Assembly (NCBI GenBank): GCA_015548865.1
Contig: JADMXW010000031.1
Span: forward strand, 1-32,000
Length of the DNA stretch: 32,000 nt
Origin: Serratia marcescens
GTDB lineage: Bacteria; Pseudomonadota; Gammaproteobacteria; Enterobacterales; Enterobacteriaceae
Direction: 5' to 3'
Notes under the pieces: generated by a model
Told to the model about the DNA's origin: nothing
What the model saw: only the letters and a program-made list of their open reading frames with translations
Database searches by the model: none
Program-made: the position numbers and the translations under genes
Shown here: positions 1 to 32,000 of the stretch, piece by piece
Numbering within the stretch: position 1 is the stretch's first letter
Layout of the letters: the number at the start of each line of letters is the position of its first letter

Positions 1-54
1 CCCGTGGCTGACGATGCAGACTGGTCACCCGTGGCTGACGATGCAGACTGGTTG
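1..54. repeat. 27-bp tandem direct repeat, two copies at 25/27 identity, probably continuing beyond the window
   Basis: cccgtggctgacgatgcagactggtca (1-27) and cccgtggctgacgatgcagactggttg (28-54). The repeat is in frame and encodes G(N/D)QSASSAT repeats of the - strand ORF. Confidence 0.9.
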
Positions 55-407
55 CCCTTAACATGATCGCCTTTCTTCTTGTCGCACCGCTTTGTGGTGT
101 ATTCGATTGAAGCCTTCACGATACCTGCAATTGTCAGCGCTGCTTTGATTGAAATTTTCCGGCTGGCTACCTTGCTGTCATCTTCATGCCGGGATAAATC
201 ACCTTCTTGCTCACAGGTGGCGTAAACGGACGTTCCCGGCTCGTAGTAACCGAAGCAGTCAAGCGGATACTCACACGCATGAAATCCAGATGAGCAGGCT
301 TCAACATCGCCTTTATGCTCGAAAGTCTTACCGATTTCGAACTGATACCCACGGCACTGCATGCTTGCGTTAAAGCCTTTGTAGGTAATGATTTTCTCGT
401 CGCTCAT
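1..407 (-). CDS. Hypothetical early-left protein, with its 3' end outside the window. It has a Cys/His-rich N-terminal domain followed by G-x-QSASSAT nonapeptide repeats.
   Basis: ATG at 407 (complement) with AGGAAG 5 nt upstream. The frame stays open to the window edge (135 codons: MSDEKIITYKGFNASMQCRGYQFEIGKTFEHKGDVEACSSGFHACEYPLDCFGYY...KGNQSASSATGDQSASSATG). It is missing from the ORF track because it has no stop codon in the window. Confidence 0.7.
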   Translation of the reverse strand, partial: MSDEKIITYKGFNASMQCRGYQFEIGKTFEHKGDVEACSSGFHACEYPLDCFGYYEPGTSVYATCEQEGDLSRHEDDSKVASRKISIKAALTIAGIVKASIEYTTKRCDKKKGDHVKGNQSASSATGDQSASSAT

Positions 408-432
408 AGCGGCTTCCTTAGAATTTAATCGT

Positions 433-454
433 AAAAAAAAGCCGCTATTGCGGC
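433..454 (-). terminator. Rho-independent terminator inside the PL operon
   Basis: On the - strand: GCCGC-AATA-GCGGC stem-loop followed by an 8-nt U run (A run at 433-440 on +). Confidence 0.7.
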
Positions 455-479
455 GTGGTATTCTCTGGTGTTGGCGGGG

Positions 480-713
480 TTATTCTTCTGAAATAGTGAA
501 TCCTTGACCTTCAAGCCATTTGATTACATCGCCAGTTCCGATTGCATCCAGCAAATCATCTGCGTCGTATTCAGGTACTATTTCATCAGCCTTTACTGCA
601 TCGGCTATGTCTAAATCTTCCACATCAATTTCAATGTAATTTCTGTATGGCCCAGATCCATAAGGAGCCACACCATTTAACTGCTTTGCGTTAAAAGTTC
701 CACTAACTGCCAT
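480..713 (-). CDS. Hypothetical, strongly acidic 77-aa protein
   Basis: Complete ORF. GAGG lies immediately upstream of the ATG at 713. It has 17 Asp/Glu against 4 Lys/Arg. Its start is 3 nt after the stop of the upstream basic micro-ORF. Confidence 0.7.
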   Translation of the reverse strand: MAVSGTFNAKQLNGVAPYGSGPYRNYIEIDVEDLDIADAVKADEIVPEYDADDLLDAIGTGDVIKWLEGQGFTISEE

Positions 714-716
714 ACC

Positions 717-845
717 TCACCCCTTACGCATCTTCTGATGCGACTTTTTAGCTTCTTTGCGACGAATACGCATTTCATTGCGCATGGTTGGATTTCTTAA
801 ATTGCGTACCTGAACTGGAATATAGAAATTGCCTTTATCGTTCAT
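717..845 (-). CDS. Hypothetical 42-aa highly basic peptide (MNDKGNFYIPVQVRNLRNPTMRNEMRIRRKEAKKSHQKMRKG)
   Basis: ATG at 845 with AGAAGG upstream; TGA at 717-719. It is below the ORF-track size cut-off. It has 13 Lys/Arg in 42 aa and fills the gap between flanking genes on the same strand. Confidence 0.5.
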   Translation of the reverse strand: MNDKGNFYIPVQVRNLRNPTMRNEMRIRRKEAKKSHQKMRKG

Positions 846-872
846 TGGCTACCTTCTGATGCGATGATGTAA

Positions 873-896
873 TAAAAAAGCCGCTCTAGGCGGCTT
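873..896 (-). terminator. Rho-independent terminator inside the PL operon
   Basis: On the - strand: AGCCGC-CTAGA-GCGGCT stem-loop followed by UUUUUUAUU. Confidence 0.7.
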
Positions 897-897
897 G

Positions 898-1110
898 TTA
901 ATCTTCTACAACAGCACCTTGATACCATCTCGGGAAAATAACCTTTCTTACCTTGACGGTACCAAGCCGATAGTTATCTCCAAAAATGGCCTTTCCGAAA
1001 AATTCTGATGTAGACAAGTTTCTTTTGGATACGGTCTTTAACTTACCGTTGTGATCTACCGTATCCCCCGGCTTAATTTCAGATATATGACATTCGACGA
1101 TGCGCATCAT
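898..1110 (-). CDS. Hypothetical 70-aa protein immediately downstream of N
   Basis: The track ORF 898..1203 is trimmed to ATGATG at 1110/1107, which has GAGGTGA just upstream and lies 5 nt after the N stop codon. The longer version would overlap N. Confidence 0.65.
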   Translation of the reverse strand: MMRIVECHISEIKPGDTVDHNGKLKTVSKRNLSTSEFFGKAIFGDNYRLGTVKVRKVIFPRWYQGAVVED

Positions 1111-1114
1111 CACC

Positions 1115-1396
1115 TCACTTAATAATATGCGTTGCGTCTTTACGGTTATTACGATGCCCCGCCTGATAAATGAAAACTTGAGGTAGGCACACATTGTCTG
1201 CACTGTCGTATACAGGGGTGTCTCGTACCATCAGAGCTTTATCTACGCGGTTTGTAGCCTTTCTGCTGAGCGAAAGAGTAGGGCGTAATGCCTGTTTACC
1301 TTTCGCTGAGTTAATGCCAACCAGCAGGGGATTAGCTGCTTTCCAGTCTGCCTGTTTTGCTGCGCGAGATTCACGGCGGCGTTCTTGTGCGTTCAT
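1115..1396 (-). CDS. N: Antitermination protein N (lambda N family)
   Basis: The N-terminus MNAQERRRESRAAKQADWKAANPLLVG matches the lambda N arginine-rich motif (MDAQTRRRERRAEKQAQWKAANPLLVG, from memory). AGGAGG lies 4 nt upstream. It is the first gene after PL/nutL. Confidence 0.9.
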   Translation of the reverse strand: MNAQERRRESRAAKQADWKAANPLLVGINSAKGKQALRPTLSLSRKATNRVDKALMVRDTPVYDSADNVCLPQVFIYQAGHRNNRKDATHIIK

Positions 1397-1555
1397 ACAT
1401 CCTCCTGTCAGTTAGCTTTGGTGGTGTGGTGCGGTGACCATTGTTTCGGAGCGACTTCACTCGTTTCCCGCTGGTGCTACGCTCGCTTATGGCTGTGCGC
1501 TGGTCGCTTCCAGTTGCTTTGCGCCACACCCCAAAGCCTACTGCTTTGAATGTTT

Positions 1556-1585
1556 GCGCTTCTTCAGCGCCCTATGTTAAGTGGG
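1556..1585 (-). promoter_or_regulatory. nutL: boxB hairpin plus a boxA-like element
   Basis: On the - strand, boxB is GCGCU-GAAGA-AGCGC (1570..1556), with the same GAAGA pentaloop as lambda nutL. CCCACTTAA (1585..1577) lies 6 nt upstream and matches the CGCTCTTAA of nutR at 7/9. Confidence 0.8.
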
Positions 1586-1631
1586 CTGCATTCCTTGCCC
1601 TGTTACTGCCTCAGCGTCCTGCTGTGAGGTA

Positions 1632-1660
1632 AATATACCCATAGTTATTTGATGTGTAAA
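1632..1660 (-). promoter_or_regulatory. PL early-left promoter
   Basis: On the - strand: TTTACA (1660..1655), 17-nt spacer, TATATT (1637..1632). Both hexamers are overlapped by operator repeats. It is collinear with the PR architecture. Confidence 0.6.
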
Positions 1661-1717
1661 TACCCAAAGTTATAAAATTTATGCCAATGGGTATAACCCG
1701 TTGATAGCAGTGGGTAA
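1635..1717. promoter_or_regulatory. OL operator cluster: four copies of a 14-bp quasi-palindrome ATAnCnnnnGnTAT
   Basis: Sites at 1635-1648, 1660-1673, 1681-1694 and 1704-1717, all with a TGGGTA(T/A) core. Centre-to-centre spacing is 25, 21 and 23 bp. The same motif recurs three times at OR. Confidence 0.55.
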
Positions 1718-1767
1718 ATATTTTTATTTGGTGGGGAGTCTATTTTTTATGAGTGCGGGGTTGATCT

Positions 1768-1812
1768 TTGCGTTAAGCGGTAACAATATTTATACTGTAA
1801 ATAATTACAGTA
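1768..1812 (+). promoter_or_regulatory. LexA (SOS) box overlapping a rightward sigma70 promoter
   Basis: TACTGTAAATAATTACAGTA at 1793-1812 matches the consensus TACTGTATATATATACAGTA at 17/20, with exact CTG-N10-CAG spacing. The -10 is TATACT (1791-1796) and the -35 is TTGCGT (1768-1773), with a 17-nt spacer. Confidence 0.8.
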
Positions 1813-1859
1813 TTGAAGGAAAAAAGCGAAGGGAATTCGCCTCTTGCGAGGTTTTATTG

Positions 1860-2108
1860 ATGCGCATGGCATACGTTAGAAGGAAGGGTGGAGTCTATTA
1901 TGAAATGCCTGCCGCAGCGGTTAGCAACGGCAAGGGATTTGTGATTTATTGCTTAATTAGCCGCGATATGTACACAACAACGCCAATGATTTTTGCACTT
2001 TCGCTTACTGGGATTGGTGGTATCCCTTGCGCTGCTGGGACAAGAAAGCCTAAACCTTCGCCAGGAACAAACCGGTATATTGAGGCTGATCCGTGCACTT
2101 CTGCATAG
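1860..2108 (+). CDS. Candidate 82-aa ORF downstream of the LexA-box promoter, antisense to the last 163 nt of cI (speculative antirepressor)
   Basis: ATG at 1860 with GAGG 8 nt upstream. It is the in-frame 3' part of track ORF 1701..2108. It could equally be a shadow ORF of cI. Confidence 0.25.
   Translation: MRMAYVRRKGGVYYEMPAAAVSNGKGFVIYCLISRDMYTTTPMIFALSLTGIGGIPCAAGTRKPKPSPGTNRYIEADPCTSA
1900..1944 (+). CDS. Candidate 14-codon micro-ORF (MKCLPQRLATARDL) downstream of the LexA-box promoter
   Basis: ATG at 1900 with GGAG 6 nt upstream. The TGA at 1942-1944 ends 2 nt before the cI stop codon on the opposite strand. Confidence 0.25.
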   Translation: MKCLPQRLATARDL

Positions 2109-2557
2109 ACATAATCATTGTTTTCTGGCCGCTCAATCGTGTTGACAACAATGATTGATCCACTGGTGGCGTCCGGAAACCCAGTGTCTCTATTCAGCCT
2201 GTATGCTTTGCATCGCCTTGGGTTTATCCCTTTGGGAGCGGCAACAAAGTCTTTTAGTTGCTTATCACCATCCCACAGGGAGACGAACACCACGCCATCA
2301 ACCACCGGTGACTGGGCCTCGCCATCAAACTCAGAGGTAGAATCACTTTTCATCGGGCCAATGTTCATATCTAACCATTCCGGCCTAACCCCAAGGGCCA
2401 CTGCGATTTCAACTATGTGTCCTGACTTTTGAGTCTTGCCAGAAAGGATTTTGAAAATGCTGGGCTGAGCGATGCCTGCGGCTTCTGCAAGCTGAGCTTG
2501 ATTAAAGCCTCTCATATCCATCGCTAATTTCAGTCGTTCTGCAAGTGTCGTTTTCAT
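1946..2557 (-). CDS. cI: CI-type prophage repressor: N-terminal XRE helix-turn-helix and C-terminal S24/LexA-like domain, apparently lacking the autocleavage residues
   Basis: HTH segment FNQAQLAEAAGIAQPSIFKILSGK. The C-terminal half aligns by eye to lambda CI (KAYRL..FPDATSGSIIVV..IGVVV). It is divergent from cro across three operators. Start chosen at ATG 2557 (alternative 2569; the track start at 2593 is a TTG), because the predicted PRM would give a leaderless mRNA. Confidence 0.85.
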   Translation of the reverse strand: MKTTLAERLKLAMDMRGFNQAQLAEAAGIAQPSIFKILSGKTQKSGHIVEIAVALGVRPEWLDMNIGPMKSDSTSEFDGEAQSPVVDGVVFVSLWDGDKQLKDFVAAPKGINPRRCKAYRLNRDTGFPDATSGSIIVVNTIERPENNDYVYAEVHGSASIYRFVPGEGLGFLVPAAQGIPPIPVSESAKIIGVVVYISRLIKQ

Positions 2558-2564
2558 AGCCGTG

Positions 2565-2593
2565 AACATATAGCCGTGGTTATCTAGCGTCAA
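2565..2593 (-). promoter_or_regulatory. PRM-like maintenance promoter for cI
   Basis: On the - strand: TTGACG (2593..2588), 17-nt spacer, TATGTT (2570..2565). The predicted +1 falls at or near the A of ATG 2557, giving a leaderless mRNA as for lambda cI. The -35 abuts the middle operator. Confidence 0.5.
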
Positions 2594-2632
2594 ATATCTT
2601 TGGGTATTGATTTTATTTAAACCTATGGTTAT
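2570..2632. promoter_or_regulatory. OR operator cluster: three copies of the 14-bp motif
   Basis: Sites at 2570-2583 (ATAGCCGTGGTTAT), 2594-2607 (ATATCTTTGGGTAT) and 2619-2632 (AAACCTATGGTTAT). Spacing is 24 and 25 bp. They overlap PRM, PR -35 and PR -10 respectively. Confidence 0.6.
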
Positions 2633-2635
2633 TAT
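2607..2635 (+). promoter_or_regulatory. PR early-right promoter
   Basis: TTGATT (2607-2612), 17-nt spacer, TATTAT (2630-2635). It aligns almost base for base with the PL region (cTTTGGGTATT...CTATGG(G/T)TAT). Confidence 0.65.
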
Positions 2636-2663
2636 TCTCTATGAACAAAACAAGGAACCGCTT

Positions 2664-2909
2664 ATGACCAGCAAACCCAAGATCAACCATGTTATCAAGG
2701 CTGCGATTGAGGCTGTTGGGAGCCAGAAAAAGCTGGCTGTTGAGGTGGGTGTGAGTCAGCCGAACGTCTGGTGCTGGCTTCACAATAAAAAGCGCGTATC
2801 GCCAGAGAATGTTAATGCGATTGTTGCTGCCACAAAGGGCGTGATTAAAGCACATGAAATCCGTCCTGATCTGCCTCAGCTTTTCCCTCATCCAGAGAAA
2901 GCTGCTTAG
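2664..2909 (+). CDS. cro: Cro-like transcriptional regulator (HTH, Cro/YdaS-like)
   Basis: ATG at 2664 with AAGGAA upstream. HTH segment QKKLAVEVGVSQPNVWCWL. It is the first gene of the PR operon, divergent from cI. Confidence 0.85.
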   Translation: MTSKPKINHVIKAAIEAVGSQKKLAVEVGVSQPNVWCWLHNKKRVSPENVNAIVAATKGVIKAHEIRPDLPQLFPHPEKAA

Positions 2910-2915
2910 AAATTC

Positions 2916-2946
2916 CGCTCTTAAACATCTCGCTCTGAAGAAGAGC
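2916..2946 (+). promoter_or_regulatory. nutR: boxA plus boxB
   Basis: CGCTCTTAA (2916-2924) is identical to lambda boxA. boxB is GCTCT-GAAGA-AGAGC (2932-2946). A C-rich, G-poor tract follows (2950-2975) and could be the rut site of a tR1-like terminator. Confidence 0.85.
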
Positions 2947-3013
2947 ATTACCACAAACAAACACGAACCAACGTGGCCCAGCTACGGCTTTGTCACGTCT
3001 TAACAACAGGAAA

Positions 3014-3046
3014 ATAGTACCGAATGGATAACGCAAAGACACGCAA
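3014..3046 (-). promoter_or_regulatory. PRE-like CII-activated promoter
   Basis: On the - strand: TTGC-GTGTCT-TTGC (3046..3033), then 13 nt, then TACTAT (3019..3014). This has the same geometry as lambda PRE (TTGC-N6-TTGC, 13 nt, AAGTAT). It lies inside the first codons of cII. Confidence 0.65.
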
Positions 3047-3293
3047 AGACGCTCTGAAAATAGAGAGTGCTTTGCTTAACAAAATTGCTGTGAAAGGGGT
3101 AAGCGCTATTGCTGATTTAGTGGGCGTAAATCCTTCACAGATAACCCGGTGGAAAGAGTCGCTGATACCGCGCATGAGCTTACTTCTTGCGGTGTTGGAA
3201 TGGGGAGTTAACGACGACGATCTGGCGCATCTGGCTAAGCAAGTTGCGTTACTGCTGACCAAACAATCACAGGCGGGAGAATTCGAAGCCTAG
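3024..3293 (+). CDS. cII: CII transcriptional activator
   Basis: ALKIESALLNKIA...SQITRWK...LLAVLEWGVNDDD closely matches lambda CII (ALRIESALLNKIA...SQISRWK...LLAVLEWGVVDDD, from memory). Confidence 0.9.
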   Translation: MDNAKTRKDALKIESALLNKIAVKGVSAIADLVGVNPSQITRWKESLIPRMSLLLAVLEWGVNDDDLAHLAKQVALLLTKQSQAGEFEA

Positions 3294-3302
3294 GGGGATT
3301 TC

Positions 3303-3554
3303 ATGAATCACATGGAGTTCATAGAAAAAAACGTTAGAGACACGTTATTGCGTGACGGATACACGCCATCTCTGGCGAATATCGGAGCGATGAAAGCGGT
3401 TGAGTTTTATCGCCGTTCGTCTCAGGCCAGCAAAAAGGGTCGGATATTCGATGACTGCTTACGCGAAGGAAAGCTATGGGCAGACAAAAACAAGACGGTA
3501 GCGGATGCGCCGAAGAAGCCAAGAGGTAAGCCACGAAATGGTGCTCTCTTCTGA
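3303..3554 (+). CDS. Hypothetical protein (83 aa)
   Basis: Complete ORF. GGGGGA lies upstream of the ATG, 9 nt after the cII stop. Confidence 0.65.
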   Translation: MNHMEFIEKNVRDTLLRDGYTPSLANIGAMKAVEFYRRSSQASKKGRIFDDCLREGKLWADKNKTVADAPKKPRGKPRNGALF

Positions 3555-3584
3555 AAATAAAAATCCCCACTGGCAGGTGAGGAT
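3553..3584 (-). terminator. Rho-independent terminator for the reverse-strand gene 3632..3883
   Basis: On the - strand: AUCCUCAC-CUGCCA-GUGGGGAU (8 bp including one G-U) followed by UUUUUAUUUU. On the + strand the stem has an A-C mismatch and no U tract. Confidence 0.6.
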
Positions 3585-3631
3585 TCAGGGCAAATAACAA
3601 TTACTTTTTAGCAGGTATCAAATGAAAGAAT

Positions 3632-3883
3632 TCATTGCAAGAAATGTTTGTTTTCTGGCACTACGATTTTTCCGCCCAGCTTTGTTTCGATCTCGCGGAT
3701 GGAAGACAGAAGCATTGCTGTTGCCTTTGCTTCCAGAACCACCGAAATCTCCAGAGTTATGCCTAACTCAGCAGGAACGGGATGAGGGTAGACAAGCTGT
3801 AGTCGTCCTGTATCTGGGTCGTAAGAAACCTTACTGATGATCTCTATCGGTATTACAGATGGATTTCTCTTATTTTCGCTCAT
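3632..3883 (-). CDS. Hypothetical 83-aa protein: a reverse-oriented inserted gene (moron) between the cII region and the replication genes
   Basis: ATG at 3883 with GGAG 7 nt upstream (the track ORF is trimmed from 4003). It is bracketed by - strand terminators. Confidence 0.6.
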   Translation of the reverse strand: MSENKRNPSVIPIEIISKVSYDPDTGRLQLVYPHPVPAELGITLEISVVLEAKATAMLLSSIREIETKLGGKIVVPENKHFLQ

Positions 3884-3937
3884 GAAACCACTCCATTTAA
3901 TTGTGGATTTCAAGAGTACGCCAAATTTGCAGGACGG

Positions 3938-3968
3938 AAAAAGAAAAAGCCATCGGCGGCAACCGATG
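3938..3968 (-). terminator. Rho-independent terminator, possibly the 3' end of an oop-like antisense RNA
   Basis: On the - strand: CAUCGG-UUGCCG-CCGAUG followed by GCUUUUUCUUUUU. Confidence 0.6.
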
Positions 3969-4018
3969 ACTCTCAAGTTTCGATGGATTTTTAACTGGAT
4001 CAATTCACAGGAATAAGT

Positions 4019-4213
4019 ATGTCAGCAAACATCGAAAAGGTAAATACTCACCCGACTCACAAGTGTTCATTCTGCGATAAAACCAATGACGAATTAAGGC
4101 TAATCATTGCTGGCACCGGCGTTTGCATTTGCAATGAGTGTGTCCTTATTTGCGTAGAGATTGTTTTTGATCGCTACAAAAACGGGGAGGGTGAAGATGA
4201 GCCTAGCGCATAG
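4019..4213 (+). CDS. Stand-alone ClpX-type C4 zinc-finger (zinc-binding domain) protein, 64 aa
   Basis: HKCSFCDKTNDELRLIIAGTGVCICNECVLICVEIV matches the ClpX N-terminal domain ([35 protein letters not shown], from memory). There is no AAA+ module. Confidence 0.8.
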   Translation: MSANIEKVNTHPTHKCSFCDKTNDELRLIIAGTGVCICNECVLICVEIVFDRYKNGEGEDEPSA

Positions 4214-4979
4214 AAAAATATCACCTATCAGACCTGATTTGCAGGTCGTGGAGCCTCGCGTGGTTGATCTCGAAGATGGTTACACGCGAACTGCTAACGA
4301 ATTGCTTGAGGCCGTGATGTTATCCGGCTTGACGCAACACCAATTGCTGATTGTTATTGCCGTATGGAGAAAGACATACGGCTACAACAAGAAAATGGAC
4401 TGGATCGGCAATGAGCAGTTCGAAGCACTTACAGGGATGGCTGCAACAAAATGCTCTACAGCGAAAAACGAGTTAATCAGGATGGGAGTCCTTGTACAGC
4501 AAGGGCGACAGGTAGGAATGAATAAGGCCGTTTCTGAGTGGAAAACTAAGTTTAACGGATTCGGTAAAACCTTTACTGATTCGGTAAAGAAAAACTTTCC
4601 TGAATCGGTAAAAAGTGATTTACCGAAACGGTCAAACACAAAAGACAATATTACAAAAGACAATAAAGACATTAAAAATATAGGGAGTGACGACCCGAAA
4701 AAATCCCCCAAAAAGGAGAAAAAGGCGACGCAGCGATCACCTAATTTCTCCCCATCCGCAAAGCATGAATCTCTGGCCTATGAGTTAGGAGTTAACCTGC
4801 AAAACGAGTTTTTGAAGTTTGTCGATTACCACGACTCAAAGGGAACCACTTTCAAGAATTGGGATGCTGCTTTGAACATGTGGCTGCGCAACGCAGTCAG
4901 GTACAGCAAACCAACTGTGAGAGGTGTTTCCCGACCTAGCCAACCAATGAACCACATACCGGAGGGCTTCACAGGATGA
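4197..4979 (+). CDS. O: Replication initiator, lambda O-like (Phage_rep_O N-terminal domain)
   Basis: ATG at 4197 with GGAGGG upstream (the track start at 4161 is a TTG). Signature GYTRTANELLEAVMLSGLTQHQLLIVIAVWRKTYGYNKKMDWI. It contains the iteron origin internally, as lambda O does. Confidence 0.85.
   Translation: MSLAHRKISPIRPDLQVVEPRVVDLEDGYTRTANELLEAVMLSGLTQHQLLIVIAVWRKTYGYNKKMDWIGNEQFEALTGMAATKCSTAKNELIRMGVLVQQGRQVGMNKAVSEWKTKFNGFGKTFTDSVKKNFPESVKSDLPKRSNTKDNITKDNKDIKNIGSDDPKKSPKKEKKATQRSPNFSPSAKHESLAYELGVNLQNEFLKFVDYHDSKGTTFKNWDAALNMWLRNAVRYSKPTVRGVSRPSQPMNHIPEGFTG
4558..4680. repeat. Probable origin of replication inside the O gene: four iterons plus an AT-rich tract
   Basis: GATTCGGTAAA at 4558-4568 and 4578-4588; GAATCGGTAAA at 4602-4612; inverted TTTACCGAAAC at 4619-4629. 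An A/T-rich region follows at 4631-4680, containing a 13-bp direct repeat ACAAAAGACAATA (4638-4650 and 4653-4665). Confidence 0.7.
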
Positions 4980-5710
4980 GCGATTTAATTCGACGCCTAC
5001 AGGCTGCCATGCCTCCGGGCATCAAGCCAAAGTTCACGACGCCGGAAGAATGGGTGGAGTGGCAGAAGGAGCAGGGCCGGAAGGATTCGGAGCGCATTGC
5101 AGAGCAGAACCGCATTACCCGGCTGCAAAAAGTCCTCGGGCGATCTGGAATTCAGGAGCTTCACCGCACTTGCACATTCCAGAATTACAACGCTGAATTA
5201 CCGGGGCAACGTAATGCGCTGGATAAAGCCAAGCAGTATGCGAACCAGTTCGGCGGAGGGTTTGGTGGGTTCATTTTCAGCGGCGGTTGTGGCACTGGGA
5301 AAAACCATCTGGCGGCGGCTATCGGTAATCACCTGCTGGCGAAAAACAAATCCGTGCTGGTTGTCACCGTGCCCGACCTGATGATGCGATTTCGTGAAAC
5401 CTATCAGGACGGTGCGAAGCTGTCAGAGCATGACCTGATGAGCGACCTGTGCAACGTTGATCTGCTGATTCTGGACGATATCGGTGTGCAGCGCGGCAAC
5501 AAAAACGAGGAGGTAGTGCTGTTCCAAATCGTTGATCGCCGCCTGTCTGCAAAGAAGCCTGTGGGGATGCTAACAAACCTCAACGTTGAGCAATTAACCG
5601 AGCTACTTACCGAGCGAATCATGGACAGAATGCGAATGGACGGCGGCATGTGGGTAAATTTCGACTGGCCCAGCTATCGGAAAAATGTCCGGTCAAATCA
5701 GGGGGAGTAG
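4976..5710 (+). CDS. dnaC: DnaC-like helicase loader (AAA+ ATPase)
   Basis: GRSGIQELHRTCTFQNY...FIFSGGCGTGKNHLAAAIGNHLL...DLLILDDIGVQ...MLTNLN is close to E. coli DnaC. Its start forms an ATGA overlap with the O stop. Confidence 0.9.
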   Translation: MSDLIRRLQAAMPPGIKPKFTTPEEWVEWQKEQGRKDSERIAEQNRITRLQKVLGRSGIQELHRTCTFQNYNAELPGQRNALDKAKQYANQFGGGFGGFIFSGGCGTGKNHLAAAIGNHLLAKNKSVLVVTVPDLMMRFRETYQDGAKLSEHDLMSDLCNVDLLILDDIGVQRGNKNEEVVLFQIVDRRLSAKKPVGMLTNLNVEQLTELLTERIMDRMRMDGGMWVNFDWPSYRKNVRSNQGE

Positions 5711-5971
5711 ATGGAAATAATTAAATTACATCAGGTATGCCGAATTCACGCAGCAGGAAACAATGGCGAAGAGCGCATAGAGTGGGAGCCGATTTATATT
5801 CAGGTTAGCCATATAGAGTCTTTTTTCTCTGCTGGTCGAACGGTAATAGAACTCGCCAGCGGTCGCAGAATTGAAGTTAAAGAGACGCCGGAATATATAA
5901 CGTCGCATATGCCGTGTGACGTTTTCAACAACGTGCGACCGATAGATGACATCGAATGGCGTCCACTTTGA
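5711..5971 (+). CDS. Hypothetical protein (86 aa)
   Basis: Complete ORF starting 1 nt after the dnaC-like stop, with GGGGGAG upstream. Confidence 0.65.
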   Translation: MEIIKLHQVCRIHAAGNNGEERIEWEPIYIQVSHIESFFSAGRTVIELASGRRIEVKETPEYITSHMPCDVFNNVRPIDDIEWRPL

Positions 5972-6204
5972 TGGGGGGGAGTAGAACAGTGAAAGTAAAA
6001 ACTAGCGAGTTGACCGCAAAGCAGCGTGAATATTTATCGAAAATGCAGCGCGGTGGAACGCCAACGAAGAAACCGAATGACCGCACGATGAAATCACTAT
6101 CGGCAAAAGGGCTGGTGAAGTATGCGTTTTTCGTCGGCTGGCATATCACGGCAGAAGGGCTGAGCATCGAACTCCTGGAGGGATTAGCTAATGGGCTGGA
6201 TTAA
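5971..6204 (+). CDS. Hypothetical protein (about 72-77 aa)
   Basis: ATG at 5971 overlaps the upstream stop (TGATG). An alternative start is GTG 5989, with GGGGGAG 7 nt upstream; the track start is 5956. Confidence 0.6.
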   Translation: MGGSRTVKVKTSELTAKQREYLSKMQRGGTPTKKPNDRTMKSLSAKGLVKYAFFVGWHITAEGLSIELLEGLANGLD

Positions 6205-6445
6205 GGTAAGCGAGAGAATGCCTGAAAATTCTTGTTATGTTATTGCGGTAAGGAAATACCATGCAGAGGGAAGTCAACCTCATGTTATTCATACTTTTTT
6301 CACAAAAGACCGTGAATTAGCTCGGAAAAATAACAAATATTATTCAAGAAAGACGCAAGGTAAAGATTCTGTGCATTTTGAATGTGCTGAGGCTGGATTT
6401 ATCGTGACCCACTGGCAACCGCTACCAGAACCCACACAGGACTAA
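6191..6445 (+). CDS. DUF551-like phage protein
   Basis: WIKVSERMPE...THWQPLPEP is the typical DUF551 signature. Confidence 0.7.
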   Translation: MGWIKVSERMPENSCYVIAVRKYHAEGSQPHVIHTFFTKDRELARKNNKYYSRKTQGKDSVHFECAEAGFIVTHWQPLPEPTQD

Positions 6446-6447
6446 CC

Positions 6448-6522
6448 ATGATTTACCTGTATTTATCTGAACTAATAGGCTCGCTAATAATCGCGGGCCT
6501 TATTTTTACCCGGAGGATGTGA
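6448..6522 (+). CDS. Possible 24-aa hydrophobic peptide (MIYLYLSELIGSLIIAGLIFTRRM)
   Basis: It fills the gap between flanking genes, and its stop overlaps the next ATG (TGATG). The RBS is weak. Confidence 0.25.
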   Translation: MIYLYLSELIGSLIIAGLIFTRRM

Positions 6523-6665
6523 TGAGCGACAAAACTGAATGCGACGTTTGCGGAAAAGAGATTTCCACTCTGGCTATTTACAGTGGCGATGGCAATGAGG
6601 AATTGTGCGCCGATTGTTACCACGACATTTACGACATCGATGAAGATACTTTGATTGAGGATTAG
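6522..6665 (+). CDS. Small 47-aa Cys4 zinc-ribbon-like acidic protein
   Basis: GGAGG lies 5 nt upstream of the ATG. It has CDVC...CADC motifs. It is below the track size cut-off. Confidence 0.55.
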   Translation: MSDKTECDVCGKEISTLAIYSGDGNEELCADCYHDIYDIDEDTLIED

Positions 6666-6667
6666 CC

Positions 6668-6826
6668 ATGAGCACAGAACAGCAGCAACAATTCCTTGAG
6701 CGTTGCATAGAAGAGCAGCGTAAGCGCAATGCACCAGATTTACTCCGCCTATGGAGGTTGCAACAGGAAGAGAAATATCTGAACGAAATCCGCAGTTTCT
6801 ACCGAGAAATTAACTGGAGCCTATGA
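6668..6826 (+). CDS. Hypothetical 52-aa protein
   Basis: ATG lies 2 nt after the upstream stop, and its own stop overlaps the next start (ATGATGA). It is below the track size cut-off. Confidence 0.5.
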   Translation: MSTEQQQQFLERCIEEQRKRNAPDLLRLWRLQQEEKYLNEIRSFYREINWSL

Positions 6827-7059
6827 TGAGCACAGAACAAATTTATGCAGAATTTGATAAATGGTGGCACGCGCCAGAACAGCATGAATTGCGGATTAGT
6901 TGCGCAAAAGGCTGGGGGTTCAGGATATGGCAGGCGAGCAGGTCTGAGTTACTCATTGAGTTGCCGTCATGGGACAGCTACGACACGACGCAGCAAATAA
7001 TTTCGGAAGCCGCCGATAGAGTCCGCGCAGCCGGAATAACAGTGAAGGAGGGGGCATGA
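6823..7059 (+). CDS. Hypothetical protein (78 aa)
   Basis: Complete ORF, translationally coupled on both sides. Confidence 0.65.
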   Translation: MMSTEQIYAEFDKWWHAPEQHELRISCAKGWGFRIWQASRSELLIELPSWDSYDTTQQIISEAADRVRAAGITVKEGA

Positions 7060-7367
7060 TTTTCTTATCAAGATTTGCACTTCGATTCAAAAATGCGAAA
7101 ACCGTAATTCGTCAGATTAAGAACGGAGAATGGATACCAAGAATGAATGGCATTGACAGGTCTCACTACACGGCACATCGAGATGGGCACATTTTGTGGA
7201 TGGCAAACGGTGCGTTTTTCTGCGACTTAAAAGACCGTGACAGCTACGATGATTTGATGGCGTTCGGTCTGATATGGCGGCATTGGGTGTGGTGGGCTGC
7301 GGCAAGAAAATTAAAGGCGGAAGCAGACAAAAAAACGCTACGTGAACTCAACCCTCCAGAATTATGA
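7056..7367 (+). CDS. Hypothetical protein (103 aa)
   Basis: Complete ORF with an ATGA overlap with the upstream gene. Confidence 0.65.
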   Translation: MIFLSRFALRFKNAKTVIRQIKNGEWIPRMNGIDRSHYTAHRDGHILWMANGAFFCDLKDRDSYDDLMAFGLIWRHWVWWAAARKLKAEADKKTLRELNPPEL

Positions 7368-7375
7368 GGTGACCA

Positions 7376-7843
7376 GTGAAGCAAACCTATCTGCTTCGCA
7401 ACGAAGCAATCAGAAATAACGCAATAGACACCATCCTCACACTACCAATCGACGACAAGTCACCGCACGAAATCCACGTTAAAGAACCCAAGCGAAGCAA
7501 AGCACAAAACGACCGCATGTGGCCGATGTTGCAGGACGTTTCGCGGCAGGTGCTTTGGCATGGTCAGCGGTACGACGAAAGCGACTGGAAAGACATTTTC
7601 ACCGCGCTATGGCTGAAGACGAAACGGCAGGAACAACGCAGTGCGCCGGGCATTGACGGCGGCGTTGTGCTGTTCGGCGTTCGCACAAGCAAGATGCGCA
7701 AGGCCAACATGACAGAGTTGATTGAAATCATATTCTGGTTTGGCTCAGAGCGAAATGTCAGGTGGAGCGATGACTCTCGACGTGAATATGAATTATCTCA
7801 ACGAGCAGGGGATAAAAATGACAACAAGACGAGCAATCTGTGA
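7376..7843 (+). CDS. ninB: NinB/Orf family recombination mediator
   Basis: RSKAQNDRMWPMLQDVSRQVLWHGQRYDESDWKDIFTA...TSKMRKANMTELIEIIFWFGSERNVRWSD resembles lambda NinB (RSLDQNRKLWACLGDVSRQVEWHGRWLDAESWK...). The start is GTG with GAGG 6 nt upstream. Confidence 0.85.
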   Translation: MKQTYLLRNEAIRNNAIDTILTLPIDDKSPHEIHVKEPKRSKAQNDRMWPMLQDVSRQVLWHGQRYDESDWKDIFTALWLKTKRQEQRSAPGIDGGVVLFGVRTSKMRKANMTELIEIIFWFGSERNVRWSDDSRREYELSQRAGDKNDNKTSNL

Positions 7844-8126
7844 GTACCTCAAATCTCACGGAAACGGGACATTCAAACAGCTACGTGAACACTGCGAAAA
7901 GGCCGGAGTAAGTTGCTCTAGTGGCGGCATATCTTTTTGCGTTGGTGACATGCTAAATCGCGGAGAGGTTTACCGCACTGGCAAGCCCGGAAAATACGTT
8001 TACCTCCCCACTGAGCTACTCAAAGAAGAAATCCCCCGGCAATCAAGAGAGACGAAAGTGCATAAAATTAATCATGCCAGTCTCCCGGCTATGTTCGATC
8101 GGCTACTGCGCGAGGTGCGGGGATGA
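7818..8126 (+). CDS. Hypothetical protein (102 aa), possibly winged-helix
   Basis: An internal ATG of track ORF 7722..8126 was chosen to limit the overlap with ninB. It is coupled to the downstream methyltransferase gene. Confidence 0.55.
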   Translation: MTTRRAICEYLKSHGNGTFKQLREHCEKAGVSCSSGGISFCVGDMLNRGEVYRTGKPGKYVYLPTELLKEEIPRQSRETKVHKINHASLPAMFDRLLREVRG

Positions 8127-8668
8127 GCTACCACGATTCTACAACACCGAAAGAAAGCCGCGATACATGGTGCACGCCACCTGAAATTTACCACGCATTA
8201 AACCGTGAGTTTCACTTTGTCGGTGATGTGGCAGCCAGCGACACGAATCACCTACATCGCGTATACCTGACGCAAGAAACCGACGCGCTATCTGTCTTGT
8301 GGGGCATGGCATTTAATGATGGATGCGTGTGGTGCAACCCCCCGTATAGCGATATTGGTCCATGGGTGGAGAAAGCGCAGGAAACAACATGCAGCCCCCC
8401 AGGTGTGGTAATGCTGGTCCCCGCCGATGTGTCCGTTGGCTGGTTCAAGCAGGCATTGATCGACGTAAGCGAGGTTAGATTCATCACTGGCGGCAGACTG
8501 GCATTCATCAACCCGGAAACAGGAAAGCCATCAGGTGGCGGGCGAATGGGCTCAATGCTGCTTATCTGGAACCGGCAGCGGCCCGGAACGCGGATATTCA
8601 CCACCGTAGAGCGTGACGAGCTAATGGAATATGGCGCGCAGATTCTCGCAGTAAGGAGCGCTGCATGA
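8123..8668 (+). CDS. Phage N6-adenine DNA methyltransferase (Dam family, orphan)
   Basis: WCTPPEIY motif and catalytic NPPY (CNPPYSDIGPWVEKA), typical of nin-region phage Dam methylases. No restriction partner is visible. Confidence 0.85.
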   Translation: MSYHDSTTPKESRDTWCTPPEIYHALNREFHFVGDVAASDTNHLHRVYLTQETDALSVLWGMAFNDGCVWCNPPYSDIGPWVEKAQETTCSPPGVVMLVPADVSVGWFKQALIDVSEVRFITGGRLAFINPETGKPSGGGRMGSMLLIWNRQRPGTRIFTTVERDELMEYGAQILAVRSAA

Positions 8669-8850
8669 TGCGAAGCCCCACGCAAAAAGTTATGGACAGC
8701 ATGATATTCAGACCTACCCGCCGAAGCAGAAACAAGCCAAAACCAATCCCACCCGCTGATGAAGTTACCACGCTGAATTACACGGCGCGGCTTACCGACT
8801 CTATGTGGGCACGGAGAAAAATCAGGAGGCCAAATGTTACTAACCGATGA
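8665..8850 (+). CDS. ninE: NinE-like protein
   Basis: PTRRSRNKPKPIP...TLNYTARL matches lambda NinE (PTKRTRNKPKPIP...FNYTAHL, from memory). Confidence 0.75.
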   Translation: MMRSPTQKVMDSMIFRPTRRSRNKPKPIPPADEVTTLNYTARLTDSMWARRKIRRPNVTNR

Positions 8851-9043
8851 TGAGATAGAAGCCTATCAAAAAGGCTGCCTGCATCGCTCATGGGGCGTGA
8901 GCTACGAAGGCTATCCGCTTTGTTGTGCATGCGGTGCTGAGATGAAAAACGGTGAGGTATACGCACATGCAGAATGCGCTGAAAGGCTGCTTGAGGGTGA
9001 AGTAACTGAGAGAGTTAGGAGCGAAAACGATGGCGAATCTTAG
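8834..9043 (+). CDS. Small Cys-rich protein, NinF-like by position
   Basis: Has a CCACG...HAEC motif and an acidic tail, and occupies the position after ninE. Confidence 0.5.
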   Translation: MLLTDDEIEAYQKGCLHRSWGVSYEGYPLCCACGAEMKNGEVYAHAECAERLLEGEVTERVRSENDGES

Positions 9044-9320
9044 AAAAGAGGCCAGGGGCAGAGAGTGCCAGGTGCGCTTACCGGGCATCTGTAACGGCAA
9101 TGCAGAAACCGTAGTGCTGGCGCATTACCGGATGTCTGGCATTTGTGGCACAGGAATGAAGCCTGACGACCTTTTCGGCGCATGGGCGTGTTCTGCGTGC
9201 CATGACGAGATAGACCGCCGTACGCGCCTCACAGACGCCGATAGCGCACACCTTGCTCATCTTGAGGGGGTGATCAGGACGCAAGCTGTTTTACTGGCAG
9301 AGGGGAAAATCCGGCGATGA
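9030..9320 (+). CDS. ybcO: YbcO-like protein (DUF1364, putative nuclease)
   Basis: LRKEARGRECQVRLPGICNGNAETVVLAH...CSACHDEIDRR closely matches DLP12 YbcO. Confidence 0.8.
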   Translation: MANLRKEARGRECQVRLPGICNGNAETVVLAHYRMSGICGTGMKPDDLFGAWACSACHDEIDRRTRLTDADSAHLAHLEGVIRTQAVLLAEGKIRR

Positions 9321-9679
9321 TTGAATATCACCTCAAGCTGCCTTGGCCGCCCAGCGTTAACACATACTGGCGACACGCAAGGGGAAGGCACTACATCAGC
9401 GAGAAAGGCACAGAATACCGACAAAGCATCATCCAGATAATCCAGCAGCAAAACCTCGATATCAACACTCCCGCAAGACTGAAAATTTCCATCATCGCCA
9501 ACGCTCCGGATAAACGACGCCGTGACCTCGATAACCTGCAAAAGGCGGTTTTCGATTCGCTAACGCACGCTGGATTCATGCTGGACGACGAGCAGATAGA
9601 CGATTTCAGGGTAAGGCTCGGCGAGAGGGTGAAGGGCGGCGGTCTGGATATCGTCATCACTGAATTGGAGGGCGTATGA
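9317..9679 (+). CDS. rusA: Holliday junction resolvase RusA
   Basis: LPWPPSVNTYWRH...DKRRRDLDNLQKAVFDSLTHAGFMLDDEQI matches E. coli RusA. Confidence 0.9.
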   Translation: MIEYHLKLPWPPSVNTYWRHARGRHYISEKGTEYRQSIIQIIQQQNLDINTPARLKISIIANAPDKRRRDLDNLQKAVFDSLTHAGFMLDDEQIDDFRVRLGERVKGGGLDIVITELEGV

Positions 9680-9837
9680 TTATCATCGCGGTGGTTATTT
9701 ACTCATTCATGGCAGGGATGATGTCTGAATGGATTCATACAAAGCTTAAAGAGGCTGGTAAAACGGAACACCTGACGCTATGCGCTCTCTTCTGGGGCTG
9801 TCTGTGGCCGGTGACGCTGTGGAGGATGATTGTATGA
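9676..9837 (+). CDS. Small 53-aa membrane protein with two hydrophobic segments
   Basis: ATGA overlap with the rusA stop. Sequence MIIIAVVIYSFMAGMM...LCALFWGCLWPVTLW. It is below the track size cut-off. Confidence 0.5.
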   Translation: MIIIAVVIYSFMAGMMSEWIHTKLKEAGKTEHLTLCALFWGCLWPVTLWRMIV

Positions 9838-9944
9838 AACTCCTTACCTATATTTTCTCACTCTTCACCCCAATAACCCCTCAAGTACAGCCAACCAGCT
9901 ATCAGAACTGGGATGCAGATCCAAAACGGAGGAAAGCTAAGTGA
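9834..9944 (+). CDS. Possible 36-aa peptide
   Basis: ATGA overlap with the upstream gene and GTGA overlap with the Q start. There is no other support. Confidence 0.3.
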   Translation: MKLLTYIFSLFTPITPQVQPTSYQNWDADPKRRKAK

Positions 9945-10762
9945 ATTTAGAGTCGATACCGAAATACTTCTCACCGAAATCACCGAAACTTTCCGACGAA
10001 TCCCCAGCAACAGCAAGTGACAGCTTAGGCATTAGTGATGTGATGGCCGCCATTGGTATGACACACCAGTCTGGCGGTATCGGGTTAGATTTATTTCTGG
10101 CTAAGATTGGCGTCAGCAGCCCAGATAAAGCGATAGAGGGATTGATAGGCATTGCACGAAGTCTGGCAGGACGATGCAAGCCTATCTCTGAACTCGATGA
10201 AGATAGTAAATCGGAACTACTGCAAGTGCTCGCAACGTTTGCGTATCAGGACTACGCGCGGAGTGCTGCCAGCGTCAAGCCGTGCCCGGATTGCACGGAC
10301 GGGTTTATTGATGCGGAGGTATTCACCACAAAATCACACATGCCATTTCACGCACAGGAAATAATCACCATGTCTAAACGGATGGACGTGGAGATAATCC
10401 CAAAAGAGTTTGAGATTGAGCGGCGGGTTAGAGAGGTTGTCAGGGTGCAATGCCCGACATGCGGCGGAAAGGCGGTCGTCAGCAATTCATGTCGCTGCAA
10501 AGGGAGAGGTAAAGTTCTGGACGAAGAAGCGACGAAAGCGAATGGAGGCTTGCCGATCCACAAAGAATGCCCGAAATGCAAAGGGAATGGATACCGCAAA
10601 ATGCCATCTGAGAACGTCAGGCGGGCCGTGTGTTTGCAGGTGATGGAAGTATCACAGCCTAGTTGGTCGCGCCACTACAAGCCTCTTTATGAGGCTATTG
10701 TGGGGGAATGCTTCAAGGAGGAATCAAAGGCATCTGCCGCGCTACATAAAATTACACGATAG
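9941..10762 (+). CDS. Q: Late-gene antiterminator Q (lambda Q type) with an enlarged Cys-rich insertion
   Basis: LESIPKYFSPKSPKLSDESPATASDSL...LQVLATFAYQDY...ECPKCKGNGYRKMP...SQPSWSRHYKPLYEAIVGECFKEES parallels lambda Q (LESVAKFHSPKSPMMSDSPRATASDSL...KVLQVLATFAYADY...). The start is GTG with GGAGG 9 nt upstream. Confidence 0.9.
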   Translation: MNLESIPKYFSPKSPKLSDESPATASDSLGISDVMAAIGMTHQSGGIGLDLFLAKIGVSSPDKAIEGLIGIARSLAGRCKPISELDEDSKSELLQVLATFAYQDYARSAASVKPCPDCTDGFIDAEVFTTKSHMPFHAQEIITMSKRMDVEIIPKEFEIERRVREVVRVQCPTCGGKAVVSNSCRCKGRGKVLDEEATKANGGLPIHKECPKCKGNGYRKMPSENVRRAVCLQVMEVSQPSWSRHYKPLYEAIVGECFKEESKASAALHKITR

Positions 10763-10804
10763 GAGCACAATCGCCACGGATGGCGGCGTTTTAAAAGCAT
10801 AGTC

Positions 10805-10844
10805 TTGACATTTGAATGGATTTGCCCATAATGACTCTAACAAT
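10805..10844 (+). promoter_or_regulatory. PR' late promoter with a qut-type pause element
   Basis: TTGACA (10805-10810), 16-nt spacer, CATAAT (10827-10832). The downstream GACTCTAACAATGGGTTAATT is nearly identical to lambda PR' GACTCAACGATGGGTTAATT. AACAAT at about +1..+6 is the -10-like sigma-dependent pause inducer. Confidence 0.8.
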
Positions 10845-11058
10845 GGGTTAATTGCCTGTTGTTCGTGGTTGAGAAGTAGGCCCAGCGAACCATAACCTAA
10901 GTGGGCCTAGTTGGTAGGAAGTACCGAAGTATGGTATGAGTCAACTCCAACCATGCAGGCTGAGAGGTCTGTCATATCGATGTACTGTTAAGCGAGCAGC
11001 GAATCGTTAGCGGGGATGGTCCCGCCAAACCGCCTGAAAGGGGCGGTGCCAATTCAAG

Positions 11059-11082
11059 CCACTGCTAACGCGGTGGATTTTT
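11059..11082 (+). terminator. tR'-like Rho-independent terminator ending the roughly 240-nt PR' leader
   Basis: CCACUGC-UAAC-GCGGUGG (7 bp including one G-U) followed by AUUUUUCAUUU. Confidence 0.7.
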
Positions 11083-11089
11083 CATTTCA

Positions 11090-11164
11090 GGGTCAGAAGC
11101 ACAGCGGTTGTGCGTTCGGCTGTTAACCGAATGGTCGAAGGTTCGAATCCTTCCTGTCCCGCCA
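11090..11164 (+). tRNA. tRNA-Asn (anticodon GUU), 75 nt with encoded CCA
   Basis: A manual cloverleaf fold works. Acceptor GGGTCAG/CTGTCCC has one T-T mismatch at 4:68. D stem is GCAC/GTGC. Anticodon stem TTCGG/CCGAA has loop CT-GTT-AA. T arm is GAAGG-TTCGAAT-CCTTC, and the 3' end is G-CCA. Confidence 0.8.
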
Positions 11165-11170
11165 CATTTC

Positions 11171-11200
11171 AGGCTGCGCTGTTGCGTGGCCTTTTTTATT
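11171..11200 (+). terminator. Rho-independent terminator after the tRNA
   Basis: A 9-bp stem AGGCUGCGC/GCGUGGCCU (two G-U pairs) with loop UGUU, followed by UUUUUUAUU. Confidence 0.65.
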
Positions 11201-11303
11201 TAGCGACCGGCAATCACTCCCTCACTCCTCCTGTAGCTCTTTGCCGGATCGCTTCCCTTTTTCAAATCACACACAGCGCCAACCCCACTGGGGAGGTGAG
11301 GCT

Positions 11304-11489
11304 ATGAGAATGGACAAATATTCAAGCGGCACCGCCATAGGCTGGGGTTCGTTTACTGCGATGTTGGGCGCTCTGTCACTCAATGATTGGGCGTTAATAG
11401 TTGGTATCATCTGCACGCTTGGCACATTTGGCGTCAATTGGTACTACAAGCGGAAAGAGTTTCAGCGCAACGCGGCGGCACAAAAATGA
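11304..11489 (+). CDS. Class II holin (phage 21 S-like pinholin) with a dual-start motif
   Basis: GGGAGGTGAGG RBS. The protein starts MRMDKYSSG with two Met codons (11304 and 11310). It has two hydrophobic segments and a charged C-terminus KRKEFQRNAAAQK, and resembles S21 (MDKISTGIAYG...). Confidence 0.85.
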   Translation: MRMDKYSSGTAIGWGSFTAMLGALSLNDWALIVGIICTLGTFGVNWYYKRKEFQRNAAAQK

Positions 11490-11965
11490 ACCCGTCTCTG
11501 CGCAACAAAATTGCTGGCGCTGCTGCTGGCGGTGCTATCGCTATTGCTACTGTGCTTATCCAGTGGCATGAGGGCGTTAGCTATACTCCATACAAAGATG
11601 TGGTTGGCGTGCTCACCGTATGTTACGGGCATACTGGCCCCGACATCATCCCCGCCAAGAAATACACGCAGGAAGAATGCGATTACCTGCTAGCGAAAGA
11701 CATTGCACCTGCTGCTACTGCTGTAGAGAAAGCCGTAAAGGTTCCGATGACCGACATGCGCAAAGCTGCGCTTATCTCCTTCACGTACAACGTTGGTGCT
11801 GGCTCTCTGAATCGCTCAACGATGCTGCGCAAGCTTAACGCTGGCGATACTTCCGAAGCCTGTGACGAACTAAAGCGCTGGGACAAGGCAGGCGGTAAAG
11901 TCTGGCGCGGATTAACTTACCGCAGGGCGGTGGAGCGTGAGCTATGTCTATCAGGGCTACAGTAA
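11486..11965 (+). CDS. SAR endolysin (GH24 lysozyme, phage 21 R-like)
   Basis: N-terminal signal-anchor-release segment IAGAAAGGAIAIATVLI. Catalytic region EGVSYTPYKDVVGVLTVCYGHTG. The match to phage 21 R runs the full length. ATGA overlap with the holin stop. Confidence 0.9.
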   Translation: MNPSLRNKIAGAAAGGAIAIATVLIQWHEGVSYTPYKDVVGVLTVCYGHTGPDIIPAKKYTQEECDYLLAKDIAPAATAVEKAVKVPMTDMRKAALISFTYNVGAGSLNRSTMLRKLNAGDTSEACDELKRWDKAGGKVWRGLTYRRAVERELCLSGLQ

Positions 11966-12489
11966 TCGCCGTTCTTCTTGCTCTCATTGCTGCGCTGTCA
12001 TTCGGCGTCTACTACTATCACGACGCATACAGCGATGAACAAGGTAAAACAGAAAGGCTGACGCAAGAAACCGCTGGTCAAGCATCGGTAATTGCAAAGC
12101 AGGCTTTCGAGTTTAACCGCTTCAACCAGATATCCCAGCAAGCCAGCCAGTACGCAACCAACATCAAGGCCAAATCAGATGAGCGACAAATCATTATTCG
12201 GACGGTGGTCAAGAAAGACCCGGCTAGCGGCCGGTGCGTGCCTGATGATGTTGCTAGCCGGTTGCTCGACTACACGAACAGTCTACGTGCCAGCGCAATG
12301 CACGGAGATACCGGAAAGCCTGACGCAGCCAGTGTTAGCACCATTACCGCCGCCTGCCGACTGACATACGCGCAGGCGGTTTACTGGATTGACCCGCTGT
12401 TGACGGCGATTGACCAAGCGAATAGCCAACTGGCAAGCATCAGGGAAATCGAAACAACCCGACAGAACAACCCCGACAAGGTTAGATAG
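11944..12489 (+). CDS. Rz: i-spanin (Rz-like)
   Basis: N-terminal transmembrane segment IAVLLALIAALSFGVYYY and a coiled-coil-like periplasmic domain. It overlaps the endolysin 3' end and contains an embedded lipoprotein ORF. Confidence 0.8.
   Translation: MSIRATVIAVLLALIAALSFGVYYYHDAYSDEQGKTERLTQETAGQASVIAKQAFEFNRFNQISQQASQYATNIKAKSDERQIIIRTVVKKDPASGRCVPDDVASRLLDYTNSLRASAMHGDTGKPDAASVSTITAACRLTYAQAVYWIDPLLTAIDQANSQLASIREIETTRQNNPDKVR
12179..12364 (+). CDS. Rz1: o-spanin (Rz1-like lipoprotein) embedded in the +1 frame of Rz
   Basis: Internal ATG of track ORF 12092..12364. Lipobox LLAGC, and a Pro-rich mature part ending LAPLPPPAD. Confidence 0.75.
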   Translation: MSDKSLFGRWSRKTRLAAGACLMMLLAGCSTTRTVYVPAQCTEIPESLTQPVLAPLPPPAD

Positions 12490-12522
12490 CTCTCTCGTAA
12501 CGGAGATTCAAAACGACCAATA

Positions 12523-12550
12523 AGGCTTCGCTCAGGCGAGGCCTTTTTTA
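12523..12550 (+). terminator. Rho-independent terminator after the lysis cassette
   Basis: GGCUUCGC-UCAG-GCGAGGCC followed by UUUUUUA. Confidence 0.75.
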
Positions 12551-12560
12551 TGCACGCAAT

Positions 12561-12580
12561 CTAGGCTGATCCCCGAAAAG
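12561..12580 (+). repeat. 20-nt leader motif CTAGGCTGATCCCCGAAAAG, copy 1 (partner at 24493-24512, inverted)
   Basis: It is 19/20 identical to the reverse complement of 24493-24512. Both copies sit in the 5' untranslated region of an HNH endonuclease gene, and each is followed by a 5-bp hairpin. Confidence 0.85.
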
Positions 12581-12633
12581 ACGTCGCGCCAACGTCCTGG
12601 TTGCGTTCACTAATTGGCGATAGTGAGGCGACT

Positions 12634-13221
12634 ATGTTCAATGTTGCATATCTTAAATCACTCGAAATCAGAAAGCCCCTTACCGTAAGGTTGATGAAAC
12701 GAGTTGAGGTGGATGAAGATTCAGGATGCTGGGTGTTCATGGGCAGTAAAGACCGTTGTGGTTACGGAAGAATGAAGGTTGGGCCTCACAGCTTGGGCGC
12801 TCACAAGGTCGCGTATTTAATGCTGGTCGGAGATTACGACCAATCAAGACTTGAATTAATGCATACCTGTGACAATCCAGCATGCATAAATCCTGATCAC
12901 CTTATCCCCGCCACCCACAAAGAAAATATCGATGACTGCATAAATAAAGGAAGACACACAAGCCAAATATACAAGGCACATCTTGGCAGGAAGAGAAAGA
13001 AAGTTATCGATAATAACCATAATGAAAAAATGAATGGGTCTGGTTTAATCGCCTTTTTCTCATCAAGAAAACTTGCTATCGCATTAGGTGAGAAAACCTA
13101 CAGCGGTTCAGTCTGCGAGAAGCATCAAATGACGATAAGAAAGACAAACAACGGTGCTTGCATTTATTGCATGGAAGAATACCGGATTAACAAAACAGCA
13201 TCTCGCAGAGCTCAATGCTAA
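12634..13221 (+). CDS. HNH endonuclease (HNH_3 type) with a C-terminal Cys-rich segment
   Basis: ATG at 12634 with GTGAGG upstream (the track start at 12601 is a TTG). Signature CGYGRMKV...GAHKVAYLM...HTCDNPACINPDHLIPATHKENIDD. Confidence 0.85.
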   Translation: MFNVAYLKSLEIRKPLTVRLMKRVEVDEDSGCWVFMGSKDRCGYGRMKVGPHSLGAHKVAYLMLVGDYDQSRLELMHTCDNPACINPDHLIPATHKENIDDCINKGRHTSQIYKAHLGRKRKKVIDNNHNEKMNGSGLIAFFSSRKLAIALGEKTYSGSVCEKHQMTIRKTNNGACIYCMEEYRINKTASRRAQC

Positions 13222-13295
13222 ATTCTTGGCAGCCGGAAAGACGGAAGTGGCGGCGCAACGTCGAGAGACGCGGCAATGCTGCGAAACAAACAATG

Positions 13296-13322
13296 AGGCT
13301 CGGTTAATCCGGGCCTTTTTGT
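13296..13322 (+). terminator. Rho-independent terminator after the HNH gene
   Basis: GGCUCGG-UUAAU-CCGGGCC (one G-U) followed by UUUUUGUG. Confidence 0.7.
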
Positions 13323-13471
13323 GCCCGTAGGAAACCAAACAGTGCATTCGCGTGCACTTCACTAGAGAGCTTTCCGTAGTGTGAGTCTGAGATAGGGCGG
13401 TGGATTACATCGTTCCGCTCTCGGCTGCCCATGTCTACGCGAACAGGCTCGCACCACAGAAGGTAAATACG

Positions 13472-14155
13472 ATGCAATTAGTAATTTCTGATGTTGCCGT
13501 AAAGCAAGATAAAGATGGTCGCTATTGTCTGAATGATTTACACAAGGCGGCTGGTGGTGAACGTCGTAACGATCCGCATGATTGGATGCGCCTCAAACAG
13601 ACAAAAGACCTCATTAATTTATTGAGCGATACGGGAATTCCCGTAACGACCGTAAAGGGTGGGAAGAATCAAGGTACATTCGTGTGCAAGGAATTGGTTT
13701 ATTCCTACGCCATGTGGATAAGCCCCGAGTTCAACCTCCGGGTTATTCGCACATTTGATGCTTTGGCCGCTAAAGAGAAGATTCGCGTTTCTTATCGAGA
13801 TACAGCTCGTCTTGAATACAAGCCCATGACCGACGCTATCAAGCATGAGCGACAGGCTCAGGGTAAGCAGATTTCACCGCACCACTTCAGCAACGAGGCC
13901 GACCTGATTAATCGTATCGCGCTTGATATGACGGCGGCGAAATTCCGCGTCTATCACGAGATTGATAAGAAAGAGAGCATCCGAGACTACCTGACACCTG
14001 AGCAGATCCACTGCATCACCGAGTTGCAGCGTGCAAACACGGTATTTATCAGTATGGGCTGGGACTTCGAGCATCGCAAAGAGGTGCTGAAGGGGATGTT
14101 TGAGCGCAACCACCGGCAACCGTTGATTGAAGAACAGCACAGATTGGCGGCATAG
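13472..14155 (+). CDS. KilA-N domain protein (antirepressor/Bro-like family)
   Basis: ATG at 13472 with GAAGG upstream. KDGRYCLNDLHKAAGGERRNDPHDWMRLKQTKDLI...GTFVCKELVYSYAMWISPEFNLRVI is a typical KilA-N signature. Confidence 0.8.
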   Translation: MQLVISDVAVKQDKDGRYCLNDLHKAAGGERRNDPHDWMRLKQTKDLINLLSDTGIPVTTVKGGKNQGTFVCKELVYSYAMWISPEFNLRVIRTFDALAAKEKIRVSYRDTARLEYKPMTDAIKHERQAQGKQISPHHFSNEADLINRIALDMTAAKFRVYHEIDKKESIRDYLTPEQIHCITELQRANTVFISMGWDFEHRKEVLKGMFERNHRQPLIEEQHRLAA

Positions 14156-14156
14156 C

Positions 14157-14369
14157 ATGACAAAGAGTGAAAGAGAAACGCTGCAAATCATTCATCGCTA
14201 TCTTGAGGACGGGTACGGATACCTGTCTGACGGTAGGGTGATGTCCGGAATTGAACGCACAGAAAAGGCCCTAACGGCATTAATCGCGCTCATCTATAGC
14301 GATGATGGACCAGAAATTAACAATCGAAATGCTTATCTAAAGTGGGTCTCTCCGGATCAGAGTAAATGA
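14157..14369 (+). CDS. Hypothetical protein (70 aa)
   Basis: ATG lies 1 nt after the KilA-N stop (an internal start of track ORF 14127..14369). Confidence 0.55.
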   Translation: MTKSERETLQIIHRYLEDGYGYLSDGRVMSGIERTEKALTALIALIYSDDGPEINNRNAYLKWVSPDQSK

Positions 14370-14516
14370 CGAAATCCAGAGCATTCTCCCGAGAGTGCTC
14401 GATATTTCATTCAGTAGCGCCACTCCCGTCGCAGTCCTGCTGTGTTAGCCAAGACCTGACCTCTCCTTACAGTTAGCGCACACCGGGAATCAATAACGGT
14501 GATATACCGCGTTTCT

Positions 14517-14538
14517 CCGCATTGCAGTGCGGGTTTTT
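14517..14538 (+). terminator. Rho-independent terminator upstream of the packaging genes
   Basis: CCGCA-UUGCAG-UGCGG followed by GUUUUUCG. Confidence 0.55.
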
Positions 14539-14690
14539 CGCTCATGGCAGTCTAACCGGAACTGTGGTAGGCGAATCCGGGTGCAATACAGAGCCTTTCC
14601 ACTGAGAAGGCTCGATATTGCAGATGAAAATAAAATCAGGTGTGAAATATCACGGCTGAGTATCAGGTGGAAAAGAGGAATATTCTGTTT

Positions 14691-15203
14691 ATGGCAAAAC
14701 CAGATTGGGAGGCCATCGAATCTGCTTACCGTGCTGGTTCGTTGTCTATCCGCTCAATAGCGGAAAAGCACGGTGTAAGCCATGTTGGAATACAGAAGCG
14801 AGCCGCAAAAGAGGGCTGGCAAAGAGATTTAACTGACGCTGTAAGAACGGCAACTAAAGCTAAAGTTTCCAAGTCTGTTACCAAAGAGAGTTACCAGCAA
14901 TCAGCGGTAACTGATGCCCAGATTGTTGACCAAGCATCTGATGAAGCAGCGGCGGTCATTCTTGCTCACCGTGAAGGTTTGGCGGCATGGCGCGGCATAA
15001 CCAACAAGCTACGCACTTTTCTTGATGACGCCGAAATCACAGAAGACAATCACGCAGCAATGGCCCGTTCAATTACGGCTGGTGTTGATGCTCAAATCAA
15101 AGTCATCAAGGCAGAACGCGAAGCCTACAACATCGATAGCGGCGAGAAGAACACGACCACAGACAGCCTTTCTGACCTGATGGATGATTTAGCGAAGGGG
15201 TGA
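14691..15203 (+). CDS. Terminase small subunit (HTH-containing)
   Basis: Position immediately upstream of and overlapping TerL. N-terminal HTH-like segment SIRSIAEKHGVSHVGIQKRAAKEGW. An alternative start is GTG 14667. Confidence 0.7.
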   Translation: MAKPDWEAIESAYRAGSLSIRSIAEKHGVSHVGIQKRAAKEGWQRDLTDAVRTATKAKVSKSVTKESYQQSAVTDAQIVDQASDEAAAVILAHREGLAAWRGITNKLRTFLDDAEITEDNHAAMARSITAGVDAQIKVIKAEREAYNIDSGEKNTTTDSLSDLMDDLAKG

Positions 15204-15205
15204 TC

Positions 15206-16690
15206 ATGAAGCCGGAACATCTCGCACTACTGCGTGACAAGCTCTGGCGGTTAAATCATCTCTACTGGATCACCGACAAGCAGGGTAAACCGGTGCGGTT
15301 CAAGATGACGCCGGAACAGCTTGAATATTTCGAGAACATGCATACCCGCAATATCATTTTGAAAGCGCGTCAGCTTGGTTTTACTACTGAGGTGTGCATT
15401 ATCCAGCTTGACGCGGCCTTGTTTGAGGCTGCCCGCTGCGCACTTATCGCTCACACACTGAATGACGCGAAGCGCCTGTTCAGAGAGAAAATAAAGTACG
15501 CCTATGACCGGCTGCCAGATGAAATAAAAGCGGCTAACCCGGCAAATAATGATGCTGCTGGCGAGTTGGTGTTTAAAAAAGGCGGATCGCTCTACATAAG
15601 CACGTCATTTCGTGGCGGCACACTGCGTTATCTGCATGTTTCAGAGTTCGGCAAGATATGCGCTAAGTTCCCGGATAAAGCCCGTGAAATCGTTACTGGT
15701 GCCTTTGAGGCGGTATCCACTGATTGCTTCACCACGATTGAGAGCACAGCAGAAGGTAGAGCGGGATACTTTTTCGATTACTGCCAGTCGGCAGAAAAAG
15801 CACAGATGCAGAGTAAGCGGTTATCCAACCTTGACTGGAAATTCTTTTTCTTCTCCTGGTGGAAAAATCCCCTGTATGCAATTGACCCCGTTGAGCCATT
15901 ACCACAGCGCCTGATTGATTATTTTGCCGAGATTGAGGCAAAGCATGGCGTAGTGGTAAATGATCGCCAAAAGTCTTGGTATCACGCCAAAGAGAAAACC
16001 CTTGGCGATGATATGAAGCGGGAATATCCGTCAATCCCTGCTGAGGCATTTCAACAATCTGTTGAAGGTGCTTACTACGCTAAACAATTCCGCTGGCTCT
16101 ATGAGAATAAGCGGATCGGCGCACTGCCTGATAACTCACACCTCCCGGTTCATACCTTTTGGGATATCGGCGTGGGTGACTCTACGGCAATCTGGTTCGT
16201 TCGTATCGTCGGTGAAGAGTTCCACATCATCGACTATTACGAGAACAGCGGCGAGGGATTGCGGCATTACATGAAAGTGCTGAAAGACAAGGGGTACTCC
16301 TACGGTGAGCACTGGGGGCCGCACGATATCGACAATCGCGAGTTTGGCAGCGACGCAAAGTCACGCCGGGAAATTGCTCGTGAAGGTTATGAAATAGACG
16401 GTAATAAATATTCTCTCCGCTTTGAGGTGGTTCCGAAAGAGTCCGTTGACACTGGGATTGAATCGGTACGTGAAATCCTCAAGCAATGCGTGTTTGACGA
16501 AAACAAATGCGCGGATGGCATTAACGCACTCGAAGGTTATCGAAAAGAGTGGGATGAAAAGCGCGGATGCTGGAAGGATAAACCGCTTCACGATTGGACA
16601 TCTCACGGATCTGACGCATTCCGTTATTTCGCCGTCACCAAAAACAACCGCAGAAAGCCAACCGGAACAGTAACCAAACTTCGGATGTAA
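15206..16690 (+). CDS. Terminase large subunit
   Basis: 494-496 aa. It has an ATPase N-terminal half (ILKARQLGFTT Walker-A-like) and a nuclease-like C-terminal half (WDIGVGDSTAIWF...DWTSHGSDAFRY). ATG at 15206 with GAAGGGG upstream (the track GTG is at 15200). Confidence 0.9.
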   Translation: MKPEHLALLRDKLWRLNHLYWITDKQGKPVRFKMTPEQLEYFENMHTRNIILKARQLGFTTEVCIIQLDAALFEAARCALIAHTLNDAKRLFREKIKYAYDRLPDEIKAANPANNDAAGELVFKKGGSLYISTSFRGGTLRYLHVSEFGKICAKFPDKAREIVTGAFEAVSTDCFTTIESTAEGRAGYFFDYCQSAEKAQMQSKRLSNLDWKFFFFSWWKNPLYAIDPVEPLPQRLIDYFAEIEAKHGVVVNDRQKSWYHAKEKTLGDDMKREYPSIPAEAFQQSVEGAYYAKQFRWLYENKRIGALPDNSHLPVHTFWDIGVGDSTAIWFVRIVGEEFHIIDYYENSGEGLRHYMKVLKDKGYSYGEHWGPHDIDNREFGSDAKSRREIAREGYEIDGNKYSLRFEVVPKESVDTGIESVREILKQCVFDENKCADGINALEGYRKEWDEKRGCWKDKPLHDWTSHGSDAFRYFAVTKNNRRKPTGTVTKLRM

Positions 16691-16695
16691 TCGCC

Positions 16696-18102
16696 ATGCC
16701 TGATATTTCAACACCCAATCTTGACTATAACGATATGGTCGAGGCGTGGGATATTAACGATGCGCTGATGGGCGGCACGTTATACATGCGTCAGCTTGCT
16801 GAGATTCATCTTCCGCGCTGGCCCAATGAAGATAAAGAAGCATATAAACAGCGGCTGAAAGTTGCGACGCTACTACCTGCGTATGAAGAGACGATCAATC
16901 AGAACATCGGGCGCGTACTTGCTGAGCCTATCCGGTTTAGTGAGACGATGCCTGAGCAGATTATCGAGCTGAACCAAAATATTGATCTCGAAGGAACGCG
17001 CTTAGATGTCTGGGCGCAGCAGTTCTTTAGCATCGCGTTTCAATACGGCCTGGCTCATGCGCTGGTCGATTACCCACGCGTTGACGCTAGCGCGGTAAAG
17101 ACTAAAGCAGATGAGAAAACGAGTGGTGCGCGTCCGTATGTGACCATGCTTAACCCGCGTCAGGTGATCGGCTGGAGGTCGAACGTTGTCGGCGGGAAAG
17201 TGATCCTCACTGAATTGCGTATCAAAGAGGTCATTGTCGTTGACGGTGATGATTTCGGGCAGACCAAAGTAGAGCAGATCCGCCACATTCAGCCGGGACT
17301 AGTGACGATTTACCGGAAGAGCAAAGGCAATGATGGCGAAAGCGCATGGTCGATGCATGAAGAATGGACGACATCTCGGCAGGATATCACGCTGGTTACG
17401 CTCTACACGAAGCGCACCGGGTTTATGCGTGGCTCTCCACCGTTGCTGAATCTGGCACTACTGAACATCAAGCACTGGCAAAGTCAGAGCGAACAGGACA
17501 ACATTCTTCATGTTGCTCGCGTGCCGATACTGGTTACTTACGGGCTGGAAACAGGGCAAGCGTTAACCATTGGCGCATCCTCTGCTACCAATTTCAGCAA
17601 CAAAGATACTCAGGGCGTCGAATATGCAGAGCATACAGGGTCTGCAATAGGCGCTGGTAAAACCTCCATCGAAGACCTTGAGCAGCAAATGCGTCAGGCG
17701 GGCGCGAAGCTGTTACGTGCAGAAAACACTTCCACCAAATCCGTCGATCAGACCAACGAAGAGAAGATGCAGGAGAATTCGCCACTCTACACAATGGCGC
17801 AGTCTCTTGAGGATGCTCTCGACAACATCATGCAGATTATTGCTGATTGGATCGGGCTGCCAGATGGCGGCAACGTCGATGTGCGTACTGAGCTTGATGT
17901 TGCTGAACAGACGTTTAACGCGCCTGCCGCGCTTGCTATTCAATCGTTGCGCCAAGGTGGTGATATTCGTCAGGTGGACGCAGTAAGAGCGCTGCAAACG
18001 CTGAAAATCATTGACCCGGATGTTAAGCTGGAAGTGGTGATCGACGAATTGAATAATCCACCGGTAACGCTGGCAGGTGGCAATAATGGCAACGGTCAAT
18101 GA
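16696..18102 (+). CDS. Portal protein
   Basis: 468 aa, located directly after TerL and before the Mu-F-like head morphogenesis gene. Confidence 0.8.
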   Translation: MPDISTPNLDYNDMVEAWDINDALMGGTLYMRQLAEIHLPRWPNEDKEAYKQRLKVATLLPAYEETINQNIGRVLAEPIRFSETMPEQIIELNQNIDLEGTRLDVWAQQFFSIAFQYGLAHALVDYPRVDASAVKTKADEKTSGARPYVTMLNPRQVIGWRSNVVGGKVILTELRIKEVIVVDGDDFGQTKVEQIRHIQPGLVTIYRKSKGNDGESAWSMHEEWTTSRQDITLVTLYTKRTGFMRGSPPLLNLALLNIKHWQSQSEQDNILHVARVPILVTYGLETGQALTIGASSATNFSNKDTQGVEYAEHTGSAIGAGKTSIEDLEQQMRQAGAKLLRAENTSTKSVDQTNEEKMQENSPLYTMAQSLEDALDNIMQIIADWIGLPDGGNVDVRTELDVAEQTFNAPAALAIQSLRQGGDIRQVDAVRALQTLKIIDPDVKLEVVIDELNNPPVTLAGGNNGNGQ

Positions 18103-19198
18103 ACGGCTGCGTGACGAGAGCATTGCGCATGCTATCTGGGTAAGTCGATATAGCACGGGCGTAGCAAAGAGGATGGTTAAAATCCTCAATGAGAGCGATG
18201 CAGAGCTTACCGCGCGTCTGATAGTGGCGATGGATGAGCTTAGCCCTGACAGCTTCACGGTGACGCGGCTAGAGGCGTTGTTGTCCAGTGTCAGGGCGAC
18301 AAATAAGCAGGCCGTCGAAGCAATGCGCGTCAATCTGGCGGGTGAACTGCTTTCACTGGCGCAGCACGAAGCTGGTTATCAGCTAAGTCTGTTTCAGCAT
18401 CTGCTACCTGATGTCGTACTTGCTCATCATCCGCTAGTGGGTATCAGCGCCGATGCAGTTTATGCCGCAGCGATGTCCCAGCCGTTTCAAGGTCGCTTAC
18501 TCAGTGAGTGGGCAAGCAATCTCGAAGCAGATCGGCTTAACCGCATCACTAACACTGTGCGGCAAGGTTTCTTGCTGGGCGATACCACCGAGCAGATAGC
18601 GCGGAAGGTGCGCGGTCATGCTAACCGGGGATATGAGGACGGAGCGTTACAACTAAGTCGCAGTAATGCGGCGAGTATCGCAAAGACCGCTGTAGGCCAT
18701 ATGGCAGCAACGGCGCGTACCAGCTTTACGGACGCCAATAGCGACATTCTCAAAGGTAAACAGTGGCTATCAACGCTTGATAATCGCACAACACATCTAT
18801 GCATGGTTCGTGATCGGCTGAAATACACGCTGGACAATAAGCCGATAGGTCACAAAGTGCCGTACCTGCAAGGCCCCGGCAAGATTCATTTTTGCTGCCG
18901 AAGCATAGAAACTTACATCCTGAAATCTGCCGAAGAATTGGGTATCGACGTTCGTGAGATACCAGTGGGTACACGCGCCAGCATGGACGGGCAAGTAGCA
19001 GGCGACACGGCATATTCAGAATGGCTACAACGCCAATCATTCGATCGACAAGCGCAAATCGTCGGCGAGAAGCGTGCAATCCTGATGCGTGACGGCGGTA
19101 TGTCACCGGATGAGTTCTACACGGACAGGGGCGAATGGCTGACGCTTGAACAACTGAAACAACGAGACGAGCAGGCATTTAAAGACGCTGGCTTGTAA
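18086..19198 (+). CDS. Head morphogenesis protein (Mu gpF / SPP1 gp7 family)
   Basis: TTEQIARKV...SNAASIAKTAVGHMAATARTSF...WLSTLDNRTTHLCMVRD is the Phage_Mu_F signature. ATG at 18086 with AGGTGG 5 nt upstream (the track GTG is at 18077). Confidence 0.85.
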   Translation: MATVNERLRDESIAHAIWVSRYSTGVAKRMVKILNESDAELTARLIVAMDELSPDSFTVTRLEALLSSVRATNKQAVEAMRVNLAGELLSLAQHEAGYQLSLFQHLLPDVVLAHHPLVGISADAVYAAAMSQPFQGRLLSEWASNLEADRLNRITNTVRQGFLLGDTTEQIARKVRGHANRGYEDGALQLSRSNAASIAKTAVGHMAATARTSFTDANSDILKGKQWLSTLDNRTTHLCMVRDRLKYTLDNKPIGHKVPYLQGPGKIHFCCRSIETYILKSAEELGIDVREIPVGTRASMDGQVAGDTAYSEWLQRQSFDRQAQIVGEKRAILMRDGGMSPDEFYTDRGEWLTLEQLKQRDEQAFKDAGL

Positions 19199-19216
19199 CG
19201 AAACCAAAACCAACAC

Positions 19217-19240
19217 GGTCGCTTAGGCGGCCTTTTTTAT
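19217..19240 (+). terminator. Rho-independent terminator
   Basis: GGUCGC-UUAG-GCGGCC followed by UUUUUUAU. Confidence 0.65.
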
Positions 19241-19300
19241 GGCCGCAATTCGGATGATGAGCGGCGAACGGTCGGATGACCAACCCACACAGGTATCACT

Positions 19301-20065
19301 ATGAAACTCAAAATCGTAGAAGTGAACGGCCAGAAACTGGCGGCAATCGATGACAAAGGCAACCCGATTTACGTGCATGATGACGGTAAAGAAATCGGCT
19401 TTGACGCGGCTCAGGCTGTCGGCAAGATTTCCGCGTTAAACGGTGAGGCTAAATCACATCGCGAAGCAAAAGAGGCGGCAGAAGCAAGCCTGTCGAAATT
19501 TGCCAACATCACCGACCCAGCGAAGGCGCTCGAAGCGCTGGAAATGATGACCAAGATTGACCAGAAGAAGCTTATCGACGCTGGTGCGGTTGACCAAGTG
19601 AAGGCCGAAATCACCAAATCGTTTCAGGCTCAACTTGATGAGGCTGGAAAGCAGAATAAGACCCTGCAAGACCAGCTCTATAACGAGATGATTGGCGGGC
19701 GTTTCGCTGGCTCAAAATTCATCACCGACAAGTTGGCTATCCCGGCTGACTTTGTGCAGGCCCGGTTTGGTCAGTCCTTCAAGATTGAAGATGGGAAAGT
19801 TGTTGCCTATGACGGCAGCGGTAGCAAAGTTTATTCCCGCTCGAAACCGGGTGAAATTGCAGGGTTTGATGAGGCGCTTGAGTTCCTTGTCGAACAATAC
19901 CCGCAGAAAGATTACATCCTGAAATCATCCGGTAACTCAGGTGGCGACTCACGCCAGACACAGCATCAGGCTGGACAAAAAACAATGAAGCGGGCGGCAT
20001 TCGCACAGCTTTCTCCAGCAGACGCCGCACAAGCAATGAAAGACAAAATCACCATCGTAGATTAA
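19301..20065 (+). CDS. Scaffolding protein (by position and composition)
   Basis: 254 aa, rich in Ala/Lys/Glu/Gln with helical character, located immediately upstream of the coat gene. Confidence 0.65.
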   Translation: MKLKIVEVNGQKLAAIDDKGNPIYVHDDGKEIGFDAAQAVGKISALNGEAKSHREAKEAAEASLSKFANITDPAKALEALEMMTKIDQKKLIDAGAVDQVKAEITKSFQAQLDEAGKQNKTLQDQLYNEMIGGRFAGSKFITDKLAIPADFVQARFGQSFKIEDGKVVAYDGSGSKVYSRSKPGEIAGFDEALEFLVEQYPQKDYILKSSGNSGGDSRQTQHQAGQKTMKRAAFAQLSPADAAQAMKDKITIVD

Positions 20066-20161
20066 CCGCATTCTTGCCGGTGCCTGGAAAGGGATCGGTG
20101 CCAAGGCTGGATAGCCCAATCAATAAAACCATCCCTTACCAGATACAGGAATTAATATCTT

Positions 20162-21301
20162 ATGAATACCTTAACTGACCTCATCCCCGATCTCTATGAG
20201 GCTCTTGATGTTGTATCCCGCGAACTGACCGGCTTTATCCCTGCCGTTAACCGTAACAGCAATGTTGAGCGTGCGGCGCTGGGCCAATCAGTGCGTGTAC
20301 CTGTCACCAACCAAGCTACCGCAGCAAACAACACCCCCGGCGTTACAGCGCCTGATTCCGGTGATGCTGTGGTAGACAACGTTGAAGTGACTATCTCCAA
20401 ATCAAAACACGTCCCGGTGCGCTGGAACGGCGAAGAAACTCGCGGTTTGCAAAATGCTGGCACCTTCTCAACCATTCAGGCAGATCGCTTCTACCAAGCT
20501 ATGCGCACGCTGGTGAATGAAATTGAAAGCGACCTTTGGCTGGAAGGTTATAAGAACGCATCTCGCGCTTATGGCACCGCAGGCACCACTCCTTTCGGCA
20601 CTGCTGCTGATATGACCGACTTTGCTGGGGTGCTCCGCATTCTGGAAGAAAACGGCTCGCCGCGTACCGATCTGCAATTAGTGCTTGGGCATGCGGCTAT
20701 TGGCAACCTGCGCGGCAAGCAATCCGGCTTGTTCAAGGTTAACGAGGCTGGTTCTTCTGACATGCTGCGTAATGGTATGACTGATCGCATTATGGGCATG
20801 GCTATCCGCCATTCTGACCCCATTGCGCAGGTCACTAAGGGCACCGGCGCAAGCTATGTCACTAACGGCACCTTTGCTGTGGGCGCTAATAACATCGCGC
20901 TTGATACCGGCTCTGGCACCATCCTTGCTGGTGATGTCCTGACCTTTACCGGGGACACCAATAAGTACGTTGCAAACTCCGCGCTCGCGGCTGGCAGCCT
21001 GCTTATCGGCAAACCGGGCCTGCAACTGGCGCTTGCTGATGGTGTGGAGGCTACTGTTGGCAATAGCTACACGCCAAACGTCGCGTTTGCGCGTTCAGCT
21101 ATCGTACTGGCAACCCGTGCACCTGCCATGCCAAACGGTGGTGATGCTGCTGATGATGTGATGTCCATCACTGACCCTGTTACCGGGCTGTCCTTCGAAA
21201 TTGCTGTGTATCGTCAGTTCTTGCAAACGGTATTCCATGTCCGTTTGGCATGGGGATTCCGTGCGATTAAACCTGACCATATCGCCCTGTTGATGGGGTA
21301 A
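20162..21301 (+). CDS. Major capsid protein (P22 coat-protein family)
   Basis: 379 aa. The N-terminus LIPDLYEALDVVSRELTGFIPAV and the overall pattern are typical of the P22 gp5-like coat family. It is followed by a terminator. Confidence 0.85.
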   Translation: MNTLTDLIPDLYEALDVVSRELTGFIPAVNRNSNVERAALGQSVRVPVTNQATAANNTPGVTAPDSGDAVVDNVEVTISKSKHVPVRWNGEETRGLQNAGTFSTIQADRFYQAMRTLVNEIESDLWLEGYKNASRAYGTAGTTPFGTAADMTDFAGVLRILEENGSPRTDLQLVLGHAAIGNLRGKQSGLFKVNEAGSSDMLRNGMTDRIMGMAIRHSDPIAQVTKGTGASYVTNGTFAVGANNIALDTGSGTILAGDVLTFTGDTNKYVANSALAAGSLLIGKPGLQLALADGVEATVGNSYTPNVAFARSAIVLATRAPAMPNGGDAADDVMSITDPVTGLSFEIAVYRQFLQTVFHVRLAWGFRAIKPDHIALLMG

Positions 21302-21317
21302 TAGCAGACCAACCATA

Positions 21318-21340
21318 AAGGGGCTTCGGCCCCTTTCTTA
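21318..21340 (+). terminator. Rho-independent terminator after the coat gene
   Basis: AGGGGC-UUCG-GCCCCU followed by UUCUUA. Confidence 0.6.
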
Positions 21341-21352
21341 CTGGAGAGAGTC

Positions 21353-21535
21353 ATGGCTGGATTAACCAAAGAACAACGCGAAGCGAAAAAGCTTGCAGCC
21401 GCAGCCGCTGAACAGCAGGAGTTGATCGTCATGGTGAACGAATACCCGGCTTTCCCCGGTGCACCCACTGAGGCCAATGTTCACGCTGACGAGGTGGAAA
21501 ACTGGAAGGCGCACGGCTGGAAAGTTAAGGAGTAA
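21353..21535 (+). CDS. Hypothetical small head-module protein (60 aa)
   Basis: GGAGAGAG RBS and a complete ORF. Confidence 0.6.
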   Translation: MAGLTKEQREAKKLAAAAAEQQELIVMVNEYPAFPGAPTEANVHADEVENWKAHGWKVKE

Positions 21536-21538
21536 GCG

Positions 21539-21931
21539 ATGACGACCTTTATCACCGTTGCTGACGTTGACGAACTGCTAGGTGCTGACTGGACGGCTGA
21601 CGATAAGAAAGCCAAAGCCGTGCTGATGGCTAACGCATGGCTAACCGGGTTAAATCTGCGCGCATGCCCTGATGAAATCCCGGCAGATGTGAAACTGGCA
21701 GGTGCTTATGCAGCGCTTGCGGCGGCTAATGGTGGGCTTTACCAGCAGCAAACCGATTCCGGTGTGGTAACGAGCAATTCAGTAGATGCAGATGGCGTGA
21801 GTGTTTCGAAAACGTTCGCTGAACTGGCGACCAATAGCACTGCATTACTCAACTCTGATTTGCAGTTGGCCTTGGCGCTACTGCGTCCGTATGGTGCCAA
21901 TCCGTCACAGATTCGCGTCGTGAGAGGGTGA
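21539..21931 (+). CDS. Head-tail connector/adaptor protein (gp6-like, by position)
   Basis: GGAG RBS. 130 aa, beginning FITVADVDELLG, which is typical of head-tail adaptor proteins. Confidence 0.55.
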   Translation: MTTFITVADVDELLGADWTADDKKAKAVLMANAWLTGLNLRACPDEIPADVKLAGAYAALAAANGGLYQQQTDSGVVTSNSVDADGVSVSKTFAELATNSTALLNSDLQLALALLRPYGANPSQIRVVRG

Positions 21932-21932
21932 T

Positions 21933-22187
21933 ATGAGTGACCTAAAAGTAGTGCCATTCAGAAAGTCACCACACAAAGAAGCCAGCAAAGAAACCGTTAT
22001 TCGACTTCTGGAAGATGCCTTAGAACATGCGCGTAACGGTGAATGCCATAGCGTGGCGTTAGTGCTAATGGATGATGACGGTAACGTTTTGGACTGCTGG
22101 CATAACGGCGGGCGTCCCTATGTCATGGTCGGTGCAGTGGAATCTCTTAAAAGTGATTTCATCAACGCCAACATTGAGCGGAGGTAA
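21933..22187 (+). CDS. Hypothetical protein (84 aa)
   Basis: Tightly coupled ORF with an RBS. Confidence 0.55.
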   Translation: MSDLKVVPFRKSPHKEASKETVIRLLEDALEHARNGECHSVALVLMDDDGNVLDCWHNGGRPYVMVGAVESLKSDFINANIERR

Positions 22188-22195
22188 GGGGGAGC

Positions 22196-22429
22196 ATGCA
22201 AAATCAAGATGTGCATTATGCTGGTGACGGGCTGGGCCCTCGCGATGTGTATGTGAATGGAAACCCGATCAACCAGGTCATTTACGCAAACCCTGCAAAG
22301 GGTGTTGTAGAGTTTGTTCCGCTCCCGCTGCGGGTTAAGCGCAACGGCGAAATTTATACCCGCAAACTCCATGGTGCTGTGATCGTTAAACCTCAGCAGC
22401 GTATTGGTGGGTGCAATGGGAATTCGTGA
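22196..22429 (+). CDS. Hypothetical protein (77 aa)
   Basis: GGGGGAG RBS and a complete ORF. Confidence 0.55.
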   Translation: MQNQDVHYAGDGLGPRDVYVNGNPINQVIYANPAKGVVEFVPLPLRVKRNGEIYTRKLHGAVIVKPQQRIGGCNGNS

Positions 22430-22799
22430 CGAGCTACAGACCGAAATCGCCGCTGCTTTCAGTAGTGACCTTGCCGACGCCGTAAACGACTTCACCGGAT
22501 CCTATGTGGTTCAAACCGGATGGGATCCGGTTACAGAAACTGGCGGCGAAACGACCGTGACGTATACCGGGCGCGGTGTGCTGTCTCGCTACAAGCTAAA
22601 TCGCATTGACGGCGTAAACATCCTGCATGGTGACATAAAGCTAACCGCTCTCGTTAATGAGGTGACGGATAAGCCAAAGGTTGACCACATCATCACGGCA
22701 CCAGACCTGATTACCGGGACGCAGCAGCGATACAAGGTGATCACCGCAGGAACTGACCCGGCGCAGGCTACGTATTCAATCCAGTTGCGGAGGGCGTGA
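22416..22799 (+). CDS. Head-closure / head-tail joining protein (by position)
   Basis: ATG at 22416 inside track ORF 22404..22799 (whose start is a TTG). It overlaps the upstream stop. Confidence 0.55.
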   Translation: MGIRDELQTEIAAAFSSDLADAVNDFTGSYVVQTGWDPVTETGGETTVTYTGRGVLSRYKLNRIDGVNILHGDIKLTALVNEVTDKPKVDHIITAPDLITGTQQRYKVITAGTDPAQATYSIQLRRA

Positions 22800-22800
22800 C

Positions 22801-23433
22801 ATGGCTAAGGGTTGGGATTTAGACCCAGAATTATTCGCAGGAATGATTGAGGATGATGTAGGGAAAAAGCAGCGTGCTATTGCAATTCAATTGCTTAATG
22901 AGGTCGTGCTTAAGTCTCCAGTTGGCAATCCTGAATTATGGGCCATAAACAGCACGCAGGTTAGGCAGCGCGATAGGGTTAACGACATTAACGAGGCTAT
23001 GCGGAATAGCGATCAATTTGGTCATGTCGATAAAAATGGGAATCGCAGAATCAAACGCGGGAATAAGGTCACCTTGGCAAGCGCTGTATACAGCAGTAAT
23101 ACCGGGAGATTTGGCCCACAACGCATACGCAAGCTAAGTCGCGGACAGGGTGAGATATATCGACCAGCGGATTACCGAGCGGGAACTTTTCGCGCATCTC
23201 ATTTTGTCAGCGTTGGCTCCCCAAGCGATTACGTACCAAGCGAGCCGGATCCGAATGGTGCTACAACCATAAACAACGGTACATCAACAATTCTCGCGGC
23301 ACCGAACTATTCGGTTATCTATATACAATCGAACTTACCTTATTCCGTTCCTCTCGAAAATGGACACTCAAAACAAGCGCCGGCAGGCGTTTACGCTGTC
23401 TCATTCAATAGTGTAACGCAGGCATACAAATGA
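22801..23433 (+). CDS. Tail completion / neck protein (HK97 gp10-like)
   Basis: The C-terminal YSVPLENGHSKQAPAGV motif is typical of the HK97 gp10 family. Confidence 0.65.
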   Translation: MAKGWDLDPELFAGMIEDDVGKKQRAIAIQLLNEVVLKSPVGNPELWAINSTQVRQRDRVNDINEAMRNSDQFGHVDKNGNRRIKRGNKVTLASAVYSSNTGRFGPQRIRKLSRGQGEIYRPADYRAGTFRASHFVSVGSPSDYVPSEPDPNGATTINNGTSTILAAPNYSVIYIQSNLPYSVPLENGHSKQAPAGVYAVSFNSVTQAYK

Positions 23434-23822
23434 CCCTTACAGAAATTCGTAATGCTGTCATCACCAGAATGACGGCGCAGACTGCTATTGCCGCAAGCGC
23501 AGTAAGTTATCCCAACGGGGCCACATTCGACCCAACCGGGAAAGCCATCTGGGCGAGATTAACCAACATACCCGGTCAGGCTGGTGCAAATGAAATCGGC
23601 GCTGGCCCGGTGGTTCACCGCACTGGAATTGTCATTATTCAGCTATTCGTCCCTGCTGGTTCAGGCTCGAAGCTGATCACCCAAACCGCCGACCAAATCC
23701 GCGCGCTATTCGAGTTTCAAGACGATGGCGCATTGAGCTATTTCTCCGTCTCTGCGTATGACTCTGGCGAAGCTGACGGTTGGGCGCAAATGAATTTAAA
23801 CATCCCTTACCGGGCGCTGTAA
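23430..23822 (+). CDS. Tail terminator protein (gpU-like / DUF4128-like, by position)
   Basis: 130 aa. It is the last gene before the major tail protein, apart from the inserted HNH gene. Confidence 0.6.
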   Translation: MTLTEIRNAVITRMTAQTAIAASAVSYPNGATFDPTGKAIWARLTNIPGQAGANEIGAGPVVHRTGIVIIQLFVPAGSGSKLITQTADQIRALFEFQDDGALSYFSVSAYDSGEADGWAQMNLNIPYRAL

Positions 23823-24428
23823 CCTTAAATCAAGTCGTTTAAATCTCGTTGGATATTTAGCACAGTACGGTGGCTTTAAATCACCAACCTTTACATGAAG
23901 CCATAGTTTTCCTCCGTTTATGCCTGATATTACCCGATCGCTAATCCCGTATATCTTGCTAATGCTGATATGGGTTTCACCGGAAGTTAAGCGATGGATT
24001 ATGTCAATAACATCCGACTCGGTTAGCTTCGATGTTGTGACTTTGCTACCCCTGCGAGGGTTTGCTCTACCCATAGACATCATATGAGCGGAATTACCAG
24101 CAGTAGTGGTCCATTCTAGGTTTAAAAAGTGATTATTTGAGCGGTCACAATCGATATGGTTAACAACGTCACAACCATCTTGTTTTTCACAAAATGCCTC
24201 AGCAACCATGCGATGAATTTGCCTGTGGTGAGACTTCCTTCCCCCAGTCCTGAAAGAGACGCTTAGGTATCCATCCTTACTGGAGTAAGGGGAAATTATT
24301 TTTCCGGGGAAAAACCTATCCCATCCCTGCGGATAGCTGACGTATCTATCAATAGAGCGGAAAATTCCTGTGTTTGATATCTCATAAGATCCTTCAAAAC
24401 CGGCAACAGGTTTCCAAATTTCTTTCAT
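23796..24428 (-). CDS. Free-standing homing-type HNH endonuclease (NUMOD4 + HNH_3 + C-terminal HTH)
   Basis: WKPVAGFEGSYEISNTGIFRS (NUMOD4). HRMVAEAFC...VNHIDCDRSNNHFLNLEWTTTAGN (HNH). TSKLTESDVIDIIHRLTSGETHISISKIYGIS (HTH). GGAG RBS. It is inserted on the opposite strand within the tail operon. Confidence 0.85.
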   Translation of the reverse strand: MKEIWKPVAGFEGSYEISNTGIFRSIDRYVSYPQGWDRFFPGKIISPYSSKDGYLSVSFRTGGRKSHHRQIHRMVAEAFCEKQDGCDVVNHIDCDRSNNHFLNLEWTTTAGNSAHMMSMGRANPRRGSKVTTSKLTESDVIDIIHRLTSGETHISISKIYGISDRVISGINGGKLWLHVKVGDLKPPYCAKYPTRFKRLDLRLQRPVRDV

Positions 24429-24492
24429 AGCAACTCTCCATCACAGAGTCATCATCACTGAATTGATGCGGCAGGCCGGGTGATGAATCCGG

Positions 24493-24512
24493 CTTTTCGG
24501 GGATCAACCTAG
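24493..24512 (-). repeat. 20-nt leader motif, copy 2 (CTAGGTTGATCCCCGAAAAG on the - strand)
   Basis: It is the inverted partner of 12561-12580 (19/20). It lies 10 nt downstream of an extended -10 TGGTATAAT (24531..24523, - strand) and upstream of the HNH gene. Confidence 0.85.
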
Positions 24513-24570
24513 CCGCTTATTTATTATACCACATGCGTCTTATTGGCGCTAAATCACTCGGAGGTACCCG

Positions 24571-25743
24571 TTGAGTAGCGGAGCCAAAGTAACAAGCGCA
24601 TTCGTGCGTGAAATAACAGCTGGAGTTACGCCAATAGGTGCAACTTGGAATTTGCTAAAGCGAACTAGTTGGGGGGTGGGGCCGACACAAAACACATCGG
24701 AAAATGATGAAATAGGTGGAACAAGGATGAGTCAGGGCTCGTCTCGTGGGACAGTCGATGTTGGCGGCGACGTGGCTACCAAGTTCCGCTATGGGCAGCA
24801 TGATGAATTCCTTGCATCCTGTTTCGGATCAGAATGGGCGTCAAACGTTCTGACGATGGGCAACGACCGTATCGCTTTCTCGCTGGCAACCTATGCCTCT
24901 GATATCGGCGTGGCGTCCATTGTTCGCGGCGCTCAGGTAAGTGTGTTTCAGCTTGAAGTGCCCAATGACGGAGATGTAACCGCAACCGTGACATTCGCTG
25001 GTCTTGATTGGGATTCTAAGGCTGACGACACAAGCTACATCAACGGTACGCCAGCAGATAACGCAGGTGATTTGCGCTACTCCTTCAAAGAAGTGACTGC
25101 GATCAGCCTGAATGGCATTGATGGTGGTAGCGGATTCTGTATCGACACGTTCAATATCCAGTTTGATAACAACGTGCAGACACAACGCTGTATCGGGACC
25201 GGATCGCCTTATGCCGGGGCGAACATTCCGACAACCTTCACCCCGTCAGGTTCTATCACACTGTCATGGTCAAAGGCTGCATGGGAGGTGTGGAGCAAGA
25301 CACTCACCGGCGCAACGGTGCCGTTTAGTTTCACGCTGGCGAACGATGAAGGCTCTTATGCTTTCAACTTCCCGAAAGTGCAGGTATCCGGCGATTGGCC
25401 CGATGGTGGCAATACCGACATCATCCAGGTGCAATTGGATATTACCGCTTCCGATGAGTCGCCCACCATCACTCGTCAAACAACCGTCCCGGCTACCGCT
25501 ATCAGCGTGCTGCCCGCGACTTCTTCCGGCGCTGTAGCCTCAACGGTCGGCCTTACCGCTACGCTGACGCCTTCAGGTGCAACAGATGTGGTTGAATGGA
25601 CGTCATCTAACCCAGCAGTCGCAACCGTAGCCTCTACTGGTCAGAAAACAGCGCAGGTAACACGAGTAGCCGAAGGCACAGCAACTATTACCGCCAAGGT
25701 TCGCACTTACACGGCGACATCGGCAATCACTGTAACGGCTTAA
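24571..25743 (+). CDS. Major tail protein with a C-terminal Ig-like (Big_2) domain
   Basis: TTG start with GGAGG 6 nt upstream. 390 aa. The C-terminal VEWTSSNPAVATVASTGQKTAQVTRVAEGTATITAKV is a Big_2 signature. Position is before the tail chaperones. Confidence 0.85.
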   Translation: MSSGAKVTSAFVREITAGVTPIGATWNLLKRTSWGVGPTQNTSENDEIGGTRMSQGSSRGTVDVGGDVATKFRYGQHDEFLASCFGSEWASNVLTMGNDRIAFSLATYASDIGVASIVRGAQVSVFQLEVPNDGDVTATVTFAGLDWDSKADDTSYINGTPADNAGDLRYSFKEVTAISLNGIDGGSGFCIDTFNIQFDNNVQTQRCIGTGSPYAGANIPTTFTPSGSITLSWSKAAWEVWSKTLTGATVPFSFTLANDEGSYAFNFPKVQVSGDWPDGGNTDIIQVQLDITASDESPTITRQTTVPATAISVLPATSSGAVASTVGLTATLTPSGATDVVEWTSSNPAVATVASTGQKTAQVTRVAEGTATITAKVRTYTATSAITVTA

Positions 25744-25755
25744 CACTTTCCCTTT

Positions 25756-25791
25756 GCCCGGTCAGGTCTGCATGGCTGTCCGGGCCTTTTT
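25756..25791 (+). terminator. Rho-independent terminator/attenuator after the major tail gene
   Basis: GCCCGG...CCGGGC outer stem with further inner pairing, followed by CUUUUUC. Confidence 0.55.
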
Positions 25792-25806
25792 CATGCAGAG
25801 GAATAT

Positions 25807-26256
25807 ATGATTATCATCACCCCACGAATTGACGTTGACGGCGAGCGCTGGATTGAGCCTCTTGAAGGACTGCGTCTGAAAGTCACCAGCAGTGAGAATC
25901 ACCAGTTCCGCTCACGCAATGCCGTTGTACGCCGCCATATTGAAAAGCTGGATGCTCATTTCAAGGTAGGCACAACCGAGTTTAACCCCGCAGACGTTGG
26001 TGATATTGACTCCATTGACGACCTGCTGATTGATACCGCCGCTCGCTTTCTTCTTCGTGATTGGGAAGGGGTAGGCGAGATGGTAGATGGTAAGGAGCAG
26101 GCTATTGAATACACCACAGAGCGTGGTGCTGTGCTGCTGAAACAACACCCTGAATTGTACTGGCATGTGCTGTCTGCTGCTGCTGATATCGCCAACGGCA
26201 AAGCGGAGCAGGTAAAAGCGACGGTGGGAAAGTCCTCGAAGCGCAAAAGTGGCTAA
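25807..26256 (+). CDS. Tail assembly chaperone G
   Basis: 149 aa, located between the major tail gene and the tape measure. It contains the slippery heptamer near its 3' end. Confidence 0.8.
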   Translation: MIIITPRIDVDGERWIEPLEGLRLKVTSSENHQFRSRNAVVRRHIEKLDAHFKVGTTEFNPADVGDIDSIDDLLIDTAARFLLRDWEGVGEMVDGKEQAIEYTTERGAVLLKQHPELYWHVLSAAADIANGKAEQVKATVGKSSKRKSG

Positions 26257-26570
26257 ACGAGTTCGGCGGCGAGACGGGCGAGAAGGCCAAATGGCGGCGT
26301 GAAAAGCTAGGCTTGCCGCCAATTCCTGAGCCGGAGATAGACGAGGTGACAGGAGAAATCCTCAGCGCCTACGCCGTTATATCCCGCTCCCGGCAGTATG
26401 TCGGCATGGCTGGTGCTCCGCTGCCGATATCGCTTGCTGACGTGGATCGCTATCTTTCCTCTCGCTCTATCCTCATTGATCGCACAGAACTGGACGCTGC
26501 TGTATTCGCCCTTGATGACGCATGGCGCGATGAGTGGGCAAAAGAGCAGGATAAGCGCAACAAGAAATGA
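25807..26570 (+). CDS. Tail assembly chaperone GT, the -1 programmed frameshift fusion product (about 254 aa)
   Basis: The -1 frame is open from 26187 to 26570. Slipping at G GGA AAG (26226-26232) joins ...KATVGK to VLEAQKWLNEFGG... Track ORF 26313..26570 has only a TTG start and no RBS, which fits expression by frameshift only. Confidence 0.75.
26226..26232 (+). promoter_or_regulatory. -1 programmed ribosomal frameshift slippery heptamer G GGA AAG
   Basis: It fits the X XXY YYZ pattern in the zero frame of G and is identical to the lambda G/GT slippery sequence. Confidence 0.75.
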
Positions 26571-26576
26571 CTTGCA

Positions 26577-26604
26577 TTGCTTTGCGCTCACTCAGTGATA
26601 GGAT
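26577..26604 (+). promoter_or_regulatory. Candidate sigma70 promoter of the lipoprotein cassette
   Basis: TTGCTT (26577-26582), 16-nt spacer, TAGGAT (26599-26604). An alternative -35 is TTGCAT at 26572-26577. Confidence 0.4.
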
Positions 26605-26633
26605 GTGACGAAATGTTACTCAGGGGGCGAAGC

Positions 26634-27005
26634 ATGAAGAAAGTGATAATTGCTGGCATGGTTGCGTTTATGCTGGCTGGGTGTGTCTACTCAAACCATT
26701 TTGAAACCGGAGCGCCGGTTGCTGTAGAAAACGTTAATAAAATAGTTAAAGGAAAAACAACCGAGGCTGAACTTATAAGCTTGTTCGGGCAGCCATTATC
26801 AAAAGCAGTAGTGAGCGCCACTGAGTCGAAGTGGATTTACTCGCATACATCATCAACAGCGTCCGCGCAGGCTTTCACGATGAAAACCACATCGAGCGCA
26901 GAGATAACCACGCTTGACATTCTCATAAAAGATGGTGTGGTGATTAATTATGCGTTCACCAAAGCGCCGCTTAACCCGAGCGTTAAATTCAACTCGTCGC
27001 TGTAA
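26634..27005 (+). CDS. Outer-membrane lipoprotein, BamE/SmpA-OmlA-like (123 aa)
   Basis: ATG at 26634 with AGGGGG upstream. Signal peptide MKKVIIAGMVAFMLAGC contains a lipobox. KIVKGKTTEAELISLFGQPLSK...WIY resembles the SmpA_OmlA fold signature. Confidence 0.75.
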   Translation: MKKVIIAGMVAFMLAGCVYSNHFETGAPVAVENVNKIVKGKTTEAELISLFGQPLSKAVVSATESKWIYSHTSSTASAQAFTMKTTSSAEITTLDILIKDGVVINYAFTKAPLNPSVKFNSSL

Positions 27006-27011
27006 GGATTA

Positions 27012-27551
27012 ATGATGACGAAATTATCACTTATTGGCCTGCTTGGTGCGGCTTTATTGCTTGGTGGTTGCGCTAACGATGTGGGCGTAAATCCAGTAAC
27101 GGCAACAAGCGATTTCGACGGGGCTAAAACAGTAACTATCATGCCTCACGGTGCTGAATGCTGTATTGCTGTTGGCGCATTCTGGACAGACAAAGCACCT
27201 GATGTGGCAGTCTTGGAATTTAAAATATTCGGCGCTTATACCAATATCGAAAGCGTCGAATTGAACATTGACGGGAAATTTATCAGGTTGGATGCCGCTC
27301 AGCGGTTTACTAACTTTTCCAACAATGGCGGCATGGTCGTGGCGCCTGGAGTCCCGATTGTTCGAGAGTCAACCATGGGATTTTCCACATCACTTGACGT
27401 AGTGAAATCTATTACTGCATCGCAAAAAACAGTGGTGAGGCTAACAACCCTGAATGACGGCGCAGTTGTAGCGAAGATCAAGGATGGCGCAACGGACAGT
27501 AAGGCCTATTACGCACTTCAAAGGTTCCTGGCTGCCATACCGAGAAAATAA
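27012..27551 (+). CDS. Lipoprotein of unknown function (179 aa)
   Basis: AAGGA RBS. Signal peptide MMTKLSLIGLLGAALLLGGC contains a lipobox. Confidence 0.75.
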   Translation: MMTKLSLIGLLGAALLLGGCANDVGVNPVTATSDFDGAKTVTIMPHGAECCIAVGAFWTDKAPDVAVLEFKIFGAYTNIESVELNIDGKFIRLDAAQRFTNFSNNGGMVVAPGVPIVRESTMGFSTSLDVVKSITASQKTVVRLTTLNDGAVVAKIKDGATDSKAYYALQRFLAAIPRK

Positions 27552-27570
27552 ACACATCAGATTTATCGAA

Positions 27571-27595
27571 GCCTCGCAAACGCGGGGTTTTTTTA
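27571..27595 (+). terminator. Strong Rho-independent terminator directly upstream of the tape measure gene
   Basis: CCUCGC-AAAC-GCGGGG followed by a 7-nt U run. Confidence 0.75.
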
Positions 27596-27612
27596 CGCCC
27601 GGAGAAAGGTAA

Positions 27613-30504
27613 ATGGCAGAACAAACATCACGCCTTGCGATCATCATCGATAGCACCGGGGCGGAAAAGAACGCCGATAATCTGGCAACTGCGCTGGGGA
27701 AAATGACGCAGGCGGGGCAAAACGCCGCATCTGGGGCGAAGAAAGTAAAAAAAGCCACTGAAGAAGAGTCTGAAGCGTTATCTAGCCTCCTTGACCGAAT
27801 TGATCCGGTTAACGCTGCACTAAACAAACTAGATGCCCAGCAAAAAGAACTGGCAAAATTCAAATCCAAGGGGTTTATCGACACTGACACCTTTGATGCC
27901 TATTCGAAGAAAATAGAGGATTCCCGAGGAAGATTATCAGGGTTTTCTGATCAACTATCCAAAACAGGCATGTCAGCGAAACAAACCGCCGCCGCTATGC
28001 GCATGGTTCCCGCGCAAATGACGGACATCATTGTCAGCCTCCAAGGGGGGCAAGCACCGCTTACTGTCTTGTTGCAGCAAGGTGGGCAGCTTAAAGATAT
28101 GTTCGGCGGTATTGTCCCGGCAGCAAAAGCGCTTGGTGGTTACGTAGCTGGTTTAATCAATCCATTCACATTAGCGGCTGCCGCCGCTGGAGTTCTTGGC
28201 CTTGCATATTATAAGGGAAGCCAAGAGCAGAGCGCTTTTAACGAATCACTTATCCTTACGGGGAATCTGGTAGGAAAAACATCCGGGCAACTGGCGCTGA
28301 TGGCAAGTAATGTAGCGTCGGCAACAAAAACTACCACTGGCAACGCGTCCTCAGTGCTGAATCAGTTGGTTTCGACTAGTAAGGTTGCCGGAGACTCGCT
28401 GCAAATAGCGGCATCGGCAATTGTTAATATCAACAAAGAAACCGGAATTGCCACTGATCAGCTTGTTACTGACTTTGGCAAATTGGCAAAGGACCCCGTT
28501 GCCGCTATTGCAGAACTTAACGAGAAATACAACTTTCTAACGGTAGCAACATATAGCCAGATTAAAGCTCTCCAAGAGGAAGGTAACACACAGGAGGCGG
28601 CTCGTATTGCTACCGAGATATATGCAAACACTCTAAATACAAGGGCGGCGCAGATACACACTAGCCTTGGTACTCTTGAAACTGCATGGAACGCGATCAC
28701 TGGAGCAGCAAAAGGCGCATGGGACGCAATGCTTGATGTTGGTCGCCAAAAAACGCCAGAACAGAGCCTGAAAGAGCTAAGTGATAGAATCGCTGAGGCG
28801 CAAAAAGCGCAATCAGAAGGTGGGATTTGGAACAGCTTTAATTCAAAATTCATCAACCTAGATGCAATGATTAAGGCACGTGATGAACTTCAATCACAGA
28901 TTACTACCAATAGCACGCTGAATGGCATCATTGACGAGCGAAACAAAAAAGAGCAGGCGCTGCTAAAGACCCAGCAGGAAGCGGACAAGGTTAATCAGCA
29001 GTACATTTCGAATGCCGAGCGGAGAAATAAAGCCATTGCACAACAACAGAAGTTTTTGGATGCTGGTGCAATTAGCGCTGAACAGTATGCAAAAAACGTT
29101 GAACGCATTAACGAAATGTATAAGGACGCAAAAACGCCAAAGTATTCAGAAGACGCTGCAACGCGCTTGCTGGATCAAATTTCTAAACAGAACGCATCTT
29201 TATCCTTACAGTTAGAAACCACCGATAAGATCACCAGTGCGACACAGCAGCGCATCAAGTTCGAGCAACAGATAGCAGACCTGAAATCAAAATCTCAACT
29301 CACAGCTGACCAGAAATCAATCCTGGCGCGTTCTGATGAAATTTTGCAGGCATACAAGGCGCAAGAGGCGCTATCCGACCAAGTTAAGACGCTTGATGAT
29401 TATCGTAAAATGCAAGATGACATCAGGAGCAAAGACCAGAAAACAAATGACCTTCTACGCGATCGGCTTGAGCTTTTGGAAAAAGCAAAAGCGACTGGTG
29501 CCCTACAGCCTGGTGAATACGACCAGACTAGGGCTGGGATTCTAAAAAATACACAGGCCACTTTGCCCAAGAGCGTTACCACTGCAACAGGCGGCATTTC
29601 TTCGGGTAAAAATGGAGGGACGGCAAGCACATGGAGCGGAGTTGGGCAGCAGTTTAACCAAAACCAGCAAGCCAGTTCTGAATTGGAAGCGTGGTACCAG
29701 CAACAATTAACGTTTTATCAGCAGTATTACGAAAGTCGGAAGAATCTCACTGCTGAGTATGAGGCGCAGATCACCCAACTGCAGAACACCTACGGACAGC
29801 AGAGGGTGATGCTTGACCAACAGCGCAGCCAACTGATCCAGACATCAACGCAATCAATCATGGATAGCGTAGTGTCAATCACAAGGGATGGTTTCGGTGA
29901 GCAGTCAGCTATCTACAAGGTTGCATTTGCCGCCAACAAAGCATTTGCGATCGCTCAATCAATCATCTCCATTCAGCAGGGTATCGCGCAGGCCGCGGCA
30001 AACCCATTCCCTTACAATTTGGCTGCAATGGCATCCGTCGCGGCAGCAACGGCAAGCATTGTATCGAATATCTCTGCTGTGGCTGGGGTTGGGTTCAAAA
30101 CCGGTGGATATACAGGTAATGCTGGGGTTAATACGGTTGTCGGATCTGTTCACGGTAAGGAATACGTGTTCGATGCCGCTGCAACAAAACGGATTGGCGT
30201 ATCCAACCTTGAGGCATTGCGTAACGGCGGATCACTGGATGCCACGCTGTCACGTCCGGGGTATGGGACTGGTGCTACAAGCGTGTCGAATAGCAATGCA
30301 AACACTACCGTATTCAGCCCAAACGTTAATGTAAGTAATTCGTTCAGTGGAAAGCCTGATGACGCCACGCTTATCGCTATTAATCAGAGCAATAAGCGGC
30401 TGGCTAAGCAGATCAAGGACGAACTGACGGCAGAAATAATCACGCCACAGGGGCGCTTTGGTAACGCCCTAAAAGGTAGTTACAGAAGGCAGGGGCCAAA
30501 GTGA
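27613..30504 (+). CDS. Tail tape measure protein
   Basis: 963 aa with long helical Ala/Gln/Lys-rich regions and hydrophobic Gly/Ala-rich segments. Position is after G/GT. GGAGAAAGG RBS. Confidence 0.9.
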   Translation: MAEQTSRLAIIIDSTGAEKNADNLATALGKMTQAGQNAASGAKKVKKATEEESEALSSLLDRIDPVNAALNKLDAQQKELAKFKSKGFIDTDTFDAYSKKIEDSRGRLSGFSDQLSKTGMSAKQTAAAMRMVPAQMTDIIVSLQGGQAPLTVLLQQGGQLKDMFGGIVPAAKALGGYVAGLINPFTLAAAAAGVLGLAYYKGSQEQSAFNESLILTGNLVGKTSGQLALMASNVASATKTTTGNASSVLNQLVSTSKVAGDSLQIAASAIVNINKETGIATDQLVTDFGKLAKDPVAAIAELNEKYNFLTVATYSQIKALQEEGNTQEAARIATEIYANTLNTRAAQIHTSLGTLETAWNAITGAAKGAWDAMLDVGRQKTPEQSLKELSDRIAEAQKAQSEGGIWNSFNSKFINLDAMIKARDELQSQITTNSTLNGIIDERNKKEQALLKTQQEADKVNQQYISNAERRNKAIAQQQKFLDAGAISAEQYAKNVERINEMYKDAKTPKYSEDAATRLLDQISKQNASLSLQLETTDKITSATQQRIKFEQQIADLKSKSQLTADQKSILARSDEILQAYKAQEALSDQVKTLDDYRKMQDDIRSKDQKTNDLLRDRLELLEKAKATGALQPGEYDQTRAGILKNTQATLPKSVTTATGGISSGKNGGTASTWSGVGQQFNQNQQASSELEAWYQQQLTFYQQYYESRKNLTAEYEAQITQLQNTYGQQRVMLDQQRSQLIQTSTQSIMDSVVSITRDGFGEQSAIYKVAFAANKAFAIAQSIISIQQGIAQAAANPFPYNLAAMASVAAATASIVSNISAVAGVGFKTGGYTGNAGVNTVVGSVHGKEYVFDAAATKRIGVSNLEALRNGGSLDATLSRPGYGTGATSVSNSNANTTVFSPNVNVSNSFSGKPDDATLIAINQSNKRLAKQIKDELTAEIITPQGRFGNALKGSYRRQGPK

Positions 30505-30507
30505 TGA

Positions 30508-30528
30508 GGCCAGCTAAGCTAGCCTTTT
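30508..30528 (+). terminator. Possible terminator after the tape measure gene
   Basis: Imperfect hairpin GGCCAGC-UAA-GCUAGCC followed by UUUU. Confidence 0.4.
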
Positions 30529-30530
30529 GG

Positions 30531-30758
30531 CTATTCTTCTTTTAAATCATTTTCAAGCTGAACAACAGCTCGTTTAAGGAAGTCTAGTGCTCTGCGTTTT
30601 ATCTCAAGATTCAGCTCGGAACGTGAATCAATAAATCTATCCACCCATATTTCCAAATCTGCCATGTTCATACCCTTATCTTCGCCAAGATCATCTGTAA
30701 TTTGGAGCCAATATCCATTCTCTGAGCTGTTTGCGTCATGCTTAGTTCTGAAATTCAT
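30531..30758 (-). CDS. Hypothetical 75-aa acidic protein, reverse-oriented within the tail operon
   Basis: ATG at 30758 with GGAGG upstream. It is a complete ORF on the opposite strand, between the tape measure and the minor tail genes. Confidence 0.6.
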   Translation of the reverse strand: MNFRTKHDANSSENGYWLQITDDLGEDKGMNMADLEIWVDRFIDSRSELNLEIKRRALDFLKRAVVQLENDLKEE

Positions 30759-30816
30759 AAATCCTCCAGAGGGGTAAGGGTGAAATCTAATTCTACATGT
30801 TTTCTAGAGGATAAAA

Positions 30817-31281
30817 ATGACAGGCATCTTTTACCCGCATGAATGGCTGCCAATGCCGCAACAGGAAGGATATGGGTTTCAGCCCATATCCCCACTGCTA
30901 CGCACTCAGATGACATCCGGGCGAGCGCGGCAGCGCAGGAATTACAAATCGACACCAACGCAGGCAAGCATTACGTGGTTTTTCGAGAATGACAGTCAGG
31001 CGCAGTTATTTGAGGCGTGGTATAGCGAAACGTTAAGCGATGGGGCGGCATGGTTTTACATGAAGCTGCAAACACCTCTTGGTGTTGAGTTCTACAAATG
31101 CCGGTTCACGGATATCTACCAAGGCCCGACGCTGGTGGCTCCGATTTACTGGCAATTCACCGCTACGCTTGAATTGTGGAAGCGGCCTGTGCTGCCTGAT
31201 GGCTGGGCGGAGTTCCCGGATTACATCATGCAAAGCGGCATTCTCGATATTGCTGTTAACAGGGAGTGGCCCGAAACATGA
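30817..31281 (+). CDS. Minor tail protein (gpM position)
   Basis: 154 aa. It is the first + strand gene after the tape measure. GAGGA RBS. Confidence 0.65.
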   Translation: MTGIFYPHEWLPMPQQEGYGFQPISPLLRTQMTSGRARQRRNYKSTPTQASITWFFENDSQAQLFEAWYSETLSDGAAWFYMKLQTPLGVEFYKCRFTDIYQGPTLVAPIYWQFTATLELWKRPVLPDGWAEFPDYIMQSGILDIAVNREWPET

Positions 31282-31763
31282 CAGTGCTGGATCGGCTATA
31301 TGCCTCAAGTGGCGATGAGGTCATTCACGACACGCTACAGATAGTTGTGGGTGATTCGACGCTATGGCTAACGAAAGGGTGGGATGACATCACCGCCACG
31401 CTGGAAGATGGCACAACCGATGCGACATTTATCGCATCGGCTATTGATATCGCGCTGCCAGCCAGAAATAAGGACGGTACGCAGGATTTGAAATTCGCTA
31501 TTGGGAATATCAACGGTGAGGCATCAACGATTATCCGTAACGCACTGGACAACCTGAGTAGTGCCACGCTGACATTCAGGCGCTATATCTCCACCGATTT
31601 ATCAGCCCCGGCAGCAGTGCCAATTCAGCTTGCTATCAAAAGCGGTTACTGGACTTCGACCGAGGCACAAATCACAGCCGGATACATGAACATTCTCGAT
31701 ACTGCGTGGCCTCGTTTTCGCTACACACTGCCACTGTTCCCCGGTTTGCGTTACCTATCTTAA
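31278..31763 (+). CDS. Minor tail protein (DUF1833-like, gpL position)
   Basis: ATG at 31278 forms an ATGA overlap with the upstream stop. The N-terminal LYASSGDEVIHDTLQI pattern is typical of DUF1833 tail proteins. Confidence 0.7.
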   Translation: MTVLDRLYASSGDEVIHDTLQIVVGDSTLWLTKGWDDITATLEDGTTDATFIASAIDIALPARNKDGTQDLKFAIGNINGEASTIIRNALDNLSSATLTFRRYISTDLSAPAAVPIQLAIKSGYWTSTEAQITAGYMNILDTAWPRFRYTLPLFPGLRYLS

Positions 31764-31772
31764 GGATTTCTC

Positions 31773-32000
31773 ATGCTGAACATCGATAAGTACCGTTCTG
31801 TCATCTGGCAGAAGGGCGGGCGCATTTATCCGCATCTTGACTGCTTCGGCATTGTGAATGAAGTGCGCCGCGACCTTGGGCTTGCCGACTGGCCCGAGTT
31901 CGACGGGGTAACGAAAGATGATGGCGGACTTGACCGTGAAGCCAAAGGGCTAATGCGCGAACTGGTTCGGTGTGAGGCTATTGAAGGGGCAGGGATAGCT
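31773..32000 (+). CDS. Tail tip assembly protein, NlpC/P60-like (gpK position); 3' end outside the window
   Basis: AAGGA RBS. The frame is open to the window edge. HLDCFGIV resembles the NlpC/P60 catalytic Cys motif. Confidence 0.6.
   Translation, partial: MLNIDKYRSVIWQKGGRIYPHLDCFGIVNEVRRDLGLADWPEFDGVTKDDGGLDREAKGLMRELVRCEAIEGAGIA

Follow-up and report, generated by a model that had tools for sequence, protein, structure and literature searches.

Lemire et al. (2011, PMC3121763) described GfoA, GftA, GfhA, and FsoA of the Gifsy-1, Gifsy-2, Gifsy-3, and Fels-1 prophages as antirepressors, small proteins placed under direct LexA control in prophages whose repressors are non-cleavable. The Gifsy genes belong to a LexA-controlled dinI-antirepressor-irsA operon located approximately 1.3 kb downstream of the replication genes, with LexA boxes that are preceded by terminator-like palindromes, and the Gifsy repressors were described as much shorter than those of lambda and P22 (PMC3121763). 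In phage 186, the prophage repressor is likewise not the direct sensor of the SOS response. The -10 of its p95 promoter is overlapped by a LexA box (the annotated -10, TACTGT, being part of the box), tum begins 19 nt after the box, and the encoded Tum is a protein of 146 aa with a DinI-like half. AntC of phage N15, as far as it is described in the work of Mardanov and Ravin (2007, cited in PMC8044961), is an antirepressor under LexA control that brings about repressor inactivation in a linear plasmid prophage. Qtip of VP882 and the products of the TF-smORF modules (PMC10432266, PMC11323111) are very small, mutually non-homologous proteins that inactivate cI; their genes are neighbours of cI in linear plasmid-like phages, frequently escape annotation, and are under the control of a phage transcription factor or of quorum sensing.

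The window, by which is meant the whole 32-kb stretch of DNA analysed here, starts with the immunity region of a lambdoid phage (Table 1), and a module consisting of a LexA box and a small gene sits in the approximately 220 bp that separate OL from the end of cI. Lambda holds rexAB at this place. The rexAB/sieB slot is comparable in its position between cI and OL and has a similar convergent, overlapping geometry, but it differs in content, rexAB being co-transcribed with cI and not under SOS control. The sequence-only reading that preceded this analysis had proposed a LexA-box promoter that is convergent on a non-cleavable cI, with a small antirepressor from the 82-codon ORF as one of three possible products. 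The comparisons reported below bear this arrangement out, given that the box, its orientation, and the open reading frame (ORF) are conserved, that the ORF is under protein-level selection, and that the module is found only beside a catalytically deficient cI family.

Table 1. Features of the immunity region, in coordinates of the window.
Feature	Position	Strand	Basis or remark
N-type antiterminator gene	1115-1396	-	Pfam N36 match
pL, TTTACA-17-TATATT	1660..1632	-	promoter scan; left edge of slot
OL operators, 3 copies	1635-1648, 1660-1673, 1681-1694		operator search
Terminator-like hairpin and T tract	1696..1725 (hairpin 1696-1715)	+	just 5' of the LexA-controlled promoter
Candidate small-gene promoter region	1761..1796	+	predicted start ~1797-1804, inside LexA box
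LexA (SOS) box TACTGTAAATAATTACAGTA	1793..1812	palindrome	consensus match and conservation
Hairpin GCGAAuucccUUCGC plus U6 tract (cI strand)	1820..1845	-	folding z -2.3
Shine-Dalgarno GAGG	1848..1851	+	8 nt before ATG of the 82-codon ORF
Small gene, 82 codons, candidate antirepressor	1860..2108	+	ORF and comparative evidence
Hairpin directly 3' of the cI stop, within the small-gene coding region	1908..1934	-	folding z -2.5
cI-type repressor, HTH_3 and degenerate S24-like domain	1946..2557	-	Pfam; stop codon 1946-1948
OR operators	2570-2583, 2594-2607, 2619-2632		region 2565..2635 also holding pRM (-) and pR (+)
cro	2664-2909	+	same direction as the LexA-controlled transcript
cII	3024-3293		Pfam

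The likeness to Gifsy-type prophages suggested by that reading holds for the logic, namely a non-cleavable repressor and a small (here candidate) antirepressor under direct LexA control, and does not extend to the layout. Their dinI operon lies far from the repressor, whereas the small gene of the window is convergent with cI and overlaps it; no dinI is present in the module between cI and OL; and the Gifsy repressors are short, whereas the CI of the window keeps a degenerate S24-like domain. The Gifsy proteins are set apart here by layout and description rather than by sequence. The p95-tum region of 186 is similar to the window in the overlap of the LexA box with the promoter -10, in the Shine-Dalgarno sequence and start codon following tens of nucleotides further on, and in having a repressor that is not itself the SOS sensor. 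It differs in that tum is located at the far end of the genome, not beside cI, and without overlap of the repressor gene, and the 146 residues of Tum stand against 82 for the window protein. Comparison of a 14-sequence profile of the small protein with Tum by hhalign returned a probability of 0.1%, i.e., no homology, and membership of the small protein in the Tum family is not supported by sequence comparison. N15 AntC, which was compared by description, would share with the window the LexA control and the inactivation of a repressor, yet belongs to another locus and another phage type. Qtip and the TF-smORF proteins share with the window protein the small size and the neighbourhood of cI, but neither depend on LexA nor overlap cI. 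The open-access literature searched (subscription journals not being covered) yielded no report of a gene under LexA control that runs convergently to cI. On the best reading of these sequence comparisons, the LexA-controlled antirepressor logic is known, while the small-protein family and the arrangement in which its gene overlaps that of its repressor would be new.

The LexA box claimed at 1793-1812 is present there and matches the consensus at 17 of 20 positions. It is the only CTGT-N8-ACAG in the 32 kb, where 0.43 occurrences of this core are expected by chance. Scored with a rough, approximate LexA weight matrix built from E. coli boxes, the box reaches 23.1 bits, above the median of the training sites, with the next-best site in the 32 kb at 13.0 bits and none of 200 block shuffles attaining 23.1 bits. 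The matrix scan found the window to be otherwise free of strong LexA sites, and an operator search found no cI operator near the small-gene promoter. As in the known LexA-repressed antirepressor modules, where this is a feature of membership, the box overlaps the -10/start region of the promoter, and we infer that it would be occupied by LexA in vivo.

The promoter assigned to the box, TTGCGT (1768-1773) and TATACT (1791-1796) separated by 17 nt, does exist, but its designation as a good promoter was overstated, the match to consensus being 8 of 12. It is overlapped by a second, conserved candidate with a -35 of TTGATC (1761-1766) and, after 17 nt, a -10 of CAATAT (1784-1789). Neither candidate of the window is listed by a consensus promoter scan at a threshold of 9/12, and with either choice the predicted transcript start falls inside the LexA box. 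Across the related lineages, the -35 is conserved as TTGAT(A/C/T) and the -10 ends between 7 nt before the box and 4 nt inside it; the consensus scan lists TTGATA-17-AAAAAT in Photorhabdus. As the box is palindromic and the minus strand around it can be read as TTCAAT-17-TATAAA, the site might be thought to control leftward transcription to pL and N, or to be a chance palindrome accompanied by a spurious antisense frame, wobble-aligned antisense frames being naturally poor in stops (0.03 per codon). Both proposals are very improbable indeed. The best sigma-70 match around the box faces the small gene in 12 of 13 lineages, the leftward matches being weaker in 12 of the 13 and not conserved, and a leftward LexA-controlled promoter was rejected on these grounds. 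Against chance stand the shuffles, the conservation of box and ORF across genera, and the location of the invariant residues of the ORF outside the overlap with cI.

The terminator-like hairpin at 1696..1725 probably shields the small gene against transcription entering from upstream, and an equivalent hairpin is found 5' of the promoter in one related locus (L019). The hairpin GCGAA-GGGAA-TTCGC (1826-1840) and U-rich tract that had been assigned to the rightward transcript are present, but a cI terminator on the opposite strand is the better explanation for them: folding of the plus-strand leader (1797-1875) is on a par with shuffles (z -0.18), whereas the minus strand has this hairpin with U6 behind it, in the manner of a terminator for cI. 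Judged from their folding, both minus-strand hairpins of Table 1 resemble terminators for cI transcription, with that at 1820..1845 as the likely distal one. The cI mRNA would then end within or past the 5' portion of the small gene, which should give it at least 100 nt of overlap with the LexA-controlled RNA. No plus-strand terminator is predicted between 1852 and 2800, and for this reason the putative LexA-controlled transcript is expected to meet transcription from pRM, to pair with the cI mRNA, and maybe to reach cro. An Rfam search of 1-6000 (E <= 1) gave no match.

Several other observations were made in and around the immunity region. The protein in the Cro position (2664-2909, plus strand) matches Pfam YdaS_toxin (E 1.6e-18) better than P22_Cro, and we take it to be a Cro-like regulator of the Rac-prophage YdaS type. 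The cI ATG at 2557 is situated approximately 7 nt past the predicted pRM -10 (2570-2565), and the cI mRNA is on that account probably leaderless, as in lambda. A tandem duplication of 25-26 bp, with CCCGTGGCTGACGATGCAGACTGGT present twice, occupies positions 1-52 of the window. A stand-alone ClpX C4 zinc-finger protein of 64 aa (PF06689, E 4.9e-13) is encoded at 4019-4213 on the plus strand, directly 5' of the gene for replication protein O (4197-4979), which it slightly overlaps. Lambda O is a substrate of ClpXP, and the zinc-finger protein could for this reason serve the phage as a ClpX inhibitor or decoy. The weak LexA-like site AACTGGATCAATTCACAGGA (3993-4012) that precedes this ORF was considered as a second LexA site and rejected, as its 13 bits are within the range of the shuffles.

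The claim that the cI of the window is without recognisable autocleavage residues is upheld by alignment, Pfam coverage, and family comparison. In alignments with lambda cI and LexA, from which the catalytic residues were judged, the Ser nucleophile motif (G-x-S-M) proves to be deleted in the window cI family, an Ala-Gly site is missing, and the position of LexA Lys156 (K156) is occupied by an invariant Tyr in the window cI and its 31 relatives, none of which (0/31) has G-x-S-M. The Pfam Peptidase_S24 match is weak and partial, covering profile positions 49-116, the second half of the model. The window cI has thus neither the Ser-Lys dyad nor the Ala-Gly site that characterise self-cleaving S24 repressors, and on this sequence evidence the CI repressor cannot be expected to cleave itself.

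The DNA has no close relative among the sequenced phages and E. coli genomes with which 1400-2600 and 1600-2000 were compared by megablast and blastn (no match), and relatives were therefore sought with the repressor protein. In IMG/VR, 19 loci with cI relatives of 42-54% identity were retrieved, and 18 of them carry a strong LexA box approximately 110-135 nt past the cI stop (e.g., TACTGTATATAAGTACAGTA). A set of one-genome-per-species contigs gave ten full-length cI relatives (36-52% identity) from Symbiopectobacterium, an Erwiniaceae bacterium, Yersinia pekkanenii, Photorhabdus, and Xenorhabdus, with CTGT-N8-ACAG at 60-132 nt past the cI stop in nine of the ten. The site is also present in both types of annotated phage, Flyfo siphovirus Tbat2_3 and the Yersinia phages vB_YenM_21.09 / 06.16-1. 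Altogether, 30 of 32 loci, window included, have a LexA site beyond the cI stop at a distance of 60-150 nt, at cI identities to the window of about 36-56%, and the convergent ORF is kept in 29 of the 32. The same genome scan provided 49 comparison loci whose repressors share the N-terminal DNA-binding domain only; G-x-S-M is present in 37 of these, and within 400 nt downstream of the 49 repressor genes not one LexA-like site was found (0/49). In the loci compared, the LexA site is tied exclusively to the cI family without catalytic residues, and the conservation of box and ORF in 29-30 of 32 loci is the main evidence against chance.

A few of the related loci depart from the common arrangement. 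In L004 (4600-4800), the small ORF and a TTGATT-17-CAATAT promoter are kept and the LexA box is lost; among the Xenorhabdus loci, L029 has a premature stop after 12 codons, L030 a box broken by an insertion, and L025 an N-terminal deletion. Such decay would fit prophages that have lost inducibility.

The 82-codon ORF had been placed at 1860-2108, with GAGG 8 nt upstream and an overlap of 163 nt with cI, and each of these elements is found. Codons 1-29 are situated in the spacer, and from approximately codon 30 onwards the gene is antisense to the C-terminus of cI, with the wobble positions of the two genes aligned. The ORF occupies the same antisense register in every IMG/VR locus, in 7 of the 10 genome loci, and in both annotated phages. 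Its start codon is fixed at 36-37 codons before a conserved antisense 'YTTTP' in close relatives, and a Shine-Dalgarno sequence lies 5-9 nt before the start in every lineage. Among 14 divergent members (24-47% identity), M1, R7, G11, and Y13 are invariant, all four in the part of the ORF outside the cI overlap. The invariant Arg is written with all six of its codons (AGA, AGG, CGT, CGC, CGG, and CGA), the invariant Gly with GGA, GGG, and GGC, and the invariant Tyr with TAT and TAC, a pattern expected from nothing other than selection on the protein. The frame of the small ORF alone is free of stops in all lineages, the other five frames of the spacer accumulating 13-32 stops in total. Polymorphism within closely related groups is distributed over the three codon positions as 4/5/11, a weak third-position bias with too few sites for significance.

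Within the overlap, the constraint can be traced on cI itself. The most conserved block of the cI family, K-I-I-G-V-V-V-Y (window 1968-1985, cI codons 195-199), is the antisense of M-Y-T-T-T-P-M-I of the small protein. The cI codon before the invariant Tyr199 is GTG, GTA, or ATA and ends in a purine in 12 of 12 lineages, a purine being needed because a pyrimidine at this wobble position gives an antisense TAA or TAG; the neighbouring two Val/Ile codons have T or C as third base in 12/13 and 11/13 lineages. The antisense frame runs without a stop for 27-53 codons in each of the 14 lineages, the antisense stop frequency in the rest of cI being 0.03 per codon. Read from these alignments, the purine wobble is the mark left by the hidden gene at a synonymous position of cI, and the 82-codon ORF is, by the same comparative evidence, a selected protein-coding gene.

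Two other products were considered and set aside. The 14-codon ORF at 1900-1944, offered as an alternative product, is present in the DNA but owes its existence, as a by-product, to the conserved Gly-x-Tyr-Glu codons in the main ORF, as its ATG arises from the conserved Tyr-Glu (TAT GAA) and its Shine-Dalgarno-like GGAG from the Gly codons; the equivalent mini-ORFs of other loci have 8-14 codons and unrelated sequences. A 119-aa version starting at 1749 (the gene-caller product, P0001) contains the promoter, and relatives have stops in that part.

The profile and structure searches proposed for the 82-codon product were productive in part. No known family emerged, a profile search of the small protein against Pfam, PHROGs, NCBIfam, and PDB giving nothing meaningful, and a single-sequence AlphaFold model is unusable (pLDDT 42). 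A word-indexed protein search combined with HMMER against 1.84 billion representatives did retrieve five family members (P0001, P0003, P0006, P0010, and P0011) in addition to spurious repeat proteins; these five are unnamed or called 'hypothetical', and a cluster look-up of them yielded no names. In the sequenced phages that carry it, the small gene is unannotated, gene callers missing it because it is antisense to cI.

Taken as a whole, the evidence argues for the small protein being a LexA-repressed antirepressor that inactivates the linked non-cleavable CI and so serves as its SOS input module, an account that we hold to be probable, if some way from assured. In a lysogen, host LexA on 1793-1812 would block the rightward sigma-70 promoter (1761-1796); upon DNA damage, LexA would be cleaved and the promoter would fire, the 82-residue protein would then be made from 1860-2108, and by binding and inactivating the neighbouring CI it would release pL and pR. 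The antirepressor activity assumed here, CI binding included, is proposed from the genomic setting. The transcript would continue antisense through cI towards pRM and cro, and convergent transcription or antisense pairing would probably lower cI expression as well, with read-through into cro possible. This lowering of cI expression is probably a second layer and not the main one, and it is ranked second because the coding constraints are strong.

The same geometry would also suit a switch that works by RNA or transcription only, through interference with pRM, antisense pairing with the 3' part of the cI mRNA, and read-through into cro, with a dispensable peptide. The promoter and pRM point at each other from either side of cI, cro is further along the rightward path, and the expected overlap of the two RNAs and the plus strand clear of predicted terminators as far as 2800 would serve such a switch well. 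A transcript acting alone would, however, carry no selected coding capacity, whereas the ORF is under protein-level selection, with an Arg drawn from both of its codon families; the conserved start codon and Shine-Dalgarno sequence would be left unexplained; the synonymous-site constraint in cI precisely avoids antisense stops; and the plus-strand leader is without significant structure and without an Rfam match. We consider an RNA-only switch decidedly improbable, and the convergent geometry leaves room for an RNA contribution beside the protein.

It is also conceivable, though unlikely, that the small gene is real and SOS-induced but has another job in the rex/sieB slot, for instance as an exclusion factor, a toxin, or a DinI-like modulator of RecA or LexA. 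In lambda and related phages the interval from cI to OL houses accessory genes, no homology of the protein to known antirepressors was found, and 32 kb of phage is in view, so that another induction route could be located outside the window. An accessory function of this kind sits poorly with the strict linkage of the module to the non-catalytic repressor family and its absence beside catalytic relatives, with the overlap of the gene with the repressor gene in every lineage, with the want of a further strong LexA site in the window, and with the small protein being devoid of hydrophobic segments like those of small membrane toxins.

An extension of the antirepressor account makes the overlap itself part of the mechanism, and this we regard as rather doubtful. 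The antirepressor and the C-terminal domain that is its target would be encoded on opposite strands of the same DNA, so that their specificity could not be separated by recombination and the two would co-evolve as one immunity cassette. The SOS switch would then operate at three levels, in that the protein would inactivate existing CI, convergent or antisense RNA would stop cI synthesis from pRM, and read-through would pass OR into cro. If true, no lambdoid phage described so far would have an SOS switch of this committed kind.

The small protein adds an unannotated family to the protein repertoire, with a handful of calls among billions of proteins. The gene and cI are a clear example of antisense overlapping genes kept by selection, in which the footprint of one partner is visible on a synonymous site of the other, and the overlap provides a genetic handle, since one base change can be silent in cI and yet introduce a stop into the small gene. 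One such change is C1973A, which turns GTG into GTT in cI and Tyr38 of the small gene into TAA. The proposed antirepressor module would, if true, explain how widespread temperate phages of the Enterobacterales sense DNA damage with a CI-type repressor that has no catalytic residues, examples being those of Yersinia, Photorhabdus, Xenorhabdus, Symbiopectobacterium, and Erwiniaceae and lambdoid phages of enteric bacteria.

Follow-up and report, generated by a model that had tools for sequence, protein, structure and literature searches.

The cI-like repressor in the analyzed stretch of Serratia marcescens DNA (32,000 nucleotides, hereafter the window) carries a C-terminal domain (CTD) of the S24/LexA fold, in which Tyr occupies the column of the catalytic Lys and the scissile Ala-Gly is missing. 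Its gene is overlapped on the opposite strand by a conserved small open reading frame (ORF) that is preceded by a predicted LexA box. These features are best explained by a non-cleavable pseudo-protease repressor paired with a LexA-controlled small antirepressor that would act on CI. We give this explanation slightly more than an even chance of being right. The estimate covers the explanation as a whole, including that cI encodes the immunity repressor in a lambdoid prophage arranged as N - PL/OL - cI - OR - cro - cII - O - P, and that the CTD descends from the LexA/S24 self-cleaving peptidase and has turned into a pseudo-enzyme. The coordinates of all features are listed in Table 1.

Table 1. 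Features of the repressor locus and of the KilA-N gene in the window
Feature	Position	Strand	Remarks
N antiterminator homologue	1115..1396	-	Pfam N36 6.4e-14, N_peptide 4.4e-11
nutL boxB GCGCTGAAGAAGCGC	1556-1570		from sequence; with N homologue
OL, three operators	1632..1694	.	1635-1648, 1660-1673, 1681-1694; overlap PL
PL	1660->1632	-	TTTACA-17-TATATT; promoter scan
Promoter-like elements for small ORF	1761..1796	+	TTGATC (1761-1766) -17- CAATAT (1784-1789), or TTGCGT (1768-1773) -17- TATACT (1791-1796)
LexA box TACTGTAAATAATTACAGTA	1793..1812	.	17/20 to TACTG(TA)5CAGTA; predicted
Terminator-like hairpin GCGAAttcccTTCGC + T6	1820..1840	-	downstream of cI; by eye, absent from minus-strand terminator list
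Small ORF (MRMAYVRRKGGVYYEMPAAA...)	1860..2108	+	unannotated, 82 aa; candidate LexA-controlled antirepressor
cI-like immunity repressor gene	1946..2557	-	203 aa, HTH_3 + degenerate S24-fold domain; same ORF as in the preliminary description
S24/LexA-fold pseudo-peptidase domain	1949..2302	-	C-terminal, residues 86-203; Foldseek + hhalign
Tyr161 codon (TAC)	2075..2077	-	column of S24 Lys general base (hhalign)
Thr125 codon (ACT)	2183..2185	-	column of S24 Ser nucleophile (hhalign)
β-hairpin (VFVSLWDGDKQLKDFVAAP)	2234..2293	-	residues 89-108; W95-D96-G97 at turn, without Ala-Gly
434-type helix-turn-helix DNA-binding domain	2363..2557	-	N-terminal, residues 1-65; helices 5-64 in model
PRM	TTGACG 2588-2593 / TATGTT 2565-2570	-	promoter scan
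OR, three 14-bp operators	2570..2632	.	ATAMCC-N3-GNYWT; 2570-2583, 2594-2607, 2619-2632
PR	2607-2635	+	TTGATT...TATTAT; promoter scan
cro-like gene	2664..2909	+	divergent from cI; Pfam YdaS_toxin/Cro 1.6e-18, P22_Cro 1.5e-4
KilA-N domain gene	13472..14155	+	Pfam KilA-N 6e-25; between lysis and terminase genes

Architecture of the repressor and its immunity region

The repressor matches the "transcriptional repressor" family phrog_4 (6.6e-28), and its AF2 model has a pLDDT of 85. Residues 9-62 of the N-terminal domain match Pfam HTH_3 (9.2e-09), and residues 5-62 match the 434 repressor in the PDB (phmmer, 7.9e-08). Structural similarity search of the CTD using Foldseek revealed the M. tuberculosis LexA CTD, UmuD' and the lambda CI CTD, with a TM(target) of 0.65-0.71 and an rmsd of 2.5-2.9. 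The domain therefore adopts the LexA/UmuD-like β-fold, which bears out the S24-like CTD claimed in the preliminary description. Pfam Peptidase_S24 scores 25.1 bits on the repressor, against a cutoff of 23.3, and this match is limited to profile positions 49-116 (residues 130-195), so that the half with the Ser motif is left uncovered.

The surroundings of cI are those of a lambdoid CI-type repressor gene: the protein has an HTH, cro is transcribed divergently, and OR and OL each contain several operators. The operator pattern, which was derived from these same sites, has six matches, all in OR or OL, compared to 0.34 expected. Further lambdoid neighbors encode CII, O, a DnaC-like protein and Q. 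An Rfam search of positions 1-5000 returned no RNA family, and a scan of genome contigs returned only canonical Ser/Lys/Ala-Gly relatives or HTH-only matches, none of them informative on the repressor family.

Catalytic columns and cleavage-site region

An alignment of 18 family members was compared by hhalign with lambda CI, E. coli LexA and six canonical relatives, with a probability of 99.8. "RDTG" of the repressor is aligned on "GNSM", which puts Thr125 in the column of the Ser nucleophile, and "SIYRF" on "xxKxL", which puts Tyr161 in the column of the Lys general base. A profile of the CTD only returned the same two residues in the two catalytic columns. Thr125 at the nucleophile position and Tyr-Arg in place of the general base had both been proposed by eye, and the profile alignments agree with this proposal; Ser132/134 and Lys189, the refuting alternative named at the time, were not placed in the catalytic columns. 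The Lys-free stretch reported between residues 117 and 189 is likewise correct, the next Lys after K117 being K189.

The repressor family comprises roughly 30 clusters at 50% identity. A census of 85 distinct relatives revealed that the base column holds Tyr in 75, Phe in 8, Trp in one and His in one, and Lys in none of them (0/85). In the nucleophile column, Ser and Thr are found in 42 relatives each among the 84 that have a residue there, with a gap in 1/85. The catalytic Ser, which had been described as lacking, is indeed replaced by Thr in the present protein; however, the column is not degenerate, being strictly Ser/Thr across the family, which hints at a retained function. The motif around it is [DNE][ST]G and not the G-x-S-M of S24 repressors, and Asp148 is invariant among the same 85 relatives.

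The inter-domain linker (residues 66-95) contains neither Ala-Gly nor Cys-Gly, as had been noted before, and neither dipeptide occurs between residues 29 and 203; the sole Ala-Gly of the repressor, A27-G28, sits inside the HTH. A scissile dipeptide is not conserved in the family either: AG or CG occurs sporadically in 8/85 relatives at non-homologous positions, three of which, in distant relatives, lie at the tip of the β-hairpin 89-108. This hairpin, whose two strands span residues 89-96 and 99-108 in the model (DSSP), is probably a vestige of the cleavage-site region, although the alignment here is ambiguous. The pairing of P108 with LexA P77 by hhalign would imply that the cleavage-site region was deleted, a placement that we do not trust. 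By eye, an ungapped match of AAPKGINPRRCKAYRLNRDTG to LexA VDPSLFKPNADFLLRVSGMSM, which pairs P108 with P102, fits equally well and would make the hairpin a shortened cleavage-site region; the CTD-only profile leaves the region unaligned. Since both the Lys base and a conserved Ala-Gly are missing family-wide, self-cleavage by the canonical mechanism appears very unlikely across the repressor family. At the sequence level, the protein thus lacks the autocleavage determinants, as expected of a non-cleavable repressor that works with a LexA-controlled antirepressor.

A LexA box and a small antisense ORF linked to the repressor family

The predicted LexA box is the sole perfect CTGT-N8-ACAG within the 32 kb and lies 136 nt past the cI stop and 48 nt upstream of the small ORF start. 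Among 44 related viral loci, 40 possess a perfect box 104-136 nt past the cI stop and three more a one-mismatch version, compared to none of 36 control loci that encode canonical GxSM/Lys repressors with a similar HTH; elsewhere in the scanned loci there are only 15 boxes in 900 kb. As many of the 44 loci are closely related, forming 17 lineages when grouped at 90% identity and 12 when grouped at 70%, the independent observations really number about 12-17; the box is kept in 16 of the 17 lineages. One locus (L024) has the small ORF with no recognisable LexA box. The LexA-box module, previously named as a candidate source of induction, is therefore tied to the repressor family, and it adjoins a conserved small ORF.

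The box would sit in the promoter region of the small gene. It overlaps or follows the -10 element of a putative small-ORF promoter, whose hexamers are weak (7-8 of 12) and were not reported by the consensus promoter scan. A TTGAYN hexamer in the orientation of the small ORF is found 25-31 nt upstream of the box in most lineages. In the leader of the small ORF there is also a plus-strand terminator-like hairpin (1836-1852), which is not conserved across the other lineages and probably belongs to the cI terminator region.

The small ORF runs towards cI and covers the last 163 nt of that gene in antisense, with the third codon positions of the two frames facing each other. An SD sequence (GAGG) is located 8 nt before its ATG, and all lineages have an SD ahead of the start codon. 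An intact ORF was found in 47/47 family loci (45/45 plus two GenBank phages, Yersinia and Flyfo); its length is 82 aa here and 51-82 aa among relatives, with the variation in the C-terminal tail. The entropies of the three codon positions are 20.2/19.3/29.3, the third being the most variable, and 275 synonymous differences were counted, compared to 88 and 49 in the shifted frames. The invariant Arg and Gly residues are specified by several different codons, and the coding signature is clear in the first 20 codons, which lie outside cI. By these signatures the small ORF is conserved as a protein. It has been hidden from annotation by its position on the strand opposite the overlapping repressor gene, and is unannotated in the records of two Yersinia phages and the Flyfo phage. 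Two Yersinia phages with the module, vB_YenM_21.09 and 06.16-1, were recovered following treatment with mitomycin C (PMC9224151), an indirect indication of the proposed induction route.

The small protein has no match in Pfam, PHROG or NCBIfam, and only six copies, all unnamed, turned up among the 5.8 billion protein clusters searched. Comparison with SPC32H Ant gave an hhalign probability of 0.04; homology to known antirepressors was thus not detected through PHROG, Pfam, NCBIfam or SPC32H Ant. Its AF2 model has a pLDDT of 43, with only a weak N-terminal hairpin predicted, on which we do not rely. Judged by its position and conservation, the small ORF is the obvious candidate for an antirepressor of the neighboring CI.

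Proposed mechanism and alternative explanations

In the mechanism we propose, the general-base Lys would have given way to an aromatic residue and the scissile Ala-Gly would have gone from a shortened cleavage-site hairpin; with both lost, RecA*-stimulated autocleavage should be unable to inactivate the repressor. The S24-fold domain was presumably kept for dimerization and cooperativity. DNA damage would instead be sensed indirectly, via the host LexA: upon LexA cleavage, the promoter at the LexA box, which is aimed back at cI, would drive synthesis of the small protein, and this would bind CI and inactivate it without proteolysis. The convergent transcript may also interfere with cI expression.

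A more specific version is put forward tentatively, and we would sooner doubt than assert it. Here, the small proteins would form a family of SOS-controlled antirepressors encoded antisense to the 3' end of their target repressor gene, with an N-terminal β-hairpin that may dock in trans in the vestigial S24 cleft and mimic the lost cleavage-site region. The conserved N-terminal motif A-[FY]-[IV]-R-x-G-x-G-x-Y-x-E would correspond to this β-hairpin, and the cleft would still hold the conserved Ser/Thr. As the two genes overlap in antisense with their third codon positions facing, repressor and antirepressor would be inseparable in such a case and co-evolve as one immunity cassette.

Two alternatives accept the LexA-controlled promoter and differ on its product. 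It might work mainly through RNA, by antisense or transcriptional interference with PRM transcripts or by read-through into cro-cII-O-P that bypasses the repressed PR, the peptide being secondary. From the layout alone, the transcript must be antisense to cI, its promoter is oriented like PR, a scan returned no plus-strand terminator-like site between 1860 and 2660, and the variable C-terminal tail would suit such a role; nevertheless, we consider this unlikely given the coding signature, including that of the first 20 codons outside cI, the different codons behind the invariant Arg and Gly, the SD in every lineage and the intact ORF in all 47 loci. Alternatively, the small protein might be a moron with another job (toxin, cell-division inhibitor or exclusion factor), with CI inactivated in some other way or the prophage not SOS-inducible. 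LexA-controlled morons are known in prophages, such as the dinI homologues in Gifsy (PMC3121763), and the protein resembles neither SPC32H Ant nor any PHROG or Pfam family. However, co-occurrence of the ORF with Lys-less repressors is strict (47/47), canonical repressors of similar HTH have no such neighbor (0/36), the overlap with cI physically holds the pair together, repressors that lost autocleavage must receive an SOS signal by some route, and mitomycin C treatment yielded phages that carry the module. This possibility seems to us quite unlikely.

The remaining alternatives place the trigger elsewhere. CI might cleave itself non-canonically, using the Thr/Ser nucleophile with another base (the invariant Asp148, or Glu142) and a site other than Ala-Gly in the hairpin 89-108. 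The fully Ser/Thr nucleophile column and the retention of a hairpin that possibly matches the cleavage-site region, with AG at its tip in three relatives, are consistent with this idea, which is nonetheless highly improbable: the base column lacks Lys throughout, no scissile dipeptide is shared by the family, a linked gene under LexA control would be superfluous if CI cleaved itself, and N15 CB, with similar losses, is experimentally non-proteolytic (PMC10432266). The KilA-N gene had also been named as a source of an SOS-linked antirepressor, a suggestion that did not hold up. Besides its KilA-N domain, the protein has weak matches to the anti-repressor families phrog_2127 (4.2e-08) and phrog_63 (6e-05), whereas the PHROG families that it matches best are annotated as "transcriptional regulator". 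The gene lies 11 kb from the cI region and has no credible LexA box: the sole candidate (13431-13446) has one mismatch, which removes the essential C of CTG, and a GC-rich spacer, and such one-mismatch hits are at chance level in the window (8 compared to 10.2 expected). From its place between the lysis and terminase genes, expression would be expected only after Q-dependent late transcription. For want of a credible box, KilA-N was rejected as an SOS-controlled antirepressor, and we see hardly any chance that it triggers induction.

If the pairing of a non-cleavable CI with a LexA-controlled antirepressor is correct, the locus would be a third, sequence-unrelated solution to this theme, as well as a clean natural example of an S24 pseudo-enzyme, with Ser/Thr kept, Lys lost and the cleavage-site loop shortened. 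Predictions of induction that take the presence of an S24 domain as proof of RecA-cleavability would mislead for this repressor family, which was found in prophages of Pantoea, Klebsiella, Serratia, Yersinia, Xenorhabdus and their relatives. The small ORF would also illustrate that a key induction gene can escape annotation.

Comparison with known systems

The regulatory logic is known from N15 CB/AntC, Gifsy and 186 Tum; both proteins and the overlapping layout appear to be undescribed. The repressor shares the two-domain architecture and fold of lambda CI, 434 CI, P22 C2 and LexA. In common with the canonical S24 repressors, it has 14-bp 434-like operators, a tripartite OR and OL, a divergent cro and probably a leaderless PRM transcript. 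It differs from them in having Tyr for the Lys base, Thr at the Ser position and no Ala-Gly; depending on the alignment, it is also shorter by 5-25 residues in the segment ahead of the nucleophile.

Coliphage 186 CI/Tum and Salmonella phage SPC32H Rep/Ant both combine a non-cleavable repressor with a LexA-controlled antirepressor. Tum is a protein of 146 aa encoded far from cI. SPC32H ant lies ~14 kb from rep, whereas here the small ORF overlaps cI. Homology to the SPC32H pair was rejected: hhalign gave Rep a probability of 3.9, confined to a short part of the HTH, and Ant one of 0.04.

N15 CB is, like the present repressor, a CI-type protein of ~200 aa whose CTD aligns to S24. Their HTHs are detectably related (hhalign probability of 94), whereas the CTDs are not detectably related beyond the fold. 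CB has losses of its own, with Gln in place of both Ser (GNQI) and Lys and a cleavage-site region that falls in a gap, compared to the Ser/Thr nucleophile column kept in our family. In the N15 record, an anti-repressor (gene 30) is annotated ~6 kb from cB, in the region where antC presumably lies; unlike the present small ORF, it does not overlap the gene of the repressor. Experimentally, CB is non-proteolytic and its induction needs a LexA-regulated antirepressor (PMC10432266, citing Mardanov & Ravin 2007).

In the Gifsy prophages, the antirepressor gene belongs to a dinI-antirepressor-irsA operon 1.3 kb downstream of the replication genes and, unlike here, is not beside the repressor. The Gifsy repressor is shorter and is not known to have an S24-like domain. 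The repressors GfoR, GftR and GfhR of Gifsy-1/2/3 are paired with the small antirepressors GfoA, GftA and GfhA, which are expressed from a LexA-repressed promoter, as proposed for the small ORF, and the repressor differs significantly in size from those of lambda and P22, which have 216-237 aa (PMC3121763). In the TF-smORF modules described by Silpe et al. (2023) in linear plasmid-like phages, the partner cI is likewise inactivated without proteolysis by a very small protein of the phage (PMC10432266). These modules are SOS-independent and switched on by an adjacent transcription factor, whereas in the present locus a LexA box would provide the input and cI itself is overlapped by the small gene.

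The S24-like domain of CI lacks the general-base lysine

CI, the 203-aa prophage repressor, carries an N-terminal HTH_3 domain (Pfam, residues 9-62, numbered from the ATG at 2557), to which the 434 repressor is nearest (7.9e-08). The Pfam profile Peptidase_S24 scores barely above its threshold (25.1 bits against 23.3) and covers profile positions 49-116 only, and the profile half with the Ser motif finds no match in CI. A family profile of 18 full-length homologues (39-100% identity) from Pantoea, Klebsiella, Serratia, Winslowiella and Symbiopectobacterium was aligned by hhalign against a canonical profile of lambda CI, E. coli LexA and six canonical relatives, with a probability of 99.8. In this alignment R-D-T125-G falls on G-N-S-M and S-I-Y161-R-F on x-x-K-x-L; limiting the profile to the C-terminal domain places Thr125 and Tyr161 in the same two columns. 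In the AF2 model of CI (pLDDT 85) the C-terminal domain is rich in beta structure and resembles those of M. tuberculosis LexA, UmuD' and lambda CI, with TM of 0.65-0.71 and rmsd of 2.5-2.9. In addition, CI has no Lys at residues 118-188 and no AG or CG outside the HTH. As profile alignments and structural match agree, the by-eye alignment of the preliminary description proved right: an S24-like C-terminal domain with Thr at the Ser-nucleophile position, Tyr-Arg at the Lys-Arg position, no Lys between residues 117 and 189, and a linker free of Ala-Gly and Cys-Gly.

Searching 1.84 billion representatives with a profile delimited a family of about 30 clusters at 50% identity (E<=1e-10), separated by a gap from where ordinary S24 proteins begin. 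Among 85 distinct sequences, the nucleophile column holds Ser in 42 and Thr in 42, the base column holds Tyr (75), Phe (8), Trp (1) or His (1), and Asp148 and Gly192 are invariant. Thus, Ser is not lost in the family, the column being Ser/Thr throughout, and Lys is gone from every member; of the Ser/Lys dyad previously described as lacking, the claim holds for Lys (0/85) but not for Ser. The CI model also contains a tight hairpin (residues 89-108) with W95-D96-G97 at the turn, exactly where three distant relatives carry Ala-Gly. In our reading this hairpin is a shortened remnant of the cleavage-site region; the alignment of the N-terminal part of the S24-fold domain with that region is uncertain.

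The immunity region and its surroundings

A lambdoid prophage fills the window, and cI belongs to its immunity region. The 14-bp pattern ATAMCC-N3-GNYWT, built from the same six sites on which it was counted, has six matches in 32 kb where 0.34 would be expected, three of them at OR and three at OL. Given these sites and the N/PL, cro, cII and replication neighbours, the 203-aa protein is a CI-type immunity repressor.

Features of the immunity region and other genes of the window
Feature	Coordinates	Strand or position	Description
DUF7666 gene	3-407	minus	3.7e-35
N homologue	1396-1115	left of cI	N36, 6.4e-14
PL and nutL		left of cI	boxB GCGCTGAAGAAGCGC
Small ORF	1860-2108	opposite cI	82 aa, MRMAYVRRKGGVYYEMPAAA...
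cI	2557-1946	minus	203-aa repressor
cro-like gene	2664-2909	divergent from cI, on its right	YdaS/Cro, 1.6e-18
cII	3024-3293	right of cI	2.3e-31
ClpX-type C4 zinc finger gene	4019-4213	plus	64 aa, PF06689, 4.9e-13
O	4197-4979	further right	Phage_rep_O, replication gene
IstB/DnaA-type ATPase gene		further right	replication gene, lambda P position
HNH_3-type genes	12601-13221; 23796-24428	plus; minus	homing-endonuclease-like

The PRM -10 hexamer TATGTT (2565-2570, minus strand) ends 7 nt ahead of the cI ATG, so the cI mRNA is probably leaderless, like that of lambda. Database gene calls for the cI homologues P0002-P0018 begin 20-25 codons upstream, with MSLNKVNTYRYLT..GYMF (window 2558-2625); what looks like a conserved "N-terminal extension" is operator/promoter DNA (OR2, OR3 and PRM) read as protein, and the true start is the Met of MK(T/N).

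Elsewhere, the stand-alone ClpX-type zinc finger gene lies directly upstream of O and overlaps its start; as lambda O is a ClpXP substrate, the phage might use the product to decoy or modulate ClpX. The DUF7666 gene, whose product has tandem G-[DN]-Q-S-A-S-S-A-T-G repeats, follows the N operon, from which two terminator-like hairpins separate it, and is cut off by the left edge of the window. Of the two HNH_3-type genes, one contains NUMOD4 and sits among tail and head genes as an insertion on the opposite strand.

A LexA box and a small ORF convergent with cI

The window contains one perfect match to CTGT-N8-ACAG, TACTGTAAATAATTACAGTA at 1793-1812, located 136 nt past the cI stop and ahead of OL/PL. 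Of 44 IMG/VR loci whose repressor is a full-length family member, 40 show a perfect box at a distance of 104-136 nt past the cI stop, and three show a box with one mismatch at the corresponding position. Box sequences vary by lineage (17 lineages at 90% identity, 12 at 70%). By contrast, none of 36 control loci taken from the same scan, in which the repressor has a similar HTH but retains GxSM, Lys and Ala-Gly, has a box at that position (0/36); boxes elsewhere numbered only 15 in 900 kb. This difference supports the LexA-box module as the candidate source of an antirepressor, as originally suggested. The one locus with no box (L024, IMGVR_UViG_2907847951_000001, 6603-6760) is the only family locus that has the small ORF but lacks a recognisable LexA box, and may use another input signal.

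Between box and cI stop, on the strand opposite cI, every locus has an unannotated small ORF with a purine-rich SD ahead of its start (ggagggagaacATG in the compared locus L040; GAGG-8 nt-ATG in the window). Its first 25-30 codons fall within intergenic space, and it continues antisense into the final 85-163 nt of cI, in a frame where third codon positions of both genes face each other. The N-terminus (M-x-x-A-[FYM]-[IVL]-R-x-x-x-G-x-Y-x-E-x-x-P-A) is conserved as protein whereas the DNA has diverged: summed column entropies at codon positions 1, 2 and 3 are 20.2, 19.3 and 29.3, pairwise comparison gives 275 synonymous codon differences versus 88 and 49 in the two shifted frames, and the invariant Arg and Gly are encoded by several different codons. 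In small-ORF orientation, most lineages have a TTGAYN hexamer 25-31 nt upstream of the box, and -10-like hexamers adjoin or overlap it; these weak hexamers suggest a putative promoter.

The small ORF has no match in Pfam, PHROGs or NCBIfam, and when 5.8 billion protein clusters were searched with its profile, six copies turned up, all unnamed. Three GenBank phage records contain the family (Flyfo siphovirus Tbat2_3 and Yersinia phages vB_YenM_21.09 and 06.16-1), none of which annotates the small ORF; the two inspected, Flyfo and 21.09, both have it together with the box (perfect and one mismatch, respectively).

Proposed mechanism and alternatives

The Lys-less repressor, box and small ORF co-occur, and the best-supported reading is a four-step switch. 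CI, which we infer to be incapable of self-cleavage, would repress PR and PL via its HTH and an oligomerising pseudo-peptidase domain; LexA, by predicted binding at the box, would hold the convergent small gene silent; LexA would be lost upon DNA damage; and the small protein, a candidate antirepressor, would then be made and inactivate CI. This mechanism is helped by the precedent of phage N15 CB, which is non-proteolytic by experiment and depends on an antirepressor of the SOS regulon (PMC10432266), and by the recovery of both Yersinia phages with the module from lysogens treated with mitomycin C (PMC9224151).

Rival readings are that CI self-cleaves non-canonically through the retained Ser/Thr, or that the small ORF product is an unrelated SOS moron. 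It is also possible that the convergent transcript acts as RNA, through interference or read-through, since no plus-strand terminator-like site was found from the small ORF to cro; the coding signature of the small ORF argues that the protein matters, and an RNA effect could add to it. The KilA-N gene, the other source initially proposed, does encode the domain (6e-25) but is not supported as the trigger, as it lacks a credible LexA box and sits in the late region. A LexA-like ATGTCTACGCGAACAG at 13431-13446, 26 nt before the KilA-N start, was rejected: its one mismatch loses the C of CTG, its spacer is GC-rich, and one-mismatch hits of this kind are no more frequent in the window than chance predicts.

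Comparison with known systems

In the full-text literature, with most subscription journals outside its coverage, we found no account of the repressor family, of the small ORF or of any antirepressor gene that overlaps the gene for its repressor; both the family of pseudo-enzymes and the hidden partner gene that overlaps cI, putatively LexA-controlled, appear undescribed. Judged by homology, assignment to known antirepressor systems seems to fail. SPC32H Rep and Ant have no meaningful similarity to the CI family or the small ORF, N15 CB shares the HTH alone with the CI family, and the Gifsy antirepressor genes belong to a dinI operon in another part of the prophage (PMC3121763). CB (L105, NC_001901 34109-34717), annotated as "LexA family transcriptional regulator", differs from canonical S24 repressors by GNSM to GNQI (Ser to Gln), Lys to Gln and an alignment gap at the expected Ala-Gly cleavage-site region; it is a second, unrelated dead-S24 repressor. 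The regulatory principle of a non-cleavable repressor with an antirepressor is already familiar, and 186 CI/Tum, N15 CB/AntC, SPC32H Rep/Ant and the Gifsy repressor-antirepressor pairs (PMC3121763) follow the same logic as that proposed for CI and the small ORF.

Follow-up and report, generated by a model that had tools for sequence, protein, structure and literature searches.

Why would a prophage keep what looks like the docking domain of a host protease, cut free of the protease itself, directly ahead of its replication initiator gene? The window, as we call the whole 32,000-nucleotide stretch of Serratia marcescens DNA that was analysed, holds the immunity and replication region of a lambdoid prophage, and a gene of this kind lies within it. 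ClpXP sets the lifetimes of lambda O and of host regulators, including sigma-S, SspB-delivered ssrA-tagged proteins and antitoxins. Lambda O is not degraded by ClpX from which the zinc-binding domain (ZBD) at its N-terminus is missing (PMC7804408). A sequence-only reading of the locus had proposed that the free domain could act as a decoy, shielding the initiator or other phage proteins from ClpXP, or could retarget host ClpX. The domain call is already present in public annotation, with the family uncharacterised, and literature searches found no paper or functional study on a phage stand-alone ClpX zinc finger. We therefore asked what the protein is, how firmly its gene is tied to the initiator, and which roles fit both.

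Results

A ClpX-type zinc finger without a motor

The features of the locus on which the analysis draws are the following.

1946-2593, minus strand: cI-like repressor with HTH_3 and S24-like domains
2607-2909: cro/YdaS-like gene
3024..3293, plus strand: CII-like activator (PF05269, 108 bits), the upstream boundary of the slot
3303-3554: small phrog_4439 gene
3632-4003, minus strand: ORF in reverse orientation that separates the cII side from the ZBD gene; no Pfam or PHROG match
4009..4012, plus strand: AGGA Shine-Dalgarno sequence of the ZBD gene, 6 nt 5´ of its ATG, read directly from the sequence
4019..4213, plus strand: stand-alone ClpX-type ZBD gene, 64 aa, ATG start (ORF and PF06689)
4061..4168, plus strand: zinc-finger domain proper, residues 15-50, with putative Zn ligands C16, C19, C38 and C41; ClpX F16 and I46 correspond to F18 and I48
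4184..4213, plus strand: junction of the ZBD and O-like genes, with the O Shine-Dalgarno sequence GGGGAGGG (4184-4191) and the O ATG (4197) inside the ZBD tail codons
4197..4979, plus strand: O-like replication initiator, 260 aa (PF04492, 123.6 bits; phrog_2365; TIGR01610)
4976..5710, plus strand: DnaC/IstB-like helicase loader (PF01695, PF00308, phrog_50)

The start of the ZBD gene is backed by the conserved N-termini of its homologues. Its 64-aa product matches Pfam PF06689 (zf-C4_ClpX) with 49.2 bits (E 4.9e-13; gathering cut-off, 27 bits), residues 15-50 aligning with profile positions 2-38 of 39. The CxxC knuckles, C16-x2-C19-x18-C38-x2-C41, have the 18-19-residue spacing expected of such a finger, a pattern that suggests zinc binding, and the 'IIAG' block is retained. 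The AAA+ module and the ClpP-docking loops are absent: membership of the ClpX unfoldases was judged with TIGR00382 and NF003745, and against the TIGR00382 clpX model the protein scored 38.5 bits, far below the cut-off of 370.75, over profile positions 6-48 only. The protein is thus a stand-alone ClpX-type C4 ZBD without a motor, and on both counts, the bare N-terminal finger and the missing AAA+ part, the sequence-only reading was right. No family besides PF06689 was found in a Pfam scan at E <= 0.01, and so no membership of CsfB/Gin; NCBIfam has no dedicated family for a ZBD-only phage protein, and PADLOC profiles at E <= 0.01 gave no defence or anti-defence match.

The predicted fold agrees with this identification. 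An AF2 model computed from 32 subfamily sequences has pLDDT values of 88-94 over residues 11-50 and places a beta-hairpin at residues 29-38 and a helix at 39-54, the beta-hairpin and C-terminal helix of a treble clef as seen in 1OVX and 2DS5. When the model was compared with the PDB by Foldseek, the ClpX ZBD crystal structures 2DS5, 2DS6, 2DS7 and 2DS8 were recovered at an rmsd of 0.6-0.7 A (target-normalised TM 0.82-0.89), and no other structure scored. By sequence, too, the nearest solved structures are ClpX N-domains, namely those of Listeria (6SFW) and E. coli (1OVX and 2DS5). We infer that the phage domain binds zinc and dimerises.

Codon comparison of ten homologous genes indicates that this protein is maintained. 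Synonymous differences were at or near saturation (pS 0.5-0.9) with pN of only 0.17-0.43, dN/dS was 0.08-0.35 where computable, and about 30 diverged members show no variation at the four Cys, F18, G34, V35 or I37. Saturated pS combined with low pN shows that the gene is under purifying selection as a protein and is not a chance ORF. A few database variants are without one Cys. In the Klebsiella phage ST974-OXA48phi18.2, the ZBD gene (L002:3001-3189) shows solely non-synonymous changes relative to its sister ST846-OXA48phi9.2, S17Y and C45W among them, and this copy may be decaying or mis-sequenced; in ST846-OXA48phi9.2 itself, the ZBD gene carries no annotation on the correct strand.

The end of the ZBD gene contains the start of the initiator gene

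The ZBD and O-like genes overlap by 17 nt (4197-4213). This is exactly the overlap that had been read from the sequence, the O ATG lying at 4197 and the ZBD stop ending at 4213, and it confirms the coupling of the gene to the initiator gene that had been proposed. The short acidic tail that had also been described fared less well. Here the tail, NGEGEDEPSA, is indeed acidic, but across the subfamily the tails are acidic, neutral or strongly basic. The codons GGG GAG GGT GAA GAT GAG CCT AGC GCA, which specify G-E-G-E-D-E-P-S-A, contain in another frame the Shine-Dalgarno sequence of O and the first five O codons, and at the P22-like loci the ZBD tail likewise carries the Shine-Dalgarno sequence and start of the initiator. 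Given that its charge varies from acidic to basic and that it encodes the ribosome binding site and start of O, we rejected the acidic tail as a functional feature and read the tail as largely a by-product of overlap with the initiator translation start.

No sigma-70-like promoter was found when 3250-4300 was scanned on both strands, so the ZBD gene is transcribed from upstream, presumably from pR. An oop-like promoter considered at 4044-4016 was unsupported at the scan threshold. A strong minus-strand terminator-like hairpin of 13 pairs occupies 3945-3974, 45 nt upstream of the ZBD start. Public sequencing runs contained no more than 19% of the words sampled from the region.

The same placement ahead of three initiator families

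We surveyed the gene context at twelve distinct lambdoid loci carrying different subfamily members. At all twelve, the ZBD gene lies directly 5´ of the replication initiator gene, and at all twelve it lies 3´ of cII or a YdaT-type analogue. What adjoins it downstream varies as follows.

Initiator family 1, Phage_rep_O: the window, Pseudocitrobacter, Serratia and two P22-like loci
Initiator family 2, HTH_36/DnaD_N type: Salmonella, Citrobacter and Enterobacter
Initiator family 3, about 295 aa with no Pfam match: Klebsiella phages, Pluralibacter and Enterobacter
Gene after the initiator: a DnaC/IstB-like loader, a lambda P-type loader or a DnaB-type helicase
ZBD/initiator junction, O-type: 17-nt overlap in the same register at four loci (window, L007, L044 and L052)
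ZBD/initiator junction, HTH_36 loci: 20-38-nt overlap
ZBD/initiator junction, remaining loci: 14-43-nt gap

The locus in the window thus pairs an O-type initiator with a DnaC-like loader. A specific co-occurrence with Phage_rep_O, for which the sequence-only reading had suggested a survey, is rejected by these data, since the HTH_36/DnaD_N initiators and those without a Pfam match also adjoin the ZBD gene, and the three families are unrelated. When the N-termini of the three were compared, no common motif was found. The ZBD gene is tied to replication modules generally and not to O, and its placement before the initiator across three initiator families and three loader or helicase types is new here. 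One identical ZBD protein (P0215) is encoded at two loci, which have CII and YdaT respectively on the upstream side but share their downstream initiator; the mosaic boundary therefore lies upstream, and the ZBD gene is part of the replication module. In Pseudomonas lambdoid phages, a 65-aa ZBD is encoded a few genes 3´ of the O and helicase genes.

The slot itself is not reserved for zinc fingers. In HK544/HK97-type phages and one Yersinia phage, it is filled by unrelated small basic proteins of 53-54 aa (HK544, L056:1327-1488; Yersinia phage, L057:1311-1475), whose ORFs overlap the O start by 8-14 nt. The O protein of the Yersinia phage has the same N-terminal core as the O proteins next to a ZBD, yet occurs without the ZBD gene. 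As O-type initiators are found with unrelated ORFs in the slot, the ZBD gene is dispensable for them, and the place just ahead of the initiator serves generally as a slot for small accessory genes that are coupled to its translation.

The opposite ends of the initiators follow the loader. Initiators paired with a DnaC/IstB-like loader carry the C-terminal motif IP-x-GF(R/T)G regardless of family (O-type or no-Pfam type), as at 4940-4979 in the window and at the C-termini of L001:3204-4112, L032:4936-5829 and L038:4209-5093; one initiator with this motif also weakly matches the C-terminus of the primosomal protein DnaT (E 0.0076). Initiators paired with a lambda P-type loader end in ...NTDWIYGV(D/E)L, as lambda O does. 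These C-terminal motifs look like loader-specific docking tails.

A derived surface on a ClpX core

In ClpX, F16 and I46 belong to a hydrophobic side pocket overlapping the site for lambda O, a pocket that also serves SspB, RssB and trigger factor (Houry laboratory, PMC7804408). Both residues are conserved in the phage proteins: the equivalent of F16, F18, is invariant across the subfamily and that of I46, I48, predominates. Also kept, in ClpX numbering, are the four Cys, S15, K19, E23, A29-G30, V33, I35, E38, V40, L42 (here I), C43 and I47 (here V), along with the core IAG-G-V-IC. Compared with solved ClpX N-domains, the phage ZBD has 45-50% identity at an rmsd of 0.6-0.7 A and the same order of C4 treble-clef knuckles and C-terminal helix; unlike ClpX, it is encoded by a separate phage gene, has no AAA+ motor and bears unrelated N- and C-terminal tails.

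Other positions set the subfamily apart. Before the first Cys, a near-invariant T-H-K stands where ClpX has L-L-Y (L12-Y13 becoming H-K). ClpX Y34 is replaced by C in the 64-aa protein and by S, C or A in the subfamily, and ClpX D41, N44 and R48 are replaced by F/L, V and F. Positions 41, 44 and 48 are all hydrophobic in 91% of 75 subfamily domains versus 5% of 300 other ZBD-only domains, and are polar in the ClpX sequences examined from E. coli, Listeria and clostridia. The subfamily was defined by the T-H-K motif rather than by these positions, but its members are related, so that the contrast characterises a clade and does not amount to a statistical test. The spacing of the three residues (i, i+3, i+7) places them on one face of a helix. 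Since a pure ClpX mimic would have no need for a new hydrophobic face, this predicted face suggests that the protein either associates with itself more tightly or in higher order, or has a further partner. The lambdoid subfamily is a derived variant, not a plain copy of the ClpX finger; the combination of a retained F16/I46 pair with a gained hydrophobic helix stripe and T-H-K motif is, like the placement of the gene, new here.

Relatives in phages and hosts

The host clpX gene is on a separate contig (C9) of the same genome. Across all Enterobacteriaceae genomes from which it was extracted, the host ClpX N-domain does not vary in sequence; to the phage ZBD it is about 46% identical. The genome also encodes a second stand-alone ZBD on contig C12 (L037:5708-6058; also L005:1282-1632), a protein of 116 aa in which about 70 residues precede the finger as an N-terminal extension. 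Its gene belongs to a P2-like prophage, where it is flanked by the GPA replication gene and a gene for a Dam-type (D12-class adenine) methyltransferase, whose start abuts the stop of the ZBD gene; phage P88 has the same arrangement. A second PF06689 match is found in only 8 of 300 other species genomes of the family; stand-alone fingers account for five of these eight, and two of the five are of the lambdoid type.

Relatives were sought with a profile built from seven of them, as a single-sequence, word-indexed protein search matched only the protein's own cluster. The profile search gave 622 short proteins, with about 90 clusters clearly of the same subfamily (43-60% identity to the 64-aa protein) in Enterobacter, Klebsiella, Citrobacter, Salmonella, Pluralibacter, Leclercia, Raoultella, Serratia and Escherichia sp. 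RefSeq/NCBI names these proteins "ClpX C4-type zinc finger protein" or else hypothetical, and they match PHROGs 6797, 12435, 5259 and 20296, three without a function and one labelled merely "protease". The variant in the window is rare: its 90%-identity cluster holds 4 member sequences on 1 contig, and blastn matched none of 5,426 complete E. coli genomes. A sequence-pattern scan of genome contigs recovered one true relative, from Pseudocitrobacter, the rest being mostly full-length Clostridia ClpX with AGTGVCICNEC. An exhaustive HMMER list (6,359 matches at E <= 1e-3) is dominated at its top by proteins with 2-5 tandem ZBDs, because per-domain scores add up.

Several ZBD genes outside the subfamily were noted along the way. 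On one metagenomic contig, the gene for a four-tandem-finger protein (L054:4001-4681) lies just 5´ of a TIR/SIR2-domain gene and STAND-like (AAA_16/NB-ARC) genes. On another, the gene for a two-finger ZBD-only protein (L055:345-701) lies 37 nt upstream of a full-length clpX, and its product may be a cellular ClpX modulator. An Enterobacteriaceae genome (G138, contig C16) has frames of 435 and 424 aa on the same strand, 2.5 kb apart (L022 at about 80.1 kb and L024 at about 82.7 kb), with near-identical ClpX N-domains, an apparent tandem clpX duplication.

Discussion

We tentatively favour a role in which the free ClpX docking domain competes for ClpX clients or adaptors and lowers ClpXP-dependent turnover, and we would put its chances at a little short of even. 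In this model, the phage would encode the N-terminal docking domain of ClpX as a free and probably dimeric copy, and the early rightward operon would supply it together with the replication proteins of the phage. The protein would bind proteins or peptide signals that otherwise dock on the host ClpX N-domain, such as the phage initiator and possibly SspB or RssB, and ClpXP-dependent degradation or remodelling of the bound clients would fall as phage replication begins. The binding partners and the effect on ClpXP are those that we infer for the phage ZBD. The idea of a decoy is made plausible by the behaviour of the isolated ClpX ZBD, which forms dimers, cross-links to RssB and, supplied in trans at 5-20 uM, inhibits RssB-dependent degradation of sigma-S by 0.6 uM ClpXP in vitro (PMC7226468). 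Phages are known to encode inhibitors of host proteases, including RexB (ClpP) and PinA and gp4.5 (Lon) (PMC10286901). We also count in favour the conserved F18 and I48, the need for the ZBD in lambda O degradation by ClpX, the placement directly before the initiator at twelve of twelve lambdoid loci, the travelling of the gene with the replication module, and that P2-like and Pseudomonas lambdoid phages keep a ZBD-only gene in or beside their replication genes, and the two-ZBD gene directly upstream of a full-length clpX on a metagenomic contig is independent genomic evidence for free ZBDs working with ClpX.

Four observations count against a decoy. The adjacent initiators belong to three unrelated families without a common N-terminal motif, so that a single shared degron-shielding contact is not evident; O proteins with a similar N-terminal core occur without the ZBD gene; the derived surface positions unlike those of ClpX suggest an extra or different interface; and the host ClpX N-domain is invariant across the family, yet shares only about 46% identity with the phage proteins. 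The version of the decoy that is specific to O is weakened by the varied initiators, the O proteins without a ZBD and the derived surface.

The same surface could instead belong to a binding module that acts independently of ClpX, a small dimeric interaction domain for the replication machinery (the initiator, the loader or host DnaB) or for another host factor. ClpX has neither the stripe at 41/44/48 nor the near-invariant T-H-K and has kept Y34, the gene goes strictly with replication modules whatever their type, and CsfB provides a stand-alone dimer resembling the ClpX N-domain with an unrelated target (PMC5890618). Such a module is the main rival and a serious one, though we consider it somewhat unlikely, because the phage proteins retain 41-51% identity to true ClpX N-domains, F16 and I46 pocket residues included, and match PF06689 alone, and because the replication partners vary (DnaC-like, lambda P, DnaB-like), leaving no common phage-encoded target.

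In a further reading, unlikely in our estimate, the lambdoid subfamily would be no passive mimic: a dedicated replication-module factor, a ClpX-derived dimer with a new hydrophobic helix face and T-H-K, might control how ClpX handles unrelated initiators, either by shielding them or by handing them over for remodelling. If true, it would be the first regulator encoded by a phage to be made out of a part of its own target protease, and a general 'initiator licence' for lambdoid replication.

Instead of competing for clients, the phage domain could pair with the host ClpX N-domain itself, so that the three docking platforms of the hexamer are disabled or re-aimed and the protein serves as a poison subunit or retargeting factor. 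ClpX N-domains dimerise via their C-terminal helices and hairpins (PMC5890618), and the phage helix keeps the equivalents of V40, L42, C43, I46 and I47 and adds hydrophobic residues. The N-domains of a hexamer are, however, tethered at high local concentration and already paired, so that invasion by a free monomer should be unfavourable, and the phage protein has no extra domain to which new cargo might bind; we regard mixed dimers as quite unlikely.

That the protein serves mainly in anti-defence is less probable again. A damped ClpXP would prevent the turnover of antitoxins or labile immunity regulators, and hence abortive infection, in parallel to RexB acting on ClpP and T7 gp4.5 on Lon. 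Inactivation of host proteases is a described anti-toxin-antitoxin strategy (PMC10286901), antitoxins such as MqsA are degraded by ClpXP (PMC8808172), and the P2-like ZBD gene adjoins a Dam-type methyltransferase gene. What makes this role doubtful is the site of the lambdoid gene, within the replication module and often translationally coupled to the initiator, as opposed to defence islands or early anti-defence loci, and that neither PADLOC nor any other defence-related family matched. A decaying captured clpX fragment, or a leader ORF that solely couples translation into the initiator gene, is hardly credible in view of the invariant Cys, F18, G34, V35 and I37, the low dN/dS at saturated synonymous sites and the confidently predicted fold, even though the O start is likewise overlapped by the unrelated small ORFs that other phages have in this slot, one Cys is missing from a few database variants and the ST974 copy differs from its sister only at non-synonymous sites.

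Competition for ClpX clients is the reading that we put first. If the decoy is real, mimicry of the protease's own receptor domain would be a new mechanism, joining those of CIII, PinA, gp4.5 and RexB, with FtsH as the host AAA+ protease in the case of CIII. It would also account for a conserved and unstudied gene at the front of the replication modules of many enterobacterial prophages. Geneticists would gain a natural tool of 60 residues with which N-domain-dependent ClpXP degradation could be selectively blocked. If, on the other hand, the module acts independently of ClpX, a ClpX-derived fold would have been recruited to DNA replication. The value of the present work lies in a clear, cheap and testable hypothesis on a widespread unstudied phage gene.

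Two sets of known proteins bracket the phage ZBD, one by structure and one by logic. Bacillus subtilis CsfB (Gin, PDB 5N7Y) likewise stands alone as a small treble-clef zinc protein; its dimer is similar to that of the ClpX N-domain, and it acts purely by binding other proteins. CsfB differs in being an anti-sigma factor, with sigma factors as its targets, and it is about 20% identical to ClpX, with doubtful relatedness (PMC5890618). Lambda RexB, T4 PinA and T7 gp4.5 (PMC10286901), and also lambda CIII, have no sequence or fold relation to the ZBD, and none of them copies a domain of the protease, but they are alike in the logic proposed here, in which a small phage protein spares labile proteins from a host protease.

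Follow-up and report, generated by a model that had tools for sequence, protein, structure and literature searches.

Two independent prophage lipoprotein genes stacked in a conserved accessory-gene slot at the junction of the tail chaperone and tape measure genes: candidate factors of superinfection exclusion

Several small phage lipoproteins of the outer membrane, such as Cor (phi80/N15/T1/mEp167), Llp of T5 and Lpp of the mEpimmI coliphages, exclude phages that use a given receptor. In lambda, the lipoprotein Bor is involved in serum resistance. The term "moron" was first applied to HK97 gene 15 (Juhala et al. 2000; Cumby et al. 2012; reviewed in PMC3594210). This gene, equipped with a promoter and a terminator of its own, separates the tail assembly chaperone gene from the tape measure gene; its product, gp15, is expressed from the prophage and excludes phage by blocking genome entry (PMC3594210). 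In the mEpimmI coliphages, lipoprotein exclusion genes have been found within the structural cluster (PMC11893012). [quoted passage not shown]

Here we consider a 32,000-nt stretch of Serratia marcescens DNA (the window), which we regard as lambdoid because it encodes a CI-like repressor, O, a DnaC-like protein, NinB, RusA and a lysozyme. An earlier reading of the window, made without database searches (the sequence-only reading), described two lipoprotein genes (here LP1 and LP2), with a promoter and a terminator, inserted between the GT chaperone and tape measure genes. The GT chaperone, LP1, LP2, the promoter hexamers and the terminator were all recovered in the same places, and the features relevant to this work are the following.

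9941-10762, plus strand: Q-type late antiterminator gene (Pfam PF03589 Antiterm, E 5e-42)
25807-26256, plus strand: G tail assembly chaperone gene (phrog_313)
25807-26570, plus strand: GT fusion, 254 aa, with the -1 frame open to the stop at 26570 (T part, phrog_1189)
26577-26604, plus strand: putative slot promoter (-35 TTGCTT, 16-nt spacer, extended -10 TGaTAGGAT)
26605-26633, plus strand: 5' leader, a diverged copy of "leader A", with the Shine-Dalgarno sequence AGGGGG at 26622-26627
26634-27005, plus strand: LP1, 123-aa lipoprotein gene (phrog_3135, E 3.6e-31)
27012-27551, plus strand: LP2, 179-aa lipoprotein gene (phrog_7678, E 1.3e-28)
27568-27594, plus strand: intrinsic terminator (hairpin core 27572-27587, U7 tract 27588-27594)
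27595-30504, plus strand: conserved TMP 5' flank (ACGCCCGGAGAAAGGTAA) and tape measure gene, ATG at 27613

The genomic site is identical to that of HK97 gene 15, and the two loci also share the architecture of a promoter (putative in the window) and a terminator within a late operon, with predicted envelope proteins as cargo in the window and an envelope protein in HK97. However, gp15 is no lipoprotein but a small YebO-like protein of the inner membrane, unrelated to LP1 and LP2 in sequence and fold; moreover, the window stacks two genes, and its promoter and terminator are conserved edges common to many cargos. LP1 and LP2 resemble Cor, Llp and the mEpimmI Lpp in being small phage lipoproteins, predicted for the outer membrane and located among tail genes, as those often are, but they are larger (106 and 159 mature residues, respectively). 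Pfam, NCBIfam and PHROG annotation gave no sequence or family match of LP1 or LP2 to Cor or Llp, nor to any other named exclusion family, and neither protein was matched by the PADLOC defence models. The 50 best PDB fold matches of either model included no Llp or Cor chain, the presence of Llp in the library being unconfirmed. Lom and Bor of lambda are likewise outer-membrane products of accessory genes in or beside the late genes, and an Ail/Lom homologue fills the same GT/TMP slot in some relatives; Lom is nevertheless a beta-barrel and Bor an unrelated lipoprotein, and neither matches LP1 or LP2. Ltp is comparable as a moron-type prophage lipoprotein whose target is the tape measure protein of the incoming phage, but it belongs to a Gram-positive host, is surface exposed, has an unrelated fold of helix-turn-helix repeats and is encoded in the lysogeny module. 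P-FimU differs in mimicking a minor pilin of the type IV pilus and in lying between the tube and chaperone genes, whereas mimicry of BamE by LP1, discussed below, is hypothetical.

The tail genes flanking the pair have the expected features. The slippery heptamer G GGA AAG (26226-26232), in frame with G, is the same as that of lambda, and the tape measure product matches Pfam TMP_2 (E 1.3e-75) and TMP_4 (E 6.9e-25). The gene for the receptor-binding protein falls beyond the end of the window. The GC content of the cassette (0.45 to 0.48) shows only a modest drop relative to G/GT (0.52 to 0.58) and is close to that of the early part of the TMP gene (0.46 to 0.50). The whole-window DNA search returned patchy identity of 75 to 79% to Klebsiella, Yersinia and other phages, and no match was obtained when the cassette was compared by megablast with the phage and E. 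coli collections.

The sequence-only reading had proposed a sigma70-like promoter. The hexamers TTGCTT and TAGGAT and their 16-nt spacer are present, and a TG at 26596-97 makes the -10 element extended; the putative promoter agrees with the consensus at only 7 of 12 positions, which leaves it under the threshold of the consensus scan, and support for the proposal comes from this TG and from the conservation of the -10 element and leader before unrelated cargo genes. In particular, TA.GAT is invariant across the aligned upstream regions of six cargos, and the extended -10 recurs in five other loci (L028, L044, L069, L003 and L020), while the copy in L006 has a 21-nt spacer and no TG. The leader that follows, for which no significant structure was predicted in the window (z-score 0.0), is a variant of the motif ..AAATGTTA.T.A.GGGG.. 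(leader A), which a motif search also located before LP2 in L101, LP1 in L006, the gene for a 319-aa protein in L007 and genes for Zn-ribbon membrane proteins (L033 and others). Copies of this promoter and leader are present at accessory sites elsewhere as well: one adjoins cI in Salmonella phage S107, and another belongs to a P22-like prophage of Citrobacter.

At the opposite end, a terminator had been placed 18 nt before the TMP ATG, and a hairpin with a U7 tract is found at that distance. Its stem CCTCGC/GCGGGG (27572-27587) is followed by seven T at 27588-27594; the terminator folds as a 10-bp hairpin of -15.6 kcal/mol, and it is absent from the list produced by the consensus scanner. Rfam returned sub-threshold matches only over the region, driven by the terminator. 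In each of the 11 relatives that were aligned, among them L030 with its empty site, the TMP gene is preceded by a homologous hairpin, T-run and GCCCGGAGA, and 89% of the cells of the alignment pair, compared with 59% or less when the partner is slid. Furthermore, a hairpin and T-run follow every LP1 or LP2 cassette end examined, with the exception of L017, L004 and L023.

A comparison of 79 related loci, in which the distance between the T stop and the TMP start was measured, gave the survey of presence and absence at this junction that had been proposed for the window. The distance ranges from 39 to 3356 nt; it is 39 nt in L030, 163 to 165 nt in 27 loci and 1042 nt in the window, which bears out a moron-type insertion between GT and TMP, the extra DNA being absent or replaced in relatives. 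Cargo occupies the junction in 51 of the 79 and consists predominantly of envelope proteins: lipoproteins of at least eight unrelated families, together with an Ail/Lom porin and Zn-ribbon membrane proteins, besides an IS. The comparison shows the junction to be a moron hotspot in this lambdoid phage lineage, with a conserved slot from which accessory genes would be expressed. Two points of the sequence-only reading have to be revised accordingly. The cassette is not self-contained, since the promoter/leader and the terminator are slot boundaries common to unrelated cargo and the terminator persists where the site is empty; moreover, the layout is hardly unexplored, HK97 gene 15 having made this the archetypal site for morons.

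LP1 and LP2 are real genes, with homologous families, conserved lipobox cysteines and AlphaFold models for both products. The N terminus of LP1 (MKKVIIAGMVAFMLAGC|VYS) contains the lipobox LAGC with Val at +2, and its Cys17 is invariant in the 23 sequences compared among 43 homologues found; a single Klebsiella homologue was detected on 107 contigs. LP2 has the lipobox LLGGC|AND with Ala at +2, and Cys20 is kept in at least 90% of 61 sequences. Both are thus predicted lipoproteins lacking Asp at +2 and, as the sequence-only reading had noted, their +2 residues predict sorting to the outer membrane, by the established +2 rule.

A second ATG of LP2, at 27015, is the start used by a database copy, which gives a product of 178 aa. 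A word-indexed search with LP2 alone returned only itself, and its relatives, found in Acinetobacter, Citrobacter and plasmids, were obtained by an exhaustive search (145 cluster representatives); a scan of genome contigs gave no match. Conserved motifs of the family are PHG..C, GA.W, LNIDG and DSKAYHALKRF, and LP2 carries the vicinal pair Cys50-Cys51. Domain-family searches recovered no known domain, in line with the sequence-only reading, and the structure prediction that it had proposed gave a confident beta-sandwich with a C-terminal helix (mean pLDDT, 92.8). Comparison of this model with the PDB and with viral models, together with a search of PDB sequences, returned weak matches only and nothing informative; the best PDB matches, considered for an IalB-like fold (Bartonella invasion-associated protein B, 3dtd), have a TM score of only 0.36 to 0.46 and an rmsd of 6 to 7 A, and LP2 has no sequence-profile match to IalB.

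On the basis of these comparisons, we lean towards a reading in which the slot houses two acquired lipoprotein genes, expressed in the lysogen, whose products would contribute separately to superinfection exclusion. By analogy with the characterized systems, LP1 and LP2 are most likely outer-membrane lipoproteins that the lysogen expresses and that exclude superinfecting phage. Points against this reading are that neither protein matched a PADLOC model or a named exclusion family, that the putative promoter agrees poorly with the consensus and that the drop in GC content of the cassette is modest.

The wider distribution of the two families speaks for their independence and also bears on a different function. 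LP2 relatives occupy the GT/TMP junction in about five lineages and are also located in an early region, in a P22-like conversion region beside an O-antigen acyltransferase gene and the immI region, and on a Rep3 plasmid, adjoining an Adhesin_E gene and near restriction-modification and Abi genes. LP1 relatives are found at the GT/TMP junction in about six lineages, as well as 3' of the TMP gene, adjoining repressor genes (Salmonella phage S107 and a Pseudoalteromonas prophage) and at island edges in Shewanella. It is possible, though we rate it as unlikely, that LP1 and LP2 are lysogenic-conversion factors acting for the host as Bor, Lom or Ail do; they would then alter adhesion, tolerance of envelope stress or resistance to serum or to plant defences, and would not exclude phage. 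The plasmid, P22-like and Shewanella contexts are in agreement with such a role, as is the occupation of the slot by an Ail/Lom barrel (Pfam E 2e-26) in L067, L070 and L073; in addition, the prophage most closely related to the window comes from the plant pathogen Pectobacterium odoriferum. Indeed, the cargo of the slot need not be anti-phage, given the Ail/Lom barrel and the LP2 relative beside an adhesin gene. Against conversion, domain and family searches detected no similarity of LP1 or LP2 to the Bor, Iss, TraT or adhesin families, and both the only tested cargo of this junction (HK97 gp15) and the tested lipoproteins of a tail cluster (mEpimmI Lpp) exclude phage. Host conversion and phage exclusion are not mutually exclusive.

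The similarity of LP1 to BamE/SmpA-OmlA, proposed in the sequence-only reading, is supported by fold matches and by the family as a whole, LP1 itself remaining under the Pfam threshold. LP1 is a lipoprotein of similar size, its AlphaFold model (mean pLDDT, 81) contains the alpha-alpha-beta-beta-beta fold of BamE, and every one of the nine top-ranked Foldseek matches to PDB structures is a BamE chain taken from a BAM complex (probability 1.00; E 4e-3 to 1e-2; TM score of 0.56 to 0.69 normalised to BamE). LP1 scores 13.7 bits against Pfam BamE (PF04355; E 0.057), below the gathering cut-off of 23.2, while 18 of the 23 family members touch this profile at E <= 0.1, the best at 3.4e-6; in the profile alignment, LP1 residues 5-73 fall on BamE 14-79 with the common core G.T..E....G.P. 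Different from BamE, LP1 is prophage-borne and sporadic and has an invariant motif of its own, SASAQAFTMKTTS, a family-specific strand motif that is the most conserved segment of LP1 and corresponds to an amphipathic strand region where model confidence falls to 72-77. One could hypothesize that LP1 is a phage-made mimic of BamE that docks on BAM (BamA or BamD) through this strand and alters the assembly or exposure of outer-membrane proteins, phage receptors or RcsF among them, so that exclusion or envelope remodelling would be indirect. The BamE matches and shared core are compatible with this idea, the dip in confidence would suit partner-dependent folding, and P-FimU offers the precedent of a tail-cluster prophage protein that mimics a subunit of a host envelope machine (PMC12952977). 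However, the similarity is weak (about 20% identity, with a Foldseek E of about 5e-3 in addition to the sub-threshold Pfam score), and a small fold of the alpha-alpha-beta-beta-beta type is generic in lipoproteins of the periplasm; we judge such mimicry to be improbable. If true, it would provide the prophage with broad, receptor-independent exclusion, and the GT/TMP slot would serve lambdoid phages as a general plug-in site for trying out lipoproteins that target the envelope.

The sequence-only reading had also suggested a two-component system, and this is not supported, given that LP1 and LP2 occur together only in the window: LP2 is present in none of the 17 other LP1 loci and LP1 in none of the 7 other LP2 loci. 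Elsewhere, LP1 is alone (L004, L018) or has non-lipoprotein partners (L006, L007), these being Rha or a 319-aa HExxH protein, and LP2 is alone (L101, L002, L022) or behind a different lipoprotein, of 118 or 108 aa; the genes upstream of LP2 are mutually unrelated. Between L006 and the window, homology is lost right at the stop codon of LP1 and picks up again in the T-run, at the edges of the cassette. That the two form an obligate outer-membrane system acting as a unit is hence very doubtful, even if they are separated by 6 nt, probably share a transcript and may be coupled in translation, and even if lipoprotein pairs recur in L028 and L020 with LP2 second (behind the 108-aa lipoprotein in L020) and, with yet another pair, in L086. 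LP1 and LP2 are two independent add-on genes and not a new two-part system.

Equally hard to sustain is a late-only function with no role in the lysogen, as a lysis accessory, spanin-like factor or tail assembly aid: such a role would suit the orientation that both genes share with the late operon, their expected transcription by Q-modified polymerase and the position of LP1 directly before TMP in several lineages, but LP1 relatives adjoin repressor genes, LP2 relatives reside in a podovirus-type prophage and on a plasmid with no TMP involved, many close relatives with similar tails lack both genes, and the window has its own lysis region at about 11.4-12.5 kb, separate from the cassette. A role as spanins was rejected in view of this lysis region and because LP1 and LP2 have no C-terminal membrane segment or proline-rich sequence, and a role as virion components because they are exported lipoproteins, missing from close relatives and present in non-tail contexts.

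The reading that we favor is thus one of two independently acquired exclusion lipoproteins in a conserved slot. As the sequence and the comparison show, the left edge of the slot is the putative extended -10 promoter with its short leader and the right edge is the intrinsic terminator, fixed about 18 to 20 nt before the TMP ribosome-binding site, the cargo ORFs between these edges being swapped by recombination. In the window, the two genes are stacked head to tail, with an LP1 similar to the copy in the Pectobacterium odoriferum prophage; the addition of LP2 was a precise one, from the LP1 stop codon up to the terminator, and the terminator type that follows LP2 in other phages came along with it. 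In the lysogen, we infer that the slot promoter transcribes LP1 and LP2 while the terminator shields the tail genes from this transcription. During lytic growth, Q-modified polymerase would read through from the late promoter, so that LP1 and LP2 would be made late too; such passage of the terminator, already presumed in the sequence-only reading, is plausible because a lambda-type Q antiterminator gene lies about 17 kb upstream of the cassette in the same transcriptional direction. LP1 and LP2 would act separately, each on an envelope target, and the likely effects would be a block of the adsorption or DNA entry of superinfecting phage and the sparing of progeny from adsorption to lysed cells.

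Since the site is that of HK97 gene 15, the layout is a textbook one and therefore does not represent a new kind of system. Its value is rather that of a resource: a well-delimited slot with fixed expression signals, in which at least eight uncharacterised lipoprotein families are gathered, LP1 and LP2 being both widespread and uncharacterised. The BamE-like fold of LP1 supplies a concrete, testable hypothesis on its target. If LP1 and LP2 are exclusion factors, they would represent new envelope-level mechanisms shaping the host range of phages in Klebsiella, Pectobacterium, Pseudomonas and Acinetobacter, and would be relevant to phage therapy.

According to the gene annotation, the window holds the genome of a lambdoid temperate phage, in which the early genes are followed by a head and tail operon lying on the plus strand throughout:

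1946-2593, minus strand: CI-like repressor
Also present in the window: Cro/CII-like region; replication protein O and DnaC-like loader; NinB, Dam and RusA; lysozyme
9941-10762: Q-type antiterminator (PF03589, E 5e-42)
24571-25743, plus strand: tube protein (Phage_tube_2 and Big_2)
25807-26256, plus strand: tail chaperone G (phrog_313)
To the stop at 26570, plus strand: T reading frame (phrog_1189)
26634-27551, plus strand: two small ORFs, the lipoprotein genes LP1 and LP2
27613-30504, plus strand: tape measure protein, TMP (TMP_2, E 1.3e-75)

The link between G and T is the slippery heptamer known from lambda (G GGA AAG, 26226-26232), which lies in frame and yields a 254-aa GT fusion. Two HNH homing-endonuclease genes also occur (12601-13221, plus strand; 23796-24428, minus strand), the latter, with NUMOD4 and HNH_3 domains and a match to the PADLOC HEase model (E 9e-25), being a reverse-orientation insert that separates the tail terminator gene from the tube gene. 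At ~11052-11169, between Q and the lysis genes, the window is 91 to 96% identical to Klebsiella and Enterobacter phage sequence annotated as tRNA-Asn in some of those records.

The promoter hexamers, both lipoprotein genes and the terminator described in the sequence-only reading were all found where it placed them. LP1 (123 aa) starts with MKKVIIAGMVAFMLAGC-VYS downstream of AGGGGG, and LP2 (179 aa) starts with MMTKLSLIGLLGAALLLGGC-AND, 6 nt beyond the LP1 stop, which is overlapped by an AAGGA. The terminator stem (CCTCGC/GCGGGG, 27572-27587), for which folding gives a 10-bp hairpin at -15.6 kcal/mol, is followed by seven U and then by 18 nt to the TMP ATG. Since the hexamers agree with the consensus at only 7 of 12 positions, they were absent from the output of a consensus promoter scan, which returned fewer promoter-like sites in the window than in shuffled sequence and is uninformative here. 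The putative promoter is supported by a TG one base 5' of TAGGAT, forming an extended -10, and by conservation of the left edge across relatives.

That reading took these elements for a self-contained cassette and proposed a survey of its presence in relatives. With the TMP N terminus as a query, 80 related viral contigs were fetched (L-numbers below denote fetched loci in general); in the 79 with both ends located, T stop and TMP start lay between 39 nt (L030) and 3356 nt apart, with ORFs inside the junction in 51. The cargo was varied and comprised LP1, LP2 and six other lipoprotein families, an Ail/Lom barrel, zinc-ribbon inner-membrane proteins, an IS transposase and several cytoplasmic proteins. 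Lipoproteins account for roughly one third of the cargo families; they form only a few percent of the enterobacterial proteome. The right edge consists, in order, of a GC hairpin, a T-run, GCCCGGAGA, a ribosome-binding site and the TMP ATG, and it is kept whatever the cargo, and also at the site that has none; the terminator stems vary in sequence and keep their pairing (in 89% of cells; with slid partners, no more than 59%). Upstream, leader A (TGcTAACCT-GTGTGCAAATGTTAATGATGGGGAT) stands in front of a 319-aa gene, of zinc-ribbon proteins or of LP2, depending on the phage; the window LP1 leader is a diverged copy of it. Leader B (TGaTA(G/A)GAT-GTTTCCGATTGCAATCAAAGGAAAC) heads three lipoprotein genes that are unrelated to one another and occupy three kinds of site. 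The sharing of both edges by unrelated cargo, with the right edge kept even at an empty site, argues against self-containment: on this comparative evidence, the terminator and the putative promoter belong to a slot with exchangeable contents, as its expression signals, and are not private to LP1-LP2.

In the emptiest junctions (L030 3962-4000, L071 3838-4000), the terminator still lies directly 5' of the TMP ribosome-binding site; such a cargo-less late-operon terminator could be a relic, or could insulate the tail genes in the lysogen. Leader B, found outside the window (L028 2984, L044 3064, L069 3523, L003 3972, L020 5633), occurs at the GT/TMP junction, beside cI in Salmonella phage S107 and in a P22-like Citrobacter prophage, and its 5' UTR carries a 5'-proximal hairpin (-9.5 kcal/mol, z -2.2). 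Together, promoter and 5' UTR resemble a transferable unit for the expression of lipoprotein morons, that is, accessory genes added to phage genomes. A 75-aa ORF (30531-30758, minus strand, low GC of 0.40) separates the TMP gene (stop at 30504) from the following tail gene (30817). With no match in a family search and with terminator-like hairpins on both strands around it, this ORF looks like a second accessory insertion. The same junction, TMP/minor-tail, holds a [318-aa + LP1] cassette in L014 and L016.

The proposal of a two-component lipoprotein system did not survive when profiles of the two families were run against all fetched loci: LP1 relatives occurred in 17 other loci, none with LP2, and LP2 relatives in 7 others, none with LP1 (an eighth match, the fragment L005, encodes an LP2 identical to that of the window and was left out). 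LP1 lies downstream of a Rha gene in a Pectobacterium prophage and of a 319-aa HExxH protein in Klebsiella prophages, is the sole cargo 5' of the TMP gene in a Pseudomonas phage and a metagenomic phage, lies 3' of the TMP gene in another lineage, and adjoins the repressor in S107 and a Pseudoalteromonas prophage. LP2 is the sole cargo 5' of the TMP gene in L101, Acinetobacter phage phi5013-M1 and L022, follows an unrelated 118-aa lipoprotein in L028 and another, of 108 aa, in the P22-like Citrobacter prophage (neighbours: an O-antigen acyltransferase and the Arc/Ant region), and is also found in a phage early region and on a Rep3 plasmid, with type I restriction and Abi-like genes nearby. Homology between the window and its Pectobacterium relative stops exactly at the LP1 stop and restarts in the terminator T-run, and the stem 3' of LP2 is of the type found 3' of LP2 in L028 and L101, which argues that the window cassette is two modules stacked by recombination. 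The 318-319-aa HExxH protein (L007 5027-5986; equivalents in L008-L016 and L107), without a match in Pfam and PADLOC searches, recurs 5' of LP1, as its partner, in prophages of Klebsiella and Citrobacter, and the pair is mobile as a unit between the GT/TMP and TMP/minor-tail junctions.

LP1 belongs to phrog_3135, with 43 homologues in Pectobacterium (96% identity), Klebsiella (~65%; one cluster is present on 107 contigs), Pragia and Shewanella, and more relatives in Citrobacter, Colwellia, Pseudoalteromonas and others; the lipobox Cys and the segment SASAQAFTMKTTS are invariant. The window LP1 scores below threshold against Pfam BamE (13.7 bits, cut-off 23.2). However, 18 of 23 relatives match (best E 3.4e-6), the family profile aligns with BamE chains across the G.T..E....G.P core, and the nine best PDB matches of the AlphaFold model (pLDDT 81) are all BamE chains (probability 1.00, TM 0.56-0.69 on target, ~20% identity). 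The BamE-like signature initially noticed is thus borne out, and profile and model together indicate a divergent BamE-fold lipoprotein rather than a BamE orthologue.

LP2 falls in phrog_7678, for which an exhaustive search gave 145 cluster representatives, and it has conserved motifs and a Cys pair. As anticipated from the sequence, a Pfam search with LP2 found no domain, and PADLOC and NCBIfam searches gave no family match for LP1 or LP2. The structure prediction suggested for LP2 yielded a confident AlphaFold beta-sandwich (pLDDT 92.8), weakly resembling Bartonella IalB (TM 0.36-0.46), with nothing named among its matches to viral models. The Cys pair is vicinal in the window copy (Cys50-Cys51, 27159-27164) and in its closest relatives, L028 and L101, most members having C-x(3-7)-C at this site; in a periplasmic protein, such adjacency points to a vicinal disulfide or to a disulfide loop of reduced length.

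The slot architecture, the independence of LP1 and LP2, their lipoprotein signals and the upstream Q antiterminator are established features, to which the LP1 model adds a BamE-like fold. By analogy with lambda, the slot promoter would drive LP1 and LP2 in the lysogen, the terminator shielding the tail genes from this transcription; after induction, both would also be made late because Q-modified polymerase would ignore the terminator and pass it. Cor and Llp are receptor-blocking lipoproteins. Precedent for exclusion comes from HK97 gp15, encoded at the very same GT/TMP site (PMC3594210), from the lipoprotein exclusion genes within the structural cluster of mEpimmI coliphages (PMC11893012), and from the lipoprotein Ltp, whose target is given as TMP in a reference cited in PMC3952083; LP1 and LP2 would likewise exclude phage. 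The main alternative is a benefit to the host, as with Bor or Lom, and is compatible with exclusion. It is possible, on thin support, that LP1 acts as a BamE mimic.

The layout was presumed to be unusual and unexplored, but the GT/TMP site is the founding example of a moron site and already known, and an occupied junction is the majority state in this lineage. LP1 and LP2 represent two widespread, uncharacterised families, and candidates for envelope-acting phage proteins are neatly catalogued in the slot.
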